From: a virus | Virus genome (UHGV): UHGV-1375844 | Direction: 5' to 3' (one strand) | Length of the DNA stretch: 64,000 nt | Shown here: piece after piece, positions 1-64,000 of the stretch | Numbering within the stretch: position 1 is the stretch's first letter | How the letters are laid out: the number at the start of each line of letters is the position of its first letter | Program-made: the position numbers and the translations under genes | The notes under the pieces: generated by a model | What the model was told of the DNA's origin: nothing | The model's input: the letters and a program-made list of their open reading frames with translations, nothing else | Database searches by the model: none

Positions 1-9775: not shown

Positions 9776-12089
9776 AGATTTTGCACGCGCCATCGCATTC
9801 ATCTTCCGGCTCAACCGCCTCTGCATGAGGCTGTTCTGATGCCAGGTTATCTTCTTCGCGTTTGCCCGCCCCATCGCGAGTGTTGTGGTAATAAAGAGTT
9901 TTCACACCTTGCTGATAGGCATACAGCAGGTCTTCCAGCAGCTTCATCATGGGAACTTTATCGCCAGGGAAGCGAGTGGGGTCGTAGTTGGTATTTGCGG
10001 AAATAGCCTGATCAAAGAACTTCTGGATGATGGCGACCTTAGTCAGATAACCGCGGTTATCCGGCATATCCCAGAGATACTCGTAGTCCCCTTTTAGGGT
10101 TTCGAAATCCGGAACCACCATTTTCACAATACCGTCCTTAGACGACTTAATGGAAACCGGGCCGCGCGGCGGCTCGATACCATTGGTGGAATTGGTGATC
10201 TGACTGGAGGTCTCACACGGCATTTGTGCGGTCAGAGTCGAGTTACGCAGACCATGCTCACGGATGCGGCCACGCAATTCCTCCCACGGCATTTTCAGCT
10301 CGAAAGAGGTCTCCGGGTTGGCATCCAGTGTTTTACGATAATGGTCAACTGGCAGCTGGCCCTGCGCGTATTTGGTATGCGAGAACCAGTCACACGCACC
10401 TTTTGCTTCGGCCAGGCGGTTGCTTGCATCAAGCAGGTAATACTGAATGGCTTCGAAGGTTTCATGCACCAGTTGGTTGCCGGCAGCGTCAGAATAGTTA
10501 AAGCCGTTCTTCGCCAGATAGTAGGCAAAATTGGTCACGCCAATCCCCAGACTACGACGTGCTTTGGCAGGGAGTTCTGCAGCGGCCATAGGGTAGTCCT
10601 GATAATCGAGCAGAGAGTCCAGCGCCGCCACAGCATAGAACGCCACGTCTTTAAGTGCGTCCAGCGTGCGGATCGCACCCAGGTTAAACGCAGATAGGGT
10701 GCAAAGCGCGATTTCCCCGTTCGGATCGTCAGTGAATGCCAGTGGTTTAGTCGGCAGCGTGATCTCCATGCAGAGGTTGGACTGGTGTACCGGCGCAATT
10801 TCCGGAACGAACGCGCCGTGATCGTTCATGTGGTCGACGTTCGCAATATAAACGCGACCAGTAGAGGCACGCTCCTGCATCAGCGTCGAGAACAGTTCGA
10901 CAGCCGGGATGGACTTCTTGCGAATGCTGTCATCGGCCTCGTATTGCAGGTACATCTCTTCAAACTTATCCTGGTCAACAAAGAACGCTTCATACAGACC
11001 CGGTACATCGTGTGGGCTGAACAGAGTAATGTTTTCGTTGCGCACCAGGCGGCGATACATCAGACGGTTAATCATTACGCCATAGTCGAGATGGCGAACG
11101 CGGTTTTCTTCGATGCCACGGTTGTTTTTCAGCACCAGCAGACTTTCAACTTCCAGATGCCAGATCGGATAGAACGCTGTAGCAGCACCGCCGCGCACGC
11201 CGCCCTGGGAGCAGGACTTCACCGCCGTCTGGAAGTGTTTCAGGAATGGAATAACACCAGTATGGGTGGCCTCGCCATTGCGGATCTCACTTCCCAGCGC
11301 TCGCAGGCGTCCAAAGCCAATACCAATGCCTGCGCGACGTGACACGTAATCGATGATTGCGGAAGATGCAGCGCTAATGCCCTTCAGACTATCTTCAGCT
11401 TCAATGAGAACACAACTGGAGAACTGGCGAGTAGGCGTGCGCACACCTGCCATGATTGGCGTTGGCAAAGAAAGTTTGAATGTACTGGTTACATCGTAAA
11501 ATCCTTTGACCATTTCCAGGCGAGTTTTGCCGGCACAACCATCTTCCCAATTTTGAAAGAGGCACATGCCCACCAGCATATACAGCTGTTGCGGTCCTTC
11601 GTAGATTTCACCCGTAACGCGGTTTTGAACAAGGTATTTGCTCGCCAGTTGTACAGTGGCAGCGTAACCAAAGTATTCGTCGCGCTTAGGTTTGATGTAG
11701 GCGCCCAGCTCTGCAATCTCTTCCACAGAGTAGAATTTGAGAAGGTCTTCATCGTAAACACCCCGGCTCACGTTGCTCACGATGTGGTTGTAAAAATTTG
11801 GATAGTCGTATTGGCCAAAGGCATCTTTACGAAGTTTGAACAGATTCAGCCGCGCAGCGACCTTTGAATAATTCGGCGTTTCTGGAGAGATCAGATCGGC
11901 AGCAGACTTTACCAGGGCCTCATGCAGTTGGCAGGTAGTCATACCATCAAAGATACTTGCTGCGGCGCCCATAGCGACTGCGGAAGCGCTAACGTTGCGG
12001 ATATTTTCTACACCCCACATTACAACGCGGTTGTATTTTTCTTCAGATAGCGGTTCTACTGAACCGTCACGTTTTACGATGCTTATCAT
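9774..12089 (-). CDS. nrdA: ribonucleoside-diphosphate reductase alpha subunit (class Ia)
   Basis: 771 aa with N-terminal ATP-cone and typical NrdA regions; upstream of nrdB. Confidence 0.95.
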   Translation of the reverse strand: MISIVKRDGSVEPLSEEKYNRVVMWGVENIRNVSASAVAMGAAASIFDGMTTCQLHEALVKSAADLISPETPNYSKVAARLNLFKLRKDAFGQYDYPNFYNHIVSNVSRGVYDEDLLKFYSVEEIAELGAYIKPKRDEYFGYAATVQLASKYLVQNRVTGEIYEGPQQLYMLVGMCLFQNWEDGCAGKTRLEMVKGFYDVTSTFKLSLPTPIMAGVRTPTRQFSSCVLIEAEDSLKGISAASSAIIDYVSRRAGIGIGFGRLRALGSEIRNGEATHTGVIPFLKHFQTAVKSCSQGGVRGGAATAFYPIWHLEVESLLVLKNNRGIEENRVRHLDYGVMINRLMYRRLVRNENITLFSPHDVPGLYEAFFVDQDKFEEMYLQYEADDSIRKKSIPAVELFSTLMQERASTGRVYIANVDHMNDHGAFVPEIAPVHQSNLCMEITLPTKPLAFTDDPNGEIALCTLSAFNLGAIRTLDALKDVAFYAVAALDSLLDYQDYPMAAAELPAKARRSLGIGVTNFAYYLAKNGFNYSDAAGNQLVHETFEAIQYYLLDASNRLAEAKGACDWFSHTKYAQGQLPVDHYRKTLDANPETSFELKMPWEELRGRIREHGLRNSTLTAQMPCETSSQITNSTNGIEPPRGPVSIKSSKDGIVKMVVPDFETLKGDYEYLWDMPDNRGYLTKVAIIQKFFDQAISANTNYDPTRFPGDKVPMMKLLEDLLYAYQQGVKTLYYHNTRDGAGKREEDNLASEQPHAEAVEPEDECDGACKI

Positions 12090-12100
12090 GTATCACCCAA

Positions 12101-12130
12101 TTAAAAAGGCCACTATATCTAGTGGCCTCA
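12101..12130 (-). terminator. rho-independent terminator (GGCCACTA stem, T5 tract)
   Basis: Hairpin plus TTTTT on minus strand just downstream of the RuvC-like gene. Confidence 0.55.
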
Positions 12131-12134
12131 TGTT

Positions 12135-12155
12135 AATAGATAAGTACTTACCTAT
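12135..12155. promoter_or_regulatory. dispersed palindromic motif copy (ATAGATAAGTACTTACCTATC) upstream of nrdA
   Basis: One of ~20 copies of the TAAGTA..TACTTA palindrome, ~45 bp upstream of the nrdA start. Confidence 0.5.
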
Positions 12156-12166
12156 CAATCCGGAGC

Positions 12167-12736
12167 TTATAAAATTCCTGAAAGAACGTCTCGAACCTGT
12201 CGGAATTGGTCTGTCTGCATACCGGTGTAAATCGACGCCACGGCATCTGCAAGGTGCTCGTTTTTACCCACCAGCACTTCTTTGCCAGATTGTTTCCGTC
12301 GAAGCCACGGGGCATTTGGTTGCTTCTGCGTAGCCCATTGTATGATTTCTTCTTTCGATGTAGTCAGCTTGTTTCCGACATAATGCTTGATCTCATTTGG
12401 TGTAACCTGAATGAGCGGCTTATCTACGCACGCGAGCACGCCAATGCAGATACCATATGAGGTCTGAGCACGACTCGATTGACTGCCAACCGGCAGCTCG
12501 CAAAAGACCATGTGTGCCTGCTCAATAATGGGCTTGGCTGTACGCCATATTTCATTGGCGCGGCGAAGATCGTCGCTGTTCACACGGACTGTTTTTTTAT
12601 TGCCACCGGCTTTGGTTTCTACCAGCGTTAGTCCGGTAATATCAAGATTACCCGTCTCCAGATCCAGCGTACCAATCGCCAGGCCAAAGTTGCTCATTGA
12701 AGGGTCTACACCGACCACCCGAATAGTTTTACTCAT
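12167..12736 (-). CDS. RuvC-like Holliday junction resolvase
   Basis: VGVDPSMSNFGLAIG N-terminus and EHLADAVASIY acidic motif typical of the RuvC/RNase H fold. Confidence 0.6.
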   Translation of the reverse strand: MSKTIRVVGVDPSMSNFGLAIGTLDLETGNLDITGLTLVETKAGGNKKTVRVNSDDLRRANEIWRTAKPIIEQAHMVFCELPVGSQSSRAQTSYGICIGVLACVDKPLIQVTPNEIKHYVGNKLTTSKEEIIQWATQKQPNAPWLRRKQSGKEVLVGKNEHLADAVASIYTGMQTDQFRQVRDVLSGIL

Positions 12737-12746
12737 TTTGGTCTCC

Positions 12747-13496
12747 TTACCACGAAGCCCAGACAGGGCACTCCATTAATTTCTGCTCAAGGGTCTTCTC
12801 CACCGCACGAGCCGCCGAAGATGCGTGTGACTTGTCCACAACGTTAACGATGTCATTAGTGAAAGAACCTGTCGCAATGTCTGCGCTGATCATGCTTTGC
12901 CCGATGAAGCAGCTCAGGATGTCGATCAACCGCCGCGCTTTTCGTCTATCAGCATAAAACACATGCGGGAGAGCGACTTCGATCCTCGCTACACTGCCAT
13001 CCTCACCTACAAAGCACAGTTTTGCTCGCTCATGAGCAGGTCCCTCTGGATTGTACTCTATGTGGAAGTTGGCAAACGCAACGCCCGGCATCGTAACGTG
13101 GCCGGCGCTCTCGTTAGCTTTGCGAATCAGATTGGTGAAAGCGATGCTGAGGTGCGACTCCATCGCGCCGAAAAGCGCACTTTCGTTGATGTTCAACTCA
13201 CCAGTTTCAGGGATCGTTACAAAACCCGGCCCAGAATATGGAAGATAACCGCCTTCCGCGAATGGGTTGATCAGGATTGGCGCGGTGCTTCCTGACGGCA
13301 GAGCGTCCAGGTTTGGCATCGTCGGAGTCGCGGCCAAAAGGTTTGTCAGAACCGAAAACTGGTCAGTGAGAACATTGCCGTTGTACCAGGCAAGCCTCGG
13401 AGATGCACCAACTGACGTATGACTATTGATCAGCCTGATGGACTGCATAACTGCAAACATCTGCAAAAACTGTGTGCGGCTCAAATTAAACGACAT
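12747..13496 (-). CDS. hypothetical protein (~249 aa)
   Basis: Internal ATG at ~13496 with AAGAGGG RBS; short overlap with the upstream Rad50-like gene. Confidence 0.45.
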   Translation of the reverse strand: MSFNLSRTQFLQMFAVMQSIRLINSHTSVGASPRLAWYNGNVLTDQFSVLTNLLAATPTMPNLDALPSGSTAPILINPFAEGGYLPYSGPGFVTIPETGELNINESALFGAMESHLSIAFTNLIRKANESAGHVTMPGVAFANFHIEYNPEGPAHERAKLCFVGEDGSVARIEVALPHVFYADRRKARRLIDILSCFIGQSMISADIATGSFTNDIVNVVDKSHASSAARAVEKTLEQKLMECPVWASW

Positions 13497-15402
13497 AGCT
13501 GCGGCCCTCTTTGACTTCAACAGTGATTGTTTCCCTGAACCACGACTTCATCTCCTTATGCGAAATGATCATCACTGTGCCGCGCTCGCGCGCTTTTGAC
13601 TCAAGAATCCCCATGAGACGTTCAAGGCCGGCAGTGTCCAGCGCATCGTCAATCTCATCGCCGATAAACAGTTCAATGCTCTTGCTGGCGCGACTGGCGA
13701 CCAAATCCTGCAAGGCAAGTGAGCACGCTATGCGCACCTTTCGCTTCTCTCCTCCTGATAATGTCTGGAAGGATTTGCTGGCGCCGGTTTTCGTCACGCT
13801 GATATTAAACTTATCGCGATATTCCCCTTTCTTGGTGGTCTCCATCGTTGACCATTCAGCAACAATATTCCCGTCAGAAAGCGTGTTGAGATACTCCGCA
13901 GTTCTGATATTCAGGAACGGTGTCACAGATGTCAAAATGTGGGAGCGCACTCCTGCTGGGGAATAAACCTGGCGTGCCTTCTCCAGTAGCAAAGCCTGCT
14001 CCTGTATATTCTTTAGCTCTGTTTTTAATACTGCGTAATTAGATTTATTGGCAGCCAGGCTCTCTTCGTGACGCTTAATGACTGCGGTAAAAGGGTTAAC
14101 CTCCGCAATGATTCTGTTCACCTCAGAACGTGCTCTGGCGACCACAGCTTCTACAGCGGCAAGCTCGCGTTCACGGTGGTTCAATGCACTCAGTTCATTG
14201 GTCAGCCGCTCAATTTTGGCGATAATGGCTGACACATCGGGAGCGGCTGCGACCATTGCGGATTCGATACCGAGCGCTTTTTCAAGATGCTCTTTGTATT
14301 TAACCACTGCCGCTGCTGATGCCTGCGCCTGGCTGATCTCGTTACGCGCTTGTTCAATGAAACTCTCCTTTACGGTGGATAAATCTTCTTCACAGTAGGG
14401 TTTGCCACACGTCGCGCAAGGGGCGCCAACTTTGGTACCTACCTCTTCTGCTTTTGCTTTGAATGCACGAGCGCGGCCTGTGGAATTGTTCTGGGCGGCT
14501 TCCGCGCTACGGATACTGGCGCGAATATCCGTGATCACAGTTCGCACTTTTAACAACTTTGAATCATGTTCTTCTTTGGAGGCCAGCTTCTCGCGCTCAG
14601 AAATAATTGCTCTTTCCGTATCACGAATTTGCTCAGGGAGTGTGCGGATCTCCATCTCCACTTCGGAAAGAGTTACTTCTGCGCCGGCCAAGTCTACGCG
14701 AGCCTTATCCAGACGATCGCCGCGCTCACGTTCCCAGCTTTCAGAAGACGCTTTAGCCGACTCAATTTCCGACTGTGCCGTTTCAATGAGTGTGATGCAG
14801 GCGTCCATTTTGGTCTTCGTAACATCCATTCGTGCGGCAGCTGCATTGGCTCGTTCACGGGCAATCGCGTAGGCACGAGTGAGTCTGTCAACGCCCGCAG
14901 CCTCCTCTACAATGGTTTTGAGGTTCTTATCTGACATGCCGGGAAGATCTGGCATCGCCTCCTGACTGGCATAGATTGACGCCATAAAGACCTCTTTTGA
15001 GGCGCCAATCAGACGTTCAACGAACTCCTGCGTCAACGTATCCTTGCCTTTAGTCATATCGCCGTCTTCGCCACGGACGATTAGCCTGTTTTTGAACTCT
15101 TTATGTTTGCGATGGCGAATGATGGCGTAGCGCTTGCCTTCATCTTCAACAGTCACCATCACTCGACAATTTTTTTCATGGCCCGTCGACAGAACATCGT
15201 CCCCTTTAACGCCATGCGCAGTTTCGCCATAAAGACACCACATCAAGCTGTTCATCAGGGTGGATTTCCCCGCGCCATTACTGGCAGCAGACGTATCGCC
15301 ACTGTTCACGCCCTGGATTAACACCAGCCCACGCTGATCTAACTCAACTTCGGCGCTGGCCAGCGCCATAAAGTTCTCAACCTGGAGCTTAAGAAATTTC
15401 AT
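13486..15402 (-). CDS. SbcC/Rad50-like recombination ATPase
   Basis: Walker A GVNSGDTSAASNGAGKST, long coiled coil, LSGGEKRK signature, Walker B LFIGDEIDDALD. Confidence 0.8.
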   Translation of the reverse strand: MKFLKLQVENFMALASAEVELDQRGLVLIQGVNSGDTSAASNGAGKSTLMNSLMWCLYGETAHGVKGDDVLSTGHEKNCRVMVTVEDEGKRYAIIRHRKHKEFKNRLIVRGEDGDMTKGKDTLTQEFVERLIGASKEVFMASIYASQEAMPDLPGMSDKNLKTIVEEAAGVDRLTRAYAIARERANAAAARMDVTKTKMDACITLIETAQSEIESAKASSESWERERGDRLDKARVDLAGAEVTLSEVEMEIRTLPEQIRDTERAIISEREKLASKEEHDSKLLKVRTVITDIRASIRSAEAAQNNSTGRARAFKAKAEEVGTKVGAPCATCGKPYCEEDLSTVKESFIEQARNEISQAQASAAAVVKYKEHLEKALGIESAMVAAAPDVSAIIAKIERLTNELSALNHRERELAAVEAVVARARSEVNRIIAEVNPFTAVIKRHEESLAANKSNYAVLKTELKNIQEQALLLEKARQVYSPAGVRSHILTSVTPFLNIRTAEYLNTLSDGNIVAEWSTMETTKKGEYRDKFNISVTKTGASKSFQTLSGGEKRKVRIACSLALQDLVASRASKSIELFIGDEIDDALDTAGLERLMGILESKARERGTVMIISHKEMKSWFRETITVEVKEGRSYVV

Positions 15403-15590
15403 ACAACACCTCTGATCCCGTGAGTCAGTTTCTGACCTTTTTTCAATCTAAACTCCGTGTGCGCCGGGAAGGACTTACGCTTTAGCAAGCCTTGTTCAGT
15501 AAGTCTCCCCAGATAAAACGCCATTGGATTTCCGTCTGGCGGATAGGGCTTGTGGAACATCACCGTCTGGCCTCGTTCAAGTCTTTTCAT
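15399..15590 (-). CDS. small hypothetical protein (~63 aa)
   Basis: Fills the gap between the Mre11-like stop and the Rad50-like start; ATGA overlap with the Rad50-like start. Confidence 0.3.
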   Translation of the reverse strand: MKRLERGQTVMFHKPYPPDGNPMAFYLGRLTEQGLLKRKSFPAHTEFRLKKGQKLTHGIRGVV

Positions 15591-15631
15591 CGTGATGGCA
15601 AAGTCCCGAAAGCTCCCAGCATGATTTCTGC

Positions 15632-16717
15632 TCACACTGCCTCCGCGCTCTCCGCTTCGGTAAGAATTTCCTGACACAGCATGTCCAGTTTGCTTAAGTC
15701 GAAGCCGCCGTCCGTGTCGTGGACAATCTTGCAATACGCCGCGACGGACTCACCCAGACTGTCAATTTTGCTGGTCTCCGATGTACTGGCAGAACCCTCC
15801 ATCATTGACGCCTTACGAATGAAGTTGCAGACAATGCCTTTCGCGCCCATTGTTTTCAGGACGTTCTGGATTTTGATCCCTTCCTCATCGCTATCAACGA
15901 CGGCGCGGAAACGCACGTAATTCCCGCGGATCTGCGTGTCGTCCACATCATCTTCAAGGTTCACGAATTTGGGTGCAGAGGTTTCATGGTGGCTGAAAGA
16001 GCCGTCCGGATTGACGATCATGAAACCGGCCAGCGAGCCTACATCTCCCCAATTCTGGTGTGTCAGAGCGCCGATACTCACGACGCCAGGCAGCACCTCT
16101 TTGTGGTTGTGGTAATGCCCGGACAGCAGCAGGCGAAAGCCAATGTCTTTCAGTTCTTGTGCGTCTATGCCCACATCAGGCATGGTTGGAATGGCTTTAT
16201 TGATCGAGGTATGCACTACTACGTCATGCTTTCCGTCGTCCAGACCAGACCGCAGCGTCTTCAGGTCGCTAATCAGTTCCGCGTGGTTGTTTCGCCAGCT
16301 CACCATATGGACTGAAACATCGCCCATTTTGATGGTATGGGGGCGTTTGCCGCAGACGATCTCCACCCCAATCGAGCGCAAAGATGCCGCGGCGTTAGCG
16401 CTGTAAACGGAGTCGTTTGTTTCAAGGTCGTGATTGCCCGCCAACATAGCTACTTTGAGGCCAAGCTCTTTGATAATCCATTCGTATGTTTCCGTGACGA
16501 AATGCAGAACAGAAGGCGATACGGCGCCACGAACATGAAACGTATCGCCAGCCACCAACATGTACTTGCAACCGACCGCTTTCATGGCTTTCGCAGCTTC
16601 TTTGGTGGCGTCGAGTTGAATCTCCAGTCTGGAGTTCAAGCCGTCAGCGTTTGTTGTCGCAAAAGCATCCCAACGATGATAATGGGGATCTGAAATCACC
16701 CCGTATGGAACAGTCAT
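15632..16717 (-). CDS. SbcD/Mre11-like nuclease (calcineurin-like phosphoesterase)
   Basis: Motifs ISDPHYH, VAGDTFH, LAGNHD; start at internal ATG ~16717 with AAGGAAAG RBS. Confidence 0.8.
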   Translation of the reverse strand: MTVPYGVISDPHYHRWDAFATTNADGLNSRLEIQLDATKEAAKAMKAVGCKYMLVAGDTFHVRGAVSPSVLHFVTETYEWIIKELGLKVAMLAGNHDLETNDSVYSANAAASLRSIGVEIVCGKRPHTIKMGDVSVHMVSWRNNHAELISDLKTLRSGLDDGKHDVVVHTSINKAIPTMPDVGIDAQELKDIGFRLLLSGHYHNHKEVLPGVVSIGALTHQNWGDVGSLAGFMIVNPDGSFSHHETSAPKFVNLEDDVDDTQIRGNYVRFRAVVDSDEEGIKIQNVLKTMGAKGIVCNFIRKASMMEGSASTSETSKIDSLGESVAAYCKIVHDTDGGFDLSKLDMLCQEILTEAESAEAV

Positions 16718-16832
16718 GTGTCTTTCCTTTGTGGTTATTTTGATACAGATTTTATGCGTGTCAGAAAGGCGAGCAATCCAGACATAAAGGCGCATTAGGA
16801 AATGTACAGGCACATGATTATGACAAAATATA

Positions 16833-16852
16833 TAAGTAATTACCTACTTATT
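16833..16852. promoter_or_regulatory. dispersed palindromic motif copy (ATAAGTAATTACCTACTTAT)
   Basis: Upstream of the Mre11/Rad50 operon. Confidence 0.5.
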
Positions 16853-16888
16853 TTTGAGTTGCTTAGAATCGCCCATATAGGGCGATCC

Positions 16889-17383
16889 TCAACTTGGATC
16901 GCGAAAAAGAAGTTGTGTACCAGTTGGCGAGGTGTCAATGAGACGGAAACCGCGGCGTTTTAGCATATCGGCCATTTGAGAGGATTTGATGTAGCACTTC
17001 GCCATCATCGGCTGGCTCGGGTTTGAAGCGAGCATGTCGGACACCAGCATTGACCCATAGCCTTTCCCGCGAAGCTCTTTGGCGATACTGACGGCACGGA
17101 GTTCAAGTCGTGGCGCACCGGTTGGATCGAGTGCGGCGCAGAACCAAATTAGCCCGGCTTTTCTGTCATCAGAACGGCGCAGTAGGATGTAAATAAAATG
17201 CCCAGAGTATTGGCCCTGCTCGTTCGTCTTGATTGCCAGCCTGATTTGCTTCTCAAAGGTTTTACCCCCGTTGGATGTGAGGATATCTTCGTAGAAGTGA
17301 CCTTTGCGTGCGCCGTCTTCAAACTCACCCATGATAAATGGCATGTCTGCCACAGTTGCTGCCCTTGAATAAAATTCACTCAT
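16889..17383 (-). CDS. GNAT-family N-acetyltransferase
   Basis: Acetyl-CoA binding motif RGKGYGSMLV; ~164 aa. Confidence 0.6.
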   Translation of the reverse strand: MSEFYSRAATVADMPFIMGEFEDGARKGHFYEDILTSNGGKTFEKQIRLAIKTNEQGQYSGHFIYILLRRSDDRKAGLIWFCAALDPTGAPRLELRAVSIAKELRGKGYGSMLVSDMLASNPSQPMMAKCYIKSSQMADMLKRRGFRLIDTSPTGTQLLFRDPS

Positions 17384-17458
17384 GTATTAACCCCTAAAGC
17401 TCTCAGCGCCTTTCTAAGACACCATATTTTATGCCCCGGTAAAACCATGAGTTTACGT

Positions 17459-18103
17459 TTAAAACGTCTCAGGGGGCTTCTGACGCGCTACGCTGATGTC
17501 GATCACCCCAGCTTTTGGTCGAGGGTCGAAAAGATTCAGCTCTTCAGCGCTGTGATACTCCGTATCGAACTCCCGATCGACATGGCGGATATAGATGGCT
17601 GTGAGCAGGCTGTCATCATTCAGGAAGTGTCCGTAGGATTTGCGGATCACTTCGCCCACCTTCTCGATCTTTTCCCCGCCTATGCAGAGATGGTTAAATC
17701 GACTGTGTTTCCGCAGCATCTCATCCACCGGGCCGGAGTATACCTTATCGACTCTTCCGAACCGGATGATACTTCCCTTTTCAGCCTCGACCAGACAAAC
17801 GAGCTTGCCAGGCTCGACTCTGTCTTTCCACGTTACACCAGAGCGTAGCGTGTTGAAGTAGGGTGCATCTAATCCGATGATCGGTTTACGAAATGCCAGC
17901 AGTGGAACATACCTGATGCAGCTGTTCAGGTGAAAGTGAGCACCGGCATCATGTAATTTTAAGCGAGCCTCATTGATAGGGCATTTCGATGCTATGCCGC
18001 AAAGGTCACAGAGTAGCTTCAGCTTGTTCAGGCTACTGTTGGACTCAATAGTGTATGAACCGTCTTCAAGACGGCGAACCCATCGCGTGCGTTTAAGATC
18101 CAT
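17459..18103 (-). CDS. hypothetical Cys/His-rich protein
   Basis: CDLCGIASKCP...HDAGAHFHLNSC cluster; start placed at internal ATG ~18103. Confidence 0.4.
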   Translation of the reverse strand: MDLKRTRWVRRLEDGSYTIESNSSLNKLKLLCDLCGIASKCPINEARLKLHDAGAHFHLNSCIRYVPLLAFRKPIIGLDAPYFNTLRSGVTWKDRVEPGKLVCLVEAEKGSIIRFGRVDKVYSGPVDEMLRKHSRFNHLCIGGEKIEKVGEVIRKSYGHFLNDDSLLTAIYIRHVDREFDTEYHSAEELNLFDPRPKAGVIDISVARQKPPETF

Positions 18104-18180
18104 TTTTGCTTTCTGATAGTGATTGTCGGTGCCACGATAACTTACAAGGCGCACCGATGTTTGCAAACGCCTGTTTTACT

Positions 18181-18262
18181 TATTCCCATTATTCACAGGA
18201 CCGATCCAATAATAAGATCCCCAGAGAGATCATACAGAAGATCAAAAGAGATCCCCGATCGT
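18181..18262. promoter_or_regulatory. origin-associated GATC cluster (6 GATC in ~60 bp) with a DnaA-box-like TTATTCACA
   Basis: GATC sites counted directly; resembles the methylation-sensitive P1 oriR layout. Confidence 0.5.
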
Positions 18263-18295
18263 CTCCAGCCCTTGGGGTTACTGGTCTGAGAAGGG

Positions 18296-18405
18296 TTTAC
18301 TATCCACTATGGGGAGGAAAGTAACCTCTGTAGAGAGCGTAATAACCGCTGTGGGTAGCAAAACAACCTCGCTGGAGAGCGGCTACTATCCACTGTAGAG
18401 AGTAG
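18296..18405. repeat. iteron array I (5 x ~21 bp, core CCACTrTrGrGAG)
   Basis: Five direct repeats at 21 bp spacing. Confidence 0.7.
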
Positions 18406-18584
18406 AACAGTATGTCTTCCCTGAATAACTACATGCCTTTAATTTTGGCTCATATAGCTGATTTACAAAGATAAATGCCAAATCCTGCCAGCAAAAATTC
18501 TGTTTCAGACACAAATTATCCCCAGAGAGGGCGGCCAATCTCACTCTGCAATTGCCTGATTTTTATAAACAGGCCCGATCCAGT

Positions 18585-18640
18585 AATTCAGATCCTAAAG
18601 AGAACCTAAGAGACCCACAAAGACCCAAAAAGATCCCCGC
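18585..18640. promoter_or_regulatory. second GATC-containing cluster
   Basis: Three GATC sites with A-rich spacers upstream of iteron array II. Confidence 0.4.
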
Positions 18641-18679
18641 ACCCCGCAAACCCTTATCGTGTCTGGCTTTAAGGATGAT

Positions 18680-18805
18680 CGTTATCCACTATAGAGAGCA
18701 AATCAACCACTGTAATGAGTAAGACAACCACTATGGAGAGCAGAAAAACCACTATAGACAGTGTATTAACCGCTATGTTGAGTGATACTATCCACTATAA
18801 CCAGT
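18680..18805. repeat. iteron array II (6 x ~21 bp) immediately upstream of repA (incC-like)
   Basis: Six direct repeats such as CGTTATCCACTATAGAGAGCA and AAGACAACCACTATGGAGAGC. Confidence 0.75.
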
Positions 18806-18845
18806 AAAAGACGCTGCCTGCGGCCACGCATTAGAGACTATCTGG

Positions 18846-19901
18846 ATGAGCGAAAACGACAATAAAAACATTGCGATAAGCGAAGCATTTTCCGAAACAG
18901 ACAAAAAAACCGGCGAACTTGTTACGTTAGTTCCTAACACCAACAACACAGTCCAGCCCGTTGCTCTCATGCGTTTAGGACTCTTTGTACCCACGCTTAA
19001 ATCCACAGCAAGGGGTAGAAAGGGACAAATGGTCTCAATGGATGCCACAGCTGAACTCAAACAACTTTCTCTGGCCAAAGCCGAAGGGTATGAGGACATA
19101 CGGATCTCCGGGATGCGCCTGGATATGGATAATGACTTCAAAACCTGGGTCGGCATCATTCATGCCTTTGCCAAACATAAGGTAGTTGGCGACACTGTCA
19201 CGTTATCGTTTGTCGAGTTCGTCAGGCTTTGCGGCATCCCGACTGCAAGGTCATCAGCGAGGCTGCGTAAGCGTCTTGAAGACTCTCTCAACCGTATTGC
19301 CACAAACACCATCAAGTTCCGAAGCAAAGGCTCTGAAGAGGTTTACGTAACGCACCTGGTGCAAACAGCGAAGTACAGCATCAAGAAAGACACCGTCGAG
19401 CTGAAGGCTGATCCTAAAATTTTCGAACTCTACCAGTTCGACAAAAAGGTCCTTCTTCAACTACGAGCGATCAACGAACTTTCCAGAAAAGAATCCGCGC
19501 AGGCGCTCTACACTTTCATCGAAAGTTTGCCTCCTGACCCGGCGCCTATCTCAATGGCCCGCTTACGCGCCAGGCTCAATCTAACCAGTCGCACCATTAC
19601 CCAGAACGCGACAGTCAGGAAGGCGATGGAGCAGCTGCGGGAGATCGGCTATCTCGACTACACAGAAGTGAAACGCGGTAGTTCTGTTTATTTCATTATC
19701 CACTATAGACGGCCAAAGTTGCGACCGGCTCAGATACCGGTCAAAGCCGGGCCAGACGAGCCTGAAGATAATTTCCCTGATGAAACTCAGGAGGACATCA
19801 TCGATGTTGTCCCGGAAGAAAAAGAATGCAAGATGGTCATGTTGAGCAAAGAAGAACTGGCGATTCTCGAAGAACTGCGTAAGGCAAAAGCGCGTAAATG
19901 A
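18846..19901 (+). CDS. repA: plasmid replication initiator RepA (P1 type)
   Basis: Clear similarity to P1 RepA as I recall it ([47 protein letters not shown]); flanked by iterons. Confidence 0.9.
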
Positions 19902-20478
19902 CCTAACCGCTGTAGAGAGTAAAAGGCTCGCTAACCACTGTAGCGAGCCTTTTTTTATTCATAATCTGCCATCCGCTGTAGTGAGCAGCAGACCACACAT
20001 CCTATCCACTGCAGGCAGTAAAGTGGCTCAGGACTGATTATGTTAGTGTTCGCAAACATAGACGTGTCAAGGGCTGCGGAGTTAGTGGTCACTGGGTAGC
20101 AGGGTAGTCGCACTATCCACAGTGGATATCTTGGCCCCTCATCCTTTGACTAACCACTATAGAGAGCAAACCCGGCTGATCGATATTGCCAACCACTATG
20201 GGGAGTACATATCCGCTGAAAACAGCAAAGGTTTACTCCCCATAGTGGATACCTGCTGGCGGGCGCAGTTTTCCACTCTCTATAGTGGTTGTTCATCGAG
20301 AATGAACGTCTGTTTACTCACTACAGTGGATAGAGTTTCCGGCAATCACGGCTTCACTCACTACAGTGGTTGGATCGTCAATAGGGATGGCACTCTACTC
20401 TCTACAGTGGATATGAGCCGGTACGCACGCGGTGAGCTAATTACTCACCGCAGTGGTTAATGCTATCAGTGGATGTTC
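19902..20478. repeat. iteron array III (incA-like; ~12 copies in both orientations)
   Basis: Repeated AACCACTATAGAGAG / CCACTGTAGAGAG and inverted CTCTCTATAGTGG cores. Confidence 0.75.
19922..19957 (+). terminator. rho-independent terminator after repA (GGCTCGCTA stem, T7 tract)
   Basis: Stem-loop followed by TTTTTTT right after the repA stop. Confidence 0.7.
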
Positions 20479-20678
20479 TTCAGTAAACCCCAGAGCGTTC
20501 CGGCCTTTTTGGTGAGCTTTCCTGTTTCCGGATCGTACATGCGCCACTCCCGCCTCTGATGGATAATGTACCCATCTTCACGCTCAAGTCGTTCCAGCGC
20601 ACCGGTTTGTTTAAAGCCCTTTGCCCGCCAGTAGCCACTTGCTTTTTCGATTTCCAGACCTGCCAGCGTAACTGCCAT
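20466..20678 (-). CDS. hypothetical protein (70 aa)
   Basis: ORF abutting the next gene upstream. Confidence 0.35.
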   Translation of the reverse strand: MAVTLAGLEIEKASGYWRAKGFKQTGALERLEREDGYIIHQRREWRMYDPETGKLTKKAGTLWGLLKNIH

Positions 20679-21013
20679 TAACCAACCTCCTTGCAGTCAT
20701 CGAAAAGATAGCTCGCGTCCTTTACGTGAACGCCATAAAAATCACCGGACTTGTTATAAATAAATTTATCCTCGCCGGTACCAGAATATTTCCCATCACG
20801 TTTGGTCAGGGTTGGGGAAGACAAGACACGATCATCACGAACGACATAAAACTGATCCCCACTGTCGACGACCATTGCCCCGTATGACGCTCTCATAACG
20901 TTTGAGATGCTGCCATTTTTTGTTTCTGCTACAGACATTGCACATTCATAGACGCGTGTCTCAGCGCAAACAGGCTGTATCAGCAATAACATTGCCAGGC
21001 CAATTTTCTTCAC
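20678..21013 (-). CDS. putative secreted protein (signal peptide), GTG start
   Basis: N-terminal MKKIGLAMLLLIQPVCAE; GTGA overlap with the upstream small ORF. Confidence 0.45.
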   Translation of the reverse strand: MKKIGLAMLLLIQPVCAETRVYECAMSVAETKNGSISNVMRASYGAMVVDSGDQFYVVRDDRVLSSPTLTKRDGKYSGTGEDKFIYNKSGDFYGVHVKDASYLFDDCKEVG

Positions 21014-21189
21014 GCTGCCACCCCTTGAAATACGTCAAATGCCGAATTGAACACGAGTACTATGGCGAGCGCGTTGACCATTGTGCCGTTTACGGGCGCC
21101 AGCGCTTTTCGGATCGCCCCTGTAAAGAGACAGTCGAGAACAAACGCTATCGAGATAATAAGTAATAAGATGTCTAATATGTTAATCAT
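21013..21189 (-). CDS. small hydrophobic membrane protein (~58 aa, below track cutoff)
   Basis: Hand-translated MINILDILLLIISIAFVLD...; two hydrophobic segments; coupled to the downstream gene. Confidence 0.3.
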
Positions 21190-21229
21190 GATAGGTAGAT
21201 ACTAACTTATATATTTTAGGCTGTAAATA

Positions 21230-21505
21230 TCACTCGAAAGTGCTTATCCCCAAGATACGCTGAAGATGCTCGGCGTCCTCTTCGCTAATCGGGCGCGTTT
21301 CATCTACGTACCAGCAACAACCGTTGTGCCAGCAAACACCATCTTCATCAACAAATACCGAGTCTGCGTCATGGCCTGTGTATTCAACCAGAATGCGCTG
21401 TATTGCTGTCAGAACCTCTTCCTCGTTCATCCCGTCGCAACGCACCATAAACAGAGGGTACACGTCATAATCATTGCTGACTGAAATGCGAACCAAAATT
21501 TTCAT
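21230..21505 (-). CDS. hypothetical protein (91 aa)
   Basis: ORF with the palindromic motif just upstream (~21519-21537). Confidence 0.4.
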   Translation of the reverse strand: MKILVRISVSNDYDVYPLFMVRCDGMNEEEVLTAIQRILVEYTGHDADSVFVDEDGVCWHNGCCWYVDETRPISEEDAEHLQRILGISTFE

Positions 21506-21572
21506 GTGTTTTTCCTTATTGGTAAGTACTTATTCATTTTATTGTGTGCCAGAAGGCACACAATAAGCGTGT

Positions 21573-21983
21573 TTAGGCTGGTGGAAAGAACTTTGTCAGG
21601 GTGCGATCGATAGCTTTATCAAGGTGCATGAGGTGCCAGACAACCATATCTTTGCTACCCAGACCGCGGTTGTAGATTACGTCGAATTTTCGCCAGGCAG
21701 CATGAAACCAGTGAGGTGTGTCATCGACCGGCAGATTCTCTCCTGCCTCCTTGAAGTACTTGAGCAGCATGGCCTGTTCAGCGGTTGGCGTCGGGCCAAT
21801 CTCTTCCGCATACATTCTGATGAAACGTTGCCAGTCGGCTTCGTCATCTGCAGGCTCCGGCGCGTTCATTTCGGCAATTGCCTCACGCAGCTGCGTCGCC
21901 CATTCTGGTTCGGGGAAGCCTTGAGCAATTTCGGCATCAACGACATCAAGTGCGGCATTGGCCGCTTCATATAGCTTTTTCAC
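21573..21983 (-). CDS. hypothetical protein (136 aa), GTG start
   Basis: ORF followed by a 12 bp-stem hairpin at ~21544-21571. Confidence 0.4.
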   Translation of the reverse strand: MKKLYEAANAALDVVDAEIAQGFPEPEWATQLREAIAEMNAPEPADDEADWQRFIRMYAEEIGPTPTAEQAMLLKYFKEAGENLPVDDTPHWFHAAWRKFDVIYNRGLGSKDMVVWHLMHLDKAIDRTLTKFFPPA

Positions 21984-22100
21984 TCTGTTTCTCCTGCATC
22001 TAACAAATGTTGAATATCGATTTGTAGGCTTTCTGGACCTGCTAACGCTTCGGACATTCCAGCTCGCATAGCCGGATCTTCTTTTCTTCGAATGCTCATA

Positions 22101-22346
22101 TCATCCTCTGTACTCGATAAATGCCAGGGCAAGCTGCTCTACGCTGTACCCGTCCTTCAACTGCTTCCCAAATACTCTTTCAACAACGCGCTTGTCTGGA
22201 TTAAAGATGTAGTTGCCGGGAAACTTGGTTCTGAAAACCTGCCCGTCTTTTACTAGCCACCAGGCGTTTACGATTGCCACTCTGTAACTGCGTGGCACTG
22301 TCACTTCTGATATTGCGATCGGTATTAATTCCATATGAGTAACCAA
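22101..22346 (-). CDS. hypothetical protein (81 aa)
   Basis: ORF upstream of the RecA-like terminator. Confidence 0.4.
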   Translation of the reverse strand: MVTHMELIPIAISEVTVPRSYRVAIVNAWWLVKDGQVFRTKFPGNYIFNPDKRVVERVFGKQLKDGYSVEQLALAFIEYRG

Positions 22347-22390
22347 TTTGTTTTCTTGTATGTGATATTAATCAGAAAAAAACGGCGTCC

Positions 22391-22420
22391 TACTGGACGC
22401 CTTTACGTTTATTAATCAGC
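22391..22420 (-). terminator. rho-independent terminator (GGCGTCC stem, T7 tract)
   Basis: Hairpin plus TTTTTTT on minus strand directly after the RecA-like gene. Confidence 0.65.
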
Positions 22421-23482
22421 CACGGCTGGCGCTGACTCCTTTGCCCGTCGCTCATCGACTGCTTGAAGCGCCGCTATGATTTCTGGAAGTGGCTTATCGC
22501 GGTACATCTCGACGATCTGCGATTTCGTGTATTTCTTATCGCCAATTTCTACGCGCCCGCTGGCGTTCTTGGGCAGGTATCCTTCCTCCAACATGTACTC
22601 AACCAGTGATTCGATGACGTCCAGCCCGCGGGTCGGATCGAAGTAGAATTTCCATGAGCATTTGCCAAACGGAGGCGCAACTTTGTTTTTAATGCACTCG
22701 GCGCCCACGTCCTGTCCGATCTTCTCTTTCCCATCCTTCATAACGGATGCACCCAGACGGATGCGTACCGACGCGTAGAACTTCGGAGAGTCGCCACCCG
22801 GAGAGGTTGTCGGATCGCCAAACATCACGCCAATTTTGGTACGCACTTGGTTCAAGAAGATGATGCAGGCGTTGTACTTACGTGCCCATAGCGCCAAAGT
22901 AGGGAAGTTGGCACTTGTGGCCCGCGCCAGCGCCGTGTTGTCGTTCATGTTCAGCTGGTCTTTGTCCTTCGCGGTACCTTCTGCCATCTTGTCGAACTTC
23001 TCAGCCTTTGAGTTCGGAACCATCGACGCCAGAGAATCGGCAACGATACAGATAGGTGCTGATTCCGGAATCAGCTCTTCATCACGAACCAGTTTGAGGA
23101 TGGTGCCGATCAGCTCAACAGACTCTTCAAAAGTGTCAGGCTGTTTGTAAACCCACTGGCCGTCGTCTTCATCCGCGTTCAGACCGTTCGCTACAGCTAA
23201 GCCAACGTCAAAACTGTTTTCGTGGTCGAGGAACACAGCCAGACCTTCCTGCCTTTGTGCGGAAACCATCGCTGCCGTGGCCAGAAACGTTTTACCGGCG
23301 CTTGGCGGCCCGAAAATCTCAACGATACGCCCTGATGGGAAGCCGCCGTCATAACGCCCTGAAATGGCTTTGTTGAGCGGAGGGAAACCGGAGTCAATCC
23401 AGTGGGAGACCTTCTGGATCTCGTCATTGCTGCCGATTTTCTTTTTCAGCGCCAGCGCCAGTGCGGATTTGCCTTTTGCCAT
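22412..23482 (-). CDS. RecA-like recombinase (UvsX/Sak4 class)
   Basis: Walker A GPPSAGKTFLA and RecA-fold features. Confidence 0.8.
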   Translation of the reverse strand: MAKGKSALALALKKKIGSNDEIQKVSHWIDSGFPPLNKAISGRYDGGFPSGRIVEIFGPPSAGKTFLATAAMVSAQRQEGLAVFLDHENSFDVGLAVANGLNADEDDGQWVYKQPDTFEESVELIGTILKLVRDEELIPESAPICIVADSLASMVPNSKAEKFDKMAEGTAKDKDQLNMNDNTALARATSANFPTLALWARKYNACIIFLNQVRTKIGVMFGDPTTSPGGDSPKFYASVRIRLGASVMKDGKEKIGQDVGAECIKNKVAPPFGKCSWKFYFDPTRGLDVIESLVEYMLEEGYLPKNASGRVEIGDKKYTKSQIVEMYRDKPLPEIIAALQAVDERRAKESAPAVAD

Positions 23483-23484
23483 GA

Positions 23485-23751
23485 TTAGGCTCCTTTTGAT
23501 TCGTTGATTCGCTTCGAAGCAGCGGCTTCGTCAAACTTGATTGCGTCGTGGTTCAGGTGTTTGGCGACGCGAGCGATGATCTTCACGACCTGCTCGCTGA
23601 CCAGCGCGAACTCACGCTCAGTAGCAGAAATGCCAGCAGCGCCCAGAATGTTCGGCAGCGCCACCACAGCGTGCTCGCCGTGGCAGAAGACAATCTCTTT
23701 AGCCAGCATGGTTGGCGTAGTTGCCCCGCCATTAATGATGGATTTCAGCAT
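23485..23751 (-). CDS. hypothetical protein (88 aa)
   Basis: ORF between RecA-like and flap endonuclease genes. Confidence 0.4.
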   Translation of the reverse strand: MLKSIINGGATTPTMLAKEIVFCHGEHAVVALPNILGAAGISATEREFALVSEQVVKIIARVAKHLNHDAIKFDEAAASKRINESKGA

Positions 23752-24695
23752 CAGCAGTACCTCTCAAACGGAAGTACAAAGACTTCCAGGTCTTCCAGAA
23801 AAGAACGGAAATTCAGCTCATGGCACATCTGTTCGAACGCCTTCATATCCCGAACGCCTTTAATCGACTCGATCTCGCTGGGCGGGAATTTGGTTTCAAT
23901 CAGGTTCATCAGCGTCATATTGCGTTTGAAGGCTTCCAGCATTCGACAGCCCGTCTTCTCGTTGAAGGCGTTCTTTGCCAGCTTGTTGAATGCCGTTTTG
24001 TACCGGCCTTTGTCGATTACGATTGAGCCGTTATTGATGCCTCGCACCATTGAGGCGACGCTTCCCCATTCATGCAGCAGCTCTTTCGCACCACCATCAC
24101 CGATACCACCAACACCTTTGATGTTGTCCGATGTATCACCCTGTAGCGCTTTGGCTTCCAGAAACGCGCGCGGAGTGGGCAGGCCAGTCAGTTCAGCGAA
24201 TTGTTCAAAATTCACCTGCTTGTGCTTGGCATCTTCACGCAGGCTTACCCAGCTCACGTTTTCGCGAACCAGCTGGAGCCAGTCGCCATCGCCTGTCAGC
24301 AGGTAGATATGATCAACGGTCGGCTGCGGGGCCAGACGAGAGACCAGCATTCCGGCCAGGTCGTCAGCTTCTGCGTCCTTTGCGATGAGTTGGTTAACGC
24401 CCAGAGCGGTCATCATTTTCAAGATGTATGGCTTCTGGATGGCAAAGCCTTCTTTCATCTTTTTCATATCCGGATCGTCATCGCGGTTAGCTTTGTATTC
24501 CGGGTAATAGTCGCGACGTTTGTCGCTGAATCCATCCCATAAGATCATCGGCCGGGCATGGAGAATTGAGGCGTAACGACGAACGTTCTTCACGAAGCCA
24601 AACGCAGCCTGAACTTCCATTTCGCCGTTATGTAATTTGTCGGATTGCTGGTGGTAATAGCCCAGGCTGTTACCATCCACTAAGAGATAATTCAC
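23751..24695 (-). CDS. 5'-3' exonuclease / flap endonuclease
   Basis: N-terminal LLVDGNSLGY, acidic clusters, helix-hairpin-helix GVGGIGDGGAKELL. Confidence 0.85.
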   Translation of the reverse strand: MNYLLVDGNSLGYYHQQSDKLHNGEMEVQAAFGFVKNVRRYASILHARPMILWDGFSDKRRDYYPEYKANRDDDPDMKKMKEGFAIQKPYILKMMTALGVNQLIAKDAEADDLAGMLVSRLAPQPTVDHIYLLTGDGDWLQLVRENVSWVSLREDAKHKQVNFEQFAELTGLPTPRAFLEAKALQGDTSDNIKGVGGIGDGGAKELLHEWGSVASMVRGINNGSIVIDKGRYKTAFNKLAKNAFNEKTGCRMLEAFKRNMTLMNLIETKFPPSEIESIKGVRDMKAFEQMCHELNFRSFLEDLEVFVLPFERYC

Positions 24696-24715
24696 CGGTC
24701 ACTCCTTCCAAAAAG

Positions 24716-24742
24716 TAAGGCGTCCGTAGACGCCTTACTGGT
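24716..24742 (-). terminator. rho-independent terminator (GTAAGGCGTC stem, T5 tract)
   Basis: 10 bp stem plus TTTTT on minus strand after the SSB gene. Confidence 0.6.
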
Positions 24743-24754
24743 TACGTTATGGGA

Positions 24755-25777
24755 TTACAGAGCGTCCAGTTCAGCCAGCAGGTCATCGAGACCTTCGTCA
24801 GCTGGTGCAGTCGCGGCGGCTGCGGATGCGCTTGCAGCTGCGGCAGCTTCTGGTGCTTTCGCTTCTTCTGGCTTCGTTTCTGGTTTGAACTCAGCTTCTG
24901 CGGCACGCAAGATCTCTTCGTCAACCAGGCTGCTGGTTTCCGTAGCAGGGGTGTGCGCTGTCGCAACCGCAGCGGCGCCTTCTGTATGACCAGTGATAGT
25001 GCCAAAGCCTGGCAGTTCAGCAGCAGCGGATTTCGCCGTAGAGGAAATAGCTGGCGTGGACATGGTGGCGGCCGGCGCCGCGATACCAATCAGACGACCC
25101 ATAGTGCGAGCGGTGGAAAGCAGGCGAGTCTCATCAGCCTGGTTCGCGTAAGCGATCAGGTCGTGCTGGGTAGTCCAGAGCTTCTCAGCAATATCGCCTT
25201 TGTAGACTTTACGCTTCGGTGAGACATCGTATTTGGTGTCACGACCAGAGCCGGTACGCTTAATCAGGAATGCATAGCCTTCTTCCTTGCTAAGCGGATT
25301 GCCGATGTCATCAGCGATGTCTTCAGACATCACCTTACAGATGTCGTCGAAAACAGTGGACGGCAGTTCAATCAGCTGGCATTTCTCAGCATCGCCAAAG
25401 TCTTCACGAGCAGACAGTACGCCGTTGACCAGATAACGCGGGGTAGCACGCATAGAGTTGATGCGCTCTTCCATTGGCTTGTTGCCTTTGTGACGAGCAC
25501 GACCTTCCATCACCATCTCGCACAGCTGGCAGGCGCGACCGTGAGTGTGTTGCTCACAGACATAAGCAGTGGTTACTTCTTTGCCTTCCTCATTCTGATG
25601 CTTGACGTAGTGCATACCGAAAGTTTGGAAAAACACACCATTCGGATCGTCCTTGTTAGGGAAAATTCGAAGATAGTTATTGCCGTCTTTCAGACGAGTC
25701 AGATCAACGTTATTGCCGCGCTTTGAGGCAATATCACCACGGGTCTTGTTCAGCAGATCGAGTAATGACTTAGACAT
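24755..25777 (-). CDS. single-stranded DNA-binding protein (gp32-like), tentative
   Basis: Cys/His cluster CEQHTHGRACQLC, Ala-rich linker and acidic C-terminal tail DEGLDDLLAELDAL; start at internal ATG with AAGGAGAAA RBS. Confidence 0.55.
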   Translation of the reverse strand: MSKSLLDLLNKTRGDIASKRGNNVDLTRLKDGNNYLRIFPNKDDPNGVFFQTFGMHYVKHQNEEGKEVTTAYVCEQHTHGRACQLCEMVMEGRARHKGNKPMEERINSMRATPRYLVNGVLSAREDFGDAEKCQLIELPSTVFDDICKVMSEDIADDIGNPLSKEEGYAFLIKRTGSGRDTKYDVSPKRKVYKGDIAEKLWTTQHDLIAYANQADETRLLSTARTMGRLIGIAAPAATMSTPAISSTAKSAAAELPGFGTITGHTEGAAAVATAHTPATETSSLVDEEILRAAEAEFKPETKPEEAKAPEAAAAASASAAAATAPADEGLDDLLAELDAL

Positions 25778-25896
25778 GTGTTTCTCCTTGTTATGATTGT
25801 GGCCATTGGCGCGGTGCGCTTTGGGCATTCGTTTGTTACTGGCTCCTGCGAGCGCATAGAATAATAGATCAGTACTTACTTACGATCTACTATAAA

Positions 25897-26328
25897 TTAA
25901 CGGGTGGAGTGGAATCGTTCGGCACCCAATCGCTCTATCTCCACGATAGCCATTTTTGACGCCTGGACGATCATGTCACGACGATGGGAAAATGCAGAGA
26001 CCGCGTGCTTGTACAGGTCTGCTACGTATCGGGCTTCATCTAATTTTTGCCGTTTGGCGAGGTATTGCGGATTCGTTTTAACCTTTGCGTCGAGCACAGA
26101 CTCGTTGAACTTAATGCCATTCATACTCAGGTTCTTACGTTCGTTATCATAGATTTTTGCCTCTATTGCATCCAGTGAGAGTTTCGCATCAGCGACTTCT
26201 CTTTCGGCCCAGGCAAGTTTGGAACCGTACTCCATCAGCAGACGAGGTTGTTGTCGCCAGACCTCCTCAAGATTGTCACGGTCAAACTCAAGATCGGTCA
26301 TGATTTTATCGTAAATTGTGGTGTCCAT
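25897..26328 (-). CDS. hypothetical protein (143 aa)
   Basis: ORF between SSB and polymerase genes. Confidence 0.4.
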   Translation of the reverse strand: MDTTIYDKIMTDLEFDRDNLEEVWRQQPRLLMEYGSKLAWAEREVADAKLSLDAIEAKIYDNERKNLSMNGIKFNESVLDAKVKTNPQYLAKRQKLDEARYVADLYKHAVSAFSHRRDMIVQASKMAIVEIERLGAERFHSTR

Positions 26329-26405
26329 TCGTTAGGTACTCGCTTATTTATCTATATCAATTATACAATCGATCATCATGCCTTCAAATCAAGACCGTTA
26401 CAAAA

Positions 26406-26431
26406 AACCCGCCAAGCGGCGGGTTTGTTTT
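26406..26431. terminator. bidirectional hairpin CCCGCC-aagc-GGCGGG with T tracts
   Basis: Stem-loop flanked by A-run and T-run. Confidence 0.55.
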
Positions 26432-26873
26432 AAGCGACTCGCTTCCTGAAAATGTTCGAAAGCGTAACTCTGGTCTGACGTCGCAACCTGTATTTCCTCA
26501 CATCGCCAATCTTATTCACTTCCATGAACTCTTTGGCCACCTTCAGTACCAGTCGATTGCGGAACACTTTGAACGCCTCCAGCTGTTCCTCTGGGTTATC
26601 CGATTCGTAGATCTCTAACAGATACTGGCACGCCTTCGGATCTTGCGTTTTGAGCGCCAGCGCTCTGGCACATTTACGCAAGCGACTGACTTTATCGGCT
26701 CCATCCAGCCCGGCAAACGCCAGTGCCAGATCTAACGTGACCGGGCAGTCGATGATTTCCCAGAACTGCGAGCGCATGGTGGCCGCTACCGCTTTGTCTT
26801 GAAAGTCCGCTGGAATTGCCGCCAGCTCGTGTGCAATCTTCTGTGCCTCACTCATGTTGTTCTCTTTGCTCAT
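26430..26873 (-). CDS. hypothetical protein (147 aa)
   Basis: ORF ending 4 nt inside the polymerase gene. Confidence 0.4.
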   Translation of the reverse strand: MSKENNMSEAQKIAHELAAIPADFQDKAVAATMRSQFWEIIDCPVTLDLALAFAGLDGADKVSRLRKCARALALKTQDPKACQYLLEIYESDNPEEQLEAFKVFRNRLVLKVAKEFMEVNKIGDVRKYRLRRQTRVTLSNIFRKRVA

Positions 26874-29800
26874 TTGCCAATCGTCTCCGCTACCTCGGCC
26901 AGAATCGCCTCCAGCTTCTCTCCTTCCTCTGGGCGGAAGTACAAAATGTTTGGGTTAAAACCGTAGAAGACGGTCACATCCAGATCCGGCAGATACTCTT
27001 TGCGACCAACCAGATCAGAGGGTTTGCTCTTATTGTTGAAAAGAGATGTCGCCCGGCTGCCACACGTCAGCACATAGGTCGGACGTACCAGATTGATTTC
27101 TTCACGCATGAAGTCGGTGAACTGGCCGATCTCATCTTTGGTGTAGTCCTTCTCCTTGTCCTTTACCTTCTTGCACACGCCAGTGACGTAGAGGTCTCCC
27201 ATACGCAGATCGCCTGCAGTAAGCAGCTTCGCCTTAAAATCGTCGTAACCGTTCTCCATGAAGTAGCCAGTACGTCCATCATTGCCGTTCGCGTTGTCCA
27301 GAATGACCATGATTTTCGGCTTAATGCCAATGCTCGGGCGGATCAGGTCGTCACCCAGCCCCATTTCGGCCGCCATGCGAGTCATCAGTACATTCACTTC
27401 GGCAGAACGCTTAGGGTTCATCTCGAACGGGCGAGAGGCTTTTACAGCGTCGATCACCAGATTGCCCATCAACTCTGCCTGGTCGCGCAGCCGTTCCGGA
27501 TCTGTCGCTGGCAGACTACCAGGTTCAATCGATGCGAACGCACCTACCTTTTGCAGTGACTCGCGTACCCGGCTGTTACATGCACGCTTCTCGACCGCTT
27601 CCTCGAATTGCGCCAGTGACTCGAATTTACCGCCGACTTTTTCTCTCGCCCGCATAATGGCCTGACAGCCATTCTCAGAACAGCCTTTGACTGCGGAGAA
27701 GGGGGCATAAAGAACCTGGCTACCATCTTCCAGTGTGCGGATCTCGATGCGGTTCGACGACACGTTTACATCTGGTGGTAAGACGCGGATGCCATAGGTG
27801 AGCGCATCCTTTACCAGACCCTGGTGTTTGTCCTCGCCCAGAATAGTGAGCGCAGCAGCAAAGAACTCAGCAGGGAAATGAGTTTTCAGCCACATGGATT
27901 GATAACTGATCAGCGAATAGGCCACAGAGTGTGATTTGTTGAACTGGTAAGCACCGTTCTTCTCGAATGCCTCCCAAATTTCTTTCGCTTTCATTTCTGA
28001 CAAACCTGCGTGTGAGCCTGTCACGCGCACAATTGCCATAGGTAACTTCACGCCTTTCTCAAGAGCCTCTTCCACTGTTAGCAGTGTTCCGTCTTCACAT
28101 TTGAAATGTTCGGCTCGATGAACGCGCTGCGTTGTGCCGTCTGCCAGCTCAACATCAATCCATCCAGCTTGAGCCTGGGCGATAAATCTTTCCCCCATGC
28201 TCTTCATTTTCTCCATATCTTTCTTACCGATCGCCTTACGTACCCCATCTGCCTCAGCCATTGTGAAGCCGGCCAGCAAACGAGTCGCACTCATGGTTTG
28301 CTCCTGATAGAGAATGACGCCATTTGTTTCGGCGGTTAACTCATCCAGTACCGGGTGCAGTGATTGCGGAGTCATGAAGCCTTTGGCAACTGCGACGTAA
28401 TCATCCAACATGCCTGACTGAATTGGGCCAGGGCGAAATAGTGCGGTCGTAGCGACAACGGTTTTAAAGCTCATTGGCTCAATGCCACCGCCCAGATCTT
28501 TAAGTAACTTGCGCATGGGGCCGGACTCCAGCTGGAAGACACCCTGCGTATATCCGGCAGCAAACCCATCCAGAACCTTACGATCGTCAAGCGGAATGGC
28601 GTCGAGATTGATGTCTTCCCCTGTGCTTTCTTTGATGTATCGCTTCGCGCTGTCCAGAAGGTCGAGCGTTGCCAGACCGAGAACGTCCAGCTTAATCAGC
28701 CCCATCGCCTCGCAGTAACGCTTGTCGAATGCGATACAACGAGCATTGCCTCGCAGCTCGACAGGGGTTCTTTCAATCAGTGGTACGCCAGCAACGATCA
28801 TCCCCGCAGCATGGCGGCCGAAGCCACGCATCAGATTTTGAAGTTTGCAGGCGGCTTTGAAAGCATCCGGGTTTTTGGTGGCGTATTTATCCAGGCTGGC
28901 CAGTTGTTCACGCAGCTCTTCAAGGGACAGGCTGTCGTCTTCCAGATTTTTAAACTCTTTAGAAACGGCCATGTCCGCGGCGTCGACACCGAAAATGCGC
29001 GCGGTGTCGCGCAAAGCAGAGGCGGCGCCCAGATAGGTAAAGTTAGGAATGCCGGCGACATATTCTTCGCCATAGCGTTCATTCAGATACTCGATCACCT
29101 CATGGCGACGCGCCTGGCTGAAGTCCAGATCCGCATCCGGAAGGTCAAGACGTTCTGGGTTAATGAAACGCTCAAACAGCAGACCGTGGCGAATAGGGTC
29201 TACGTTTGTGATGCCAATGCACCACGCCACCAGAGAACCAGCAGAAGAACCACGCCCAGGCCCAACGGGAATACCGGCTTCACGACTGTGATTCATCAGA
29301 TCGCGAACCATCAGAAAATAGCCGCAGAAACCCAGCCGAGTCAGCGTGTCCATCTCGTATTTGAGGCGATCGACATACACGCGGTGTTCAGAAGCTGGTG
29401 GGGTGTAGCCAAACTCTTTGGTAGTAAGACGCTTGCGCAGCCCTGCGACTGCCAGCTTCATCAGCGTTGCAGGTTCGTCGTCTGCCATCTTTGGCAGTGC
29501 TGGGGGCAATTCATGCCAGCGCCAGGTGCAGGCTTCAACAATGGCGTCCTGAGTGGAAGAGGCCATTGCAGCTGTGACCGGCACATCCATACGAACGGAG
29601 AACGCTTTCAGCGCTTCCAACAGATGACGGCGCCCATTAACGGCATTATCACGCTGGTGGGGAATACGCAGACGATGCGGCTGGTCGATTTTGATGTTGT
29701 TCGTCACCATGTGCGCAATGTCTTTAATGTCAGCATCGTCGACCGCTTCGTAATAAGCTGGGTAGAACGCCACTGGCTCAATTTTTAGTGCGCTTGCCAC

Positions 29801-39045: not shown

Positions 39046-39066
39046 GATAAGTAAGTCATTACTTAT
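39046..39066. promoter_or_regulatory. dispersed palindromic motif copy (GATAAGTAAGTCATTACTTAT)
   Basis: Between the PhoH start and the plus-strand AT-rich gene. Confidence 0.5.
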
Positions 39067-39205
39067 TTATCGTGGCTTTGTGCTAGGTTAAAACAGCTTT
39101 GGGGAGCTGGTGCGCTTAAGGCCTTCCAGAAAACTCAAACTAGCTGAAATAGTAGGGTCAATTAGGTATCATTCCTTTTCAAATTTAACCAAAGACTCTT
39201 ATAAA

Positions 39206-40438
39206 ATGCCTGCTTTGTTAATTCTCATAATTGGGACATTGATGATTATTTTCTGGGATGTGATTAAGGAAAACGTAGAGGTTATAGGTACGCTTGCCAC
39301 TTCACTTGCCTTTTTTGCTACTGCCTGGGCTGCTTACGAGGCAAGGCATAGTGCAAAGGCGGCAATGAAGGCGACCCAGCTGACGGCTGATTCACTTCTT
39401 GAAATGAAAAAAGCCTCTTTTAAGGAGTGGTACGGCATTTTACTTGAACAGCATAATAAATTACTTGAGGATGTTAATAAGACCTTATTGGATGACAATG
39501 AACTTAATACCAGGTTGAATATTAATGTCATAAGAGGTATTTATTATCACGTAACCAAAAATCCTGCTTACATTAAGTATATTAATCACATAATTTTAAT
39601 CCTGAATTATGTAGATAAAGACTTTTATCTGCCGTCCTCGGCGGAAAATGAAAAGAGATCTTATATAGAACAGTTGCGCAACAGCATTAGCCCAAAAGTA
39701 AGCCTGCTGATTGCTATTTTTGGCCTTAATATCGACAATAATAAAACTTATGATGCAAAGAAACTTTACAACCTTCTAAGCAAATATAACTTTTTTGAAA
39801 ATGAGCTATTTTTTGAAGTTGCAATATCAAAAGTTCATTACTTAGACACTTATGTCGCCGAGATATTTGACAAAGAATACCGAAAAGACGTTGAATTTTA
39901 TGTTGATGAAACGGTTTGTGGTCGTGCGCTCTCTTTTATCAATACGACATGCCGACACCATAGGATTACTTTCGCAGTTCAGTGGTCTTACAACAACCCC
40001 TGCCAAAAGCATTTGCTGAAAAGATTCAATGACCTACCTATGCACATGAGAAACGTCATTGGGCTGAACATGGAAAAAGCAGCCGAGAAAGTGGCTACGT
40101 TTAATTCTGAGTTGCCTGGTTTTGTCGGCTGGGAAATTAAGATTGCTAATAATAAGGTGAGAGTAATTAAGGATGAAAAAGAACTGAAAAGGCTAATAAA
40201 GCTTTACTATAAATACCCCTTTGACCCTCGACAAACTGGTATCGTGTTAACCAATGGTTTCACCAATAGATTCGCCGATGAGATTAGGAATAGTATGTCT
40301 AGCTATGCTTTACATAAAGCCTATCTAGAACTCAGCTCTAATCCGAACAAAGATCAGGTAATTGATGAGATTGTGTCAGAGGTTGAAAAAATGGTCGATA
40401 AATTTAAAACAGAACTTAATTCTTTCTGCTTTAACTGA
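39206..40438 (+). CDS. membrane-anchored protein of unknown function (two N-terminal TM helices plus ~350 aa domain); AT-rich moron
   Basis: Hydrophobic segments MPALLILIIGTLMIIFW and VIGTLATSLAFFATAWAAY; plus strand; visibly AT-rich; followed by terminator. Confidence 0.5.
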   Translation: MPALLILIIGTLMIIFWDVIKENVEVIGTLATSLAFFATAWAAYEARHSAKAAMKATQLTADSLLEMKKASFKEWYGILLEQHNKLLEDVNKTLLDDNELNTRLNINVIRGIYYHVTKNPAYIKYINHIILILNYVDKDFYLPSSAENEKRSYIEQLRNSISPKVSLLIAIFGLNIDNNKTYDAKKLYNLLSKYNFFENELFFEVAISKVHYLDTYVAEIFDKEYRKDVEFYVDETVCGRALSFINTTCRHHRITFAVQWSYNNPCQKHLLKRFNDLPMHMRNVIGLNMEKAAEKVATFNSELPGFVGWEIKIANNKVRVIKDEKELKRLIKLYYKYPFDPRQTGIVLTNGFTNRFADEIRNSMSSYALHKAYLELSSNPNKDQVIDEIVSEVEKMVDKFKTELNSFCFN

Positions 40439-40448
40439 CTAAAAGAAA

Positions 40449-40475
40449 AGGGGCCGAAGCCCCTTTGGATTTTGC
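40449..40475 (+). terminator. rho-independent terminator (AGGGGC-cgaa-GCCCCT, T-rich tail)
   Basis: Hairpin followed by TTTGGATTTT directly after the AT-rich gene. Confidence 0.65.
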
Positions 40476-40638
40476 GCTGAAAAAAGTCTAACTACGATGC
40501 TAAGAAGCACTATGGTTAAGAACGTCTGCCGTGTCTATCACAGCGTTGAACGGTCTGGGTGACGTTAGCGGAGTCATTTAGTGAATGGAATCCCAAACCG
40601 TTCAGCGATGTGCTGGCCTCCGCAGAGGCCAGTCGGTA

Positions 40639-41250
40639 TTACGATTTGCCGGCGTTAACTACCACGCCCTGGCGACGAGAGTCAGCTTCGGCAATCTTCA
40701 GTCGAGTTTCGCGTTCGGCCTTCAGCTCGCCCTGCAATTGGGCCACCTGCGACTCAAGGAACTCGATACGAGAGTCTTTCGCGGCGCTGGATGCGTTCAG
40801 TTCCGCCATTTCCACACGATGATCAGACTTCAGCTGGTTGACTTCCGCAGTAAATTTGCTGGCAGCTGCGCTATAGCCAGCTTCGCGAGCTGTGTTAACC
40901 GCCTCTTCGTTGTTGTCCAGCGCGTTTTCAAGATCGCGCTTAAGCTGAGTCAGCTCGACGTTGGAAATGCTGGCCAGACCGCGCTTCTTCATCAGATCCG
41001 CAAGTACGCCATCTTCGTTTTCGATTACCTTCAGACGCAGTTCCGCAGCCTTTTCTCGCTCTTTACTTGCGAACTGGCTATCCAGACCAGCCAGCTCAGC
41101 CTGGCGATATTCAATTTCTTCGGCCAACGTAACGCTGGTTTGTGAAAGGGTGTTCAGCTCGGTCGCAACCTTCGCCATATCACCGGCAGCTTTAACCATT
41201 GCTTTGGTGGAACGCTCAGTTAGGGAGATGACTTTCTTAACTTCGGACAT
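40639..41250 (-). CDS. coiled-coil protein of unknown function
   Basis: Heptad-like, charge-rich sequence throughout. Confidence 0.4.
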   Translation of the reverse strand: MSEVKKVISLTERSTKAMVKAAGDMAKVATELNTLSQTSVTLAEEIEYRQAELAGLDSQFASKEREKAAELRLKVIENEDGVLADLMKKRGLASISNVELTQLKRDLENALDNNEEAVNTAREAGYSAAASKFTAEVNQLKSDHRVEMAELNASSAAKDSRIEFLESQVAQLQGELKAERETRLKIAEADSRRQGVVVNAGKS

Positions 41251-41275
41251 GTGTTTTCCTTCGTCGCTTTTATAT

Positions 41276-41362
41276 TGGCGGAAGGTAATGGAATCGAACC
41301 ATCACCGCGCTCGCAGTGGGACGGTTTTCAAGACCGCTTGAGCACCATGCTCCCTACCTTCC
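41276..41362 (-). tRNA. tRNA-Ser (anticodon TGA), type II with long variable arm
   Basis: Hand-folded: 7 bp acceptor GGAAGGT/ACCTTCC, anticodon loop CTTGAAA, T-loop TTCGATT, encoded CCA. Confidence 0.7.
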
Positions 41363-41604
41363 GTTATTTAGTGTGGTGGCCGGCGCTGATCTCCGGCATA
41401 ACAACCCGACTTAAATTCGCGACTTTAAATCGGTTCCTCCGTTTGTCCACTTTAGCCCGGAGTTAGCAACCTCAGTCACTCACCGATATGCCTATCGGTG
41501 GCGCGCATCAGCCTGCGCATTCACCACAACGGTGAGAGCACTCTTGGCGAACCTGTAGATTGGGCTATGATCCCGTTACAAGCGAATGCTCTTACCTGTT
41601 GTGT

Positions 41605-41737
41605 TGGTGCCGGTTAACGGACTCGAACCGTTGACCTCTGGCCTAACATCGGATCGTTGTCATTGACCAGCCATGCTGTCTACCGAAGTAGAAACGATGC
41701 TTTGGCTCTCGCGCTCTACCAACTGAGCTAAACCGGC
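41605..41737 (-). tRNA. tRNA-like gene with ~57 nt insertion between D-arm and T-arm (possible pseudogene or interrupted tRNA)
   Basis: Canonical acceptor GCCGGTT/AACCGGC, D-arm TAGCTCAGTTGGTAGAGC, T-arm AACGG-TTCGAGT-CCGTT and CCA, but 133 nt long and no canonical anticodon arm found. Confidence 0.4.
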
Positions 41738-41739
41738 AT

Positions 41740-41814
41740 TGGCGATGATGGGTGGATTCGAACCACCGACCAGTTGATTAACAGTCAACCGCTCTACCAC
41801 TGAGCTACACCATC
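41740..41814 (-). tRNA. tRNA-Asn (anticodon GTT)
   Basis: Hand-folded cloverleaf: D-arm GCTC/GAGC, anticodon arm GTTGA-CTGTTAA-TCAAC, T-arm GGTGG-TTCGAAT-CCACC, encoded CCA. Confidence 0.8.
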
Positions 41815-42533
41815 AATTTCGCAGCGGTACTGGCTTCAAAGATGAAGTTTTCCCGCAACTTGCACTTTGCGTTAGTGCCAGACGAGGCTTGCGGCTCGCT
41901 CAAATAGAGCGAAGATCTTAAACACTGCTCGGTGCTTCAGAGAGCGCCGGGGAGTCAGATCTTATTGGATGTATGGAATCATCCGTGTTGTGGCAGCTAC
42001 ATGCTAAAACCAGAGGGTATTACTATTGCCACAACGTTGAGGCCACTAAACCAGTAATGTTTGCCCAACATCTTTGTCAGTCGCTACAGCCTCTGTGGAT
42101 TCACCTGTATGATTGAAAGAAACAGTGGCCTCAACGTTGTGTGCTGGCTAACCAGGCCAGCCGGGTTACGTCGCCGATCTTCTTTAACCCAAGACAAAAC
42201 GACATAAGTAATGGAAATGACGTAACAGGATGAACGGTCGATAACTGAAACCGGGATAGGTGAATGGAATGAGGAAACCAACCGCCCATCCTGTTACTTC
42301 ATCGGAGAGGGCATGGGTGGTGCCGTATCATGCCCTCTCCTGCGTTCTGCAATCACACTCGCTCAGTGTGTCCCATTTCGGTGACGAGGCTGGAAACTGA
42401 CCTCGCTGGTGTTTGGCTTATTATGCTACTGCCAGATACTGATTGTCGTTTGCAGTTATCTTTAAACGTTCAAACAGTCGCGTACTAACGAAAACAAAGC
42501 AATCTTATACATATCATAAAAATAAGTAAATAC

Positions 42534-42839
42534 TTATCTATCGGTTATGCGTTCAGTTGATAACTTTTTGATCAGAGTCCCCTTCGAAGAGGGGGTTCGT
42601 GAGACAGTGGCGGTAAATCGCTTACCGTGGATAGTAATACTCTCGTGCTCCTTCAGTTCCCCATAGCGGATTTCCAATAGGGCGCCAAGACGCCATAGTC
42701 CATCATCGATACGCTTTTTACTGGCAAACTTTATCAGCAACCATTTCACAATAAATTGGCCTGCAGCGAATGCGCACGCAACGCCAGCTGCCGTAAAGTA
42801 GGCGACCAGCCACCAGTCGAGTGAGGTCAGTTCCGTCAT
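42534..42839 (-). CDS. membrane protein (N-terminal TM helix, 101 aa)
   Basis: WWLVAYFTAAGVACAFAAGQFIV hydrophobic segment; ATGA overlap with the upstream small ORF. Confidence 0.4.
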   Translation of the reverse strand: MTELTSLDWWLVAYFTAAGVACAFAAGQFIVKWLLIKFASKKRIDDGLWRLGALLEIRYGELKEHESITIHGKRFTATVSRTPSSKGTLIKKLSTERITDR

Positions 42840-42988
42840 TTTGGCGCCCCTGTTTCATGAACTACACGATATACACGCTTGCCTATGCGCATAGATTTTG
42901 TTTTAAGCTGCTGCTTAACCAGATGTCGATGTGCGATGAAGCCGAGGCTCGCGCCAACAATCAAAGCTAATGTGATGTATGGAATCAT
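42836..42988 (-). CDS. small membrane protein (~50 aa, below track cutoff)
   Basis: Hand-translated MIPYITLALIVGASLGFIAHRH...; start overlaps the upstream stop. Confidence 0.3.
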   Translation of the reverse strand: MIPYITLALIVGASLGFIAHRHLVKQQLKTKSMRIGKRVYRVVHETGAPK

Positions 42989-43194
42989 GAGTAAGCACCT
43001 GTTTCCGTCAGTTGTTTCAGTAATTCTCGGCCTTTTTTGGTCAACTGATAGTTCTCTGTTTTGCCCTCTGGCTCGACGTTGGCGACAAGGTTCATCCTCT
43101 CAAGTTTGGCACGCGTTTTTGGCTGCCAGTGTGCGTAGAAACACGACCATTTGCTGATTTCTCGAAGGGTGTCTCGTTCCCGCTTACTAAGCAT
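42985..43194 (-). CDS. small basic protein (~69 aa)
   Basis: Shorter start chosen where the ATG overlaps the upstream ORF stop; track lists a longer 82 aa form. Confidence 0.35.
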   Translation of the reverse strand: MLSKRERDTLREISKWSCFYAHWQPKTRAKLERMNLVANVEPEGKTENYQLTKKGRELLKQLTETGAYS

Positions 43195-43360
43195 GATCAT
43201 CATTAACCCCCTGCAACTTATCAGTAATATCAATGATGCGATAAATGCGCCCTCTTCTCTGCATGATGCCCTCTTTCACGTAATCATTGAGACAACTACT
43301 CATCACCATGCTGCCGATAACAATCCCCAACCCCAAAAAAGCAATCATCCAGCCAAGCAT
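43187..43360 (-). CDS. small membrane protein (~57 aa, below track cutoff)
   Basis: Hand-translated MLGWMIAFLGLGIVIGSMVM...; TGATG overlap with the ligase stop. Confidence 0.3.
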   Translation of the reverse strand: MLGWMIAFLGLGIVIGSMVMSSCLNDYVKEGIMQRRGRIYRIIDITDKLQGVNDDHA

Positions 43361-44682
43361 CATTCCTTGTCTCCTATGCGATCTTCCGTATCACGTAAGC
43401 AGCGCGGCCACTTCAATCGAGGGTGACGCAAACTACCGTCTGGCGTTTTCTCGTGACAGTGAACCTCTACAATGCGCCCGCGATACTTCTCCTGATTGTT
43501 CCAAATTTCATCCAGGTAACGGTGCTTTATGCCACTGGCTCGAACGACAACTCCATTCTCCAGCCGGATAACGATTTTCCCCAATGTATGTGCAAAACCA
43601 GAGTCCGGATCGCCTGGCTCGAAGTCGATAATTTCCCCGTCTTCAGAGTCTTCGTCTTTTAGCTTCCACCAGCTGCGGGAGCGCTTAAACTCATAAACAG
43701 AATCCGGATCTTTGCCCATCTCCCCTTCTTCATTGTCATCGAGGCGTTTCATAAAGCGCTCAATGAAGTCTTCATGGCTATGGATTATGTAGAACGGGTG
43801 CAAATGGATGTCCGGTGCATAGTCTTCACCGCGGGTGTTTCTGAACCATGCCACCAGCGAGGACAGGCGTTCTTTCAGCTTCATGCCCGTCTTCGCATAT
43901 TCTTTTGACTTAGCCAGAGAGCGCCATTCCGGCAAGAAGAAGTCAAAAATGTGATAGACCGCGCCGATCGCTTTTACGTTTTTCTTCCGCAGCGCGGAAA
44001 CAGACTGATTGAACGAACCTGCAGTTCCCTCTCCATCAAAGAAAATGTGTTTGTGGCCAGTGAGTCTCCCCAGCTCTAACATGGCCGGCTTTAAGTGATC
44101 GAGCGAAGTGATCGGGTTGCCTGTACGTGAAAGGAAATTAACCTCTTCCTCATCGACAATGACCTCACAAATGACGCGCAGCCCATCCAGCTTGAGGCTG
44201 CCGATCATTGGCCATTTTGCCTTCGGATTTGGCTTGAACGGATATTTGTCGCCTTTCTCCTTATATGCTGTTGCCAGCTGCACCTCGAACTTGGGAATTG
44301 GGGTTTCAAATACCTTGTTGCATAAACTTATGCCAACGCCGGCTTTCGGATCTTTGAGCAGAAAGCGGCGAAAAACATCCTGCCCATCAGCGCACATCGA
44401 GGCCACAATAGACTCAACGGCAGTGATGGCCGCATTACCGGTTAGTTCGCGTGCTGCGAGTTTCTCCAGTAACTCAACTGCCTTTTCATCGCTTGGAACC
44501 GACTGTTCCAGCGGCATGGCCACTTTATATTTCTTTACCCCGAATCGAATAAACGGGTTGAGCATCAGCGAAACCATGCTCTGTTCGAAAGCATCCATGC
44601 TGGCCAATGCCTCTTTTTTGGCATTGGTTCCCATCGTTTTAATGGCATCCAGCTTATGCTTCAAGGCGATCAATTTTTCCAT
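43360..44682 (-). CDS. ATP-dependent DNA ligase
   Basis: Adenylation motif I GSLKLDGLR and ligase fold size (440 aa). Confidence 0.85.
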   Translation of the reverse strand: MEKLIALKHKLDAIKTMGTNAKKEALASMDAFEQSMVSLMLNPFIRFGVKKYKVAMPLEQSVPSDEKAVELLEKLAARELTGNAAITAVESIVASMCADGQDVFRRFLLKDPKAGVGISLCNKVFETPIPKFEVQLATAYKEKGDKYPFKPNPKAKWPMIGSLKLDGLRVICEVIVDEEEVNFLSRTGNPITSLDHLKPAMLELGRLTGHKHIFFDGEGTAGSFNQSVSALRKKNVKAIGAVYHIFDFFLPEWRSLAKSKEYAKTGMKLKERLSSLVAWFRNTRGEDYAPDIHLHPFYIIHSHEDFIERFMKRLDDNEEGEMGKDPDSVYEFKRSRSWWKLKDEDSEDGEIIDFEPGDPDSGFAHTLGKIVIRLENGVVVRASGIKHRYLDEIWNNQEKYRGRIVEVHCHEKTPDGSLRHPRLKWPRCLRDTEDRIGDKE

Positions 44683-44716
44683 AGCTATTCAACCTCCATC
44701 GGTCGCTCGGGAGTTC

Positions 44717-45184
44717 TCATGTGTTTTCTTTTGTTGCTTCTTCAACAAGTGCCGCGTACACGTCAGTGACGGGCGCCAGTGATTCTTTAGATGTGGTATC
44801 TGGGTTCGCTTTCTTAGTACGCTTGACCAGACTGTTTATGTTTGTGGAATTGCGTTTGCGGTGGTTGGTTGTGGCGTTCCTGTTGCGCTCTTCAACTTCC
44901 TTAATGAGAGCTGCCATATCGACGAAGTAGATGGGTTCCCCTTTGCGGATCTCCTCAACCATCATCTTTACCGCTTTGCATTTGCCAGCGGCAATAGCCG
45001 TGGCGCAGGATGTAAAGGACGTTGCCGGCAAACGCTTCTCTTTGTAAGCGAGTATGGTGTGCTGGCAGACGGTGTAGCTGCAATGCGCATCATCACCGCC
45101 TATCTTCACTTCGGGACAGCGAAGCGAATAGCCGTTGTTTCCGGAGATGGACGGGATTTTAGAAAAATCTGTTCTTGTGGACAT
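44717..45184 (-). CDS. hypothetical Cys-rich protein
   Basis: Track ORF has a TTG start; internal ATG start more likely; no motif recognised. Confidence 0.4.
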   Translation of the reverse strand: MSTRTDFSKIPSISGNNGYSLRCPEVKIGGDDAHCSYTVCQHTILAYKEKRLPATSFTSCATAIAAGKCKAVKMMVEEIRKGEPIYFVDMAALIKEVEERNRNATTNHRKRNSTNINSLVKRTKKANPDTTSKESLAPVTDVYAALVEEATKENT

Positions 45185-45265
45185 ATAACAAACCGTAGTC
45201 TTGTACTTACTTAATAAGTGGATTCTAAACAAGCCCCATCAGGGGGCTAAGTGTTTAAGTAAGGC

Positions 45266-46060
45266 TTACCAGGTCGCCCAGCCGGTCATCTTGCCTTGTG
45301 CGGCCTCGAATCTAAACGGCTCAAGTAGTTCATTGGCGTGGTGGACGGCATATGATTTGGCCTCCTGCTTAACCATTGGGAGATCATTAGCCAGACGGAC
45401 AACCTGCCCCGCAAAGCTCGCGAGGACGCCATCGCAAGCCTGTCCTGCATCGACAATGATGCGCACCAGGTCAAGGTCGCTATGACACATATCGCAGATG
45501 GTGCCGTATTCAACCTCACGAACACGCTCCACAGCCTTCTTGGTGTCAGCATTTACAACTAAATCCAGCAGACCAGGCGGGGTCTTCAGCTCAGAAGAAC
45601 GTTCCATTACTTCAGGCAATTCGATGATGCTTAAGAATGCGGCGCAGGCTGTGTCCTCTTCCGTTTCCGCTCTGTTTTTGATCGCTCTTAGGGTGATGTC
45701 TACGACACTAAGAAGATCTTCACCATGCAGGCATTGGGCGTAATTTGTGAAGACGATACGGCCGTCGTACCAGGCACCGGTACGTATCTCCATCGCTCCA
45801 TTCTCAGCCTTCTTCATGAAAGCCACCAACGCGGCACGCTTCGGTTTAATGCCCGGTAATTCAGGGGACTCTCCAAAGCGAACCCACACCCGCATGTAAG
45901 AAGAACCTTCAGCAAGCGATACGGTCTTTAGCACCTGTGCAATATGCTTCAACGCCGCATCGATGGCTTCACCAACAATTTTCTGGCGTTCGTCAGCGTC
46001 GATTTCCACGCCCGATTTATCAATCATCTCTGTCACGGATTTTTGAATGTCTTCTTTCAT
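45266..46060 (-). CDS. hypothetical protein (264 aa)
   Basis: ORF in the replication module between ligase and primase. Confidence 0.45.
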   Translation of the reverse strand: MKEDIQKSVTEMIDKSGVEIDADERQKIVGEAIDAALKHIAQVLKTVSLAEGSSYMRVWVRFGESPELPGIKPKRAALVAFMKKAENGAMEIRTGAWYDGRIVFTNYAQCLHGEDLLSVVDITLRAIKNRAETEEDTACAAFLSIIELPEVMERSSELKTPPGLLDLVVNADTKKAVERVREVEYGTICDMCHSDLDLVRIIVDAGQACDGVLASFAGQVVRLANDLPMVKQEAKSYAVHHANELLEPFRFEAAQGKMTGWATW

Positions 46061-46102
46061 CGGTATTCCTCACTCAACAATGCGCTTATTCTTACAGAAA
46101 TA

Positions 46103-46122
46103 TAAGTAAGCATCTACTTATC
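46103..46122. promoter_or_regulatory. dispersed palindromic motif copy (ATAAGTAAGCATCTACTTAT)
   Basis: Between the primase stop and the next gene start. Confidence 0.5.
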
Positions 46123-46138
46123 ATAAAGGCTATAAAAC

Positions 46139-47254
46139 CTACACGAGAGCTTTGATGCCAAGCACCTTGCTTTGCAGTTCAAGCTGTCTTGTGTAGGGTT
46201 TCGCACGATAATAGGCTTTGAGGATTTGCTCTGGCGTCGCGTCGCCCGGGTCAAGTCCTTCCTCTCCTAAGCAGGCGACTTTAACGTTGATGCCCAGACT
46301 GGCGAGTCGTCTGGCCGCCGACATCGTGTTGCGGATCGCTTGCTTCTCGCTATCCCACATCATAATGACGTTTCGCAGACCACGGGCCTTCAGTGTCAGG
46401 AACGCGCCCAGCTGGTCTTCTGCATCTTCCGTTGTATTTCCGGATAAGTGCATCCCGAACGTACCTATTGGCTCGACGTACTCTCGCAACGTCTCTTCTT
46501 CGAATATGGCGCGCTTAACCCCCATGACATCAAACGCACCTTCACACACGACGACCGTCTGCTTTCCGACCGCGTTATGGCCGTTGTAGAGAAACTTTCC
46601 GGAGGCTGGCAGCTGCATGGGGAAAAGGTAGCGACGTTCTGCTGTGCCGGTGACATCACGCCCCTGGAATGTCTTCATGACACCATCCAGATCGTAAACC
46701 GGTATGAGAATGCGCATGTCAAACACCTGCCCCTTCACCTGGTCGGTGTAGGGATCGACATACGCGTGCTTGCCTTCCACGCAATAACGAAGGTCAAAGT
46801 ATCTGGCCATTTCCGGCGTTATGAGACGCTTAACGAGATAATCAGGAAGTCGCCCATCGATAGGCAGTTCATAGTGGCGCGGAAGAGCAACTGGCCCCTC
46901 AAGCTCAACACCACTGGATAACACCACTTCTTCTTTCTTCGGCGCCCACCCCTGCGAGATTAAGGCATTCTGAACGTATGCCTCGAAATCCCGGCGTGAT
47001 TTGCCACTGTAGTGCTTGAGAAAAACCAGCTTGTTAAACTGAATCTCTTCGGGGTGATCGCCCGCAAAACATTTACCTACGCCATGAGAGAGGTTGAAAT
47101 ACACTTTCCAGTTTGAGCTGCCGCATACCGGACACTCTTTGATGTTAATTTCTCGTCCGCGCGTACTCACTCCGCCGCGACGATAGATAACGCCTTCAGT
47201 ATCGAGCCATTGTTCAAAATCCAGCTCGGTCAGTAACTCTTTCAGGTCGCTCAC
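46139..47254 (-). CDS. DNA primase (zinc-binding domain plus TOPRIM)
   Basis: Zn motif CPVCGSSNWKV...CFAGDH; TOPRIM-like VVCEGAFDVMG. Confidence 0.75.
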   Translation of the reverse strand: MSDLKELLTELDFEQWLDTEGVIYRRGGVSTRGREINIKECPVCGSSNWKVYFNLSHGVGKCFAGDHPEEIQFNKLVFLKHYSGKSRRDFEAYVQNALISQGWAPKKEEVVLSSGVELEGPVALPRHYELPIDGRLPDYLVKRLITPEMARYFDLRYCVEGKHAYVDPYTDQVKGQVFDMRILIPVYDLDGVMKTFQGRDVTGTAERRYLFPMQLPASGKFLYNGHNAVGKQTVVVCEGAFDVMGVKRAIFEEETLREYVEPIGTFGMHLSGNTTEDAEDQLGAFLTLKARGLRNVIMMWDSEKQAIRNTMSAARRLASLGINVKVACLGEEGLDPGDATPEQILKAYYRAKPYTRQLELQSKVLGIKALV

Positions 47255-47404
47255 GTTTAAACCTACTTTTTTCAGGCAATATTTTGATTACTCTCGGTTT
47301 TTAGTTACCATAGAGGCTCATGTGTTTTTCTTTTGTGGTTTTGGCAAAAGAAAACTTAAATCTCTGATGGATTAAGGCGTGGAGAGACTTTCCACGCCTG
47401 TTTT

Positions 47405-48745
47405 TTATAAAACATCCATGATTCTTTCGATAAACCGCATTTGTTCCAGGTTCTGTTTGACACGGATGCTCACCCCGCCCTTCTGGTTACGTGAACCAGC
47501 AAAGTAGAGTCTTGCCTCGCCTTTTGCTTCTTCCTCTTCCGTTTTGTTGATAGTGATGACCAGGTCAGCGATACGCACCTTCTCGATGTTGTCTGCTGCG
47601 TGCATCATGGTCGCCACTTCCGATGCCCCACCTTCCCTGTTTGTTTGGGATGCGGTGATGCCGGCAACGTTGTGCTTGTCGTACAGCGCACGAAGATCGG
47701 TGTAAATGCTTCGTATGTTTGCCCGGTCATCACGGAGGTCGTAGCTCGGCCGCATCAGATCGGCATAATCGACAACCACCATATCCGGGATCATGCCATT
47801 TGCCTTCATGCCACCCAGCATACGGTCAAGATCTGCAGGCGATACGCTTCCGGATGGCCGCTCAACAATCCACAAGCTCCCAACCCCTTTCGTCGCCCCC
47901 AGCTCCGCCAGTTTGCGGTGGACGTCGTCGCGGCGCTCCACCAGCTTGGACATTTCCGTCTCGGACAGACGGGCGTCGAAACGGTCTGACAGAATAGAGG
48001 TGTGTACTTCCAGCGACAGATACAGGACGTTGTAACCGGCAAGCGTGGCGTTGACAGAGAACTCACCCATCGCCGTCGATTTACCAGACTTCGCGAAGCC
48101 CATGAACAGCACCATTTCACGCTTGGCCCAGCCTTTCTGGTAAAGCAGTTTATCGAGCAGGGGGAGACCCGTTGTGATGCTGTTTGGCACGTAATCGTCA
48201 GATGCCTCGTACTCACGCGTCTTGTAACGCTCTGCTGACTCAGAGAAGTAATCGTAGATGCCGGTCGCTTCGTTAGAGCCGATTTGCTGGACTTTGGCCA
48301 TGATTGCCATCGCGCCCTGGAAATCGCCCTTCTCCTTCATCTCAGCCGCTTTGATTAGCGCGTCGTCGAACGCCACGCTTTTGGCGAACGTCGCGACCTG
48401 GTCGACCATGTACGCCGTGTCTGACAGCTTCTCAGCGAGAATCCGCTTAAACGCCTCAACAACATCGGGGAACAGCTCTTCGCGGATCGTCTTATCGCGT
48501 TTGGCGCGTTTGAGCATGTCGAGGATGGCCGACGACGAAGGTGCGCTTTTGTACATTCTGTAATAGCCAGACACCATATTCACCAGCAGGGCATTGGCCG
48601 CGTTGGAGAACTGGTTAGGTGCAACCAAATCGCCTGCACGAGTCAGAAACTCATGGTCGCGACAGAAATAGGCTGCGAGCCGGTTCTGGAAGTCGTCATC
48701 GAACTCTTCTGACAACCCTCGTCCTGTGTGGCAAAGTTCGGTCAT
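47405..48745 (-). CDS. replicative DNA helicase (DnaB-like)
   Basis: Walker A GFAKSGKST and RecA-like helicase motifs in a 446 aa protein. Confidence 0.85.
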   Translation of the reverse strand: MTELCHTGRGLSEEFDDDFQNRLAAYFCRDHEFLTRAGDLVAPNQFSNAANALLVNMVSGYYRMYKSAPSSSAILDMLKRAKRDKTIREELFPDVVEAFKRILAEKLSDTAYMVDQVATFAKSVAFDDALIKAAEMKEKGDFQGAMAIMAKVQQIGSNEATGIYDYFSESAERYKTREYEASDDYVPNSITTGLPLLDKLLYQKGWAKREMVLFMGFAKSGKSTAMGEFSVNATLAGYNVLYLSLEVHTSILSDRFDARLSETEMSKLVERRDDVHRKLAELGATKGVGSLWIVERPSGSVSPADLDRMLGGMKANGMIPDMVVVDYADLMRPSYDLRDDRANIRSIYTDLRALYDKHNVAGITASQTNREGGASEVATMMHAADNIEKVRIADLVITINKTEEEEAKGEARLYFAGSRNQKGGVSIRVKQNLEQMRFIERIMDVL

Positions 48746-48805
48746 GTGCTTTCCTTTAGTTCTTAAACAAATTGTTTTCTAATGCTAAAAAAGCCAGATA
48801 GGGGA

Positions 48806-49531
48806 TCAACAGAAACGCCGCGCTTCTTCCAGCTCTTCCGGAAAGTGGGCGTAGATAACTCGCTCAGGCACAACTTCCATGAGCCAGATGGCAGAAAAAA
48901 TTATGCGTATGCGCTTATCCCGGGTGATGCCACGTAAACGCTCCAGAACCCACTCAAAATAGCTTTCCTGAATCGGGTCGTGCTGCATGTCTCCCATATG
49001 CTTAAAACTCACCAGAGAGTCATCCAGACGGGTTACAGCGCGTTTAGCTAACTTCTCTTCGAATATCTCGATTAGCTCTGGCTGCCAGAGATGTTGTGGG
49101 CGAGGTAATTTGTCCCACAACCGGCGTGCAGCTGCGGAGAGAACGGTGGAGATGAAGTAGTCATAAGAGCAGCAATAACGATCTGCGAACTGCCTGGCTT
49201 TCCAGAGAGAAGTCTTATTGGCTGTGGATAGCTCCTGATATGGCAAACGCTTCAGGCCAGTTGTAAACGGTGCTGTCTCGAAGTGTTCACGTCCATGCGA
49301 CAGCATGATGTAGGAGTACTGCCGCTTGTATGCTTCGGTGAACAGACATGTCGCCATTAGCGGGTGCATATCGCGGTAGTCGAACCACTTGGAGTCATAC
49401 AACTCGGCCTCATCCTTACAGCGCGAAAGACCGATGTTTTCGGCCACCCACTTGTCCATGACAGCGGTGTCCCACTCCTTCATGAAGGCGTACTGGTCGT
49501 TGTCGATAGTGTTGAAGAAAATCTGGCTCAT
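48806..49531 (-). CDS. hypothetical protein (241 aa)
   Basis: ORF upstream of helicase; palindromic motif just upstream at ~49544-49566. Confidence 0.45.
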   Translation of the reverse strand: MSQIFFNTIDNDQYAFMKEWDTAVMDKWVAENIGLSRCKDEAELYDSKWFDYRDMHPLMATCLFTEAYKRQYSYIMLSHGREHFETAPFTTGLKRLPYQELSTANKTSLWKARQFADRYCCSYDYFISTVLSAAARRLWDKLPRPQHLWQPELIEIFEEKLAKRAVTRLDDSLVSFKHMGDMQHDPIQESYFEWVLERLRGITRDKRIRIIFSAIWLMEVVPERVIYAHFPEELEEARRFC

Positions 49532-49650
49532 GTGATCCGCTATGGTAGGTAGTTACTTACTTATCAAAGTGAGCGAATCATAACGACTGGAGACAGCTTT
49601 TGGAAGTGGCAACTGAAGGGAATGTGTCTGGGAAGCTCGTTGTGAAAAGA

Positions 49651-49704
49651 CCTGCTTCCGTATAAATAATAATAAGTAACTTAGTATTTATATACAGAAG
49701 CAGG
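49651..49704. repeat. ~54 bp palindromic element (copy B; inverted relative to copy A at 563-612)
   Basis: CCTGCTTCCGTATA ... TATACAGAAGCAGG stems around an AT-rich loop containing AATAAGTAACTTAGTATT. Confidence 0.6.
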
Positions 49705-49720
49705 TTATAAAATCCTTTAT

Positions 49721-50131
49721 CTATTTTTCGATAACTCTTTGTTCAACTTCTTGCATCTGCTTTTCAGTGAGACTAGAAATGTGTTGATTCAGCAACAGAT
49801 TGCGGTAGAAACTTTTTTGAGCCTCCGATAAATCCTGTCGCTTATCAATGTTTCTCAAAGCATTGCCGTAACTCTCGCTGATCGCATCACCATTGAATGC
49901 CTCAATAATGGTTTTCACATTCATAGCCAAGACGCCAAAGATAAAACAACCAGTGTTGTATACCCAGTCTACAACAAACCCTTTGGCGTACAAGAAAGGG
50001 GTTAAAATGTGAAGAATAACCCAAAGCAAAGCGCCAATTATTATTCCAAAAGCAGTTCTAAGCGGATAGCCCAAAAACAGAATATCTATTGCCCGATTTA
50101 AATTCCGACTAAAGAAATCATGATCTGGCAT
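49721..50131 (-). CDS. small integral membrane protein (2-3 TM), AT-rich
   Basis: Hydrophobic segments IIIGALLWVILHILTPFLY and GCFIFGVLAM; visibly AT-rich. Confidence 0.45.
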   Translation of the reverse strand: MPDHDFFSRNLNRAIDILFLGYPLRTAFGIIIGALLWVILHILTPFLYAKGFVVDWVYNTGCFIFGVLAMNVKTIIEAFNGDAISESYGNALRNIDKRQDLSEAQKSFYRNLLLNQHISSLTEKQMQEVEQRVIEK

Positions 50132-50762
50132 CTAAAACCCCCTTTCCCAATTCTTCCCCTGGAATTTCTTCCGAGGCAGGGGTATTAAATATTTTACGCC
50201 TTCTGCCGCTTCCACCATCATCGATCTTGTCGATATTATTTTCGATGAACTTTAAAAGCTGTATAGCCTCTGTACTATTGTTGCCGTAAAACCCTTTGGA
50301 AATACGATATGTCAGAACGCGCTCTTTCAGCTCAAGTAAAACAAAGACAACAATCCCGATAATAGTTACAATGGGGCTAAAGCCCCAAAAGTAACCCATT
50401 GAAGCACCAAGAAAAATCATCAGCACCGATAAAAACTTAACCTTAAGGAAGGTTTTTTTCTCATATAAAAGATAAAGCTCGGAAATAGTTTTCCTTTTCA
50501 AAAACTCTTGCTCTTTCTTTAAATTGTCCTCATGTTTTGCTTTTATCTCTTGTAATTTTATTCTGTACTCTTCTGATTTTATATAACTCAATGTATTACG
50601 ATACAAGAAACTACATACCATACCTATCATTGAGCCAATAACAGAAATGACACCTTGGTTTGAAATTCCCAACAACCCCATAACCTTTCCAAAGATCACG
50701 GCGGCTATAATGGCTAACATTAGACCTACGAACCATCCGAAATGTCTATTCAGGAATTTCAT
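50118..50762 (-). CDS. integral membrane protein (~4 TM), AT-rich
   Basis: Hydrophobic segments near N-terminus and mid-protein, K/E-rich loop; overlaps the downstream gene. Confidence 0.45.
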   Translation of the reverse strand: MKFLNRHFGWFVGLMLAIIAAVIFGKVMGLLGISNQGVISVIGSMIGMVCSFLYRNTLSYIKSEEYRIKLQEIKAKHEDNLKKEQEFLKRKTISELYLLYEKKTFLKVKFLSVLMIFLGASMGYFWGFSPIVTIIGIVVFVLLELKERVLTYRISKGFYGNNSTEAIQLLKFIENNIDKIDDGGSGRRRKIFNTPASEEIPGEELGKGVLDARS

Positions 50763-50766
50763 TATA

Positions 50767-51126
50767 TTAGCCTTTCTTCATCAGCTCGCGCTTGATCTCG
50801 TCTGTGCGCATCGTGACGTCAGCAGCGGTGATCGCCTCGTTCAGTTTCACAATGTCCTCGATTTCCTGCGGCGACTTCTCTGCCAGATGGTAAATGGCTG
50901 CACGAATCACGTCAGAACGGGTGAACTTCTCAAAGCGAGGGATGAATTTCATCATCTCCAGCAGATCGAAGTATTCGTCCTCCAGCGACATGGTACGGCT
51001 CTTTATTTTCTCTTTCCCACGAGTCGGGCGGCCCTGTGGTCTGACTGGCTGGCGCAACGGCGTGCTGTTTTTGGCCGGAGCATCCGGTTCTTTGCGCTTG
51101 GCAAGGTCTCCCATCTTCATGGACAT
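50767..51126 (-). CDS. putative partition centromere-binding protein (ParG/ParB-like partner of ParA)
   Basis: Small basic protein immediately downstream of parA with overlapping stop/start. Confidence 0.45.
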   Translation of the reverse strand: MSMKMGDLAKRKEPDAPAKNSTPLRQPVRPQGRPTRGKEKIKSRTMSLEDEYFDLLEMMKFIPRFEKFTRSDVIRAAIYHLAEKSPQEIEDIVKLNEAITAADVTMRTDEIKRELMKKG

Positions 51127-51791
51127 TACTCTTCCTCCAGACTCAAGATATAATCAACAAACTGTTCAAACTCGGCTTCTGCCTTCTTGTCGCGTTCGGC
51201 GCCAGTCATTTCAAAGATAGAGCGACCAGCCTCTTCTGCATCATCGTAAACGTTACGGTTGTACAAATTGACCGGTGCAGCTTCGATACCAAACGTCTCA
51301 ACGATTTCTTTGGCGGCCAGAATACGCGACACCTGGGAAGGTAGTGACGGGCACTGGTTGATAACGGCACGTATTTTCACCTTCTCGTTCACATTGCGTA
51401 CATTGTCGATAATCGGGTCGATGTCGCGCAGCGATTTCAGGTCACGACGTTTAGGGCGCAGCGGTATGACGATAACATCAGCCATCAGCATAGCTTGTCG
51501 CTGGATTTCGGAGTCGAAGCCCCCTGCGTCTACAACCACGTAATCGAAGCGCCCCTGAAGCGATTTGAGATGCTTAACGACGTCTTCCTGAACGTAAGCG
51601 AAAGGAATGAGATCGAGATCTTCATTCTGTCGACGGTCTTCGCACCAGCTGGTAGTGGTGCGCTGGATGTCGATGTCGGTAACTTGGATTTTCTTTTTCT
51701 TTTTGACTTTCAGGCAAACCGCTATTTGCTGGGCAACGGTCGATTTACCCGGGCCACCCTTCGTGCCGCCAACCACAATGATCCTAGTCAT
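51126..51791 (-). CDS. parA: ParA/Soj-family partition ATPase (small type Ib)
   Basis: Deviant Walker A VVGGTKGGPGKST; 221 aa. Confidence 0.85.
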   Translation of the reverse strand: MTRIIVVGGTKGGPGKSTVAQQIAVCLKVKKKKKIQVTDIDIQRTTTSWCEDRRQNEDLDLIPFAYVQEDVVKHLKSLQGRFDYVVVDAGGFDSEIQRQAMLMADVIVIPLRPKRRDLKSLRDIDPIIDNVRNVNEKVKIRAVINQCPSLPSQVSRILAAKEIVETFGIEAAPVNLYNRNVYDDAEEAGRSIFEMTGAERDKKAEAEFEQFVDYILSLEEE

Positions 51792-51986
51792 TGAATAGTT
51801 CCCTTTGCGTGAATTATTGTCGTATGAAACAACTTGTTTTCTTATATGCGATATAGCCTAAATGCCTACGGCTGCGGTGTAAAGGTGAAATGGTAGGTAT
51901 TATCGAGATAGAGAGGGTCTTGAGATTAAGAATGAGAAGAGGTAAACAACTTTTGGCGAGAAGGCGGCACATAGCCGCCAGACTGT

Positions 51987-52736
51987 TTATTTAGTGTATA
52001 GGCCGACAGGTGCTCTTGAGCAACGAGAGATGATTAGAACAATGAACTTCTGTACATTGACCTGAACTTTGTTAGGCAGCCATGAACTGAGTTCGGGATC
52101 GAGCAGTAACCCACGATTCCAAGGTAAAAAACCCGTGTTCTTGCCCATGCCGTATTCACCCAGCACGTCCTCGAACGTTTCTGTTTTGGCATTGTATATA
52201 CGCACATCGCCGGTACGCATGAGAGGGCCAGCCCAGATCTTAGCGCCAGGAATGGTTTGTTTATCGTCGCAGACTAAATGCTCGTACCAATGAAGAAGGA
52301 AAAGATAGGTACGGTGACACAATCCTCGCTGACGAAGCGCTCTGACGGTTTCGACCCCTGCTACCTGGTAACAGTCAATCTCGTTGCCGTCTTCAATAAA
52401 ACTATATCCACGCAGAGCTATCCTGCCGGCGATCGTGTTTTTGCTTTCGTCCAGCAGTCCGGACTGGAGCGCCTCTTTGATGATCTCTTCTTCAGGGGCA
52501 TCTTCATCAGCTCGATCTAAGATAAATTCACTCAGGTCGCCCTGGTCGTGCGCGCCGACTCGCTCCATAGAGACATACAGGCAAATGTCATCTTCTGGCT
52601 CGATGATTTCAATTTCTGAGATTTTATAGAGGGAGGCTTCGTTGATGAGAAAGCCAAAACGAGCAACACGAGTCTCCCCTTGATGAGGAAACTCGCTTAG
52701 ATCTTTTGAATATGCGGTATCTAGTGTAGGAGCCAT
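51987..52736 (-). CDS. hypothetical protein (249 aa)
   Basis: ORF only. Confidence 0.4.
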   Translation of the reverse strand: MAPTLDTAYSKDLSEFPHQGETRVARFGFLINEASLYKISEIEIIEPEDDICLYVSMERVGAHDQGDLSEFILDRADEDAPEEEIIKEALQSGLLDESKNTIAGRIALRGYSFIEDGNEIDCYQVAGVETVRALRQRGLCHRTYLFLLHWYEHLVCDDKQTIPGAKIWAGPLMRTGDVRIYNAKTETFEDVLGEYGMGKNTGFLPWNRGLLLDPELSSWLPNKVQVNVQKFIVLIISRCSRAPVGLYTK

Positions 52737-53104
52737 CTTGTAGCAGAGTCATCAGCCTTAACCGTACTGACAATGCTACCATGATTACGTAAGAAGCGGC
52801 GAATAGAATGTTCAATAACCTCCGAAAAAGCCTCGATAAAACGAGACAGCTCAGGGTACTGTTTGGCTGGCTTCACTACAAAACGAACACGACCATTCAG
52901 GTAAATTGCTTCAGCCAACGGTTTCACGCTTGCACCGGCGCGCTCGACATCGTCTTTAAAGGTAACGATGAAGCGTGAGTCTTCAGGTTCAATAGCGTCG
53001 TTATTGAGCTTACGTACTTCGAGCTTGTGCTGATGCAGCACATGAGTCTCGATAATACTCGTGCAATCGCGAATAGTTTGTATAGAACGTTTCTCGTTCA
53101 GCAT
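52721..53104 (-). CDS. hypothetical protein (127 aa)
   Basis: ORF only. Confidence 0.4.
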   Translation of the reverse strand: MLNEKRSIQTIRDCTSIIETHVLHQHKLEVRKLNNDAIEPEDSRFIVTFKDDVERAGASVKPLAEAIYLNGRVRFVVKPAKQYPELSRFIEAFSEVIEHSIRRFLRNHGSIVSTVKADDSATRWLLH

Positions 53105-53346
53105 GTGTCCACCTTAGCCGTTAACACAAGTGTCATTGCGGCACCCCTTCCGGGGTTAAAGGCTACGAGTATGCGTAGCTTGTATGTGTCCCACTTACGT
53201 GGATGCCTAATAAATCTACATCAAATTGCTAAATGGTTCAACATGAGGTTGCGTGAACAGGCGTGTATACGGGTGAAGATGCCATCTTTAGGATAAAAGG
53301 TAAATTGGAGGCGCCACATAATTTCTGGCGCCCATAAATCACCAAC

Positions 53347-53574
53347 TCAGCTCCGGTGCTCCCACTTACACAACCTTTCACCTATCGTATTGTGGATAAG
53401 CAGCTGTCGCTCTGTTTCCTCGGTCATAAAATCCTCTCTACTCACATAGATAGGATTTGCGGCATCGCAGAATTGTACGCCCAAGGTCTGGGGTTTAATC
53501 ACGCATCCACTTATCGCGAAGCTCGCGATGAATGGCAGAAGCATCCTTAGCCCTGACTTCATTAATCGTTTCAT
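53347..53574 (-). CDS. o-spanin-like outer-membrane lipoprotein (Rz1-like)
   Basis: Signal peptide with lipobox (FAISGC); overlaps the 3' end of the i-spanin-like gene in another frame. Confidence 0.55.
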   Translation of the reverse strand: MKRLMKSGLRMLLPFIASFAISGCVIKPQTLGVQFCDAANPIYVSREDFMTEETERQLLIHNTIGERLCKWEHRS

Positions 53575-53746
53575 TTTTCACATCCACTGTGTTCTGAAGC
53601 CGTTTCCTGTCGTCTTGCCGCGCCTTTTCTTCCATTGCTTGCCGCGCCGCACGACCACCCATCGTATAGGCGCCTGCAAGCACTAAAAGAACGGCAGCCG
53701 CGGTAATCAGAGCAATCTTTAGCTTCGAAAATAGGCTGCCGAACAT
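53495..53746 (-). CDS. i-spanin-like protein (Rz-like; N-terminal TM plus charged helix)
   Basis: Internal start MFGSLFSKLKIALITAAAVLLVLAG with AAAGGAA RBS; embedded o-spanin-like ORF. Confidence 0.55.
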   Translation of the reverse strand: MFGSLFSKLKIALITAAAVLLVLAGAYTMGGRAARQAMEEKARQDDRKRLQNTVDVKNETINEVRAKDASAIHRELRDKWMRD

Positions 53747-53747
53747 A

Positions 53748-54440
53748 TCAGACGATTCCTTTCTGATGCTTTCTGACCTGCGACCAGGCAATGAAGCCGG
53801 CCACGACGATAGTTGCGATCCCGAAGACGATGCGGATCGTGTCACCGCTGGTAATGTGGCCCTGTGCCTTGTCCATTGCCACCGATACCTGTGGCATGAC
53901 ATCGGCCAGCTGCGCCAGGCCAATACCTGCCGTAACGGTCGCACCGGCAGTCTCTTTGGTAACGGGAACAGCTTTTACAGTCTTTACCGGTTTGACAATG
54001 CCGGCACGTCGCAGACCTTCTTCGATAAGCTCGGATGCATACCAGGTATTTGGTGTTTTCAGCGGACCTCGACCATTTTCGTGTCTGATGATCGCCTCTA
54101 CCAGCGGTCTTAGGGTCTCGTAGTCATGTAAATCGATCACCATGTCCGGCGTGACACCAACAGCTTTGGCCACCTCATTCACGTAAGCCACAGTGTTGTT
54201 CTCATGTGGAGGCGCCCAGCGCTCAATAACTTCGCGGATCGTGTCGATGCTTGAGCCGTCTTTGGCTCGACGTTTGTCATGGTAGGTGATGAGCGTAACT
54301 GCCAATGCGCGAATCCCCCATACGGGATCTTTGAAAGTGCAGAAGCGCGGTTCTGAAGGGTTGTCGACTAAGCCCTGCCACGGCGAACCTTTATCAAGAT
54401 TGCCAGGGTTGTTGTTGCGAATACCTCTTGGAGTTTTCAT
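53748..54440 (-). CDS. putative peptidoglycan hydrolase (endolysin candidate) with C-terminal hydrophobic segment
   Basis: N-terminal RNNNPGNL motif and position within the lysis cassette; family not confirmed. Confidence 0.4.
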   Translation of the reverse strand: MKTPRGIRNNNPGNLDKGSPWQGLVDNPSEPRFCTFKDPVWGIRALAVTLITYHDKRRAKDGSSIDTIREVIERWAPPHENNTVAYVNEVAKAVGVTPDMVIDLHDYETLRPLVEAIIRHENGRGPLKTPNTWYASELIEEGLRRAGIVKPVKTVKAVPVTKETAGATVTAGIGLAQLADVMPQVSVAMDKAQGHITSGDTIRIVFGIATIVVAGFIAWSQVRKHQKGIV

Positions 54441-54451
54441 CCTTGATCTCC

Positions 54452-54775
54452 TTATTGCAGTCCATTTTTAACGCCGTAAGCGGCCAGCCCCAACAGCAGT
54501 ACGGTAATCAGGAACGACGTAATCTTTGAGACAATGCCGCCAAAAAACCCGCTGGAGATGGAGTCGAGCCGATTAAGAAGTTTGTCCAGATTTGAATGCT
54601 GGATGCTGTGTTGTGCCGGGGTCATATCGCCAAAGTAGGTCTTGAGCTGATCGTTAACTTCCTGACCAATCTCCTCGCGCAGTTCTTTGCCCAATTTGCC
54701 GACTACCTCGCGGGCAACAATCGCGGCAATGCGCTCTACCTGCTCTGGCGTTACGCCTGCCATCTCGTTCGACAT
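54452..54775 (-). CDS. holin-like small membrane protein
   Basis: C-terminal TM ITSFLITVLLLGLAAYGV; start at M5 with GGAGG RBS; first gene of the lysis cassette. Confidence 0.4.
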   Translation of the reverse strand: MSNEMAGVTPEQVERIAAIVAREVVGKLGKELREEIGQEVNDQLKTYFGDMTPAQHSIQHSNLDKLLNRLDSISSGFFGGIVSKITSFLITVLLLGLAAYGVKNGLQ

Positions 54776-54837
54776 TATTTCCTCCATGAAAAGTCAAATC
54801 GGGATGGCAGGGTTATAACACATTAGCAAACAATTTT

Positions 54838-54857
54838 GTAGGTAAGCACTTACTTAT
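54838..54857. promoter_or_regulatory. dispersed palindromic motif copy (GTAGGTAAGCACTTACTTAT)
   Basis: Upstream of the lysis cassette. Confidence 0.5.
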
Positions 54858-54865
54858 TAATGCAT

Positions 54866-55690
54866 TTAAACACGGGTGCCATGAATTGTGCCAACCGTCA
54901 CCCACGTTGGGGCATTACCATTAACAGCAGCGCCACCAGCCCCACCTGCATACGGGGTGATATTCTTCCCCCCTCCAGACTGCGAAGCAGCTGCACCAGC
55001 GGAACCCAAGTCACCACCTTTCCCGCCAACAGATGTTCCAAGGCTTGTGGAGGTATTCCCTGCACCTGGAGCCGTAAGCGAAGCATTGCTGCCGTTGCCA
55101 CCGCCGCCGCTGGGGTAGGTTTTTGTACCACCGACGCCAAATGGTCGCCCGCCGCCGCCGCCTGAATAAGTTGGTTTATTATTACCAGCCCCAACAGCGC
55201 CGCCGCCTCCACCACCGCCTCCAATAATGCCGTTATTTTGGATGCGCAGTTTGCTTCCGATGGCATTGGTGATCGCAGGACCGCCCGGCTTACCTTTGTT
55301 GGCATCGCCGTTTCCTCCACCGCCGCCATTTCCCCCACGGCCAAGCACCATTTGTCCCGAGTTAATCACAAGCAAGATATAAGCGCAGCTGGCAAGCTCG
55401 CTTGTAAAATTGAGACAGGGCGCACTGGCAGAACTCGACACAATGGTACCGGTGATGTTGACTCTGATGGCGTTGTCCTTCACGCCTAAAGACTTAATCT
55501 GATTGACTAGAGTAGACCAGGAATAGTTGTTGTTCGCTGAAACATTGATGACCTGCTCTCTGGACTTGCCTACCAGGGTTTTCATCCAGAAAGGGGCGCC
55601 AACCCGTACAGATCTGCCGGCAGCTGACATCCATCGTTGCCCAGTCTCACTTACTGCGGAGGAGCCAACCCATCCGGAGTTGATGGTCAT
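54866..55690 (-). CDS. tail fibre tip protein, glycine-rich (alternate tip 2)
   Basis: N-terminal ~25 aa (SGWVGSSAVS.TGQRWMSAAG) shared with the 57124-57681 protein; poly-Gly tracts; start at internal ATG with AAGGAG RBS. Confidence 0.55.
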   Translation of the reverse strand: MTINSGWVGSSAVSETGQRWMSAAGRSVRVGAPFWMKTLVGKSREQVINVSANNNYSWSTLVNQIKSLGVKDNAIRVNITGTIVSSSASAPCLNFTSELASCAYILLVINSGQMVLGRGGNGGGGGNGDANKGKPGGPAITNAIGSKLRIQNNGIIGGGGGGGGAVGAGNNKPTYSGGGGGRPFGVGGTKTYPSGGGGNGSNASLTAPGAGNTSTSLGTSVGGKGGDLGSAGAAASQSGGGKNITPYAGGAGGAAVNGNAPTWVTVGTIHGTRV

Positions 55691-55755
55691 TTTCTCATCT
55701 CCTTGAGTTCCATAACCTCTTTTTCGACGCTTTAACAGCTTCGACCATAATCCCA

Positions 55756-55890
55756 ATGATACCGTTACATTTCAGACGAAGGCGTTCTTCTCCTGAATGG
55801 TCGTTTTTATCGGCTGTAACCAGCTCTGGTTGCAACTTTTACATCTCGGGCGGTCAAGCTACCCGCCATCTTGCCCGACATCATTTCCTT
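55756..55890 (-). pseudogene. remnant 3' end of a tail-fibre gene (intramolecular chaperone C-terminus)
   Basis: ~80% nucleotide identity by eye to the last ~130 nt of the 57681-61880 gene; in-frame stop upstream leaves ~45 codons. Confidence 0.5.
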
Positions 55891-55940
55891 AATGAAAGTC
55901 AGTTCAGATGGCAGGTAATACTATACTTTTTTTACCGGTC

Positions 55941-55962
55941 TATAGGTAAGCACTTACCTATA
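55941..55962. promoter_or_regulatory. dispersed palindromic motif copy (TATAGGTAAGCACTTACCTATA)
   Basis: Near-perfect palindrome between the lipoprotein gene and the tail-fibre remnant. Confidence 0.5.
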
Positions 55963-55975
55963 TAACAAGCTAATT

Positions 55976-56221
55976 TTAGGATTTTGGGCAGTTGATGGAG
56001 GTGAACGCCCCTTGCCCCACCCAACGCCAGTTAAAAATACTCCCGGCCCGATAAAGCGTATACTTACCTTCTTTCTTGATCGCATAAATTGGCACACTCG
56101 TTGACGAACCGCCAACCATTGCCTTCCCATAGCAAACAGGCTCTGGTAATTTTTGACAGGCGCTCAATGTAAGTGTTACGCCTAGTAATAAAACTAATTT
56201 CTTCATTTTATATTCCATCAT
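55976..56221 (-). CDS. lipoprotein (signal peptide plus lipobox), superinfection-exclusion candidate
   Basis: MKKLVLLLGVTLTLSAC lipobox; 81 aa; sits beside tail-fibre tip genes. Confidence 0.55.
   Translation of the reverse strand: MMEYKMKKLVLLLGVTLTLSACQKLPEPVCYGKAMVGGSSTSVPIYAIKKEGKYTLYRAGSIFNWRWVGQGAFTSINCPKS

Positions 56222-64000: not shown

What the first reader, a model, noticed from the sequence alone, without database searches (positions are those of the whole stretch)
18181..20478. Duplicated GATC-cluster plus iteron module upstream of repA, and a mixed-orientation iteron array downstream
Two consecutive units of GATC-rich stretch followed by 5 or 6 iterons precede repA, and about 12 iterons in both orientations follow it. 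P1 has one such upstream unit; the duplication and the methylation sites next to a phage-encoded Dam-family MTase (644-1237) suggest methylation-coupled copy-number control.
Basis: partly seen in the sequence, partly recalled or inferred. Interest (0 to 1): 0.55.

Follow-up and report, generated by a model that had tools for sequence, protein, structure and literature searches.

The report
P1/RepFIB-type replicon with doubled origin module
This is the plasmid-replication unit of an SSU5/pHCM2/pMT1-type phage-plasmid, a relative of the phage P1 and RepFIB replicons; its origin-like module is present twice, and that doubling is an old, conserved family trait rather than something special to this genome.

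Summary
A score matrix built from the 11 upstream repeats finds 14 further iterons of at least 15 bits, all between 19697 and 20459. The best match in the other 61 kb scores 13.8. The map is 5 + 6 direct iterons upstream of repA (18846-19901), 1 inside repA, and 13 downstream (6 forward, 7 reverse).

Module 1 has an exact DnaA box (18189-18197) and 6 GATC in 58 bp, the only such cluster in 64 kb. Module 2 is a true paralogue (leaders align, z = 10.5). It keeps only 3 GATC; three heptamers have decayed to AGAACC/AGACCC.

RepA is 48% identical to P1 RepA and 59% to RepFIB RepA. The GATC leader aligns with P1's annotated oriR Dam sites. The region is 98.6% identical to a Salmonella IncFIB plasmid and about 81% to pMT1, SSU5 and a pHCM2-like Salmonella plasmid.

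All of these share the two-module layout, as do 69 of 101 non-redundant relatives. The distal module has more GATC in 68 of those 69. Both modules are under purifying selection.

My reading: the distal module is the Dam/SeqA-sensitive origin, the proximal one is the repA operator and an auxiliary site, and the downstream array is incA-like copy control. The link to the phage methyltransferase is not supported. This is a known replicon family with a little-described architectural variant; interest is moderate to low.

The parts
18189..18197 (+). DnaA box TTATTCACA of module 1, an exact match to TTATNCACA, 6 nt before the first GATC
   Evidence: one of only 2 exact matches in 64 kb. Conserved as TTAT[TC]CAC[AT] across relatives. 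Perfect in 47 of 69 distal modules.
18203..18260 (.). GATC cluster 1: six GATC in AGATCxx heptamers spaced 7-13 bp. Homologue of the P1 oriR Dam-site region and the presumed unwinding and SeqA target.
   Evidence: unique cluster. (heptamers). (alignment with P1, RepFIB and IncFIB(K) leaders). (GATC columns pi 0.019 against 0.179 for neighbouring columns).
18301..18403 (+). Iteron block 1: five direct 17-nt iterons at 21-bp spacing (consensus TAACCACTATAGAGAGC)
   Evidence: Same five positions in pMT1, SSU5 and Cyrano. pi = 0.090.
18420..18428 (-). Degenerate inverted DnaA-box-like site (TTATTCAGG, 2 mismatches) on the right flank of block 1. It is a perfect box in Pantoea and some other relatives.
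   Evidence: conserved GTG/CTG-GATAA block. (reverse-strand DnaA boxes at this position in Pantoea).
18404..18562 (.). Spacer between the two modules. It evolves at the neutral rate and varies in length among relatives. It holds an IHF-consensus match at 18549-18561 (-).
   Evidence: pi 0.250 against 0.249 for repA third codon positions; one of 2 IHF-consensus matches in the window; no conserved ORF and no Rfam family.
18563..18571 (+). DnaA-box-like site of module 2 (TTATAAACA, 1 mismatch), again 6 nt before the first GATC. It is a perfect TTATACACA in pMT1, SSU5 and most of the group.
   Evidence: pi = 0.069.
18576..18637 (.). Heptamer cluster 2: CGATCCA, AGATCCT, AGAACCT, AGACCCA, AGACCCA, AGATCCC at 10-14 bp spacing. 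Three GATC are kept and three have decayed.
   Evidence: The same kept and decayed pattern appears across the SSU5 group, Rahnella and Erwinia. GATC columns pi 0.000, decayed tetramers 0.071.
18683..18805 (+). Iteron block 2: six direct iterons at 21-bp spacing, ending 40 nt before repA. Presumed site of the repA promoter and operator.
   Evidence: By position it corresponds to P1 incC, where PrepA is annotated inside the last iterons. The consensus promoter scan found no site on the + strand.
18846..19901 (+). repA, a 351-aa Rep_3-type initiator
   Evidence: Pfam PF01051 Rep3_N at E = 3.7e-12; PF21205 Rep3_C at 20.7 bits, just under the 21.1 cut-off. 48% identity to P1 RepA and 59% to pO157 RepFIB RepA. 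Annotated as repA in the 98.6%-identical plasmid.
19697..19713 (+). Iteron-like 17-mer inside the 3' part of repA (codons for IIHYR)
   Evidence: 17.6 bits. Present at the same place in pMT1, SSU5 and Cyrano.
19921..19960 (+). Intrinsic terminator of repA. The iteron at 19932 sits in its stem and loop.
   Evidence: minimum free energy -21.6 kcal/mol, z = -3.9.
19904..20019 (+). Downstream iteron group A: four forward iterons (19904, 19932, 19970, 20003)
20112..20478 (.). Downstream iteron group B: forward 20151 and 20190 (weak 20210); reverse 20112, 20235, 20275, 20316, 20356, 20397, 20443, mostly 40-41 bp apart; half-site at about 20465-20477. This is the counterpart of incA in P1 and of repeats E-K in RepFIB.
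   Evidence: The number of 40-bp units varies among relatives. P1 incA is 3 forward and 6 reverse.

Best explanation
The region is the plasmid-maintenance replicon of an SSU5/pHCM2/pMT1-type phage-plasmid, an iteron-controlled theta replicon of the P1 / RepFIB kind.

How it works, inferred from P1 and RepFIB and not tested here:
- RepA monomers bind the 21-bp-phased iterons.
- With host DnaA bound at the adjacent DnaA box, they open the neighbouring run of GATC heptamers.
- The heptamers must be Dam-methylated for initiation. When hemimethylated after replication they are held by SeqA, which delays re-initiation.
- The 13 downstream iterons, in mixed orientation, are the incA / E-K-type control array. 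They titrate RepA and pair with ('handcuff') the origin iterons to hold copy number low.

What is particular to this family is that the whole origin cassette (DnaA box, GATC heptamers, 5-6 iterons) is present twice in tandem, the result of an old duplication. The copies have diverged in a consistent way. The distal copy (18189-18403) keeps every origin hallmark. The proximal copy (18563-18805), which abuts repA, has lost its central GATC sites.

My reading is a division of labour. The distal copy is the main methylation-sensitive origin. The proximal copy keeps the repA promoter and operator (autoregulation) and serves as an extra RepA/DnaA-binding partner. Host Dam supplies the methylation, not the phage methyltransferase.

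The confidence given (0.55) is for the whole statement. The identity as a P1/RepFIB-type replicon with a conserved duplicated origin cassette I put at about 0.9. The assignment of the distal copy as the main origin I put at about 0.45-0.5.
For: Identity of the replicon:
- The whole 2.45 kb is 98.6% identical to an IncFIB-typed Salmonella plasmid and about 81% to pMT1, SSU5 and Cyrano.
- RepA has a Rep_3 domain and is 48% identical to P1 RepA and 59% to RepFIB RepA.
- The leader aligns base for base with P1 oriR, whose DnaA box, five Dam sites, five incC iterons, PrepA and incA are annotated.
- It also aligns with the pO157 RepFIB origin region.
- The roles of upstream iterons (origin) and downstream iterons (control, handcuffing) in RepFIB are described in PMC11983097.

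Duplication and its asymmetry:
- The two leaders are paralogous, z = 10.5.
- The two-module layout is found in 69 of 101 non-redundant relatives. The distal module has more GATC than the proximal in 68 of 69, equal in 1, fewer in none. Distal counts are 4-6 and proximal counts 0-5. That count misses one proximal GATC in the SSU5 group, which does not change the ranking.
- Relatives with a single module (P1, pO157 RepFIB, IncFIB(K), a Pantoea clade) keep 5-6 GATC in it.
- Cronobacter and Phytobacter have lost the proximal GATC cluster altogether but keep the distal one.

Both copies are functional. In 26 SSU5-group sequences the spacer (pi 0.250) evolves like repA third codon positions (0.249). 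Cluster 1 (0.120; GATC columns 0.019), block 1 (0.090), cluster 2 (0.083; GATC columns 0.000) and block 2 (0.128) are all constrained.
Against: - No experiment on this replicon type was found in the searchable literature. Which module fires is inference only.
- The proximal leader is at least as conserved as the distal one (pi 0.083 against 0.120). It keeps a perfect DnaA box in most SSU5-group members. That is more than a mere operator would need.
- The proximal module is the positional counterpart of the single origin of P1 and RepFIB, so it could still be the origin.
- One relative (L089) looks as if its distal module is the degenerate one.
- No sigma-70 consensus promoter for repA was found on the + strand, so placing the promoter in block 2 rests on analogy with P1.
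- Dam and SeqA dependence is inferred from homologues that share only 48-59% RepA identity.
Confidence: 0.55

Rival explanations
1. The proximal module (18563-18805) is the working origin, as in P1 and RepFIB, where the single module next to repA is both origin and operator. The distal module would then be an accessory regulatory copy: an extra RepA sink and handcuffing partner, and a SeqA-binding 'landing pad' that strengthens sequestration of the nearby origin.
For: - The proximal module occupies the same position (about -236 from repA) as the only module of single-module relatives.
- Its leader and DnaA box are strongly conserved, and its three GATC are invariant.
- Most SSU5-group members have a perfect DnaA box there.
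Against: - A pure titration or handcuffing element would not need a DnaA box, nor GATC sites conserved at pi 0.019.
- The proximal GATC set is reduced in 68 of 69 lineages and is absent in Cronobacter and Phytobacter, which still keep the full distal set.
Confidence: 0.25
2. Both modules are independent origins driven by the same RepA. One is strongly Dam/SeqA-regulated (6 GATC) and one weakly so (3 GATC). This would give the element two initiation modes, for example in hosts or conditions that differ in Dam activity, or in plasmid maintenance versus induced growth.
For: - Both modules carry the full parts list: DnaA(-like) box, phased heptamers and 5-6 iterons at 21 bp.
- Both are under purifying selection, while the spacer between them drifts in sequence and varies in length (module-to-module distance 246-401 bp among lineages).
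Against: - There is no direct evidence.
- Some lineages dispense with the proximal heptamer cluster.
- The window's own proximal DnaA box has a mismatch.
- Two active origins 380 bp apart that share one initiator would compete with each other.
Confidence: 0.15
3. One reading: the duplicated GATC clusters work together with the phage-encoded Dam-family methyltransferase (644-1237) as a phage-specific, methylation-coupled copy-number control.
For: - The methyltransferase is real: PF05869 and TIGR01712.
- GATC sites in both modules are under selection.
Against: - The gene is 17 kb from the origin.
- The sequence specificity of this methyltransferase was not tested.
- The same two-module replicon is present in 63 Yersinia pMT1 records, while Yersinia is absent from the ten organisms listed by name for the methyltransferase. 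Conversely, 342 Klebsiella plasmids have the methyltransferase and only 3 have this replicon.
- The architecture also occurs on Pantoea and Erwinia contigs of 300-800 kb.
- From my own knowledge, not from a tool result: the enterobacterial hosts involved have their own Dam.
Confidence: 0.05

Closest known systems
Replicon of pMT1 (Yersinia pestis), pHCM2-type plasmids (Salmonella Typhi) and phage SSU5, typed as IncFIB by plasmid-typing tools
   Same: The entire 2.4-kb layout is the same: DnaA box, 6 GATC, 5 iterons, spacer, 3 GATC plus 3 decayed heptamers, 6 iterons, repA with an internal iteron, terminator, and a mixed-orientation downstream array. Nucleotide identity is about 81% and RepA identity about 90%. 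A preprint places SSU5, pHCM2 and pMT1 in one supergroup.
   Different: The window's lineage (98.6% identical to pAR-0407-3) has a mismatch in the proximal DnaA box, a palindromic variant of one reverse iteron (20112-20130) and a different number of 40-bp downstream units.
Phage P1 plasmid replicon (oriR/incC - repA - incA)
   Same: - Homologous RepA (48% identity).
- Homologous DnaA-box and GATC-heptamer leader.
- Five iterons at 21-bp spacing.
- Downstream control array of mixed orientation.
- One heptamer is already decayed in P1 (AGGTCC).
   Different: - P1 has one origin module; here there are two.
- The iteron sequences are unrelated (P1 GATGTGTGCTGGAGGG against TAACCACTATAGAGAGC).
- P1 has 14 iterons in all; here there are 25.
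- In P1 the par operon follows incA; here it does not.
RepFIB basic replicon (P307 / F / pO157; REPI of pColV-K30)
   Same: - RepA is 59% identical.
- The leader has a DnaA box and five GATC.
- Upstream repeats (BCDD'D'') are associated with the origin, and downstream repeats (E-K) act in control and incompatibility.
- The iterons are recognisably related (AAACTGTAGTCAGT against CCACTGTAGAGAGT).
   Different: It has a single upstream module with its full GATC set.
Iteron origins with accessory iteron clusters or several origins (RK2 oriV, R6K alpha/beta/gamma) and the Vibrio cholerae chromosome II origin
   Same: These show the same general logic: extra initiator-binding repeats outside the minimal origin tune copy number, and in V. 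cholerae oriII Dam methylation and SeqA act on an iteron origin (PMC6090056; PMC2865523). The RK2 and R6K details come from my own knowledge.
   Different: The initiators are unrelated. In none of these systems is the complete cassette of DnaA box, GATC heptamers and iterons repeated in tandem. In oriII the GATC lie inside the iterons.

Membership tests
P1 / RepFIB-type iteron replicon | Rep_3 (WH1-WH2) initiator homologous to P1 RepA and RepFIB RepA | tested here: met
   PF01051 at E = 3.7e-12. PF21205 at 20.7 bits, marginally under the 21.1 cut-off. 48% identity to P1 RepA at E = 2e-94. 59% identity to pO157 RepFIB RepA at E = 9e-142. No sequence match to a solved structure.
P1 / RepFIB-type iteron replicon | Array of about five direct iterons at 21-22 bp spacing just upstream of rep | tested here: met
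   Block 2 has 6 iterons at 21 bp and ends 40 nt before the ATG. Block 1 has 5 iterons at 21 bp.
P1 / RepFIB-type iteron replicon | DnaA box followed by a run of GATC-containing heptamers on the far side of the iterons | tested here: met
   Exact box at 18189-18197 followed by 6 GATC. The run aligns with P1's annotated DnaA site and Dam sites 1-5 and with the pO157 and IncFIB(K) leaders.
P1 / RepFIB-type iteron replicon | Second iteron array downstream of rep, in mixed orientation, acting as a copy-control / incompatibility locus | tested here: inconclusive
   The structure is present: 13 iterons, 6 forward and 7 reverse, as in P1 incA with 3 forward and 6 reverse. The control function cannot be tested with these tools.
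P1 / RepFIB-type iteron replicon | rep promoter embedded in the proximal iterons (autoregulation) | tested here: inconclusive
   The consensus scan found no + strand promoter in 18050-20600. The last iteron has a conserved TATAAC/TGTAAT hexamer but no convincing -35 element.
P1 / RepFIB-type iteron replicon | Dependence of initiation on Dam methylation, and SeqA sequestration | not testable with these tools
   Indirect evidence only: GATC columns have pi 0.019 and 0.000 against 0.18 and 0.11 for neighbouring columns. Titles of the P1 and REPI papers were seen.
P1 / RepFIB-type iteron replicon | A single origin module, as in the type members P1, P307/F and pO157 | tested here: not met
   Two tandem paralogous modules are present. 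This is the feature that sets the pMT1/SSU5 clade apart. It is an architectural difference, not a reason to exclude the replicon from the family.
pMT1 / pHCM2 / SSU5 (IncFIB) replicon | Collinear nucleotide homology over origin modules, repA and downstream array | tested here: met
   99% coverage at about 81-82% identity to pMT1 CO92 and many Enterobacter, Salmonella and Citrobacter plasmids. 131 records cover at least 80% of the 2.45 kb, and 335 cover at least 80% of the 700-bp upstream region.
pMT1 / pHCM2 / SSU5 (IncFIB) replicon | Typed as IncFIB and carried on an SSU5-like phage-plasmid backbone | tested here: met
   The nearest record, NZ_CP044180.1, is typed IncFIB and non-mobilizable, with the same flanking genes as SSU5, Cyrano and pMT1.

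The most novel reading that the evidence does not exclude
The tandem origin cassettes are not redundant. After an ancient duplication, one P1-type origin split into two specialised elements that share one initiator. One is a fully Dam/SeqA-gated origin. The other is a GATC-poor cassette that either fires as a second, methylation-insensitive origin or has become a dedicated autoregulatory and pairing site. This would be a natural, conserved example of subfunctionalisation of a replication origin, present in the plague plasmid pMT1 and the typhoid plasmid pHCM2.
Probability: 0.2. Interest if true: 0.55.

Novelty: new variant of a known kind. Interest (0 to 1): 0.33.

Why it matters
The replicon itself is ordinary and already typed as IncFIB. 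It maintains SSU5-group phage-plasmids, pHCM2 of S. Typhi and pMT1 of Y. pestis. SSU5-group elements are reported to carry antimicrobial-resistance genes.

The part worth knowing is comparative. A whole P1-type origin cassette has been kept in two copies across many Enterobacterales, with the same asymmetric loss of Dam sites each time. If the two copies really divide origin and operator functions, the family is a ready-made system for asking how methylation gating, autoregulation and handcuffing can be separated in an iteron replicon. It would also show which sub-fragments to use in plasmid-curing or incompatibility cassettes against these elements.

Tried and rejected
- Literature. Searches for RepFIB, pMT1, SSU5, iterons and Dam found no description or dissection of the pMT1/SSU5 origin. 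The 1990s papers on RepFIB and pMT1 are not held. A 2026 preprint on phage-plasmid heteroresistance with 41 mentions of repA could not be opened. So I cannot exclude that the two-module layout has been described before.
- repA promoter. The consensus scan found nothing on the + strand, and inspection by eye gave no convincing -35/-10 pair.
- Rfam. A scan of 17900-20700 gave only sub-threshold chance matches, so there is no known RNA element.
- Solved structures. No sequence match for RepA.
- Anchor-motif and simple clustering classifications of relatives were too noisy for distant lineages. I replaced them with counts of GATC in the 100 nt before each iteron block. That count misses one proximal GATC in the SSU5 group, because the first site lies 106 nt upstream.
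- Remnant-replicon idea. I considered that module 1 might be the origin of a second, lost rep gene. There is no coding remnant in the 159-nt spacer, which evolves neutrally, and both blocks share one iteron consensus. I did not pursue it further.
- Natural deletion variants. Among closely related plasmids, no variant lacking one module was found.
Full report
**What is in the sequence**

The finding lies in a 740-bp divergent intergenic region (about 18106-18845), the repA gene (18846-19901, + strand) and the 580 bp after it.

I built a 17-nt score matrix from the 11 upstream repeats and scanned both strands of the whole 64 kb window. Besides the seeds, it finds 14 more sites of at least 15 bits, all between 19697 and 20459. 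The best score anywhere else is 13.8 bits.

The iteron map is:
- Block 1, five direct iterons: 18301, 18322, 18343, 18364, 18387.
- Block 2, six direct iterons: 18683-18789, at 21-bp steps.
- One iteron inside repA: 19697.
- Six forward iterons downstream: 19904, 19932, 19970, 20003, 20151, 20190.
- Seven reverse iterons downstream: 20112, 20235, 20275, 20316, 20356, 20397, 20443.
- One weak site (20210) and a terminal half-site.

GATC occurs 296 times in the window. The stretch 18203-18260 holds six, and no other 80-bp stretch has more than three. An exact DnaA box (TTATTCACA, 18189-18197) sits 6 nt before the first GATC. It is one of two exact matches in the window.

**The second unit is a decayed copy**

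The second 'GATC-rich stretch' has only three GATC (18577, 18591, 18632), which is not remarkable by count. It is nevertheless a genuine paralogue. The two leaders, taken without their iterons, align with a Smith-Waterman score of 39 against 14.9 +/- 2.3 for shuffles (z = 10.5; alignment).

Both leaders are runs of xGAxCxx heptamers about one helical turn apart:
- Unit 1: CGATCCA, AGATCCC, AGATCAT, AGATCAA, AGATCCC, CGATCGT.
- Unit 2: CGATCCA, AGATCCT, AGAACCT, AGACCCA, AGACCCA, AGATCCC.

A DnaA-like box with one mismatch (TTATAAACA, 18563-18571) sits at the same 6-nt distance from unit 2's first GATC.

**What it is**

- The 2.45-kb region is 98.6% identical to plasmid pAR-0407-3 of Salmonella Concord, which is typed IncFIB and non-mobilizable.
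- It is about 81-82% identical, end to end, to pMT1 of Yersinia pestis, to phage SSU5, to a pHCM2-like Salmonella plasmid, to phage Cyrano and to many Enterobacter, Citrobacter and E. coli plasmids of about 110 kb.
- The flanking genes match the SSU5 backbone. SSU5, pHCM2 and pMT1 are treated as one phage-plasmid supergroup.
- RepA has the Rep_3 WH1 domain. It is 59% identical to the RepFIB RepA of pO157 and 48% to P1 RepA.
- The curated P1 record annotates exactly the same parts in the same order: DnaA site, five Dam sites, five incC iterons at 21 bp with PrepA inside them, repA, then nine incA iterons. By sequence, three of those nine are forward and six reverse.
- P1's leader (…TTATCCACTGGATAGATCCAATAATCAGGTCC…GATCCCTGATCGT…TCTGGCTTAGAAG) is recognisably the same sequence as unit 1 here. 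So is the origin region of pO157 RepFIB.
- In RepFIB the upstream repeats are associated with the origin. The downstream repeats exert control, with a handcuffing model (PMC11983097).
- Papers titled as showing that P1 replication requires methylated DNA, and that adenine methylation controls the REPI replicon of pColV-K30, are listed. I know from memory, not from a tool, that REPI is a RepFIB replicon and that SeqA binds the hemimethylated P1 origin.

**The duplication is a family trait**

pMT1, SSU5, the pHCM2-like plasmid and Cyrano have the same 5 + 6 iterons and the same 6 + 3 GATC at the same offsets.

I then fetched 118 loci encoding RepA relatives of 62-91% identity from viral and genome collections. 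Of 101 non-redundant upstream regions, 69 have two iteron blocks. These come from Rahnella, Erwinia, Pantoea, Buttiauxella, Cedecea, Xenorhabdus and others. In those 69:
- The distal leader has 4-6 GATC and the proximal one 0-5.
- The distal count exceeds the proximal in 68, is equal in 1, and is never lower.
- A perfect DnaA box is present in 47 distal and 23 proximal leaders.

The decayed positions are the central heptamers in every lineage, though the replacement letters differ. Cronobacter and Phytobacter have no proximal GATC cluster at all.

Relatives with one module keep 5-6 GATC in it. These are P1, pO157 RepFIB, IncFIB(K) and a Pantoea clade at 68% RepA identity. A RepA tree places the single-module P1, IncFIB(K) and RepFIB outside the two-module clade.

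Among closely related plasmids, 335 records keep at least 80% of the upstream region. I saw no natural variant lacking one module.

**Both copies are constrained**

In 26 non-redundant SSU5-group sequences, pairwise diversity (pi) is as follows:

| Segment | pi |
|---|---|
| Inter-module spacer | 0.250 |
| repA third codon positions | 0.249 |
| DnaA box 1 | 0.086 |
| GATC cluster 1 | 0.120 (GATC columns 0.019, other columns 0.179) |
| Iteron block 1 | 0.090 |
| DnaA box 2 | 0.069 |
| Heptamer cluster 2 | 0.083 (GATC columns 0.000, decayed tetramers 0.071) |
| Iteron block 2 | 0.128 |

So neither copy is a decaying relic. GATC as such is selected in both. The spacer is just a spacer: the module-to-module distance ranges from 246 to 401 bp across lineages.

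**Mechanism**

Shown: the parts list, their homology to P1 and RepFIB, the duplication, and its conserved asymmetry and constraint.

Inferred from homologues:
- RepA and DnaA open the heptamer run.
- Dam methylation is required, and SeqA sequesters the hemimethylated origin.
- RepA represses its own promoter in the proximal iterons.
- The downstream array titrates RepA and handcuffs the origin.

My own inference is a division of labour. The ancestral single module was both origin and operator. A distal copy cannot serve as the promoter, yet it keeps every origin hallmark intact. The proximal copy repeatedly loses the methylation sites and in some lineages the whole heptamer run. I therefore take the distal module to be the main methylation-gated origin and the proximal one to be the operator plus an auxiliary site.

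The weak points of this reading:
- The proximal leader is very well conserved.
- It keeps a good DnaA box in most relatives.
- I could not find a consensus promoter.
- One relative looks degenerate in the distal copy.

The rival readings, that the proximal module is the origin or that both modules are origins, remain open.

**The methyltransferase**

The ORF at 644-1237 (- strand) is a phage N6-adenine methyltransferase of Pfam family 'Dam'. It is 17 kb from the origin, and its distribution does not follow the replicon.

Homologues are in 763 plasmid records: 342 Klebsiella, 209 Escherichia, and so on, with Yersinia not among the ten organisms listed by name. The replicon is in 63 Yersinia and 3 Klebsiella records.

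The methyltransferase belongs to the phage backbone, and the replicon is an exchangeable module. The same architecture sits on Pantoea and Erwinia contigs of hundreds of kb. Host Dam is the obvious methylase; that the hosts are dam+ comes from my own knowledge.

**Verdict**

The 'special duplication' and the link to the methyltransferase are not supported.

The replicon is a known kind and a known family. The conserved two-cassette architecture with asymmetric loss of Dam sites is, as far as I could search, undescribed, but I could not read the primary papers from the 1990s. Interest is moderate to low.

Noticed in passing
window 20042-20057 and 20081-20096: Two palindromic sites (GTTAGTG-NN-CACTAAC-like) lie 39 bp apart in a conserved, iteron-free block between the two halves of the downstream array. 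In phage Cyrano the first site matches the pattern exactly, with an 18-bp perfect palindrome (TGTTAGTGATCACTAACA). Sites with at most 2 mismatches occur in 36 of 110 non-redundant downstream regions (SSU5 group, Rahnella, Erwinia), against 9 in 517 kb elsewhere in the same loci. The arms resemble the iteron core (ACCACTA), so this may be a binding site for RepA dimers.
   Followed up: partly
window 19697-19713 (+), inside repA: An iteron-like 17-mer (TATCCACTATAGACGGC, 17.6 bits) lies within the codons for IIHYR near the 3' end of repA. It is present at the same place in pMT1, SSU5 and Cyrano. It may be a by-product of the conserved peptide (IHYRRP is also in RepFIB RepA) or a real RepA site.
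   Followed up: partly
window 19921-19960 (+): The repA terminator hairpin (13-bp stem, -21.6 kcal/mol, z = -3.9) contains the downstream iteron at 19932 in its stem and loop. RepA binding and terminator formation could therefore interfere with each other.
   Followed up: partly
window 20112-20130: This reverse iteron is a perfect 7+1+7 palindrome (TATCCAC A GTGGATA) in the window's lineage only. pMT1, SSU5 and Cyrano have an ordinary reverse iteron there.
   Followed up: yes
window 18549-18561 (-): AATCAGGCAATTG matches the IHF consensus WATCARNNNNTTR. It is one of only two matches in 64 kb and sits just before the module 2 DnaA-like box. The match is kept in pMT1 but not in Cyrano or more distant relatives.
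   Followed up: partly
window 18217-18228 and 18518-18529: An exact 12-nt repeat, ATCCCCAGAGAG, occurs once inside GATC cluster 1 and once in the spacer, 301 bp apart. It may be a trace of a further partial duplication.
   Followed up: no
window 644-1237 (-): The phage N6-adenine methyltransferase (PF05869/TIGR01712) is widespread on SSU5-like plasmids of Klebsiella and E. coli that use a different replicon. Yersinia is absent from the ten organisms listed by name among the matching records. Backbone and replicon are therefore exchanged independently.
   Followed up: yes
L005 (K. pneumoniae IncFIB(K) plasmid) 1650-1900, and about 500 Klebsiella/E. coli plasmids of about 110 kb: The DnaA-box and GATC leader of the window's module 1 (18163-18261) matches the leader of IncFIB(K)/pKPHS1-type replicons at about 80% identity, although their Rep proteins are only about 50% identical. 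IncFIB(K) also has an extra iteron group about 300 bp upstream, but without a GATC cluster.
   Followed up: partly
window 17459-18166 (-) and 20466-20678 (-): The replicon is flanked by a gene annotated in Cyrano as an ASCH-domain protein (no Pfam hit here) and by a small gene annotated in SSU5 and Cyrano as 'Cre-associated' / P1 Cra-like. The second gene is transcribed towards the downstream iteron array.
   Followed up: no

What the first reader, a model, noticed from the sequence alone, without database searches (positions are those of the whole stretch)
39110..40475. AT-rich opposite-strand gene for a membrane-anchored protein: candidate single-gene defence or exclusion factor
This gene is on the plus strand in a minus-strand region, is visibly AT-rich, has its own terminator, and is wedged between PhoH and a coiled-coil gene. 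It encodes two N-terminal TM helices plus a ~350 aa domain with no motif I recognise, which is the typical footprint of an acquired abortive-infection or superinfection-exclusion moron.
Basis: partly seen in the sequence, partly recalled or inferred. Interest (0 to 1): 0.7.

Follow-up and report, generated by a model that had tools for sequence, protein, structure and literature searches.

The report
Divergent AbiC-like membrane defence gene
This AT-rich, opposite-strand gene on a Salmonella phage-plasmid is real and encodes a membrane-anchored protein distantly related to the AbiC/AbiP abortive-infection proteins, so it is most likely an unrecognised member of a known anti-phage family.

Summary
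A plus-strand ORF ends at 40438, and its best-supported start is ATG 39206 (410 aa), not GTG 39110. It lies among minus-strand genes, is the most AT-rich stretch of the window (36.8% vs 49.5% GC), and has a hairpin terminator.

The window is an SSU5-type phage-plasmid, 99.8% identical to Salmonella pSA20094620.2. Alone, the protein misses the Pfam cut-off for PF16872 (putAbiC). Its family profile, however, aligns with PF16872-passing proteins at hhalign E=5e-50. Half of those ten proteins hit the PADLOC AbiC model and two hit AbiP. No solved structure resembles the confident AlphaFold model.

The gene is not a strain-specific insertion:
- About 20% of SSU5-type plasmids carry an allele (30-99% identity) in the same accessory slot.
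- Other plasmids hold AbiGi, an unknown membrane protein or resistance genes there.
- Homologues sit alone in P2-like and lambdoid prophage moron sites and in defence islands.
- It is under purifying selection, though looser than PhoH (dN/dS 0.19-0.30 vs 0.05).

Best reading: a single-gene, membrane-anchored abortive-infection or exclusion factor of the AbiC/P group. It is a new member of a known kind, and its function is untested.

The parts
39144..39172 (+). Predicted sigma-70-type promoter (CTGAAA-17 nt-TATCAT) for the AbiC-like gene
   Evidence: Consensus scan. The block 39137-39205 is nearly invariant in four phage-plasmids, while the 50 nt upstream of it are variable. Predicted only; no transcript data.
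39206..40438 (+). CDS of the AbiC/P-like protein (410 aa plus stop). Best-supported start is ATG 39206.
   Evidence: ORF. The MP(A/V)LLIL N-terminus is shared by homologues down to 35% identity. dN/dS is 0.19-0.30 against relatives. Full-length match to phrog_18168, E = 5e-153. hhalign E = 4.7e-50 to PF16872-passing proteins.
39110..39205 (+). In-frame upstream extension from GTG 39110, included in the finding's coordinates. Probably 5' leader and promoter, not coding.
   Evidence: The GTG is replaced by ACA and a 1-nt indel shifts the frame in pG6809-1. Distant homologues lack the extension.
39209..39259 (+). Transmembrane helix 1 (aa 2-18)
   Evidence: Kyte-Doolittle 19-residue mean up to 2.4. 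Helix 2-15 in the AlphaFold model.
39275..39343 (+). Transmembrane helix 2 (aa 24-46), running into the juxtamembrane motif ATAWAAYEARxSAKAAMKA. This is the most conserved segment of the close family.
   Evidence: Information content is 3.8-4.0 bits against a mean of 2.66. W41, A43, E45 and A46 are invariant. It is a continuous helix 24-96 in the model. The acidic loop (DVIKENVE) and basic C-flank (R47, K51, K55) imply N-in/C-in topology; this step is inferred from the positive-inside rule.
39575..39802 (+). PF16872 (putAbiC)-like core (aa 124-199). Together with the upstream LLEQHN motif (aa 79-84) it is the part conserved across the whole superfamily.
   Evidence: Pfam E = 0.003, 18.4 bits, below the cut-off of 22. 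The equivalent segment passes the cut-off in 10 of 10 relatives tested. It is the most conserved block in the 69-sequence alignment.
39821..40435 (+). Variable C-terminal half (aa 206-410): helices plus a small three-stranded sheet. Candidate specificity or sensor region.
   Evidence: Lowest conservation in the superfamily, 0.8-0.9 bits against 2.35 for the core. Confidently modelled apart from the linker 246-249. The sensor role is inferred.
40447..40475 (.). Hairpin terminator (stem 40447-40466, then U-run), shared with the convergent 203-aa gene
   Evidence: Terminator scan. Folding gives -14.7 kcal/mol, z = -2.6.
38226..38999 (-). phoH, the left border of the accessory slot
   Evidence: RefSeq annotation of the 99.8%-identical plasmid. 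It is 89-99% conserved in 519 plasmids.
40639..41250 (-). 203-aa neighbour ('coiled-coil'). Not linked to the AbiC-like gene.
   Evidence: It is absent from relatives that have the AbiC-like gene (L002-L004, L017). It is present (58% identity) in pFF979_1, which lacks the AbiC-like gene. No Pfam or PADLOC family.
41276..41814 (-). tRNA-Ser and tRNA-Asn cluster, the right border of the accessory slot
   Evidence: ARAGORN and Rfam. The cluster is conserved in SSU5- and P1-type elements.

Best explanation
The gene encodes a single-protein, inner-membrane-anchored anti-phage factor. It is a divergent enterobacterial branch of the putAbiC (PF16872) / lactococcal AbiC-AbiP group. It is carried as a self-contained moron in the accessory slot of an SSU5-type phage-plasmid.

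Proposed working:
1. It is transcribed from its own promoter while the element resides as a plasmid. (Inferred from the predicted, conserved promoter and the opposite orientation.)
2. An N-terminal hairpin of two helices inserts it in the inner membrane, with the roughly 360-aa all-alpha domain in the cytoplasm. (Inferred from hydrophobicity and charge distribution.)
3. The conserved core (LLEQHN motif plus the PF16872 segment) and the conserved second membrane helix form the effector. The fast-evolving C-terminal half sets which invading phage component is recognised. (Inferred from the conservation pattern.)
4. Recognition aborts the infection, most plausibly by disturbing the membrane or late phage expression. 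(By analogy only. AbiC lowers capsid protein production. AbiP binds RNA/ssDNA, needs its membrane anchor and is triggered by a phage major tail protein. The AbiP-like PdpSau depolarises the membrane on infection.)

Shown here: a real gene under selection, superfamily membership, solitary and mobile genomic behaviour, and residence in a hotspot.

Not shown: expression, topology, any phage-resistance phenotype, or the killing mechanism.
For: Homology:
- 51 of 69 full-length relatives found by an exhaustive profile search match PF16872.
- 10 of 10 tested explicitly pass Pfam's cut-off at the equivalent position.
- The close-family profile aligns with those ten at hhalign probability 100%, E = 4.7e-50, over 332 columns from the first membrane helix onward.
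- One of them finds this plasmid by plain tblastn, E = 2e-17.
- 5 of the ten hit the PADLOC AbiC model (best 1.3e-6) and 2 hit AbiP.

Architecture: two N-terminal membrane helices plus an extra-membrane helical domain that has no fold match. A 2026 review reports the same for AbiC (PMC13064643).

Genomic behaviour:
- The gene is solitary, with no conserved neighbour across contexts.
- It lies on the opposite strand in a P2-like prophage between gpV and gpS.
- It lies on the opposite strand in a lambdoid prophage between the replication and Q modules.
- It lies at the cargo end of a CP4-57-like island.
- It lies next to Lamassu-type genes and next to a methyltransferase in an integrase island.

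Slot: other SSU5-type plasmids hold AbiGi (Pfam 90.7 bits, PADLOC 7e-43), an unknown AT-rich membrane protein, or IS/sul1 at the same place.

Evolution: dN/dS is 0.19-0.30 against 0.05 for adjacent phoH. Alleles range from 99% to 30% identity while PhoH stays at 86-99%.

Mechanistic analogies: PMC12184496 and PMC10127798.
Against: - The protein itself fails the Pfam gathering cut-off (18.4 against 22 bits) and matches no PADLOC model.
- The link to the experimentally studied lactococcal AbiC and AbiP is indirect. It goes through HMM hits of relatives at E of about 1e-6 to 1e-4. I could not obtain the lactococcal sequences for a direct comparison.
- PF16872 is itself only a 'putative' annotation.
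- No member of this enterobacterial branch has a published phenotype in the searched literature.
- The mechanisms of AbiC and AbiP are unresolved and apparently differ from each other.
- The gene is absent from all 50,697 records of the phage collection.
- Promoter, topology and terminator are predictions.
Confidence: 0.6

Rival explanations
1. It is a superinfection-exclusion protein. Sitting in the inner membrane, it blocks DNA entry or an early membrane step of incoming phages without killing the host. That would make it non-abortive, in the manner of P22 SieA or T4 Imm.
For: It is membrane-anchored, prophage- or phage-plasmid-encoded, single-gene and in a moron position. The very conserved second membrane helix and juxtamembrane motif could be an interaction surface in the membrane.
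Against: Nearly all of the protein (about 360 aa) is predicted to be cytoplasmic, and the periplasmic loop is only about 6 residues (inference from charge distribution). Its sequence relatives match the AbiC and AbiP models, proteins that act after DNA entry. No similarity to known Sie families appeared in Pfam, PADLOC or PHROGs.
Confidence: 0.15
2. It serves the phage-plasmid itself, for example as a membrane tether, a modulator of lysis or assembly, or a post-segregational toxin that stabilises the plasmid. On this reading it does not act against other phages.
For: It sits in a fixed position next to the phoH-grxA block, and dS similar to phoH indicates long co-residence with the backbone. 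Membrane proteins with toxic potential can act as addiction modules.
Against: Only about 139 of about 637 SSU5-type plasmids carry it. SSU5 itself and every virion-derived record in the phage collection lack it. It is interchangeable with unrelated cargo. Homologues occur alone in unrelated element types (P2-like, lambdoid, integrative islands, chromosome), which argues against a role specific to the SSU5 life cycle. No antitoxin-like partner is conserved.
Confidence: 0.1
3. It is an accessory membrane protein with a host-directed function unrelated to phages, such as stress, envelope or competition. The 'abortive infection' family name would then be misleading for this branch.
For: PF16872 is annotated only as 'putative'. 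The window protein is below the cut-off, and its C-terminal half has no counterpart of known function.
Against: Family members recur in recognised defence locations: a P2-like S/V moron site, next to Lamassu-type genes, next to a methyltransferase, and in the same slot as AbiGi. The allelic divergence is typical of conflict genes.
Confidence: 0.12
4. It is not a functional gene, only a chance ORF or a decaying remnant in AT-rich DNA.
For: There is no clear Shine-Dalgarno sequence before ATG 39206.
Against: Long stop-free frames are unlikely in AT-rich DNA. dN/dS is 0.19-0.30 with dS of 0.5-2.4. There are 135 cluster representatives in an exhaustive search. The AlphaFold model is confident (pLDDT 85.6). 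The length of about 400-430 aa is kept in dozens of genera.
Confidence: 0.02

Closest known systems
Pfam PF16872 (putAbiC, 'putative phage abortive infection protein') proteins of Proteobacteria
   Same: Same length class (about 400-480 aa). Same N-terminal membrane helices with the AxAWAAxEAR(K)SA motif, the same LLEQHN motif and the same core segment. Homology runs over about 330 residues (hhalign E = 4.7e-50). They are also solitary genes in mobile-element cargo regions.
   Different: The window protein and most of its close family (19 of 26) fall below Pfam's threshold. Core residues differ: canonical SPYMRxLYHLLK is YIKYINHIILIL here, and FDFFEH is YNFFEN. The C-terminal third aligns poorly. 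The branch is filed only as phrog_18168, 'unknown function'.
Lactococcal AbiC (Prf, pTN20) and AbiP (pIL2614), the 'AbiC/P group'
   Different: The relation is remote and indirect, with no direct hit of this protein to either model. The host phylum differs (Enterobacterales against Lactococcus) and so does the carrier (phage-plasmid or prophage against conjugative plasmid). The phenotypes known for AbiC (less major capsid protein) and AbiP (RNA/ssDNA binding, tail-protein trigger) are untested here.
PdpSau of Staphylococcus aureus prophages
   Same: A prophage-encoded, membrane-anchored single protein with a cytoplasmic domain. It gives abortive infection with membrane depolarisation and was reported to be structurally similar to AbiP (PMC10127798). 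It is the best functional analogy for a temperate-element-borne AbiC/P-like protein.
   Different: It has 278 aa, one membrane helix and an OB-fold-like, positively charged C-terminal domain. No sequence relation to the window protein was tested or seen here.
AbiGi in the same slot of Klebsiella SSU5-type plasmids (e.g. NZ_CP134044.1)
   Same: Same position (after phoH, opposite strand), AT-rich (34% GC) and belonging to an abortive-infection family.
   Different: It is an unrelated protein family with no membrane anchor, and it is normally part of a two-gene AbiG system.

Membership tests
Pfam PF16872 putAbiC | The protein scores at or above the curated gathering cut-off (22 bits) against the PF16872 model | tested here: not met
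   18.2-18.4 bits, E = 0.003, aa 124-199 matching model positions 8-74 of 80. Only 7 of 26 close-family members reach E <= 0.01.
Pfam PF16872 putAbiC (superfamily level) | Significant profile-level homology to proteins that do pass the PF16872 cut-off, in register with the domain | tested here: met
   10 of 10 relatives pass the cut-off (24-38 bits) at the equivalent position. hhalign of the close family against these ten gives probability 100%, E = 4.7e-50, over 332 columns. tblastn of P0091 finds this plasmid at 2e-17. 51 of 69 relatives hit PF16872.
AbiC/P group (lactococcal AbiC, AbiP) | Sequence match to AbiC or AbiP reference models | tested here: inconclusive
   The window protein has no PADLOC hit. 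Its relatives do: AbiC 6 of 69 and 5 of 10 (best 1.3e-6), AbiP 4 of 69 and 2 of 10. A direct comparison with the lactococcal sequences was not possible because they were not retrievable.
AbiC/P group | N-terminal membrane anchor (two helices in AbiC, one in AbiP) followed by a soluble helical domain | tested here: met
   Hydrophobic helix aa 2-18 and amphipathic helix aa 24-46, followed by an all-alpha domain, pLDDT 85.6. Architecture as described in PMC13064643. Membrane insertion itself was not tested.
AbiC/P group | A single gene is sufficient, with no obligatory partner | tested here: met
   No conserved neighbour across phage-plasmid, P2-like, lambdoid, island and chromosomal contexts. 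This is genomic inference only.
AbiC/P group | Confers phage resistance of the abortive type (reduced plating efficiency, infected cells do not yield progeny) | not testable with these tools
   This needs expression and a phage challenge. No published phenotype for this branch was found.
AbiC/P group | Structural superposition of the extra-membrane domain with AbiC or AbiP models | not tested
   The AlphaFold database libraries were unavailable. PDB and BFVD contain no relative.
Abi_C / AbiJ HEPN family (PF14355). Considered only because of the similar name. | C-terminal HEPN R-phi-X(3-5)-H RNase motif and a Pfam Abi_C match | tested here: not met
   No Abi_C hit in the Pfam scans of the protein or of 69 relatives. 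It is an unrelated family (PMC13590631).

The most novel reading that the evidence does not exclude
This is the founding example of a sizeable enterobacterial branch of AbiC/P-like membrane defence proteins that PADLOC and Pfam thresholds both miss. The branch would have its own fast-evolving cytoplasmic C-terminal sensor domain and a conserved membrane hairpin acting as a membrane-disrupting effector. The slot between phoH/grxA and the tRNAs of SSU5-type phage-plasmids would be a previously undescribed defence hotspot. Its other occupants, notably the 529-550-aa AT-rich membrane protein with no family match, would then be new anti-phage genes.
Probability: 0.4. Interest if true: 0.5.

Novelty: new member of a known kind. 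Interest (0 to 1): 0.35.

Why it matters
SSU5-type phage-plasmids are common in clinical Salmonella, Klebsiella, Enterobacter, E. coli and Shigella. A survey of them using DefenseFinder found defence systems to be infrequent. This gene family goes undetected by PADLOC and falls below the Pfam cut-off. It nevertheless sits in about one fifth of these elements, in the same slot that collects AbiGi, CTX-M-64 and sul1. If it is an active anti-phage factor, it would affect which therapeutic or environmental phages can infect carriers. It would also give a tractable Gram-negative model for the mechanistically unresolved AbiC/P group, and it would mark a hotspot worth mining for further defence genes. 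If it is inactive against phages, the 'putative Abi' label of PF16872 would need revisiting for this branch.

Tried and rejected
- Megablast suggested the gene was missing from relatives, which covered only about 70% of the 4-kb query. This was an artefact of DNA divergence. Protein alignment shows orthologues at 72-81% identity in the same place.
- GTG 39110 and the RefSeq start at 39242 were both rejected in favour of ATG 39206.
- A PDB sequence-profile search found nothing.
- NCBIfam found nothing for this protein.
- Three attempts to reach the lactococcal AbiC/AbiP sequences for a direct comparison failed: cluster look-up of short distant relatives, tblastn of a canonical member against plasmids, and a second large profile search.
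- The 203-aa convergent gene is not a partner, because the two genes do not co-occur.
- The Abi_C/HEPN (AbiJ, SadR) literature turned out to concern an unrelated family with a similar name.
- Rfam found only tRNAs in 38500-42600, with no antisense or toxin-antitoxin RNA.
- Papers on P2/P4 hotspots and on DefensePredictor do not mention this family.
Full report
**What the window is.** The 4-kb region around the finding is 99.8% identical to two 106,569-bp IncFIB plasmids of Salmonella enterica: pSA20094620.2 (NZ_CP030187.1) and NZ_CP044180.1. It shares backbone genes (phoH, grxA, Gp49-family gene, DNA ligase, tRNAs) with SSU5-type phage-plasmids of Enterobacter, Klebsiella, Salmonella and E. 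coli.

**Check of the observation.**
- An ORF runs 39110..40438 on the plus strand, 442 aa from GTG.
- All neighbours are on the minus strand: integrase, a 207-aa ORF, grxA, Gp49-family gene, a crAss001_48-like 76-aa gene, phoH, a 203-aa gene, tRNA-Ser, tRNA-Asn and ligase.
- The gene has 36.8% GC against 49.5% for the window and 52-53% for both flanking genes. It is the lowest-GC 1233-nt stretch of the whole 64 kb.
- A G+C-rich 8-bp hairpin at 40447-40466 followed by GGAUUUUG folds at -14.7 kcal/mol (z = -2.6). Its A-tract/U-tract symmetry suits termination of both convergent genes.
- So every descriptive element of the finding is correct. The start codon is the exception.

**Start codon.**
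- In an alignment of the phoH-proximal intergenic region from four phage-plasmids, GTG 39110 is replaced by ACA in pG6809-1. A 1-nt indel also breaks that frame.
- The stretch 39137-39205 is almost invariant. It contains a promoter-like CTGAAA-17-TATCAT at 39144-39172.
- The N-terminus MP(A/V/I)L(L/F)IL encoded from ATG 39206 is kept in homologues down to 35% identity.
- I therefore take 39206..40438 (410 aa) as the gene.
- The RefSeq start (39242, WP_139156587.1) removes most of the first hydrophobic helix.

**Is it a real gene?**
- Against the orthologues in pG6809-1, AnCo3 and pSAN1-1735, dN/dS is 0.19-0.30 at dS 0.53-0.58.
- The adjacent phoH gives dN/dS 0.05 at dS 0.68-1.03.
- The gene is thus under purifying selection, but four to six times less tightly than phoH. 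It has co-diverged with the backbone in these plasmids.
- AlphaFold2, with a 26-sequence alignment, gives a confident model (mean pLDDT 85.6, pTM 0.73). It is almost entirely helical, with a small three-stranded sheet near aa 310-356.

**What family is it?**
- Alone, the protein gives only a sub-threshold Pfam match to PF16872 'putAbiC'. The match is 18.4 bits against a cut-off of 22, at aa 124-199.
- It gives nothing in PADLOC or NCBIfam. It matches phrog_18168, 'unknown function', over its full length (E = 5e-153).
- An exhaustive profile search of 1.84 billion representative proteins found 135 clusters at E <= 1e-3, mostly 400-500 aa.
- Of 69 full-length relatives, 51 match PF16872. Ten tested one by one all pass the curated cut-off, at the position equivalent to aa 124-199.
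- A profile-profile comparison of the close family (A2) with those ten proteins (A4) gives probability 100% and E = 4.7e-50. It covers 332 aligned columns, starting in the first membrane helix.
- One of the ten finds this very plasmid by plain tblastn (33.7% identity, E = 2e-17).
- Five of the ten hit the PADLOC AbiC model (best 1.3e-6) and two hit the AbiP model (6 and 4 of 69).
- The protein is therefore a divergent member of the putAbiC superfamily, which HMM evidence ties to lactococcal AbiC and AbiP.
- That last link is indirect. I could not retrieve the lactococcal sequences for a head-to-head comparison.
- The similarly named Abi_C/HEPN domain of AbiJ and SadR is unrelated.

**Anatomy.**
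- aa 2-18 is strongly hydrophobic.
- aa 24-46 is an Ala/Thr/Gly-rich helix that continues without a break to aa 96 in the model.
- The short loop between them (DVIKENVE) is acidic, and the segment after the second helix (R47, K51, K55) is basic. By the positive-inside rule this implies both ends in the cytoplasm, with the bulk of the protein cytoplasmic. This step is inferred.
- Within the close family the most conserved 15 residues are TAWAAYEARHSAKAA, the end of the second membrane helix and its cytoplasmic flank (4.0 bits against a mean of 2.66).
- Across the superfamily the conserved parts are the LLEQHN motif (aa 79-84), the PF16872 core (aa 121-205) and the second membrane helix.
- The C-terminal half (aa 206-410) is the least conserved, at 0.8-0.9 bits.
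- A conserved membrane-proximal module joined to a variable distal domain is the layout expected of an effector coupled to a specificity or sensor domain. This is inference.

**Distribution and locus.**
- The first impression from megablast, that relatives lack the gene, was wrong. pG6809-1, AnCo3 and pSAN1-1735 have orthologues (81%, 72% and 72% aa identity) on the same strand right after phoH.
- By tblastn, 139 PLSDB plasmids carry a homologue at 99% down to 30% identity. By genus they are Escherichia 72, Klebsiella 37, Enterobacter 18 and Salmonella 6. None of 50,697 phage records does.
- For scale, 637 plasmids carry the SSU5-type ligase and 519 carry the phage-plasmid phoH. About one fifth of these elements therefore have the gene.
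- SSU5 itself lacks both phoH and this gene.
- In plasmids with equally conserved PhoH (87-94%), the same slot holds different cargo:
  - a 39%-identical allele (pKPN115_2);
  - AbiGi (Pfam 90.7 bits, PADLOC 7e-43; NZ_CP134044.1);
  - a 529-550-aa AT-rich membrane protein with no family match (pYZ-58-110k and phage GArcari-2022b, 53% identical to each other);
  - two 184-aa ORFs (pCFSAN027384);
  - IS6100 with sul1 (pKM98_p2);
  - only the 203-aa gene (pFF979_1).
- E. coli elements lacking phoH carry the gene next to grxA. One of them has ISEcp1-blaCTX-M-64 just downstream.
- The interval between the phoH/grxA block and the tRNA/ligase block is thus an accessory-gene hotspot, and the AbiC-like gene is one of its recurrent occupants.
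- The 203-aa 'coiled-coil' neighbour does not co-occur with it and is not a partner.

**Homologues elsewhere.**
- A 62%-identical copy sits on the opposite strand between gpV and gpS of a P2-like prophage. From my own knowledge, this is the position of the non-essential orf30 region of P2.
- A 45% copy sits on the opposite strand between the lambda-P replication module and the RusA/Q module of a lambdoid prophage in Cedecea.
- A 36% copy lies at the cargo end of a CP4-57-like island in Serratia, after CbtA/CbeA and DUF4942.
- A 62% copy is isolated in the Pectobacterium chromosome.
- More distant members lie next to Lamassu-type genes (LmuB_C, MC3, CTD7) in an integrative mobilisable element. 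Another lies directly after an N6-methyltransferase/Eco57I-like gene in an integrase-bounded island.
- No neighbour is shared among these contexts, so this is a single-gene system.
- In all eight contexts examined the gene has 30-38% GC against 44-50% around it.
- AT-richness is therefore a family trait that travels with the gene. It does not show recent acquisition by this plasmid.

**How it most likely works.**
- I propose a single-protein, inner-membrane-anchored anti-phage factor of the AbiC/P kind. It would be expressed from its own promoter while the phage-plasmid is resident.
- The cytoplasmic domain would detect a component of an infecting phage, and the outcome would be aborted infection.
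- The best analogies come from the literature:
  - AbiC lowers major capsid protein production without affecting DNA replication (PMC13064643).
  - AbiP needs its membrane anchor, binds RNA/ssDNA, and becomes toxic when co-expressed with a phage major tail protein (PMC13064643, PMC12184496).
  - The AbiP-like, prophage-encoded PdpSau depolarises and permeabilises the membrane within minutes of infection and stalls phage replication (PMC10127798).
- The unusually conserved second membrane helix, rich in small and polar residues (G28, T32, T39, W41, E45), makes a membrane-perturbing effector plausible. That step is the least secure.
- My confidence that the gene is an anti-phage factor is about 0.6. 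My confidence in the membrane-disruption mechanism specifically is about 0.3.

**Rivals.** A non-abortive superinfection-exclusion role (0.15) fits the membrane location. It fits poorly with a periplasmic loop of about 6 residues and the AbiC/AbiP relationship. A function for the phage-plasmid itself, or plasmid addiction (0.1), is disfavoured by the roughly 20% occurrence, the interchangeability with unrelated cargo, and the presence of homologues in unrelated element types. A host-directed function unrelated to phages (0.12) cannot be excluded, because PF16872 is only a 'putative' label. A spurious ORF is effectively excluded (0.02).

**Novelty and verdict.**
The 'acquired' part needs correcting: the gene is a long-standing, polymorphic occupant of a hotspot.
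- It is a new, divergent member of a known kind (putAbiC / AbiC-P). It is missed by PADLOC and by the Pfam threshold, and it has no experimental data.
- A specialist would find it plausible rather than surprising.
- Its value lies in offering a Gram-negative, clinically widespread entry point to the unresolved AbiC/P mechanism, and in flagging the SSU5 accessory slot as a place to look for further defence genes.
- Interest: 0.35.

Noticed in passing
window 39047-39066: A perfect 8+4+8 palindrome, ATAAGTAA-GTCA-TTACTTAT, lies in the divergent phoH / AbiC-like intergenic region. Three relatives have ATAGGTAA-GTCA-TTACCTAT, so a double compensatory change preserves the palindrome. It overlaps the -35 of the predicted phoH-side promoter (ATGACT-17-TATAGT, 39059-39031). 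It is a candidate operator for an unknown regulator.
   Followed up: partly
L014 1671-3260 (-) and L006 5770-7422 (+): In Klebsiella SSU5-type elements, the slot after phoH holds a 529-550-aa AT-rich (36-37% GC), opposite-strand protein with several hydrophobic segments. It has no Pfam or PADLOC match. The two copies are 53% identical. It is an uncharacterised candidate defence gene.
   Followed up: partly
L016 2539-3393 (-): An AbiGi-family gene (Pfam 90.7 bits, PADLOC 7e-43, 34% GC) occupies the same slot in K. pneumoniae plasmid NZ_CP134044.1. No AbiGii partner is annotated.
   Followed up: partly
window 2559-3647 (+): A second AT-rich island of the window (GC < 0.40) holds a 362-aa ORF on the opposite strand to its neighbours. 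It is lysine-rich, with an HNH-like C-terminal motif (HIVEH...N...H). It has no PDB sequence match.
   Followed up: partly
window 49721-50762 (-): A third AT-rich island holds two small ORFs (136 and 214 aa) with several hydrophobic segments. They lie immediately beside a 119-aa ORF and a ParA-like ATPase gene at 51126-51791.
   Followed up: no
window 41608-41737 (-): Rfam reports a 130-nt tRNA match (46.7 bits) between tRNA-Ser and tRNA-Asn that ARAGORN does not call. It may be an interrupted or unusual tRNA. P1- and P7-type elements annotate tRNA-Thr here.
   Followed up: no
window 39242 (RefSeq start of WP_139156587.1): The RefSeq annotation starts the protein 12 codons downstream of the conserved MPALLIL start. 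This removes most of the first membrane helix. Many database homologues (398 aa) share the truncation.
   Followed up: yes
L019 7193-9236; L013 1-2385: Resistance genes have landed in or next to the same slot. ISEcp1-blaCTX-M-64 lies 2 kb downstream of the AbiC-like gene in E. coli pM-64-1161. IS6100, a GNAT gene and sul1 replace it in Enterobacter pKM98_p2.
   Followed up: no
window 38012-38242 (-): The 76-aa gene downstream of phoH matches Pfam PF21825, 'crAss001_48 related protein' (63 bits). It is a small conserved phage protein of unknown role in the phoH operon.
   Followed up: no

What the first reader, a model, noticed from the sequence alone, without database searches (positions are those of the whole stretch)
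41605..41737. tRNA-like gene with a ~57 nt insertion replacing the anticodon arm
The acceptor stem, D-arm, T-arm and CCA are canonical and mutually complementary, but they are separated by ~74 nt where ~17 are expected, and no standard anticodon stem-loop can be drawn. It may be an intron-containing tRNA, a tRNA-derived regulatory RNA, or a disrupted pseudogene beside two intact tRNAs.
Basis: seen in the sequence. Interest (0 to 1): 0.55.

Follow-up and report, generated by a model that had tools for sequence, protein, structure and literature searches.

The report
Phage tRNA-shaped RNA, anticodon arm replaced
This is a real, conserved phage gene for an RNA that keeps the full body of a tRNA but carries a highly conserved 74-nucleotide folded module in place of the anticodon arm, so it cannot decode and most likely uses its tRNA shape for some other, still unknown, purpose.

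Summary
On the minus strand at 41737..41605 lies a 133-nt gene with a canonical acceptor stem, D arm, variable loop, T arm and encoded CCA, and 74 nt where a 17-nt anticodon arm belongs. It is neither a pseudogene nor an intron-containing tRNA. About 21 distinct homologues exist in unrelated phages: SSU5-like and P1-like phage-plasmids, N4-like phages of E. coli and Pseudomonas, jumbo-sized viral contigs and a betaproteobacterial MAG. The acceptor stems have diverged to 39% identity but still pair. In the module core, 32 of 56 columns are invariant. Covariation supports a long irregular helix capped by a four-way junction with three hairpins. No single excision regenerates an anticodon arm (0 of 21). 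In the window the gene sits in the tRNA-Thr(UGU) slot of the P1/Cyrano array and has trnT-derived flanks. In N4-like phages the same module sits on a tRNA-Ile-like body, so the module behaves as a transferable cassette. Rfam matches only its generic tRNA model, RefSeq labels the gene "tRNA-OTHER", and I found no description in the literature. Function is inferred only. My best guess is a tRNA-processed, non-decoding tRNA mimic acting in phage–host conflict, possibly as a decoy for anticodon-arm nucleases such as OLD. A ligand-binding or catalytic module is the main rival.

The parts
41605..41737 (-). Whole gene: 133-nt tRNA-shaped RNA. RNA position p corresponds to window coordinate 41738 - p.
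   Evidence: Rfam tRNA model 46.7 bits with a 72-nt insertion. Family models R1 147.7 bits and R2 135.6 bits. RefSeq annotates the homologous interval in pDETEC87 as tRNA-OTHER.
41731..41737 (-). Acceptor stem, 5' strand (p1-7, GCCGGUU).
   Evidence: All 7 pairs show changes on both sides across the family and 98.6% of cells are paired. This strand lies within the 27-nt 5' stretch that is identical to P1 trnT.
41713..41728 (-). D arm (p10-25, GCUC-AGUUGGUA-GAGC). U8, A14 and G18G19 are conserved.
   Evidence: Alignments A2 and A3 show near-invariant columns. The helix is recovered by RNAalifold.
41638..41711 (-). The 74-nt module that replaces the anticodon arm (p27-100).
   Evidence: Conserved in about 21 distinct homologues. 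The core has 32 of 56 invariant columns. On its own it folds by MFE into the consensus structure at -20 kcal/mol.
41704..41711 (-). Base of the arm, 5' strand (p27-34, CGAGAGCC). C27 pairs with G100, G28 faces A99, A29 is bulged, G30 pairs with C98, A31 is bulged, and G32-C34 pair with G95-C97.
   Evidence: All 5 pairs have double-sided changes in the model-based alignment. G30-C98 becomes A-U in L027. C27, A29, G30 and G100 are at least 90% conserved.
41638..41643 (-). Base of the arm, 3' strand (p95-100, GGCCAG). It contains the C98-A99-G100 triplet.
   Evidence: Same evidence as for the 5' strand.
41695..41700 (-). Distal helix, 5' strand (p38-43, GCAUCG). It is preceded by the A-rich internal loop p35-37.
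   Evidence: 100% paired. Pair 39/91 occurs as GC, CG, GU, AU and UA.
41646..41651 (-). Distal helix, 3' strand (p87-92, CGAUGU).
41679..41692 (-). Hairpin PB (p46-59, UCUAC-UUCG-GUAGA). The stem is invariant and the tetraloop varies (UUCG, GUAA, UCCG, UUAG, CUCG).
   Evidence: 5 of 5 pairs never vary in 21 sequences. The hairpin region is 13/19 identical to the Cas12a crRNA handle.
41668..41678 (-). Hairpin PC (p60-70, CAGC-AUG-GCUG). The closing C60-G70 pair is invariant and the rest covaries.
   Evidence: 3 of 4 pairs have double-sided changes.
41659..41667 (-). Hairpin PD (p71-79, GUC-AAU-GAC) with an A-rich loop of 3-5 nt.
   Evidence: U72-A78 becomes G-C in three lineages.
41652..41658 (-). 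Junction strand AACGAUC (p80-86). A80 and A81 can pair with U45 and U44. CGAU duplicates the next CGAU, which gives two registers.
   Evidence: A80-A84 are invariant. The two registers are isoenergetic at -34.8 and -34.9 kcal/mol.
41616..41637 (-). Variable loop AGGUC (p101-105) and T arm AACGG-UUCGAGU-CCGUU (p106-122).
   Evidence: 3 of 5 T-stem pairs covary, and GGUUC..A..CC is invariant.
41605..41615 (-). Acceptor 3' strand AACCGGC (p123-129), discriminator A and encoded CCA (p130-133).
   Evidence: Read from the sequence. CCA is encoded in only some family members.
41740..41814 (-). Upstream neighbour tRNA-Asn(GUU), separated from the element by 2 nt, as trnA and trnT are in P1.
   Evidence: ARAGORN and Rfam at 75.5 bits. 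P1 annotation.
41276..41362 (-). Downstream neighbour tRNA-Ser(UGA), 242 nt after the element.
   Evidence: ARAGORN.

Best explanation
The locus encodes a member of a conserved, apparently undescribed family of phage-borne, non-decoding tRNA-shaped RNAs. SHOWN: a complete tRNA body (7-bp acceptor stem, D arm, T arm, conserved elbow and core nucleotides) carries a 74-80-nt module in place of the anticodon arm. The module is an irregular helix with conserved bulged adenines, then an A-rich internal loop, then a 6-bp helix, then a four-way junction bearing three short hairpins. The junction and one hairpin stem are invariant, and the hairpin tips vary. The module is found on different tRNA bodies: trnT/tRNA-Thr(UGU)-derived in P1-like and SSU5-like phage-plasmids, and tRNA-Ile-like in N4-like phages. 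It always lies in or beside accessory tRNA arrays. INFERRED: the RNA is co-transcribed with the neighbouring tRNAs and matured by the tRNA machinery (RNase P, 3' trimming, CCA), which gives a stable RNA. The module is the working part. Because the RNA cannot read a codon, it probably acts as a tRNA-shaped ligand. My preferred specific mechanism, at roughly 20-25%, is a decoy or inhibitor for a host tRNA-directed defence nuclease that attacks the anticodon arm, such as OLD-type or PARIS-type Toprim nucleases. In that case the distorted C-N-A-G / C-A-G motif at the base of the arm would take the place of the paired CNG/CNG cleavage motif of tRNA-Thr(UGU).
For: The tRNA body is supported by Rfam tRNA at 46.7 bits. 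About 21 distinct homologues were gathered from phage, plasmid, viral-contig, metagenome and MAG collections. For structure, 94.7% of cells pair on a plain MAFFT alignment, against 32-47% with slid partners, with 19 pairs changed on both sides and 0/500 shuffles reaching the observed values. The model-based alignment gives 98.7% and 21 pairs. RNAalifold independently recovers the acceptor, D and T arms, the distal helix and all three hairpins. The module helices alone give 95.8% against 29-47%. For conservation, the module core has 32/56 invariant columns and 80% mean identity, against 39% in the acceptor stems. A model trained without enterobacterial members finds the window copy at 135.6 bits. 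For slot and origin, the first 27 nt are identical to P1 trnT and 28 of the last 30 nt match. The arrays are Asn-Thr-Ser in Cyrano, Asn-Thr in P1, and Asn-[element]-Ser here. About 600 plasmids carry an ordinary trnT there and 11 carry the element. The Jgk1 scaffold is homologous to the tRNA-Ile slot of related N4-like phages. [quoted passage not shown] C27, A29, G30 and G100 at the arm base are at least 90% conserved. In Jgk1 and L027 the element lies next to gp49-like and Tad2-like anti-defence genes.
Against: There are no expression, processing or binding data, so every functional step is inferred. No protein gene co-occurs with the element across lineages. The scaffold isotype is not constant, and tRNA-Thr(UGU) is only marginally the best-scoring ordinary tRNA, by 1-3 bits over Phe, Asn and Ile, which weakens a Thr-specific story. 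The CNG-like motif could simply be a relic of descent, or chance, because any C-G...G-C spacing produces it. In the OLD study, phage tRNAs rescued by replacing the cleaved tRNA and not by competitive inhibition. Conservation centred on the junction, with free hairpin tips, is more typical of aptamers and ribozymes than of protein-binding decoys. Three lineages lack a free NCCA end and instead have a leader-trailer helix, so maturation like a tRNA may not be universal.
Confidence: 0.5

Rival explanations
1. The module is a small-molecule-binding aptamer or a self-cleaving or other ribozyme that uses a tRNA chassis for expression and stability. It would be a natural version of the laboratory 'tRNA scaffold', for example an RNA sponge for an immune signalling nucleotide or a device that produces defined tRNA fragments.
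For: The invariant nucleotides cluster at the four-way junction (U44-U45, the junction-proximal base pairs, AACGA, C60-G70, G71-C79), while all three hairpin tips vary freely in sequence and length. The duplicated CGAU gives two isoenergetic registers, as a switch would need. The module folds autonomously. In N4-like carriers the neighbours include a Tad2-like signal-sponge gene.
Against: No riboswitch or ribozyme family of Rfam 15 matches, even at E up to 10. There is no expression platform and no candidate ligand. The module is never found outside a tRNA body, which suggests the body is part of the function and not just a chassis. Nothing here tests catalysis.
Confidence: 0.25
2. It is an intron-containing tRNA-Thr whose intervening sequence is removed to give a decoding tRNA.
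For: It sits in the tRNA-Thr(UGU) slot and has trnT flanks. The insertion is at the anticodon arm, where bacterial tRNA introns occur.
Against: In 0 of 21 members does any single excision leave a canonical 17-nt anticodon stem-loop. At 57-74 nt the insert is far below group I intron size, and no intron family matches. The original anticodon stem sequence of trnT (CCUGC/GCAGG) is itself replaced. The module is conserved far beyond what an intron needs.
Confidence: 0.02
3. It is a decayed or disrupted tRNA pseudogene with no function.
For: ARAGORN rejects it. PGAP can only call it tRNA-OTHER. It is rare: 11 of 72,556 plasmids, 3 of 50,697 phage records and 6 of 5,426 E. coli genomes.
Against: The same insert is kept in unrelated phages of Enterobacteria, Pseudomonas and Betaproteobacteria, with compensatory changes in both scaffold and insert and an invariant core.
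Confidence: 0.02
4. It is an RNA anti-CRISPR (Racr-like) decoy that presents a Cas12a crRNA-handle hairpin from a tRNA body.
For: The invariant hairpin region CGUUUCUAC-UUCG-GUAGAC matches the V-A handle AAUUUCUAC-UGUU-GUAGAU at 13 of 19 positions, including the whole stem and the UU before it. Racrs against V-A are proven to exist.
Against: Validated V-A Racrs are 34-36/36 identical to the full host repeat and come from Moraxella prophages. Here only the stem matches, A(-18) and A(-19) are replaced, and the hairpin is locked into a four-way junction with no free 3' guide. From general knowledge, the known hosts (Salmonella, E. coli, E. albertii, Pseudomonas, Orrella) are not typical carriers of Cas12a. 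The rest of the module would be left unexplained.
Confidence: 0.03
5. It is a relative of tmRNA or of bacterial Y RNA (YrlA), that is, a tRNA-like domain joined to a long helix that recruits SmpB and the ribosome, or Ro/Rsr.
For: It has a tRNA-like domain plus a long irregular helix in place of the anticodon stem. There is a weak YrlA hit nearby (24.2 bits).
Against: ARAGORN finds no tmRNA. G3-U70 is present in only 1 of 21 members. The D arm is complete, unlike tmRNA. The short frame through the hairpin is conserved at the nucleotide level and not as a coding sequence. The YrlA hit is far below its gathering score of 69 and spans tRNA-Asn plus the D arm of the element, and the YrlA topology is circularly permuted relative to this RNA. 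From general knowledge, E. coli lacks Rsr.
Confidence: 0.03

Closest known systems
Phage accessory tRNA-Thr(UGU), e.g. P1/P7 trnT and Cyrano tRNA-Thr
   Same: Same slot in the array, 2 nt after tRNA-Asn. The first 27 nt are identical to P1 trnT and 28 of the last 30 nt match. The body is the same L-shaped tRNA with an encoded CCA.
   Different: The anticodon stem-loop (CCUGC-CUUGUAA-GCAGG) is gone and is replaced by the 74-nt module, so the RNA cannot decode ACA or replace a cleaved host tRNA.
T4 stable RNAs C and D (species 1 and 2 RNAs, rnaC/rnaD)
   Same: They are small stable RNAs of 139 and 119 nt encoded inside a phage tRNA cluster. rnaC has a tRNA-like T arm and terminal stem. Their function is still unknown.
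   Different: There is no sequence or structural homology to the module: the family model finds only T4's ordinary tRNAs and not rnaC or rnaD. They have no complete D arm plus acceptor cloverleaf of this kind.
tmRNA tRNA-like domain with helix 2, and bacterial Y RNA YrlA
   Same: A tRNA mimic in which the anticodon stem is replaced by a long irregular helix leading to further structure.
   Different: No G3-U70, no tag frame, and a full D arm, unlike tmRNA. Not circularly permuted, and no Ro-binding terminal helix, unlike YrlA. Both Rfam/ARAGORN tests fail.
Engineered 'tRNA scaffold' for expressing recombinant RNAs (Ponchon and Dardel approach; cited in PMC3753655)
   Same: A structured RNA is inserted in place of the anticodon stem-loop of a tRNA, so the chimera is processed and stabilised like a tRNA. 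The architecture is exactly the same.
   Different: That scaffold is a laboratory design. Here the arrangement is natural, conserved and apparently spread between tRNA bodies by recombination.
RNA anti-CRISPRs (Racrs), type V-A
   Same: They are phage-encoded small RNA mimics of a host RNA. The module's invariant hairpin region shares 13/19 positions with the Cas12a handle.
   Different: Racrs are solitary, near-full-length CRISPR repeats (34-36/36). This RNA is not one.

Membership tests
Canonical decoding tRNA | Cloverleaf with a 7-bp acceptor stem, D arm, T arm and conserved tertiary-core nucleotides | tested here: met
   Rfam tRNA at 46.7 bits over model positions 1-71. U8, A14, G18G19, GGUUC..A..CC are conserved and the stems covary.
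Canonical decoding tRNA | 5-bp anticodon stem with a 7-nt loop presenting an anticodon | tested here: not met
   74 nt occupy the place of 17. ARAGORN makes no call. The module has no 7-nt loop.
Intron-containing bacterial tRNA (group I intron) | The exons join to give a canonical anticodon stem-loop | tested here: not met
   An exhaustive single-excision test gave 0 of 21 members with a solution.
Intron-containing bacterial tRNA (group I intron) | Group I catalytic core (about 200 nt or more, P3-P9) | tested here: not met
   The insert is 57-74 nt. No Intron_gpI or other intron family is found at E up to 10.
tmRNA | Alanine identity pair G3-U70 and a tag reading frame; recognised by ARAGORN | tested here: not met
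   ARAGORN finds no tmRNA. G3-U70 occurs only in L126, 1 of 21.
YrlA / bacterial Y RNA | Match to Rfam RF02553 at gathering score; permuted tRNA-like module on a Ro-binding terminal helix | tested here: not met
   24.2 bits against a gathering score of 69. The hit spans tRNA-Asn plus the D arm of the element.
RNA anti-CRISPR (Racr, V-A) | Near-full-length identity to a CRISPR repeat (validated examples 34-36 of 36) | tested here: not met
   13/19 identity to the handle only, and none to the rest of the M. bovoculi repeat GTCTAACGACCTTTTAAATTTCTACTGTTGTAGAT.
RNA anti-CRISPR (Racr, V-A) | The host carries the cognate CRISPR-Cas type | not testable with these tools
   Host genomes were not examined. 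From general knowledge, Cas12a is not typical of Salmonella, E. coli or Pseudomonas.
T4 species 1/2 stable RNAs | Sequence or structural homology to rnaC or rnaD | tested here: not met
   Family model R1 run over the T4 tRNA region hits only ordinary tRNAs. The folds are unrelated.
Known self-cleaving ribozymes and riboswitches (Rfam 15) | Covariance-model match | tested here: not met
   No such family matches in 41250-42000 at E up to 10, and none at gathering score in the window.
New family proposed here (tRNA body plus four-way-junction arm module) | Full-length match to a family model trained without the query lineage | tested here: met
   R2, built from 11 non-enterobacterial members, scores the window copy at 135.6 bits over model positions 1-135, against at most 52.8 bits for any ordinary tRNA.
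Decoy or inhibitor of anticodon-arm (OLD-type) nucleases | Binds to, or protects against, the nuclease | not testable with these tools
   Only circumstantial evidence is available: the trnT slot, the conserved C-N-A-G / C-A-G motif at the arm base, and the published OLD mechanism.

The most novel reading that the evidence does not exclude
The family is the first RNA-based counter-defence that works by tRNA mimicry without decoding. A transferable 'arm cassette' converts an accessory phage tRNA into an uncleavable, high-affinity trap for anticodon-arm nucleases (OLD/PARIS-type Toprim enzymes or similar), or alternatively into a tRNA-borne aptamer or ribozyme of a new class. The invariant four-way junction would then be a new functional RNA fold.
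Probability: 0.2. Interest if true: 0.85.

Novelty: new variant of a known kind. Interest (0 to 1): 0.66.

Why it matters
Phage tRNA arrays are now thought to exist largely to outflank tRNA-cleaving immunity. A conserved array member that keeps the tRNA body but cannot decode shows that these arrays hold more than spare tRNAs. The family gives a well-defined RNA of about 130 nt, with a covariation-supported structure and an almost invariant junction, that can be tested directly for decoy, ligand-binding or catalytic activity. It also shows a natural counterpart of the engineered tRNA scaffold. It illustrates how a structured module can move between tRNA genes by recombination in the conserved D-arm and T-arm sequences. 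It explains a class of "tRNA-OTHER" annotations. It may also help with the 50-year-old question of what phage "stable RNAs" in tRNA clusters are for.

Tried and rejected
The intron reading was tested by exhaustive excision and failed, 0 of 21.

The pseudogene reading is rejected by conservation and covariation.

No known Rfam family other than generic tRNA matches at gathering score or at E up to 10. The weak hits to YrlA, SpF41, rydB and others are noise.

tmRNA is rejected: no ARAGORN call and no G3-U70.

The Cas12a-handle/Racr lead gave 13/19 identity to the handle only, whereas real V-A Racrs are full repeats from Moraxella prophages. I kept it only as a low-probability rival.

Mimicry of a host chromosomal RNA is not supported. 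The module matches nothing on any of 5,426 E. coli chromosomes, only 6 plasmids.

A partner protein was sought by clustering ORFs across about 30 loci. No family is shared by all lineages; only gp49-like genes are shared between the N4-like carriers and the window.

A second search pattern anchored on the 3' motif returned 110 stretches but no new true members.

The claim that the scaffold is always tRNA-Thr-like is inconclusive. Thr(UGU) scores highest but only by 1-3 bits, and the Jgk1 body is Ile-like.

Promoter and terminator scans showed no excess over shuffles.

The single-sequence MFE fold pairs CUGGUC with GGCCAG. That pairing is not conserved in Littlefix or other members and was discarded in favour of the comparative structure.

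Literature searches by keyword and by core sequence found no description of this RNA. The library lacks most subscription journals.
Full report
OBSERVATION. The feature is real and lies at the stated coordinates, on the minus strand (RNA 5' end at 41737, 3' end at 41605). Rfam's tRNA model aligns to it end to end (model 1-71, 46.7 bits, gathering score 29, E = 8.3e-07 for the whole window). The alignment has a 72-nt insertion exactly where the anticodon arm should be. ARAGORN skips it but calls the two neighbours, tRNA-Asn(GUU) at 41814-41740 and tRNA-Ser(UGA) at 41362-41276, both on the same strand. Reading the RNA directly gives: GCCGGUU (acceptor), UA, GCUC-AGUUGGUA-GAGC (D arm), G26, then 74 nt, then AGGUC (variable loop), AACGG-UUCGAGU-CCGUU (T arm), AACCGGC, A, CCA.

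WHAT GENOME THIS IS. The neighbourhood matches SSU5-like phage-plasmids and the tRNA cluster of P1, P7 and D6. A Salmonella plasmid, NZ_KP763470.1, carries an identical copy of the 133 nt. Genes around it, on the same strand, include an ATP-dependent DNA ligase (43360-44682), small ORFs, the tRNA array, and PhoH (38226-39059). This synteny is shared with SSU5 and Cyrano.

IT SITS IN THE tRNA-Thr SLOT. Both ends of the gene are trnT. The first 27 nt are identical to P1 trnT (tRNA-Thr UGU), and 28 of the last 30 nt match. The trnT anticodon arm CCUGC-CUUGUAA-GCAGG is replaced. Across relatives the array reads Asn-Thr in P1, Asn-Thr-Ser in Cyrano, Asn only in SSU5, Asn-[element]-Ser in the window and Asn-Tyr-[element]-Ser in pDETEC87. 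In PLSDB about 600 plasmids have an ordinary trnT there and 11 have the element. It is present in 6 of 5,426 complete E. coli genomes, always on plasmids, and RefSeq labels it "tRNA-OTHER" over exactly the same interval.

A FAMILY, NOT AN ACCIDENT. Full-length homologues occur in Escherichia phage Jgk1 (85% identity) and Pseudomonas phage Littlefix (Schitoviridae, 77%). Scanning for the core motif in IMG/VR, JGI metagenomes and GTDB genomes raised the set to about 21 distinct sequences. They lie on contigs from 2 kb to several hundred kb, including an Orrella (Betaproteobacteria) MAG. A second pattern anchored on another conserved stretch found no further members, so the core is near-invariant wherever the RNA exists. 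All members keep a 7-bp acceptor stem with different sequences, a D arm and a T arm, and only some encode CCA. Mean pairwise identity among representative lineages is 39% in the acceptor stem, 65% in the T stem and 80% in the module core. In the core, 32 of 56 columns are invariant. A model trained on the 11 non-enterobacterial members alone recovers the window copy at 135.6 bits, against at most 52.8 bits for any ordinary tRNA.

STRUCTURE. Using RNA positions of the window copy, the layout is as follows.
- Acceptor stem: 1-7 with 123-129.
- D arm: 10-13 with 22-25.
- T arm: 106-110 with 118-122.
- Base of the arm: C27-G100, G28 facing A99, bulged A29, G30-C98, bulged A31, and G32-C34 with G95-C97.
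- A-rich internal loop: 35-37 and 93-94.
- Distal helix: 38-43 with 87-92.
- U44-U45 with A80-A81.
- Three abutting hairpins: PB (46-59, UCUAC-tetraloop-GUAGA), PC (60-70) and PD (71-79).
- A junction strand C82-C86.

On a plain MAFFT alignment, 94.7% of cells form standard pairs, against 32-47% when partners are slid by 1-3 columns. Nineteen pairs show changes on both sides, and no shuffle in 500 reaches the observed scores. On the model-based alignment the values are 98.7% and 21 pairs, including all five pairs at the base of the arm. That alignment leans towards the structure I supplied. RNAalifold, run on the unbiased alignment, independently recovers the acceptor, D arm, T arm, distal helix, PB, PC and PD. 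The module helices alone give 95.8% against 29-47%, and 0/500 shuffles reach the observed covariation score or the number of doubly changed cells. The count of pairs with double changes (5) is reached by 63/500 shuffles, so that single measure is weak.

PB never varies in its stem, although its tetraloop does (UUCG, GUAA, UCCG, UUAG, CUCG). The tips of PC and PD also vary. The invariant nucleotides therefore concentrate at the junction. The module alone folds by MFE into this structure. The duplicated CGAU (82-85 and 87-90) lets AUCG(40-43) pair in two registers of equal predicted energy, -34.8 and -34.9 kcal/mol. Covariation at 38/92 and 39/91 and the U-A to U-G changes at 41/89 fit the distal register. 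One A-C mismatch in Jgk1 argues mildly against the proximal register.

WHAT IT IS NOT.
- Not an intron-bearing tRNA. For 0 of 21 members does any single excision leave a 5-bp stem and a 7-nt loop with U33 and R37, and no intron family matches.
- Not a pseudogene, given the conservation and covariation above.
- Not tmRNA. ARAGORN is negative and G3-U70 occurs in 1 of 21 members.
- Not YrlA. The hit is 24.2 bits against a gathering score of 69 and spans tRNA-Asn plus the D arm of the element.
- Not a known ribozyme or riboswitch.
- Not a copy of any E. coli chromosomal RNA.
- Not a homologue of T4 stable RNAs C and D, which are the closest classical analogues in kind.
- Not a Racr. The invariant hairpin region resembles the Cas12a crRNA handle at 13 of 19 positions, but validated V-A Racrs are 34-36/36 copies of the whole repeat from Moraxella prophages, so Racr membership is not met.

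THE MODULE MOVES BETWEEN tRNA BODIES. In N4-like phages the Jgk1 scaffold (acceptor GUCCGUU/AACGGAC) is homologous to the tRNA-Ile(AAU) that occupies the same slot in Gamaleyavirus SP5M (GUCCGCU/AGUGGAC). Moo19 carries a hybrid gene, a tRNA-Ile(GAU) 5' half joined to the element-type 3' half, with the intervening 1.1 kb deleted. This shows that recombination between tRNA-like repeats happens at this locus. So the same module sits on a Thr-derived body in phage-plasmids and on an Ile-like body in N4-like phages. Under both family models the best-scoring ordinary tRNAs are tRNA-Thr(UGU) of Cyrano, T4 and P1, but the margin over Phe, Asn and Ile is only 1-3 bits, so a family-wide Thr origin is inconclusive. 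Three lineages that are not in tRNA arrays (L124, L139, L007) instead have a leader-trailer helix: 10 and 8 extra contiguous pairs in L124 and L139, and an offset 10-bp stalk in L007. A free NCCA end is therefore not universal.

HOW IT PROBABLY WORKS. Shown: a complete tRNA core joined to a conserved, autonomously folding arm module; a location in accessory tRNA arrays of very different phages; and no anticodon. Inferred from established knowledge of polycistronic tRNA maturation: co-transcription with the neighbouring tRNAs (2-nt spacer after tRNA-Asn, as in P1), a 5' cut by RNase P, 3' trimming and CCA repair, giving a stable RNA. Because it cannot decode, and because the body is always present, I think it acts as a tRNA-shaped ligand.

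The most concrete candidate comes from PMC12445682. [quoted passage not shown] The anticodon arm is the main determinant. Phage tRNA-Thr(UGU) genes rescue, and accessory phage tRNAs appear largely to serve defence evasion. The element replaces exactly such a tRNA. It keeps, with at least 90% conservation, a distorted version of that motif at the arm base: 5' C27-N-A29-G30 opposite 3' C98-A99-G100. A decoy or inhibitor of an anticodon-arm nuclease is therefore plausible.

It is far from shown. The published rescue works by replacement and not by competition, the scaffold isotype varies, and the motif could be a relic. I put this specific mechanism at about 20-25%. I put the broader statement, a functional, non-decoding, tRNA-processed structured RNA whose module is the active part, at about 90%. 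The main rival, at about 25%, is an aptamer or ribozyme carried on a tRNA chassis. The junction-centred conservation, the free hairpin tips and the two-register helix favour that rival.

NOVELTY AND VERDICT. tRNA-like stable RNAs in phage tRNA clusters have been known since T4, and tRNA mimics with replaced anticodon arms exist (tmRNA, YrlA), so the kind is known. This particular family, with its four-way-junction module, its cassette-like spread and its breadth across phages, is absent from Rfam 15, is annotated only as tRNA-OTHER, and was not found in the searchable literature. I rate it a new variant of a known kind, of above-average interest, with clear and inexpensive experiments available.

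Noticed in passing
window 41363-41604 (minus strand): The 242-nt spacer between the element and tRNA-Ser folds much better than shuffled controls (MFE -89.8 kcal/mol, z = -4.4, 0 of 200 shuffles as good). It is conserved only among phage-plasmid relatives, with partial similarity to the P1 upl/plp region, and does not travel with the element in other lineages. It may be a second non-coding RNA.
   Followed up: partly
L019:677-785(-) and 792-894(-); L028:1779-1887(+) and 1893-2001(+); L125:1846-1952(-) and 1960-2068(-): Other over-length (about 103-109 nt) tRNA-like genes, with D and T arms but different inserts, lie right next to the element in large viral contigs. This suggests that tRNA bodies carrying foreign modules are a more general phenomenon in phage tRNA arrays.
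   Followed up: partly
L002 (Escherichia phage Jgk1) 2585-2713 (+): A 129-nt tRNA-like RNA (acceptor UCCAGGA/UCCUGGA, then ACCA, with a T arm and a long extra arm) lies 280 nt upstream of the element. The region is conserved but unannotated in many Gamaleyavirus and other N4-like coliphages.
   Followed up: no
L142 (Shigella virus Moo19) 1163-1235: The annotated 'tRNA-Ile' is a recombinant: a tRNA-Ile(GAU) 5' half fused to the 3' half of the element-type gene. Its acceptor strands do not pair and ARAGORN rejects it, so it is probably a non-functional deletion product.
   Followed up: yes
L002:3708-4220 and 4220-4717; L027:1781-2203 and 2203-2697; window 37631-37996 (-): An N4 gp49/Sf6 gp66-family gene and a Tad2-like (Thoeris anti-defence) gene lie directly downstream of the element in N4-like carriers. 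The window has a gp49-family homologue (58-59% identity) about 4 kb away. This hints at an accessory or anti-defence neighbourhood, not a strict partner.
   Followed up: partly
L124:2043-2179(-), L139:1827-1967(+), L007:470-599(-): In the three lineages found outside tRNA arrays, the flanks pair with each other. The acceptor stem continues for 10 and 8 more base pairs in L124 and L139, and L007 has an offset 10-bp stalk. There is no encoded CCA. This suggests an alternative maturation route, such as an RNase III-type stalk.
   Followed up: partly
window 41679-41695 (minus strand; RNA positions 43-59): The invariant hairpin GUUUCUAC-NNNN-GUAGA(C) is 13/19 identical to the Cas12a crRNA 5' handle, including the whole stem. 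This is probably coincidence, given the hosts and the structural context, but it was not tested biochemically.
   Followed up: partly
window 39110-40438 (+): A 442-aa ORF on the strand opposite the array has a weak, sub-threshold match to the putative abortive-infection family putAbiC (18.2 bits against a cut-off of 22). Homologues are annotated as hypothetical in related plasmids.
   Followed up: no
L018:7112-7203(-) and L127:1035-1126(-): These are 92-nt tRNAs that ARAGORN calls tRNA-Ile(UAU), with a long extra arm. They lie in the same conserved order (His, Ile-UAU, Asn, Asn, element) in two unrelated-size contigs, which is an unusual class-II-like architecture for an Ile anticodon.
   Followed up: no
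window 41276-41362 (-): The tRNA-Ser(UGA) scores 45 bits on Rfam's tRNA-Sec model, just under its gathering score of 47. This is expected cross-matching for a long-variable-arm tRNA and is not a selenocysteine tRNA.
   Followed up: yes

What the first reader, a model, noticed from the sequence alone, without database searches (positions are those of the whole stretch)
41969..42988. Arm sequence of the 13-7-13 palindrome recurs twice near the tRNA region, once as the start of a small membrane-protein gene
GATGTATGGAATCAT (reverse complement ATGATTCCATAC, encoding MIPY) occurs at ~41969-41983 and ~42974-42988, the latter forming the start codon region of the 50 aa membrane ORF. The same 12-mer forms both arms of the palindrome at 36391-36423, so these may be extra half-sites for the recombinase or a shared regulatory/translation-initiation element.
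Basis: seen in the sequence. Interest (0 to 1): 0.45.

Follow-up and report, generated by a model that had tools for sequence, protein, structure and literature searches.

The report
Conserved recombinase half-sites around lox-like site
A phage-plasmid of the SSU5/pHCM2/pMT1 group carries, besides the lox-like palindrome next to its tyrosine recombinase gene, four single copies of the same arm sequence up to 6.5 kb away. Three sit inside genes, at least three are kept unchanged by selection, and all point toward the palindrome; their purpose is unknown.

Summary
The window is an SSU5-like phage-plasmid, 99.8% identical to Salmonella plasmid pSA20094620.2.

- **Copies.** The arm word occurs as two palindrome arms (36391-36423) and four single copies, not two: 30124-30138 (+, in dnaE), 35676-35690 (+, in the integrase gene), 41968-41982 (-) and 42974-42988 (-).
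- **Shared word.** The four singles share the exact 14-mer TGATTCCATACATC. The whole 106.5-kb plasmid has no other copy.
- **Selection.** Across about 190 related loci, the motif is the most conserved 15-nt window in the dnaE and orf50 alignments. It ties for that rank at the tRNA-proximal site. The integrase-gene copy is not exceptional.
- **Link to the recombinase.** A 12-14 / 7 / 12-14 palindrome lies upstream of the integrase gene in all 14 divergent lineages examined. Its arms change with the integrase clade. In the Klebsiella lineage the non-coding single copy carries the same A-to-G change as the arms.
- **Orientation.** All 370 single copies seen point toward the palindrome, but they represent only about four orthologous sites.

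Best reading: these are non-crossover binding elements for the neighbouring, probably SOS-controlled, recombinase. What they do is inferred, not shown. No publication describing them was found in the library searched.

The parts
36391..36423 (.). Full site: 13-bp inverted arms AATGATTCCATAC / GTATGGAATCATT around the 7-bp asymmetric spacer TTAATAG. It lies about 100 bp upstream of the integrase start and is the presumed crossover (lox-like) site.
   Evidence: Sequence. A palindrome of the same design lies 60-135 bp upstream of int in all 14 divergent lineages examined, including non-phage plasmids. Arms are frozen while the spacer takes at least 10 forms. In E. coli complete genomes it is found once per plasmid in 252 genomes and never on a chromosome.
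35187..36293 (-). Tyrosine recombinase ('site-specific integrase', 368 aa) with no lambda-type arm-binding N-terminal domain.
   Evidence: Pfam Phage_integrase E=7e-10. AF2 model pLDDT 87; best PDB matches are lambda Int core-binding plus catalytic domains, Tn1549 Int and XerH. R185, K211, R284 and Y316 are invariant and H307 nearly invariant in 43 homologues.
36319..36366 (-). Presumed int promoter (-35 TTGATC 36366-36361, 17 nt, -10 TAATAT 36343-36338) overlapped by a LexA-box-like TACTGTTTATACATACAGTG (36338-36319).
   Evidence: Exact match to TACTGT-N8-ACAGTR. Both elements are conserved in most type-A lineages. The promoter is my reading of the sequence: it scores 8 of 12, below the scan tool's threshold.
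30124..30138 (+). Single copy ATGATTCCATACATC (13/13 to the arm with the preceding A at 30123) inside the DNA polymerase III alpha-like gene (26870-30388, -), antisense. It encodes G-C-M-E-S-L in a variable loop.
   Evidence: In 30 unique orthologous sequences it is the least variable 15-nt window within +-150 nt, tied only with the window one base to its left, while nearly every flanking wobble position varies. Klebsiella, Xenorhabdus and Providencia have an unrelated loop here and no site.
35676..35690 (+). Single copy TTGATTCCATACATC inside the integrase gene, antisense (codons D-V-W-N-Q). This is the weakest of the four.
   Evidence: Only CCTTGATTCCA is near-invariant; the copy is degenerate (TTGATTCCAAACCCC) in one large sub-lineage, and its conservation is not exceptional (51 of 300 windows are as conserved).
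41968..41982 (-). Single copy ATGATTCCATACATC in non-coding DNA, 154 nt upstream of tRNA-Asn (41740-41814, -).
   Evidence: It is an island of conservation in variable non-coding flanks. The only mutated copy among 15 unique sequences is in SSU5, which lacks int. In the Klebsiella lineage it reads TGTGATTCCATACATC, matching that lineage's arm 13/13.
42974..42988 (-). Single copy ATGATTCCATACATC that forms the start (M-I-P-Y-I) of the 50-aa membrane ORF (42836-42988, -) and overlaps the stop of the upstream 82-aa ORF.
   Evidence: All 15 columns are invariant in 20 unique sequences whose flanks are 75% variable, making it the single most conserved window.

Best explanation
**What the parts are.** The 12-13-nt word is the arm of the recombination site of the adjacent tyrosine recombinase, the element a recombinase monomer is expected to bind. 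The 13-7-13 palindrome is a simple lox-type crossover site of this plasmid prophage. It most likely serves multimer resolution or cyclisation, as Cre/loxP does in P1. The recombinase gene sits behind a LexA-box promoter, as in P1.

**What the single copies are.** The four 14-15-mers are extra single-arm binding elements for the same protein. They are not crossover sites: they have no second arm, and their 'spacer' positions match neither each other nor the palindrome. Selection has written and kept them in place, even inside coding sequence, in the TGATTCCATAC-arm lineages.

**Most likely role (inferred).** Recombinase monomers bound at these inward-pointing sites act as accessory or regulatory elements. 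They could titrate or position the recombinase, or engage the dimer on the palindrome in non-productive synapses that bias the reaction within one molecule. Alternatively they could act as local roadblocks on dnaE, int, the orf50 operon and the tRNA cluster.

**Shown versus inferred.** Shown: non-random recurrence, clustering, purifying selection, co-occurrence and one covarying position with the arms, and constant polarity. Inferred: that the recombinase binds them, and what the binding does.
For: - **Non-random and clustered.** 6 copies against 0.26 expected. Four share an exact 14-mer. The whole plasmid has no other copy.
- **Purifying selection at the DNA level.** The motif is the least variable 15-nt window in the dnaE and orf50 alignments and ties for that rank at the tRNA-proximal site. 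It stays exact even where CobT proteins are only about 50% identical. In DnaE it lies in a loop whose neighbouring residues vary and which is unrelated in lineages without the site.
- **The palindrome belongs to the recombinase.** The same 12-14 / 7 / 12-14 design lies 60-135 bp upstream of int in all 14 divergent lineages examined. These include the Erwinia plasmid L192 and the uncharacterised 120-kb contig L196, which carry no phage genes, and L192 also lacks the XRE gene. Arms are (A/G)TGATTCCATAC where int is at least 56% identical and TGACTCCAGAC where int is 45-53% identical.
- **Single copies follow the arm type.** They occur only with the first arm type. In Klebsiella-type loci, arms and the non-coding single copy both read TGTGATTCCATAC, against AATGATTCCATAC in this window.
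- **Spacer behaviour.** The spacer is hypervariable while the arms are frozen. This is expected for a tyrosine-recombinase site.
- **Plasmid-only site.** It is never on an E. coli chromosome and occurs once per plasmid.
- **Protein type.** The recombinase has a lambda-Int-like core-binding and catalytic fold and lacks an arm-binding domain.
- **Parallel with P1.** The P1 record annotates a LexA site between lox and cre. The same layout is seen here.
- **After loss of int.** In SSU5, which has lost int, one single copy carries the only mutation seen at that site.
Against: - No binding or recombination data exist; everything is comparative.
- The covariation rests on one substitution in one lineage.
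- Phage-plasmids with type-B arms and the same gene order have no single copies, so these copies are not needed for the recombinase's basic job.
- The singles share ATC after the arm, which no palindrome spacer has. This could mean a different or additional reader.
- Relatives without int (SSU5, L203) still keep the copies, all exact in L203.
- pMT1 of Y. pestis has only the two copies on the int side.
- The polarity rests on about four orthologous sites, so by itself it has p of about 1/16.
- The copy inside int is poorly conserved.
- I know of no tyrosine recombinase that uses kilobase-distant single arms.
Confidence: 0.55

Rival explanations
1. RNA-level element. Nearly all genes here are on the - strand. 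The orf50 start and the tRNA leader therefore carry AUGAUUCCAUACAUC, while the dnaE and int mRNAs carry its perfect 14-nt complement. A processed leader RNA or the orf50 mRNA could pair with the dnaE and int mRNAs to regulate them.
For: Two sense and two antisense copies sit in co-directional transcription units. The tRNA-proximal non-coding region folds better than shuffles, z = -3.1. The two rare variants at the well-conserved sites (T to C in dnaE, A to G in SSU5) would keep G-U pairing.
Against: It does not explain why the word equals the palindrome arms, or why the arm change in Klebsiella is mirrored in the non-coding copy. In Klebsiella the orf50 copy changed without compensation in int. 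Variants of the int copy break pairing. No Rfam family matches beyond tRNAs. Absolute invariance, rather than compensatory change, fits a protein site better.
Confidence: 0.12
2. Operators of a different DNA-binding protein, such as the convergent XRE-family gene, the 82-aa winged-helix ORF or a host factor. The palindrome would be a bivalent operator at the int promoter and the single copies monovalent operators, as with the dispersed asymmetric C1 operators of P1.
For: P1 shows that dispersed asymmetric operators plus palindromic 'divalent' ones exist in a phage-plasmid. The singles share an ATC extension absent from the palindrome. The palindrome sits just upstream of the int promoter. Int-less relatives keep the copies.
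Against: The palindrome travels with int in contexts that lack phage genes, and in the Erwinia plasmid also lack the XRE gene. XRE homologues are present in type-B phage-plasmids that have no single copies. The 82-aa ORF is absent from the 60%-identity int group, which keeps exact copies. Three of the four copies are inside genes, two of them antisense, which is not where operators sit. The plasmid has a separate, typical intergenic motif family, AAACAATTTGTTT.
Confidence: 0.15
3. Evolutionary scars. The copies would be hybrid sites left by past recombinase-mediated insertions or inversions between a full site and secondary sites, without present function.
For: Recombination between a full site and a pseudo-site would leave convergent single arms. 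The DNA between the palindrome and the tRNA-proximal copy is a variable cargo region, 1.2-6.3 kb across relatives.
Against: The copies lie inside intact, conserved genes (dnaE, int) that cannot be insertion junctions. Members of a pair do not share a spacer. Scars would decay, but these are the most conserved words in their neighbourhood. SSU5 lacks the int module yet has the outer copies.
Confidence: 0.05
4. Chance recurrence plus ordinary coding constraint.
For: M-I-P-Y-I of orf50 and W-N-Q-G of Int are conserved at the protein level, which explains part of the conservation at those two copies.
Against: Four exact 14-mers in 106 kb is far beyond chance. Wobble positions and a non-coding copy are invariant.
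Confidence: 0.02

Closest known systems
Cre/loxP of phage-plasmid P1
   Same: A tyrosine recombinase gene lies next to a single site with perfectly symmetric 13-bp arms and an asymmetric spacer, on a plasmid prophage. A LexA site lies between site and gene: annotated in P1, LexA-box-like sequence here. The site is plasmid-only, one per replicon.
   Different: The spacer is 7 bp, not 8. There is no detectable sequence relationship, and the Cre structures match the model more weakly than lambda Int does. To my knowledge, Cre/loxP has no conserved, dispersed single arms. The 52 kb of P1 that I scanned holds one 12/13 match, which I did not follow up.
TnpI / IRS of Tn4430 and the third 13-bp element of FRT (from my own knowledge)
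   Same: Extra copies of the recombinase-binding arm lie outside the crossover core and act, or are thought to act, as accessory elements that do not exchange strands.
   Different: Those accessory motifs abut the core, within about 100 bp, at fixed spacing. Here the copies are 0.7-6.5 kb away, at distances that vary between relatives, and lie on both sides.
Rci / sfx sites of the R64 shufflon (from my own knowledge)
   Same: The target sites have a 7-bp spacer and only one conserved 12-bp arm.
   Different: sfx sites share the spacer and recombine to invert segments. Here the spacers differ (ATCCTCC, ATCACGT, ATCCAAT, ATCACAT against TTAATAG), and no inversion was seen in about 190 loci.
Polar chromosome elements converging on dif (KOPS/FtsK; Ter/Tus) (from my own knowledge)
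   Same: Asymmetric words on both sides read toward a tyrosine-recombinase site.
   Different: There are only four sites and they are identical to the recombinase arm. There is no GC-skew switch or terminus at the palindrome. No FtsK- or Tus-like gene was annotated in the closest plasmid record.
C1 operators of P1
   Same: Asymmetric sites are dispersed over a phage-plasmid, together with palindromic 'divalent' versions.
   Different: C1 operators overlap promoters. Here three of the four copies are inside genes, and the palindrome co-varies with a recombinase, not a repressor.
Arm-type sites of lambda-family integrases (from my own knowledge)
   Same: Additional integrase-binding sites lie outside the crossover core.
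   Different: Arm-type sites differ in sequence from core sites and are read by a separate N-terminal domain, within an attP of about 250 bp. This protein lacks that domain, and the extra copies equal the core arm.

Membership tests
Tyrosine recombinase (Phage_integrase, PF00589) | Catalytic domain with the conserved Arg, Lys, Arg, His and Tyr residues | tested here: met
   PF00589 E=7e-10, 39.4 bits against a cut-off of 27.1. R185, K211, R284 and Y316 are invariant and H307 nearly invariant in 43 homologues. I assigned these to catalytic roles by position, which is an inference. The fold matches lambda Int, Tn1549 Int and XerH.
Simple lox/FRT/dif-type recombination site | Two inverted recombinase-binding arms of 11-14 bp around a 6-8 bp asymmetric spacer, adjacent to or serving one recombinase | tested here: met
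   13-7-13 at 36391-36423. The same design lies upstream of int in all 14 divergent lineages examined, and the arms co-vary with the int clade.
Simple lox/FRT/dif-type recombination site | Strand exchange between two copies catalysed by the recombinase | not testable with these tools
   Needs a recombination assay. Indirect support: frozen arms, a free-running spacer and one site per plasmid, never chromosomal.
Recombinase half-sites (the single copies as binding elements of the same protein) | Same sequence specificity as the arms, changing with them | tested here: inconclusive
   12-13 of 13 identity to the arm. Present only with the matching arm type. One covarying position (A to G) in the Klebsiella lineage. 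This is a single evolutionary event, and the shared ATC extension is not in the palindrome.
Recombinase half-sites (the single copies as binding elements of the same protein) | Physical binding by the recombinase | not testable with these tools
   Needs EMSA, footprinting or ChIP.
Shufflon-type (Rci/sfx) inversion sites | Shared spacer among the one-armed sites, and segments found in both orientations | tested here: not met
   The spacers differ. All 370 copies keep their orientation relative to the palindrome.
Lambda-type arm sites | An N-terminal arm-binding domain, and arm sites distinct from core sites | tested here: not met
   No Arm-DNA-bind domain; the nearest relatives that have one (PF13356) are only 25-31% identical. 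The N-terminus is predicted helical. The extra copies equal the core arm.
Polar guide or barrier elements (KOPS- or Ter-like) | Orientation bias toward the recombination site | tested here: inconclusive
   370 of 370 occurrences point inward, but they are about 4 orthologous sites, so p is about 1/16. There is no skew switch at the palindrome. A reader protein is not testable.
LexA (SOS) regulon member (the int gene) | A CTGT-N8-ACAG box overlapping the promoter | tested here: met
   TACTGTTTATACATACAGTG at 36338-36319, conserved in most type-A lineages next to a conserved TTGATC-17-TAATAT. LexA binding itself was not tested.
Type I toxin-antitoxin (small membrane ORF plus antisense RNA at its start) | An antisense RNA gene complementary to the toxin translation start, and a toxic small hydrophobic peptide | not tested
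   I only considered this. The 50-aa ORF has one N-terminal hydrophobic helix, but it sits in an operon with overlapping stop and start codons. The complementary words lie inside dnaE and int, not in a dedicated small RNA gene.

The most novel reading that the evidence does not exclude
The inward-pointing single arms would be a functional long-range architecture. Recombinase monomers parked at kilobase distances on both sides of the crossover site would control when and with what partner the site recombines. They could do this as an intramolecular decoy or synapsis filter, or as polar barriers or guides toward the site. This would be control by dispersed single arms instead of the adjacent accessory sequences known from cer, psi, res or IRS.
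Probability: 0.15. Interest if true: 0.8.

Novelty: new variant of a known kind. Interest (0 to 1): 0.55.

Why it matters
SSU5/pHCM2/pMT1-type phage-plasmids are widespread in Salmonella, E. coli, Klebsiella and Yersinia pestis. The palindrome alone is in 252 of 5,426 complete E. coli genomes.

Their recombinase and its site appear not to have been characterised; I found no description in the library searched. This work defines the site (13-7-13, hypervariable spacer) and a probable SOS control like that of cre in P1.

It also defines a set of conserved single arms written into coding sequence. If the recombinase binds them, this would be a kind of long-range accessory element not known to me for tyrosine recombinases. 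It would be testable with simple binding and plasmid-stability experiments.

Two practical points follow:
- The two arm types (TGATTCCATAC and TGACTCCAGAC) with free spacers could be candidate orthogonal lox-like tools.
- The spacer variants may act as incompatibility barriers between co-resident plasmids.

Tried and rejected
- **Second degenerate arm.** I read 6-8 bp downstream of each single copy for a weak second arm. Matches were 1-6 of 13, so these are true single arms.
- **Promoters at the copies.** I found no consistent -35/-10 geometry across site classes. The tool scan around the tRNA and orf50 region found no excess of promoters.
- **Replication origin or terminus at the palindrome.** There is no GC-skew switch; skew follows the uniform - strand transcription.
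- **Host-factor consensus sequences** (DnaA, IHF, Fur, NarL, ArgR, Ter; from memory). None fits, and the arm change between integrase clades argues against a host reader.
- **Covariation in distant relatives.** Type-B lineages (Xenorhabdus, Providencia, Erwinia and others) have a different arm but no single copies. Only the Klebsiella A-to-G change was informative.
- **Chromosomal attB.** The palindrome is never on an E. coli chromosome.
- **Sequence search of Int against solved structures.** No hit. Only the fold search was informative.
- **Literature.** Motif strings and SSU5/pMT1/integrase terms gave nothing on this site.
- **Internal dyad in the word.** The 14-mer has GATG...CATC ends. I judged this too weak (8 of 14 self-complementary) to indicate a dimer site.
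- **Half-sites in P1.** I scanned only 52 of 94 kb; the one 12/13 hit was left open.
Full report
**What the window is.** The region is 99.8% identical to Salmonella enterica plasmid pSA20094620.2 (NZ_CP030187.1, 106,569 bp, IncFIB RepA). This is a phage-plasmid of the SSU5/pHCM2/pMT1 group. Window coordinate equals record coordinate plus 17,708. Almost all genes around the finding are on the - strand.

**The observation.** The 15-mer GATGTATGGAATCAT is on the + strand at 41968-41982 and at 42974-42988. The second copy gives the start of the 50-aa ORF, MIPYITLALIVGASLGF.... The palindrome at 36391-36423 is AATGATTCCATAC-TTAATAG-GTATGGAATCATT.

A search with at most 1 mismatch finds six copies of the 12-mer where shuffles give 0.26. 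Besides the two arms and the two reported copies, these are 30124-30135 (+), in the DNA polymerase III alpha-like gene, and 35676-35687 (+, one mismatch), in the integrase gene.

The four single copies share the exact 14-mer TGATTCCATACATC. The arms continue differently after CATAC. The complete plasmid has no other copy, so all six lie within 12.9 kb. Copies to the left of the palindrome are on the + strand and those to the right on the - strand, so every copy reads toward the palindrome.

The three copies inside genes are in different frames or strands: GCMESL in DnaE, DVWNQ in Int (both antisense) and MIPYI in orf50. This is a DNA word, not a shared peptide.

**Conservation.** I collected about 190 related loci:
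- SSU5, an Enterobacter plasmid, Kluyvera, Y. pestis and Buttiauxella;
- 100 viral contigs with the exact palindrome arms;
- 80 contigs found through the integrase and 80 through DnaE.

In alignments of unique sequences, the 15-nt motif is the least variable window within +-150 nt in two of the four sites:

| Site | Unique sequences | Variable columns in the 15-nt motif | Variable columns in the flanks | Rank among 300 windows |
|---|---|---|---|---|
| dnaE | 30 | 1 | 46% | best, tied only with the window one base to its left |
| orf50 start | 20 | 0 | 75% | unique best |
| tRNA-proximal (non-coding) | 15 | 1 | 61% | tied best, with a block about 100 nt downstream |
| inside int | 60 | 6 | 59% | not exceptional (51 windows as good) |

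In dnaE nearly every flanking wobble position varies while those inside the motif do not.

The dnaE word encodes C-M-E-S-L in a loop whose neighbouring residues differ between lineages. The loop is unrelated in Klebsiella, Xenorhabdus and Providencia, which have no site there. The 14-mer stays exact even in the most distant group that has these arms, where Int is about 60% and CobT about 50% identical.

**Link to the recombinase.** The palindrome lies 60-135 bp upstream of the integrase start in all 14 divergent lineages examined. Integrase homologues fall into two site types:
- **Type A:** arms (A/G)TGATTCCATAC, where Int is at least 56% identical (Salmonella, E. coli, Enterobacter, Yersinia, Klebsiella, Serratia).
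- **Type B:** arms TGACTCCAGAC, where Int is 45-53% identical (Xenorhabdus, Providencia, Erwinia and unnamed metagenome contigs).

Both types have 12-14-bp arms and a 7-bp spacer. Type-B sites also occur next to int in the Erwinia plasmid L192 and the uncharacterised contig L196, which carry no phage genes; L192 also lacks the neighbouring XRE gene. The palindrome therefore belongs to the integrase.

The arms are frozen while the 7-bp spacer takes at least ten forms. This is the pattern expected of a tyrosine-recombinase site. In 5,426 complete E. coli genomes the site is found in 252, once per plasmid and never on a chromosome. That argues for a plasmid resolution or cyclisation site rather than an attP with a chromosomal partner.

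The protein has the tyrosine-recombinase catalytic domain and conserved R185, K211, R284, H307 and Y316. A confident model (pLDDT 87) resembles the core-binding plus catalytic part of lambda Int, Tn1549 Int and XerH. It has no lambda-type arm-binding domain.

**Do the single copies follow the arms?** They are found only in type-A lineages. Type-B phage-plasmids with the same gene order have none within +-10 kb.

In Klebsiella-type loci the arms read TGTGATTCCATAC. The non-coding single copy reads (A)TGTGATTCCATACATC in the loci that extend that far. In this window's group both arms and singles have A at that position. This is covariation, but it is one substitution in one lineage.

In Klebsiella the orf50 start has decayed to TTGATCCCATACATT while still encoding M-I-P-Y-I. 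Protein constraint therefore explains part of the conservation at that copy, but not the invariance at wobble positions in this window's group.

**Polarity.** All 370 single-copy occurrences in loci with a palindrome point toward it. They are, however, the same four orthologous sites in conserved gene order. The independent evidence is about 1/16. Distances to the palindrome vary widely (0.7-8 kb) because the DNA between the palindrome and the tRNA-proximal copy is a variable cargo region.

**Relatives without int.** SSU5 and one close relative (L203) lack int and the palindrome but keep three single copies. SSU5 carries the only mutation seen at the tRNA-proximal copy; L203 has all three exact. 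This clade is young (96-98% identity), so the test is weak either way. pMT1 of Y. pestis CO92 has the palindrome and only the two copies on the int side.

**Regulation of int.** Between the palindrome and int, most type-A lineages conserve TTGATC-17 nt-TAATAT. This is overlapped by TACTGTTTATACATACAGTG, an exact fit to the LexA-box pattern. The promoter is my reading; it scores 8 of 12, below the scan tool's cut-off. The P1 record annotates a LexA site between lox and cre, so the layout 'site, LexA box, recombinase' is shared with the best-known phage-plasmid recombinase.

**Interpretation.** The most economical explanation is that one protein, the recombinase, reads both the arms and the single copies. 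The single copies cannot be crossover sites: they have no second arm, and their spacer positions differ from each other and from the palindrome. No rearrangement between them was seen. I therefore read them as accessory or regulatory single-arm binding elements. What they do (titration, non-productive synapsis with the palindrome, or local roadblocks) is inference.

**Rivals.**
- **RNA pairing.** Sense copies lie in the orf50 mRNA and tRNA leader, antisense copies in the dnaE and int mRNAs. This does not explain identity with the arms or the Klebsiella covariation.
- **A different DNA-binding protein.** The palindrome's association with int outside phage contexts argues against this, as does the distribution of the XRE and 82-aa genes.
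- **Recombination scars.** These are excluded by the copies' position inside intact genes and by purifying selection.
- **Chance.** Excluded.

**Comparison with known systems.** The palindrome plus int is a new member of the lox-type class, closest in logic to Cre/loxP. Conserved single arms at kilobase distances, embedded in coding sequence and pointing inward, are not a feature I know from Cre/loxP, Flp/FRT, Xer/dif, TnpI/IRS or Rci/sfx. No paper in the searched library mentions the motif or this site. I rate it a new variant of a known kind, of moderate interest. The data are solid; the function is open.

Noticed in passing
window 36319-36366 (- strand): A LexA-box-like TACTGTTTATACATACAGTG overlaps a conserved TTGATC-17-TAATAT just upstream of the integrase gene. 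This suggests SOS control, the same layout that the P1 record annotates between lox and cre.
   Followed up: partly
window 36404-36410; loci L009, L054 and L010-L109: The 7-bp spacer of the palindrome takes at least 10 different forms among close relatives while the arms never change. In Buttiauxella-type loci the same spacer is flipped relative to int, which simple site-specific recombination cannot produce.
   Followed up: partly
window 36560-41700; loci L187, L194, L195: The DNA between the palindrome and the tRNA-proximal copy is a variable cargo region (1.2-6.3 kb). Its genes differ between lineages: PhoH, glutaredoxin, Gp49, an AbiC-like protein, YafO toxin, Acb2/Tad1- and Tad2-like anti-defence proteins, and an ADP-ribosyltransferase-like protein. 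SSU5 lacks the whole int module.
   Followed up: partly
window 41608-41737 (-): Rfam's tRNA model scores 46.7 bits on a 130-nt stretch between tRNA-Ser and tRNA-Asn that ARAGORN does not call. It may be a tRNA with an insertion or a decayed tRNA-Thr (P1, P7 and D6 have Asn-Thr here).
   Followed up: no
window 41815-42533 (-): This 720-nt non-coding stretch between the 101-aa ORF and tRNA-Asn is unusually structured (z = -3.1). It holds a perfect 18-bp inverted repeat (42030-47 / 42124-41) and others (42217-38 / 42281-302; 42304-15 / 42329-40). A CACAAC word recurs just upstream of the tRNA-proximal copy in all lineages.
   Followed up: partly
window 34245-34257, 48765-48777, 51827-51839, 22341-22353; at least 10 copies in the whole plasmid: A separate palindromic motif family, AAACAATTTGTTT (often followed by TCTTG), is strongly over-represented: 7 matches against 0.22 expected in the window. 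It is probably an operator or promoter element of the phage and is unrelated to the recombinase word.
   Followed up: partly
window 38231-38424 (+): Rfam Ysr251 (Yersinia sRNA 251) matches at 71 bits, below the gathering score of 100. The match is antisense to the phoH-like gene, and the family was presumably defined on the homologous pMT1 region.
   Followed up: no
L289:12269-12281 (P1 record about 56750): P1 itself has a 12/13 match to the loxP arm (ATAGCTTCGTATA), about 38 kb from lox. About 0.06 such matches are expected (my rough estimate) in the 52 kb scanned. The rest of P1 was not scanned.
   Followed up: no
L195:3139-3214; L187:6238-6319; L194:4324-5157: The tRNA content next to the single copy differs between lineages: Asn/Thr/Arg, Pro(AGG), Gln, and in a Serratia-type locus a tRNA with a CTA (amber-reading) anticodon. 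In Klebsiella the single copy lies 14 nt after a sequence that looks like a tRNA 3' end (GGTTCGAATCC...GCCA), although ARAGORN calls no tRNA at that spot.
   Followed up: no

What the first reader, a model, noticed from the sequence alone, without database searches (positions are those of the whole stretch)
42534..43360. Translationally coupled operon of four tiny genes, three encoding membrane proteins, downstream of ligase
Genes of about 57, 69, 50 and 101 aa overlap start-to-stop (TGATG or ATGA junctions). Three have a single hydrophobic helix and one is basic and soluble. Two are below the ORF-track length cutoff, so standard annotation could miss them; small membrane proteins of this kind often act in host takeover or exclusion.
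Basis: seen in the sequence. Interest (0 to 1): 0.45.

Follow-up and report, generated by a model that had tools for sequence, protein, structure and literature searches.

The report
Four small genes after phage-plasmid ligase
Four tiny overlapping genes behind the DNA ligase of an SSU5-like phage-plasmid are real and conserved: three single-pass membrane proteins and one small winged-helix DNA-binding protein. They are already catalogued as proteins of unknown function, so the finding is correct but ordinary.

Summary
On the minus strand, ligase (43360-44682) is followed without gaps by g1 (58 aa), g2 (71 aa), g3 (50 aa) and g4 (101 aa). The junctions are ATGA, a 14-nt overlap, ATGA and ATGA, and each start has a Shine-Dalgarno motif. 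The window is an SSU5/pHCM2/pMT1-type phage-plasmid. All four ORFs stay intact in diverged relatives and are under purifying selection (pN 0.14-0.29 against pS 0.4-0.8), so the stated refutation test fails.

New details:
- g1 and g3 are paralogs, each with a GxxxG membrane helix and a basic tail.
- g4 is a membrane helix, a long helix and a beta-hairpin.

All four belong to PHROG families of unknown function and occur only in this plasmid family. Members are lost individually in relatives. Homologs of g2-g4 are silent in lysogeny. The lysis and Cor-like exclusion genes lie elsewhere. Function is unproven. My best guess is an accessory lytic-phase module acting at the cytoplasmic face of the inner membrane.

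Of more interest is the flank. Directly downstream lies an unannotated, highly conserved structured RNA of about 500 nt. It carries a tmRNA-like tag frame (ANDNQYLAVA**) but has no recognisable tRNA-like domain.

The parts
43360..44682 (-). ATP-dependent DNA ligase (440 aa), the gene to which the small genes are coupled
   Evidence: Pfam DNA_ligase_A_M E=7.7e-13. phrog_114 E=4.7e-122. The stop codon overlaps the g1 start as ATGA.
43187..43363 (-). g1, 58 aa. Single-pass membrane protein with GxxxG in the membrane helix. Paralog of g3.
   Evidence: phrog_4381 E=2.9e-33. KD19 2.14 at residues 7-25. Intact in 11 relatives. pN 0.14-0.22 against pS 0.60-0.74. hhalign against g3: 94.6% probability, E=7e-8. 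AGGAG at 43371-43375, 7 nt before the ATG.
42985..43200 (-). g2, 71 aa. Basic soluble winged-helix protein.
42836..42988 (-). g3, 50 aa. Single-pass membrane protein with a strongly basic tail. Paralog of g1.
   Evidence: phrog_6302 E=2.4e-23. KD19 2.03 at residues 1-19 and pI 11.1. Intact in 14 relatives. dN/dS 0.16-0.55, with one value of 1.08 against the L003 variant. AGGTG at 42996-43000.
42534..42839 (-). g4, 101 aa. Membrane helix, then a long helix, a beta-hairpin and a basic tail. Often mislabelled 'C-type natriuretic protein'.
   Evidence: phrog_4507 E=4e-50. No Pfam or NCBIfam hit. AlphaFold2 gives H6-61, E67-71 and E76-80, with pLDDT 63. pN 0.14-0.28, pS 0.6-0.8. AGGGG at 42847-42851.
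42974..42988 (-). The 15-nt motif ATGATTCCATACATC, which coincides with the g2 stop and the first five g3 codons
   Evidence: 4 copies in the window within one mismatch, against 0.01 expected. The first 12 nt are identical in all relatives but one, although synonymous sites are otherwise saturated.

Best explanation
SHOWN. The four ORFs are real genes. They form the translationally coupled tail of the phage-plasmid's replication-gene string (helicase, primase, ..., ligase, g1, g2, g3, g4). g1 and g3 are paralogous single-pass membrane proteins. Each has a membrane helix with a GxxxG motif and a short basic tail carrying a conserved G-[KR]-R-[IV]-Y-R-[IV]-[VI] motif. g4 is a third membrane protein: a membrane helix, a long helix, a beta-hairpin and a basic tail. 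g2 is a 71-aa protein with a winged-helix fold. The set occurs only in SSU5-like phage-plasmids of Enterobacterales, evolves several times faster than the ligase, and loses members individually in relatives.

INFERRED. Positive-inside charge distribution puts all three membrane proteins N-out/C-in, so their conserved parts face the cytoplasm. They are made with the replication enzymes when the lytic or replicative programme is on, not in lysogeny. The most likely role is an accessory, non-essential one: small inner-membrane proteins that act, through helix-helix contacts and their cytoplasmic tails, on host or phage membrane-associated targets (a host-takeover type function). g2 would serve as a small DNA-binding regulator. 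The molecular target is unknown.
For: - Genes are real: ORFs are intact in 11-15 relatives, and pN is far below pS.
- Coupling: Shine-Dalgarno motifs and ATGA/TGATG overlaps are conserved.
- Paralogy of g1 and g3: hhalign 94.6% probability, E=7e-8. The alignment is gapless, with invariant G12, G16, Y40, R41 and T46.
- Restricted distribution. An exhaustive HMMER search with g4 found only 18 representatives among 1.84 billion proteins.
- Faster evolution: 62-76% amino-acid identity to SSU5, pMT1, pHCM2 and E. coli relatives, against about 91% for the ligase.
- Modular loss: g1 is precisely deleted in E. coli relatives (L011, L013). Ligase, g1 and g2 are missing in L012. g4 is replaced in L014. 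L018 has ligase, a g3-like gene and a g4-like gene. L020 has a g4-like gene with no ligase.
- Plasmid counts by tblastn: g1 532, g2 637, g3 682, g4 657.
- Expression: in E. coli LF82 phage-plasmid Cyrano, the ligase and the g2, g3 and g4 homologs give 5.9, 6.4, 5.0 and 7.6 normalised reads in overnight LB. The repressor gives 96 (PMC9928086 S1 table).
- Topology: there is no K or R before the membrane helix, and 4-5 K/R within 15 residues after it, in g1, g3 and g4 (sequences).
Against: - There is no direct evidence for translation, membrane insertion, topology or any phenotype.
- The g4 model has low confidence outside the helix (pLDDT 63).
- No homolog with a known function was found in Pfam, NCBIfam, PADLOC or PDB sequences.
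- Tight coupling to the ligase could instead point to a role in replication.
- g2 may bind something other than DNA.
Confidence: 0.45

Rival explanations
1. Membrane tether for replication. g2 binds phage-plasmid DNA. The basic cytoplasmic tails of g1, g3 and g4 anchor DNA or the replisome (ligase) to the inner membrane. This is functionally like phi29 p16.7/p1 (comparison from my own knowledge of those proteins).
For: The genes sit at the end of the replication-gene string and are translationally coupled to the ligase. The tails are basic and predicted cytoplasmic. A winged-helix protein lies between the membrane proteins.
Against: Members are lost singly. The cluster and the ligase occur without each other (L012, L020, L015), which is odd for a core replication device. 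No DNA-binding fold is predicted in the tails. There is no sequence relation to p16.7.
Confidence: 0.12
2. Superinfection exclusion during lytic growth. The small inner-membrane proteins block DNA entry of related phages, as T4 Imm/Sp do (comparison from my own knowledge).
For: The proteins are small, membrane-bound, fast-evolving, family-specific and accessory.
Against: They are not expressed in lysogens. Only 3-9 residues are predicted outside the cytoplasm. The family already has a Cor-like exclusion lipoprotein next to the tail genes (SSU5_025). PADLOC gives no hit.
Confidence: 0.15
3. Lysis-timing proteins: holin, antiholin or pinholin-like.
For: The proteins are small with one membrane helix. 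g4 has a weak, non-significant match to a holin PHROG (phrog_2359, E=0.052, membrane helix only).
Against: SSU5 has a complete lysis cassette about 13 kb away: holin SSU5_026, endolysin 027 and Rz/Rz1 028-030. The four genes are embedded in the replication block, not next to an endolysin.
Confidence: 0.05
4. Type I toxin-like or abortive-infection membrane toxins.
For: The size and architecture of g3 (50 aa, N-terminal membrane helix, basic tail) resemble Hok-type peptides (my own knowledge of Hok).
Against: No Hok/Gef or other toxin family hit in Pfam or PADLOC. The genes have ordinary Shine-Dalgarno sites and are coupled in an operon rather than silenced by an antisense RNA. No antitoxin is evident.
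Confidence: 0.03
5. The ORFs are not genes: chance ORFs in a 3' untranslated region.
For: None beyond their small size.
Against: Intact ORFs, conserved start signals and pN far below pS across relatives whose synonymous sites are saturated. The shuffle test also argues against chance.
Confidence: 0.01

Closest known systems
PHROG families 4381, 4054, 6302 and 4507 (= SSU5_045-048 and their orthologs on pHCM2, pMT1 and E. coli Cyrano CYRAN_37-39)
   Same: Full-length, highly significant profile matches (E from 2e-23 to 4e-50). Same gene order after the ligase.
   Different: Nothing structural. These families have no assigned function, so membership names the genes without explaining them.
Minimal winged-helix DNA-binding proteins (the MarR/PadR-type DNA-binding domain; small viral or plasmid examples such as STIV F93 and TubR)
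   Different: g2 is only 71 aa, so it lacks the extra N- and C-terminal dimerisation helices of MarR. Sequence matches to Pfam and NCBIfam wHTH families are below threshold. DNA binding is not shown.
T4 Imm and Sp, small early membrane proteins for superinfection exclusion (from my own knowledge)
   Same: Small, membrane-located phage proteins made during lytic growth. They are accessory.
   Different: No sequence similarity was detected in any library. The predicted topology here puts nearly everything in the cytoplasm. No exclusion phenotype has been tested.
phi29 p16.7 and p1, membrane organisers of phage DNA replication (from my own knowledge)
   Same: An N-terminal membrane anchor with a cytoplasmic part, encoded with replication genes.
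   Different: No homology. No DNA-binding domain is predicted in the g1, g3 or g4 tails. The genes are dispensable in many relatives.

Membership tests
PHROG 4381 / 4054 / 6302 / 4507 (unknown function) | Significant full-length match to the family profile | tested here: met
   E = 2.9e-33, 6e-43, 2.4e-23 and 4e-50, covering essentially the whole profiles
Winged helix-turn-helix fold (g2) | Three-helix bundle with a beta-hairpin wing, superposable on solved wHTH domains | tested here: met
MarR / PadR / HTH_45 sequence families (g2) | Score above the curated family threshold | tested here: not met
   HTH_45 scores 17.1 bits against a cutoff of 25.5. SSO5209_fam scores 18.4 against 140.
Winged-helix transcription factor (g2) | Sequence-specific DNA binding | not testable with these tools
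   Needs EMSA or ChIP. A candidate site is the repeated ATGATTCCATAC motif, but its presence does not track the presence of g2.
Holin | Sits in a lysis cassette next to an endolysin; significant match to a holin family | tested here: not met
   The only hit is phrog_2359 at E=0.052, over the membrane helix. The family's holin, endolysin and spanin genes are elsewhere (SSU5_026-030).
Natriuretic peptide ('C-type natriuretic protein', the NCBI name for g4) | Match to a natriuretic-peptide family | tested here: not met
   No Pfam or NCBIfam family at E of 1 or less. The name is carried by many NCBI records without support.
Known anti-phage defence or exclusion proteins (PADLOC) | Match to a defence-system protein model | tested here: not met
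   No hit for any of the five proteins at E of 1 or less
Single-pass N-out/C-in membrane proteins (g1, g3, g4) | One hydrophobic helix of about 20 residues, with positive charges concentrated after it | tested here: met
   KD19 values of 2.14, 2.03 and 1.74. No K/R before the helix and 4-5 K/R in the 15 residues after it. Insertion and orientation have not been shown experimentally.
tmRNA (for the RNA noticed downstream, not the finding itself) | Tag reading frame that starts at a GCA resume codon after an A-rich consensus and ends in stop codon(s) | tested here: met
   gataact-GCA AAC GAC AAT CAG TAT CTG GCA GTA GCA TAA TAA at 42418-42453 (-). ARAGORN flagged the resume consensus, but only in relaxed mode. 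Six tag variants of 10-11 codons occur in relatives.
tmRNA (for the RNA noticed downstream) | tRNA-like domain: acceptor stem with G3:U70, a T-arm and a CCA end | tested here: not met
   ARAGORN at default and -ps settings finds no tmRNA. Rfam gives only alpha_tmRNA at 15.2 bits against a gathering score of 50. No T-arm-like hairpin is present in the window copy. Similarity to E. coli ssrA is no higher than to shuffled sequence.

The most novel reading that the evidence does not exclude
The three basic-tailed membrane proteins and the winged-helix protein could form one complex that ties the replicating phage-plasmid genome, or its ligase-containing replisome, to the inner membrane. That would be a Gram-negative counterpart of phi29 p16.7/p1, made in fixed proportion to the ligase by translational coupling. 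A second reading, not excluded, is that operon transcription reads through into the adjacent tmRNA-like RNA (no terminator-like site lies between them on the minus strand). In that case the small genes and that RNA would be one expression unit.
Probability: 0.1. Interest if true: 0.6.

Novelty: already known. Interest (0 to 1): 0.25.

Why it matters
SSU5-type phage-plasmids are common in Salmonella (pHCM2), Yersinia pestis (pMT1), Klebsiella, Enterobacter and E. coli. The four genes were found in 532-682 PLSDB plasmids each. Their small genes are unstudied.

This work adds several practical points:
- The micro-ORFs are real, so annotations that drop g3 or g1 should be corrected.
- The label 'C-type natriuretic protein' for g4 has no support.
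- g2 is a winged-helix protein, and g1 and g3 are paralogs, which gives concrete handles for experiments.

As a discovery it is modest: conserved hypothetical accessory genes. The unannotated tmRNA-like structured RNA immediately downstream is the more promising lead from this locus.

Tried and rejected
- Pfam, NCBIfam, PADLOC and PDB-sequence searches gave no informative hit for g1, g3 or g4.
- Three word-indexed searches of 5.8 billion proteins, and one exhaustive HMMER search of 1.84 billion representatives with g4, found only members of the same phage-plasmid family. No distant relative with a known role appeared.
- g4 is not detectably related to g1 or g3 (hhalign probability 0.4-2.6%), despite a superficially similar G-K-R hairpin.
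- I did not run a fold search on the g4 model, because its confidence is too low outside the helix.
- The lysis-cassette idea was rejected because of the separate holin/endolysin/Rz genes.
- Prophage-type exclusion was rejected because g2-g4 homologs are silent in lysogeny.
- For the downstream RNA, I looked for a tRNA-like domain with ARAGORN at default and relaxed settings. The relaxed calls place 'domains' inside the unconserved g4 coding sequence and sit among other, clearly spurious relaxed-mode calls, so I rejected them.
- I tried pairing the T-arm/CCA element of the distant relative L016 with its 5' region and found no convincing acceptor stem.
- Local alignment of the RNA to E. coli ssrA scored no better than against shuffled sequence.
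- A Y. pestis sRNA survey lists no sRNA at this pMT1 position (PMC3770706).
- Literature searches for tmRNA together with SSU5, pHCM2 or pMT1 found no description of it.

Full report
WHAT THE WINDOW IS. The 2.3 kb around the finding is 99.8% identical to Salmonella enterica plasmid NZ_CP030187 and 77% identical to Salmonella phage SSU5. It matches several hundred IncFIB 'non-mobilizable' plasmids of about 100-115 kb from Klebsiella, Enterobacter, Salmonella (pHCM2), Yersinia pestis (pMT1), Citrobacter and Escherichia. The window is therefore an SSU5-type phage-plasmid.

THE OBSERVATION. Everything lies on the minus strand.
- Ligase: 43360-44682.
- g1: 43187-43363, 58 aa.
- g2: 42985-43200, 71 aa. 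The longest ORF starts at a TTG at 43233, but phrog_4054 and all homologs begin at 'MI.LSK', which is the ATG at 43200.
- g3: 42836-42988, 50 aa.
- g4: 42534-42839, 101 aa.

The junctions are ATGA (ligase/g1), a 14-nt overlap (g1/g2), ATGA (g2/g3) and ATGA (g3/g4). Each start is preceded at 6-7 nt by a Shine-Dalgarno-like motif: AGGAG, AGGGGG, AGGTG and AGGGG. In relatives these motifs and the ATGA or TGATG overlaps persist even where the overlapping codons change.

The four ORFs tile 100% of the 830 nt. In 2000 dinucleotide-preserving shuffles the maximum cover was 91%, and cover of 90% or more occurred in 0.05%. g1, g3 and g4 each have one strongly hydrophobic stretch of about 19 residues. 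g2 has none and is basic.

ARE THEY GENES? I fetched 15 related loci: SSU5, three IMG/VR contigs, pMT1, pHCM2, and plasmids from Enterobacter, Klebsiella, E. albertii, E. coli and Buttiauxella. Wherever a homolog is present the ORF is intact, with a start codon and similar length.

Against SSU5, nonsynonymous and synonymous differences per site are as follows:

| Gene | pN | pS |
|---|---|---|
| g1 | 0.16 | 0.66 |
| g2 | 0.17 | 0.80 |
| g3 | 0.21 | 0.54 |
| g4 | 0.19 | 0.78 |
| ligase | 0.05 | 0.74 |

All four are under purifying selection. g3 is the least constrained, with dN/dS of about 0.2-0.5. The small proteins evolve much faster than the ligase: 62-76% against about 91% amino-acid identity in the SSU5, pMT1, pHCM2 and E. 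coli relatives.

WHAT THE PROTEINS ARE. All four match PHROG families of unknown function: 4381, 4054, 6302 and 4507. Nothing significant appears in Pfam, NCBIfam, PADLOC or PDB sequences.

g1 and g3 are paralogs. Profile-profile comparison gives 94.6% probability and E=7e-8 over the full length. The 13-sequence alignment is gapless across the shared length. Invariant residues are G12 and G16, which form a GxxxG motif in the membrane helix, and Y40, R41 and T46, which lie in a G-[KR]-R-[IV]-Y-R-[IV]-[VI] motif.

g4 is not detectably related to them. Its AlphaFold2 model is one long helix (residues 6-61), a beta-hairpin (67-80) and a disordered basic tail, with low confidence (pLDDT 63).

The charge distribution suggests N-out/C-in topology for all three membrane proteins. 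There is no K or R before the hydrophobic helix and 4-5 in the 15 residues after it (sequences). This is an inference, not a demonstration.

DISTRIBUTION AND MODULARITY. Searches of 5.8 billion proteins found each family only on contigs of this plasmid type. An exhaustive HMMER search with g4 returned 18 representatives out of 1.84 billion.

tblastn against PLSDB finds g1 in 532 plasmids, g2 in 637, g3 in 682 and g4 in 657. Individual loci show clean loss or replacement:
- g1 is precisely excised in E. coli relatives L011 and L013. The sequence upstream of g2 there is the same as that upstream of g1 in related plasmids, so the junction sequence GGAGAT(A/T)AAG(A/G)ATGAT is effectively repeated.
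- Ligase, g1 and g2 are absent in Klebsiella L012, while g3 and g4 are kept.
- g4 is replaced by an unrelated 138-aa gene in L014.
- Buttiauxella L015 has ligase and g2, followed by an unrelated 52-aa ORF.
- A distant relative, L018, has ligase, a g3-like gene and a g4-like gene.
- L020 has a g4-like gene and no ligase.

The genes are therefore accessory and not mutually dependent.

CONTEXT AND EXPRESSION. The cluster closes a long same-strand block: tail genes, lysis genes, ParA-like gene, helicase, primase and ligase. SSU5 has its own holin, endolysin and Rz/Rz1 genes (SSU5_026-030) and a Cor-like exclusion protein (SSU5_025) about 13 kb away. The cluster is therefore not the lysis cassette.

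In RNA-seq of E. coli LF82 carrying Cyrano, normalised overnight-LB reads are 5.9 for the ligase, and 6.4, 5.0 and 7.6 for the g2, g3 and g4 orthologs. That is at or below the local background. The repressor gives 96 (PMC9928086, S1 table). The genes are thus silent in lysogeny, like the replication genes around them. I found no data set covering induction.

MECHANISM. What is shown:
- a coupled operon tail;
- three small proteins, each with one hydrophobic helix;
- one winged-helix protein;
- the g1/g3 paralogy;
- accessory status and fast evolution;
- silence in lysogeny.

What is inferred is that the conserved parts face the cytoplasm, that the proteins are made with the replication enzymes during the lytic or replicative programme, and that they act on membrane-associated targets, with g2 as a DNA-binding regulator. 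I give this general reading 0.45.

Specific rivals are:
- a phi29 p16.7-like membrane tether for replication (0.12; weakened by the independent loss of members and of the ligase);
- lytic-phase superinfection exclusion (0.15; weakened by minimal periplasmic exposure and a dedicated Cor-like gene);
- lysis timing (0.05);
- toxin peptides (0.03).

COMPARISON WITH THE KNOWN. The genes are members of existing PHROG families and were annotated as SSU5_045-048 in 2012-era records, so their existence is already known. What is added here is the g1/g3 paralogy, the GxxxG motif, the g2 fold assignment, the modular loss pattern, and the lack of support for g4's NCBI name 'C-type natriuretic protein'.

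The annotation point is partly valid. The nearest RefSeq plasmid omits g3, other records omit g3 or g1, and Cyrano leaves g1 unannotated.

NOTICED NEXT DOOR: A CONSERVED RNA (not part of the finding, but more interesting). From the g4 stop down to about 42016 on the minus strand, the sequence is 93-99% conserved between relatives whose coding regions have saturated synonymous sites. It is present in 773 PLSDB plasmids and 246 complete E. coli genomes. In E. coli it is always on plasmids, and RefSeq annotates no feature there.

A ten-sequence alignment folds into 13 helices with 98.9% of cells paired. Eight pairs carry compensatory changes, against 0-3 when partners are slid. Several invariant G-U pairs would be A-C mismatches on the other strand. 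This indicates a structured RNA of the minus strand.

At 42418-42453 it carries gataact-GCA AAC GAC AAT CAG TAT CTG GCA GTA GCA TAA TAA, which reads A-N-D-N-Q-Y-L-A-V-A-stop-stop. That resembles the E. coli tmRNA tag ANDENYALAA, which I recall from my own knowledge and which is consistent with the ssrA sequence fetched. Rfam aligns the stretch to the tag region of alpha-proteobacterial tmRNA, but at only 15 bits.

Relatives carry ANEDTYLAVA, ANEEVYLAVA, ANENQYLAVAL and ANDTQYLAVA. In a relative too diverged for blastn to detect (L016), the tag is ANDDVVLMAA. The frame is always 10-11 codons, with no conserved start codon and with 1-2-nt indels just upstream.

However, no tRNA-like domain was found in the window copy, and there is no overall similarity to E. 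coli ssrA. By the membership test it is therefore not a tmRNA. It may be a tmRNA-derived or tmRNA-mimicking RNA. I found no description of it in the literature.

OTHER THINGS NOTICED. A tRNA-like gene at 41608-41737 has a 72-nt segment in place of the anticodon arm. A 15-nt motif coincides with the start of g3. Both are listed under 'noticed in passing'.

VERDICT. The genes are real but already catalogued hypothetical accessory genes, and their function is still unknown. Interest is low to moderate (0.25).

Noticed in passing
window 42016-42520 (-); tag frame 42418-42453 (-): An unannotated, highly conserved structured RNA of about 500 nt lies directly downstream of g4. Identity is 93-99% where coding synonymous sites are saturated. 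It folds into 13 helices, with 8 compensated pairs and G-U pairs specific to the minus strand. It carries a tmRNA-like resume consensus and tag frame, ANDNQYLAVA**. Six tag variants occur in relatives, including ANDDVVLMAA in a very diverged one. No tRNA-like domain was found and there is no overall similarity to E. coli ssrA. It is present in 773 PLSDB plasmids and 246 E. coli genomes with no annotated feature.
   Followed up: partly
window 41608-41737 (-): A tRNA-like gene with good acceptor, D and T arms and an encoded CCA, but with 72 nt where the 15-nt anticodon-arm segment should be. Rfam tRNA scores 46.7 bits; ARAGORN does not call it. It sits right after tRNA-Asn and is also present in the distant relative L020.
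   Followed up: partly
window 42974-42988 (-), 41968-41982 (-), 30124-30138 (+), 35676-35690 (+), palindrome 36392-36422: The 15-nt motif ATGATTCCATACATC occurs 4 times within one mismatch, against 0.01 expected. One copy is the g2 stop and g3 start (codons MIPYI, invariant at the DNA level in all but one relative). A second copy, about 1 kb downstream at the end of the structured RNA, is conserved in position even in distant relatives. A 12-7-12 inverted repeat of the same arm (ATGATTCCATAC-N7-GTATGGAATCAT) lies just upstream of the site-specific integrase gene, like a recombinase core site or an operator.
   Followed up: partly
L011 and L013 (E. coli plasmids), compared with window 43187-43380: g1 is precisely absent in some E. 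coli relatives. The sequence upstream of g2 there equals the sequence upstream of g1 elsewhere. The ligase/g1 and g1/g2 junctions therefore share a repeated GGAGAT(A/T)AAG(A/G)ATGAT sequence, which may mediate loss of the gene.
   Followed up: partly
window 42534-42839 (-) and NCBI records of its homologs: g4 homologs are widely named 'C-type natriuretic protein' in NCBI records. No Pfam or NCBIfam family supports that name.
   Followed up: yes
L005 (Y. pestis pMT, NC_017266) 3463-5355: In pMT1 the ligase gene is truncated at its 5' end (only residues 93-440 match) next to an IS100 insertion, while g1-g4 remain intact.
   Followed up: no
window 39110-40438 (+): A 442-aa ORF on the opposite strand, rich in K, N, I and Y. 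It lies between the tRNA region and phoH, where relatives carry different genes. It may be variable accessory cargo.
   Followed up: no

What the first reader, a model, noticed from the sequence alone, without database searches (positions are those of the whole stretch)
49721..50762. AT-rich two-gene membrane-protein module between the replication genes and parA
Two overlapping genes encode small polytopic membrane proteins (136 and 214 aa) and are visibly AT-rich compared with neighbours. Palindromic element copy B and motif copies bracket them. This could be an uncharacterised membrane-acting exclusion/defence pair, or a holin-like pair outside the lysis cassette.
Basis: partly seen in the sequence, partly recalled or inferred. 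Interest (0 to 1): 0.65.

Follow-up and report, generated by a model that had tools for sequence, protein, structure and literature searches.

The report
Mobile two-gene membrane cassette, probable phage defence
Two overlapping genes for small inner-membrane proteins form a foreign, AT-rich cassette in a swap-prone cargo slot of an SSU5-like phage-plasmid; the same uncharacterised pair sits in cargo and defence slots of other phages, satellites and distant bacteria, so it is a good untested candidate for a new anti-phage exclusion or defence system.

Summary
Genes 50118-50762(-) (214 aa, "B", 4 TM) and 49721-50131(-) (136 aa, "A", 2 TM) overlap by 14 nt. Their GC is 0.377 against 0.495 for the window.

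The window is an SSU5-like phage-plasmid. The pair lies directly after parA and a 119-aa gene, and before a conserved palindrome and the replication genes. This slot is a cargo hotspot. In relatives it is empty or holds DUF2971/PDC-S31, PD-T4-3, a P-loop NTPase, or diverged alleles of the same pair.

B has 751 relatives (50%-identity clusters). No Pfam, PADLOC or PDB match was found.

In 62 of 62 fetched loci, B is immediately followed by an A homolog. These loci include:
- P2-like prophages, one with the pair between gpA and the portal gene, the published P2 defence hotspot;
- P4-like satellites, one next to PD-T7-5;
- an ICE-like element;
- Cyanobacteria, Bacteroidota and Chloroflexota MAGs.

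The pair is AT-rich wherever GC was computed. It is under purifying selection but evolves faster than the backbone.

Best reading (about 0.55): a lysogen-expressed, inner-membrane exclusion or abortive-infection pair. A holin role is not supported. Function is inferred, not shown.

The parts
50118..50762 (-). Gene B: 214-aa inner-membrane protein. Predicted N-in/C-in with 4 TM. The N-terminal half is variable. The conserved core is TM3-TM4 plus a cytoplasmic motif, YRIxKGFYGxNxxEAIQLLKFIExNID...G..RRxI.
   Evidence: ORF. Hydropathy. AF2 all-helical, pLDDT 66. Alignments A1/A3. 751 relatives in the 1.84e9-protein library. dN/dS 0.08-0.12. ATG 4 nt after the stop of the 119-aa gene, with AAAGG 8 nt upstream.
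49721..50131 (-). Gene A: 136-aa inner-membrane protein. It has an N-terminal amphipathic helix, a conserved P-x-R-T-x-x-G-x-x-x-G motif entering TM1, then TM2, then a 65-aa cytoplasmic helical tail.
   Evidence: ORF. Hydropathy. AF2 pLDDT 75, helices 3-21, 23-49, 56-97, 103-120, 123-135. Alignment A2. An A homolog lies directly downstream of B in 62 of 62 loci. dN/dS about 0.13.
50118..50144 (-). B/A junction: 14-nt overlap (ATGCCAGATCATGA) and the Shine-Dalgarno AAGGGGG (50138-50144) for gene A inside the end of gene B. This arrangement fits translational coupling.
   Evidence: Sequence read directly. An overlap or near-abutment of the two genes is kept in all 62 loci, with offsets from -13 to +33 nt.
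49532..50766 (.). Variable cargo slot (hotspot) of SSU5-like phage-plasmids, between the 119-aa par-operon gene and the 241-aa replication-module gene. In this window it holds the A/B pair only.
   Evidence: Contents in relatives: empty (pSAN1-1735); DUF2971/PDC-S31 alone; pair plus DUF2971 (SSU5, pJN2-26); PD-T4-3 (PhiR41_1); a 569-aa P-loop NTPase; diverged A/B alleles.
49650..49705 (.). 56-nt palindrome at the replication-side edge of the slot. It is a backbone element, not part of the cassette. It may be a terminator or an operator for the flanking operons; its function is unknown.
   Evidence: Inverted repeat. Hairpin dG -14.3 kcal/mol, z -7.4. Conserved at this position whatever the cargo. 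Second copy at 566-616.
50767..51791 (-). Upstream genes of the same transcription direction: parA (51126-51791) and a 119-aa gene (50767-51126; inferred centromere-binding ParB/ParG-like partner). The pair is appended to this operon without an intergenic gap.
   Evidence: Pfam AAA_31/MipZ/CbiA/ParA hits for the 221-aa protein. The 119-aa protein matches phrog_5111. Gene junctions read in the sequence.

Best explanation
The two genes form one self-contained, horizontally mobile cassette. B is a 4-TM protein and A is a 2-TM protein, translationally coupled in the order B then A. The cassette has landed in the cargo hotspot of an SSU5-like phage-plasmid.

Proposed function: a lysogenic-conversion module. 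It would be expressed at low level from the parA operon while the element is maintained as a plasmid, and would protect the host and the resident element against other phages at the inner membrane.

Proposed mechanism (inferred, not shown):
- Both proteins sit N-in/C-in with almost no periplasmic exposure.
- The conserved cytoplasmic domain of B and the cytoplasmic tail of A form a complex at the membrane.
- The fast-evolving N-terminal half of B tunes specificity or regulation.
- On infection, the complex either blocks genome entry through the inner membrane (superinfection exclusion) or opens and depolarises the membrane (abortive infection). A would be the likely pore-forming or holin-like effector, and B its gatekeeper or sensor.

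Shown: gene structure, topology, foreign composition, strict B-A pairing, wide distribution, purifying selection, hotspot location and defence-gene neighbours.

Inferred: expression from the par promoter, A-B interaction, anti-phage function and the membrane mechanism.
For: 1. Cargo hotspot. Among 464 PLSDB plasmids sharing the flanks, the slot is empty or holds DUF2971 (PADLOC PDC-S31, E 2e-33), PD-T4-3 (E 1.6e-23), a P-loop NTPase, or A/B alleles. SSU5-group elements are reported to carry PD-T4-3 and PD-T7-5 (10.1101/2025.09.12.675607).

2. The same pair occupies cargo positions in other kinds of mobile element:
- a satellite-like integrative element in Enterobacter and K. aerogenes, directly followed by PD-T7-5 (E 7e-131);
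- a Morganella P2-like prophage, exactly between gpA and the portal gene. This is the validated P2 anti-phage hotspot of Rousset 2022;
- Citrobacter P2-like prophages, between gpS and gpV;
- prophage ends in K. oxytoca;
- a P4-like satellite, between the primase and a STAND-like NTPase;
- 1.5 kb from a PD-T7-3-like gene and 3.8 kb from PDC-M01A;
- an ICE-like context.

3. Strict two-gene unit. In 62 of 62 loci with B, A lies directly downstream on the same strand. This includes Cyanobacteria, Bacteroidota and Chloroflexota MAGs.

4. Foreign and fast-evolving. Pair GC was 0.28-0.40 in every element where it was computed, including contigs of GC 0.58-0.59. dN/dS is 0.08-0.14. Between the window and SSU5, dN is 0.17-0.21 against 0.009-0.034 for backbone genes. 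The N-terminal half of B is replaced between alleles.

5. Patchy and rare. The pair is in 74 of 464 related plasmids. One E. coli allele is in 7 of 5426 complete genomes.

6. Operon fusion to parA-119aa, so expression is expected in the plasmid (lysogenic) state.
Against: - No experiment exists, and no homology to any validated defence protein was found. PADLOC gave no hit for A, B or 61 relatives.
- Hotspots also carry non-defence cargo such as TA modules, methylases and anti-defence genes, so association is not proof.
- The neighbourhood evidence is a hand-picked set of about 25 non-redundant contexts with no statistical control.
- Both proteins lack any recognisable sensor or enzymatic domain.
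- The structure models are only moderate (pLDDT 66 and 75), and the fold searches were uninformative.
- No sigma-70 consensus promoter was found on the minus strand in 49400-52100, so expression is inferred from gene arrangement only.
Confidence: 0.55

Rival explanations
1. Addiction / toxin-antitoxin-like stabilisation module. One membrane protein (for example the holin-like A) is a toxin that damages the membrane when the element is lost. The other (B) is its membrane-embedded antidote. The cassette stabilises whichever mobile element carries it.
For: - Two small overlapping genes with conserved order form a translationally coupled operon, which is typical TA architecture.
- In the phage-plasmids it lies directly behind the partition genes, in the maintenance region.
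- A GNAT/TacA-like TA pair and a HicB/UPF0150-like gene occur near the locus in some relatives.
Against: - The pair is equally present in integrated prophages and satellites, which do not need segregational stability.
- Many TA modules in such hotspots act as abortive-infection systems anyway, so this rival partly overlaps the main explanation.
- There was no hit to any TA family in Pfam or PADLOC.
Confidence: 0.15
2. Other lysogenic-conversion or cargo function at the membrane, unrelated to phage defence. Examples are an ion or small-molecule channel, envelope-stress tolerance, exclusion of conjugative plasmids, or a counter-defence factor.
For: - MGE hotspots also carry non-defence cargo.
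- The proteins have no diagnostic domains.
- The family is broad: 751 clusters across phyla.
Against: - The known genes seen next to the pair, or replacing it, in the hotspots are defence-annotated: PD-T4-3, PD-T7-5, PDC-S31, PD-T7-3-like, PDC-M01A, STAND-like NTPase, HARE-HTH protein.
- There is no transporter-like fold or family.
Confidence: 0.17
3. Accessory holin/antiholin-like pair that modulates the lysis timing of the phage-plasmid itself.
For: - A is holin-sized, with 2 TM and a charged cytoplasmic C-terminal tail.
- It comes as a pair with a second membrane protein, as holin and antiholin do.
Against: - It is not in the lysis cassette. In SSU5 the holin, endolysin and spanin genes are annotated beyond parA and two further genes from the pair.
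- It is missing from about 84% of related plasmids.
- It is co-oriented and fused with parA rather than with late genes.
- It is present in satellites, an ICE-like element and MAG contigs with no phage lysis genes nearby.
- There was no holin Pfam hit at E<=1.
Confidence: 0.05
4. Membrane tether or accessory factor of the ParA partition system.
For: The pair lies immediately downstream of parA and the 119-aa gene, in the same operon.
Against: - Most plasmids with the same parA and 119-aa genes lack the pair. One has an empty slot.
- The pair also occurs in elements without par genes.
- Its foreign GC differs from that of parA and the 119-aa gene.
Confidence: 0.03

Closest known systems
Lambda RexA/RexB exclusion system
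   Same: A two-gene prophage module expressed in the lysogen. It has a small polytopic inner-membrane component (RexB has 4 TM). It is thought to act by membrane depolarisation on superinfection (own knowledge; also cited as Snyder 1995 in PMC9122126).
   Different: There is no sequence relation: hhalign probability is 0.2-0.3% for B or A against RexB. Here both partners are membrane proteins, with no cytoplasmic RexA-like sensor.
Kiwa (KwaA 4-TM + KwaB DUF4868)
   Same: A two-gene defence system whose first gene encodes a roughly 200-aa 4-TM protein. It is found in P4 hotspots (Rousset Table S1B).
   Different: There is no PADLOC KwaA/KwaB hit. The partner here is a 2-TM protein, not a DUF4868 protein.
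2TM + 1TM + TIR system of P2-like phage AC1 (Rousset 2022)
   Same: Small membrane proteins encoded in a P2-family hotspot, proposed there to be the membrane partners activated by the TIR protein.
   Different: No TIR or other signalling enzyme accompanies the A/B pair. There are no PADLOC hits. The diagnostic motifs of A and B are absent from that paper's supplementary sequence tables as held.
Classical superinfection-exclusion membrane proteins (T4 Imm/Sp, P22 SieA, HK97 gp15)
   Same: Small inner-membrane proteins of phages or prophages that block genome entry of incoming phages (own knowledge). Like these, the pair is dispensable, patchily distributed cargo.
   Different: No homology was detected, and those proteins were not tested individually here. 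Those systems are single proteins. This one is an obligate pair that is also found outside phages.
Holin/antiholin and CidAB/LrgAB-type pairs
   Same: Gene sizes and TM counts are reminiscent: about 130 aa plus about 220 aa membrane proteins in one operon. A has a holin-like layout.
   Different: There is no Pfam hit to any holin or LrgA/LrgB family. The pair is not linked to an endolysin and not conserved among related phages.

Membership tests
Phage holin (lysis cassette component) | Encoded in or next to the lysis cassette (endolysin, spanins) and conserved among related phages | tested here: not met
   In SSU5 the holin, endolysin and Rz genes are annotated beyond parA and two further genes from the pair. 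Only 74 of 464 related plasmids carry a B homolog.
Phage holin (lysis cassette component) | Match to a holin sequence family | tested here: not met
   Pfam scan at E<=1 gave only sub-threshold DUF5822, DUF2244 and RseC hits. PHROGs families phrog_17322 and phrog_22270 are 'unknown function'.
Phage holin (lysis cassette component) | Small protein with 1-4 TM segments and a charged cytoplasmic C-terminus | tested here: met
   A136 has 2 TM and a charged helical tail. This feature is generic and not sufficient.
RexAB | RexB-homologous 4-TM protein plus a cytoplasmic RexA partner | tested here: not met
   hhalign of profiles A3 and A2 against lambda RexB gave probability below 1%. The partner is a membrane protein.
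Kiwa | KwaA plus KwaB (DUF4868) | tested here: not met
   There were no PADLOC hits for the window proteins at E<=1, nor a consistent hit in 61 relatives. No DUF4868 gene is adjacent.
Signal-activated TM effectors (CBASS/Pycsar/Thoeris 2TM-4TM effectors, SLATT) | Effector HMM match and an adjacent cyclase/TIR/SMODS signal generator | tested here: not met
   There was no hit for the window proteins. Single weak hits (E about 1e-3) appeared in 1 of 61 relatives each. No signalling enzyme lies in the conserved unit, which is always just B+A.
Anti-phage defence system (generic, operational definition) | Recurrent location in variable hotspots or defence islands of MGEs, next to or alternating with validated defence genes | tested here: met
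   This rests on hand-picked contexts, with no statistical control.
Anti-phage defence system (generic, operational definition) | Confers protection against phage when expressed | not testable with these tools
   This needs cloning and a phage challenge.
Type II-like toxin-antitoxin / addiction module | Compact two-gene operon with overlapping genes | tested here: met
   The genes overlap by 14 nt, and the order is conserved in 62 of 62 loci.
Type II-like toxin-antitoxin / addiction module | One product toxic, neutralised by the other; match to a TA family | tested here: inconclusive
   There is no TA family match. Toxicity and neutralisation cannot be tested computationally.
ParABS partition system component | Co-inherited with parA/parB in all elements that use that par system | tested here: not met
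   The slot is empty in pSAN1-1735 and holds other cargo in most relatives with the same parA. The pair is also present in elements without par genes.

The most novel reading that the evidence does not exclude
The B(4-TM)/A(2-TM) pair is the founding example of a widespread, previously unrecognised two-component defence or exclusion family built only from membrane proteins. It is present in phage-plasmids, P2-like phages, P4-like satellites, ICE-like elements and distant phyla. It would detect phage genome entry, or an early phage product, at the inner membrane and respond without any enzymatic or nucleotide-signalling partner. This mechanism would be distinct from RexAB, Kiwa and the signal-activated TM effectors.
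Probability: 0.35. Interest if true: 0.7.

Novelty: new variant of a known kind. Interest (0 to 1): 0.55.

Why it matters
If the pair is protective, it adds a compact defence or exclusion family of about 1 kb made only of membrane proteins, which current annotation tools (PADLOC, Pfam) do not detect. It would show that the par-proximal slot of SSU5-like phage-plasmids works as a defence hotspot like those of P2 and P4. These elements are common in clinical Salmonella, Klebsiella, Enterobacter and E. coli. It would also give a simple two-protein system for studying how a membrane complex senses infection. For phage therapy against Enterobacteriaceae, such cargo on widespread phage-plasmids could affect phage susceptibility. 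If the pair is not protective, it is still a broadly distributed, strictly paired membrane cassette of unknown role that travels between very different mobile elements.

Tried and rejected
- **AbiT.** The lactococcal AbiTi/AbiTii proteins (127 and 213 aa) looked similar in size. They are nuclease/HEPN-type, not membrane proteins (PMC13064643). Rejected.
- **RexB homology.** hhalign probability below 1%. Rejected.
- **A and B as paralogs.** hhalign probability 0.9%. Rejected.
- **PDB sequence-profile searches.** Nothing found.
- **Word-indexed homolog search.** It suggested an Enterobacteriaceae-only family of 19-35 clusters. The exhaustive HMM search overturned this with 751 clusters.
- **The search for related loci with the very diverse alignment A5.** It failed because no stretch was conserved enough. 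A3 worked.
- **'Decayed remnants' in K. pneumoniae pKPHS1-type plasmids (my first reading).** This was wrong. A is intact but mis-annotated, B has one frameshift in that record, and sister contigs carry an intact 255+136 aa pair.
- **Palindrome as part of the cassette.** Rejected for the phage-plasmids, where it stays when the cargo changes. A related palindrome does follow the pair in K. oxytoca prophages.
- **Literature.** Searches by accession and by topic found no paper on these proteins. The diagnostic motifs are absent from the Rousset 2022 supplementary sequences as held; two of those files were truncated.
- **putAbiC idea for the other AT-rich ORF (39110-40438).** BLASTP was negative.

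Full report
**What is there.** On the minus strand the window encodes, in order:
- parA (51126-51791; Pfam AAA_31/MipZ/CbiA/ParA);
- a 119-aa gene (50767-51126; phrog_5111; inferred ParB/ParG-like);
- a 214-aa ORF (50118-50762, here 'B');
- a 136-aa ORF (49721-50131, 'A');
- a 189-nt spacer holding a 56-nt palindrome (49650-49705);
- the replication module: a 241-aa gene at 48806-49531, a DnaB-like helicase and a primase.

The B start codon is 4 nt after the stop of the 119-aa gene. A overlaps B by 14 nt, and a strong AAGGGGG Shine-Dalgarno for A lies inside B. B and A are therefore appended to the par operon and are probably translationally coupled.

**Check of the observation.**
- Hydropathy and AlphaFold2 models agree on all-helical membrane proteins. 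B has TM1 8-30, TM2 36-54, a charged cytoplasmic helical segment 55-105, TM3 106-126, TM4 128-148 and a 65-aa tail (pLDDT 66). A has an N-terminal helix, TM1 about 24-46, TM2 about 52-72 and a helical tail (pLDDT 75).
- The distribution of K and R residues implies N-in/C-in for both proteins, with periplasmic loops of only 2-7 residues. This topology is my inference from the sequence.
- Pair GC is 0.377 against 0.495 for the window, rank 20 of 1260 windows of equal length. GC3 is 0.40-0.41 against 0.57-0.69 in the four flanking genes.
- The palindrome is real (z = -7.4) but lies on one side only. It belongs to the backbone, because it sits at the same place in relatives whatever the cargo. A second copy is at 566-616.

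**What the element is.** The region is 82% identical to Salmonella phage SSU5. Over 48806-51791 it is 99.9% identical to the S. enterica plasmids NZ_CP030187.1 and NZ_CP044180.1. The window is an SSU5-like phage-plasmid.

**The slot is a cargo hotspot.** 464 PLSDB plasmids share the flanks. Between the 119-aa gene and the palindrome they carry one of the following:
- nothing (pSAN1-1735);
- a DUF2971 gene alone, which matches PADLOC PDC-S31 at E 2e-33 (many Enterobacter plasmids);
- the pair plus DUF2971 (SSU5, pJN2-26);
- PD-T4-3 on the opposite strand (PhiR41_1, E 1.6e-23);
- a 569-aa P-loop NTPase;
- A/B pairs of very different allele types, 246+136, 250+140, 255+136 and 280+136 aa.

Only 74 of the 464 have any B homolog, and 18 have a full-length match to B214. 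One E. coli allele occurs in 7 of 5426 complete genomes, always on plasmids. A preprint on clinical phage-plasmids reports PD-T4-3 and PD-T7-5 among SSU5-group cargo.

**The pair is a conserved mobile unit.**
- The word-indexed search found only Enterobacteriaceae relatives. An exhaustive profile search found 751 clusters at E<=1e-3 and 313 at E<=1e-10.
- The conserved part of B is its C-terminal half: TM3, TM4 and the motif YRIxKGFFGxNxxEAxxLLxFIxxNxD...G..R. The N-terminal half is replaced between alleles.
- A is conserved over its full length, with an invariant P-x-R-T-x-x-G-x-x-x-G entry into TM1.
- In every one of the 62 fetched loci that contain B, an A homolog starts at or overlaps the B stop on the same strand. 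These include a Leptolyngbyaceae cyanobacterium, Bacteroidales and Chitinophagales MAGs, and a Herpetosiphonaceae MAG.
- Pair GC was 0.28-0.40 in every locus where it was computed, including contigs of GC 0.58-0.59.
- dN/dS is 0.08-0.14 for both genes, so both are functional. Between the window and SSU5 their dN (0.17 and 0.21) is 5-20 times that of parA, the 241-aa gene and dnaB, and dS is also higher. This fits allele exchange or rapid evolution.

**Where else it sits.**
- In Enterobacter and K. aerogenes chromosomes it lies in a small integrative, satellite-like element with integrase, AlpA, Bro-N and a D5-type primase. There it is directly followed by PD-T7-5 (E 7e-131), and the element is found at several chromosomal sites.
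- In a Morganella P2-like prophage it lies exactly between gpA and the portal gene. Rousset et al. 2022 defined and validated this locus as the P2 anti-phage hotspot.
- In Citrobacter and other P2-like prophages it lies between gpS and gpV. From my own knowledge this is the orf30 moron position of P2.
- It also lies after gpD, or after the tail-fibre genes, at prophage ends.
- In a P4-like satellite it lies between the primase and a STAND-like NTPase.
- It lies 1.5 kb from a PD-T7-3-like/DUF4145 gene and 3.8 kb from PDC-M01A.
- It lies next to a HARE-HTH protein in a Bacteroidales MAG, next to transposases, and in an ICE-like context with AcaB, TopB and DUF2857.

**What it is not.**
- No Pfam, PADLOC, PHROGs-with-function or PDB family matches A, B or 61 diverse B relatives.
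- RexB is unrelated.
- AbiT is a different kind of protein.
- The fold searches were uninformative.
- No paper or database record names these proteins. Their motifs are absent from the Rousset 2022 supplementary sequences as held.

**Interpretation.** These features are the usual signature of anti-phage or exclusion cargo:
- a foreign, rapidly diversifying but selectively maintained two-gene unit;
- repeated occupation of cargo slots of phage-plasmids, P2-like phages, satellites and ICE-like elements;
- alternation with, or adjacency to, defence genes;
- here, an arrangement that implies expression in the plasmid state.

Both proteins are almost entirely membrane-embedded or cytoplasmic. Action at the inner membrane therefore seems most likely, either by blocking genome entry or by depolarisation. 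A would be a holin-like effector and B its regulator or sensor. I put about 0.55 on a defence or exclusion role. Within that, roughly equal weight goes to abortive infection and to entry exclusion. The remainder goes to a TA-like addiction module (0.15), other membrane cargo functions (0.17), a lysis accessory (0.05) and a partition accessory (0.03).

**Limits.** No function has been shown. The neighbourhood evidence is not statistically controlled. The structure models are only moderate. Expression is inferred from gene arrangement, and no consensus promoter was found in the scan.

**Verdict.** The defence or exclusion reading is supported by context and the holin reading is not. This is an uncharacterised, widely distributed two-gene membrane cassette: a new variant of a known kind (hotspot-encoded membrane exclusion or defence modules). 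It is worth an experimental test.

Noticed in passing
window 49650-49705 and 566-616: Two copies of a 56-nt AT-centred palindrome, ACCTGCTTC(C/T)GTATA...TATAC(A/G)GAAGCAGGT. As DNA hairpins they give dG -14 and -16 kcal/mol, z -7.4 and -8.2. Copy B is conserved just upstream of the 241-aa replication-module gene in all SSU5-like relatives examined, whatever the cargo. Copy A lies between a Dam-like methyltransferase gene and a small ORF. The function is unknown; it could be an operator, a terminator or origin-related.
   Followed up: partly
L018-L021 (K. oxytoca P2-like prophages), 8-55 nt after the A gene stop (e.g. L018 9293-9336): A related palindrome (CTGCTTCTGTATG...ATACAGATGCAG) follows the A/B pair in a P2-like prophage. 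This suggests the pair was exchanged between phage-plasmids and P2-like phages together with this backbone element.
   Followed up: partly
window 39110-40438 (+), next to a PhoH-like gene at 38226-39059 (-): This is the most AT-rich island of the window (GC down to 0.35). It encodes a 442-aa ORF with N-terminal TM helices and may be another piece of accessory or defence-like cargo. BLASTP against one putAbiC example was negative. No family search was left to test it.
   Followed up: partly
window ~2200-3300: A third AT-rich stretch (GC about 0.37), near genes annotated in the sister plasmid as a hypothetical protein and a 3'-5' exonuclease. Not examined.
   Followed up: no
window 51792-53104 (-) and the equivalent region upstream of parA in L009, L016, L030: The region upstream of parA also varies between relatives. 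The window has 249-aa and 127-aa genes (phrog_3307, phrog_2594). Citrobacter RHB20 plasmids have a GNAT/TacA-like toxin-antitoxin pair. An E. ludwigii plasmid has a 399-aa HEPN protein, and another relative has a 403-aa protein. This may be a second cargo hotspot flanking the par operon.
   Followed up: partly
L014 (K. pneumoniae pKPHS1, NC_016838.1) 2603-3772: The deposited annotation splits the pair into 61-aa, 144-aa and 53-aa ORFs. In fact the A gene is intact (136 aa, 3362-3769), and B differs by one frameshift from an intact 255-aa B in IMG/VR contigs (L043-L045).
   Followed up: yes
L001 (SSU5) 6642-6932 vs window 50767-51126: The par-operon gene between parA and B is annotated as 96 aa in SSU5 but is 117-120 aa in the window and in other relatives. 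This is probably a start-codon annotation difference.
   Followed up: no
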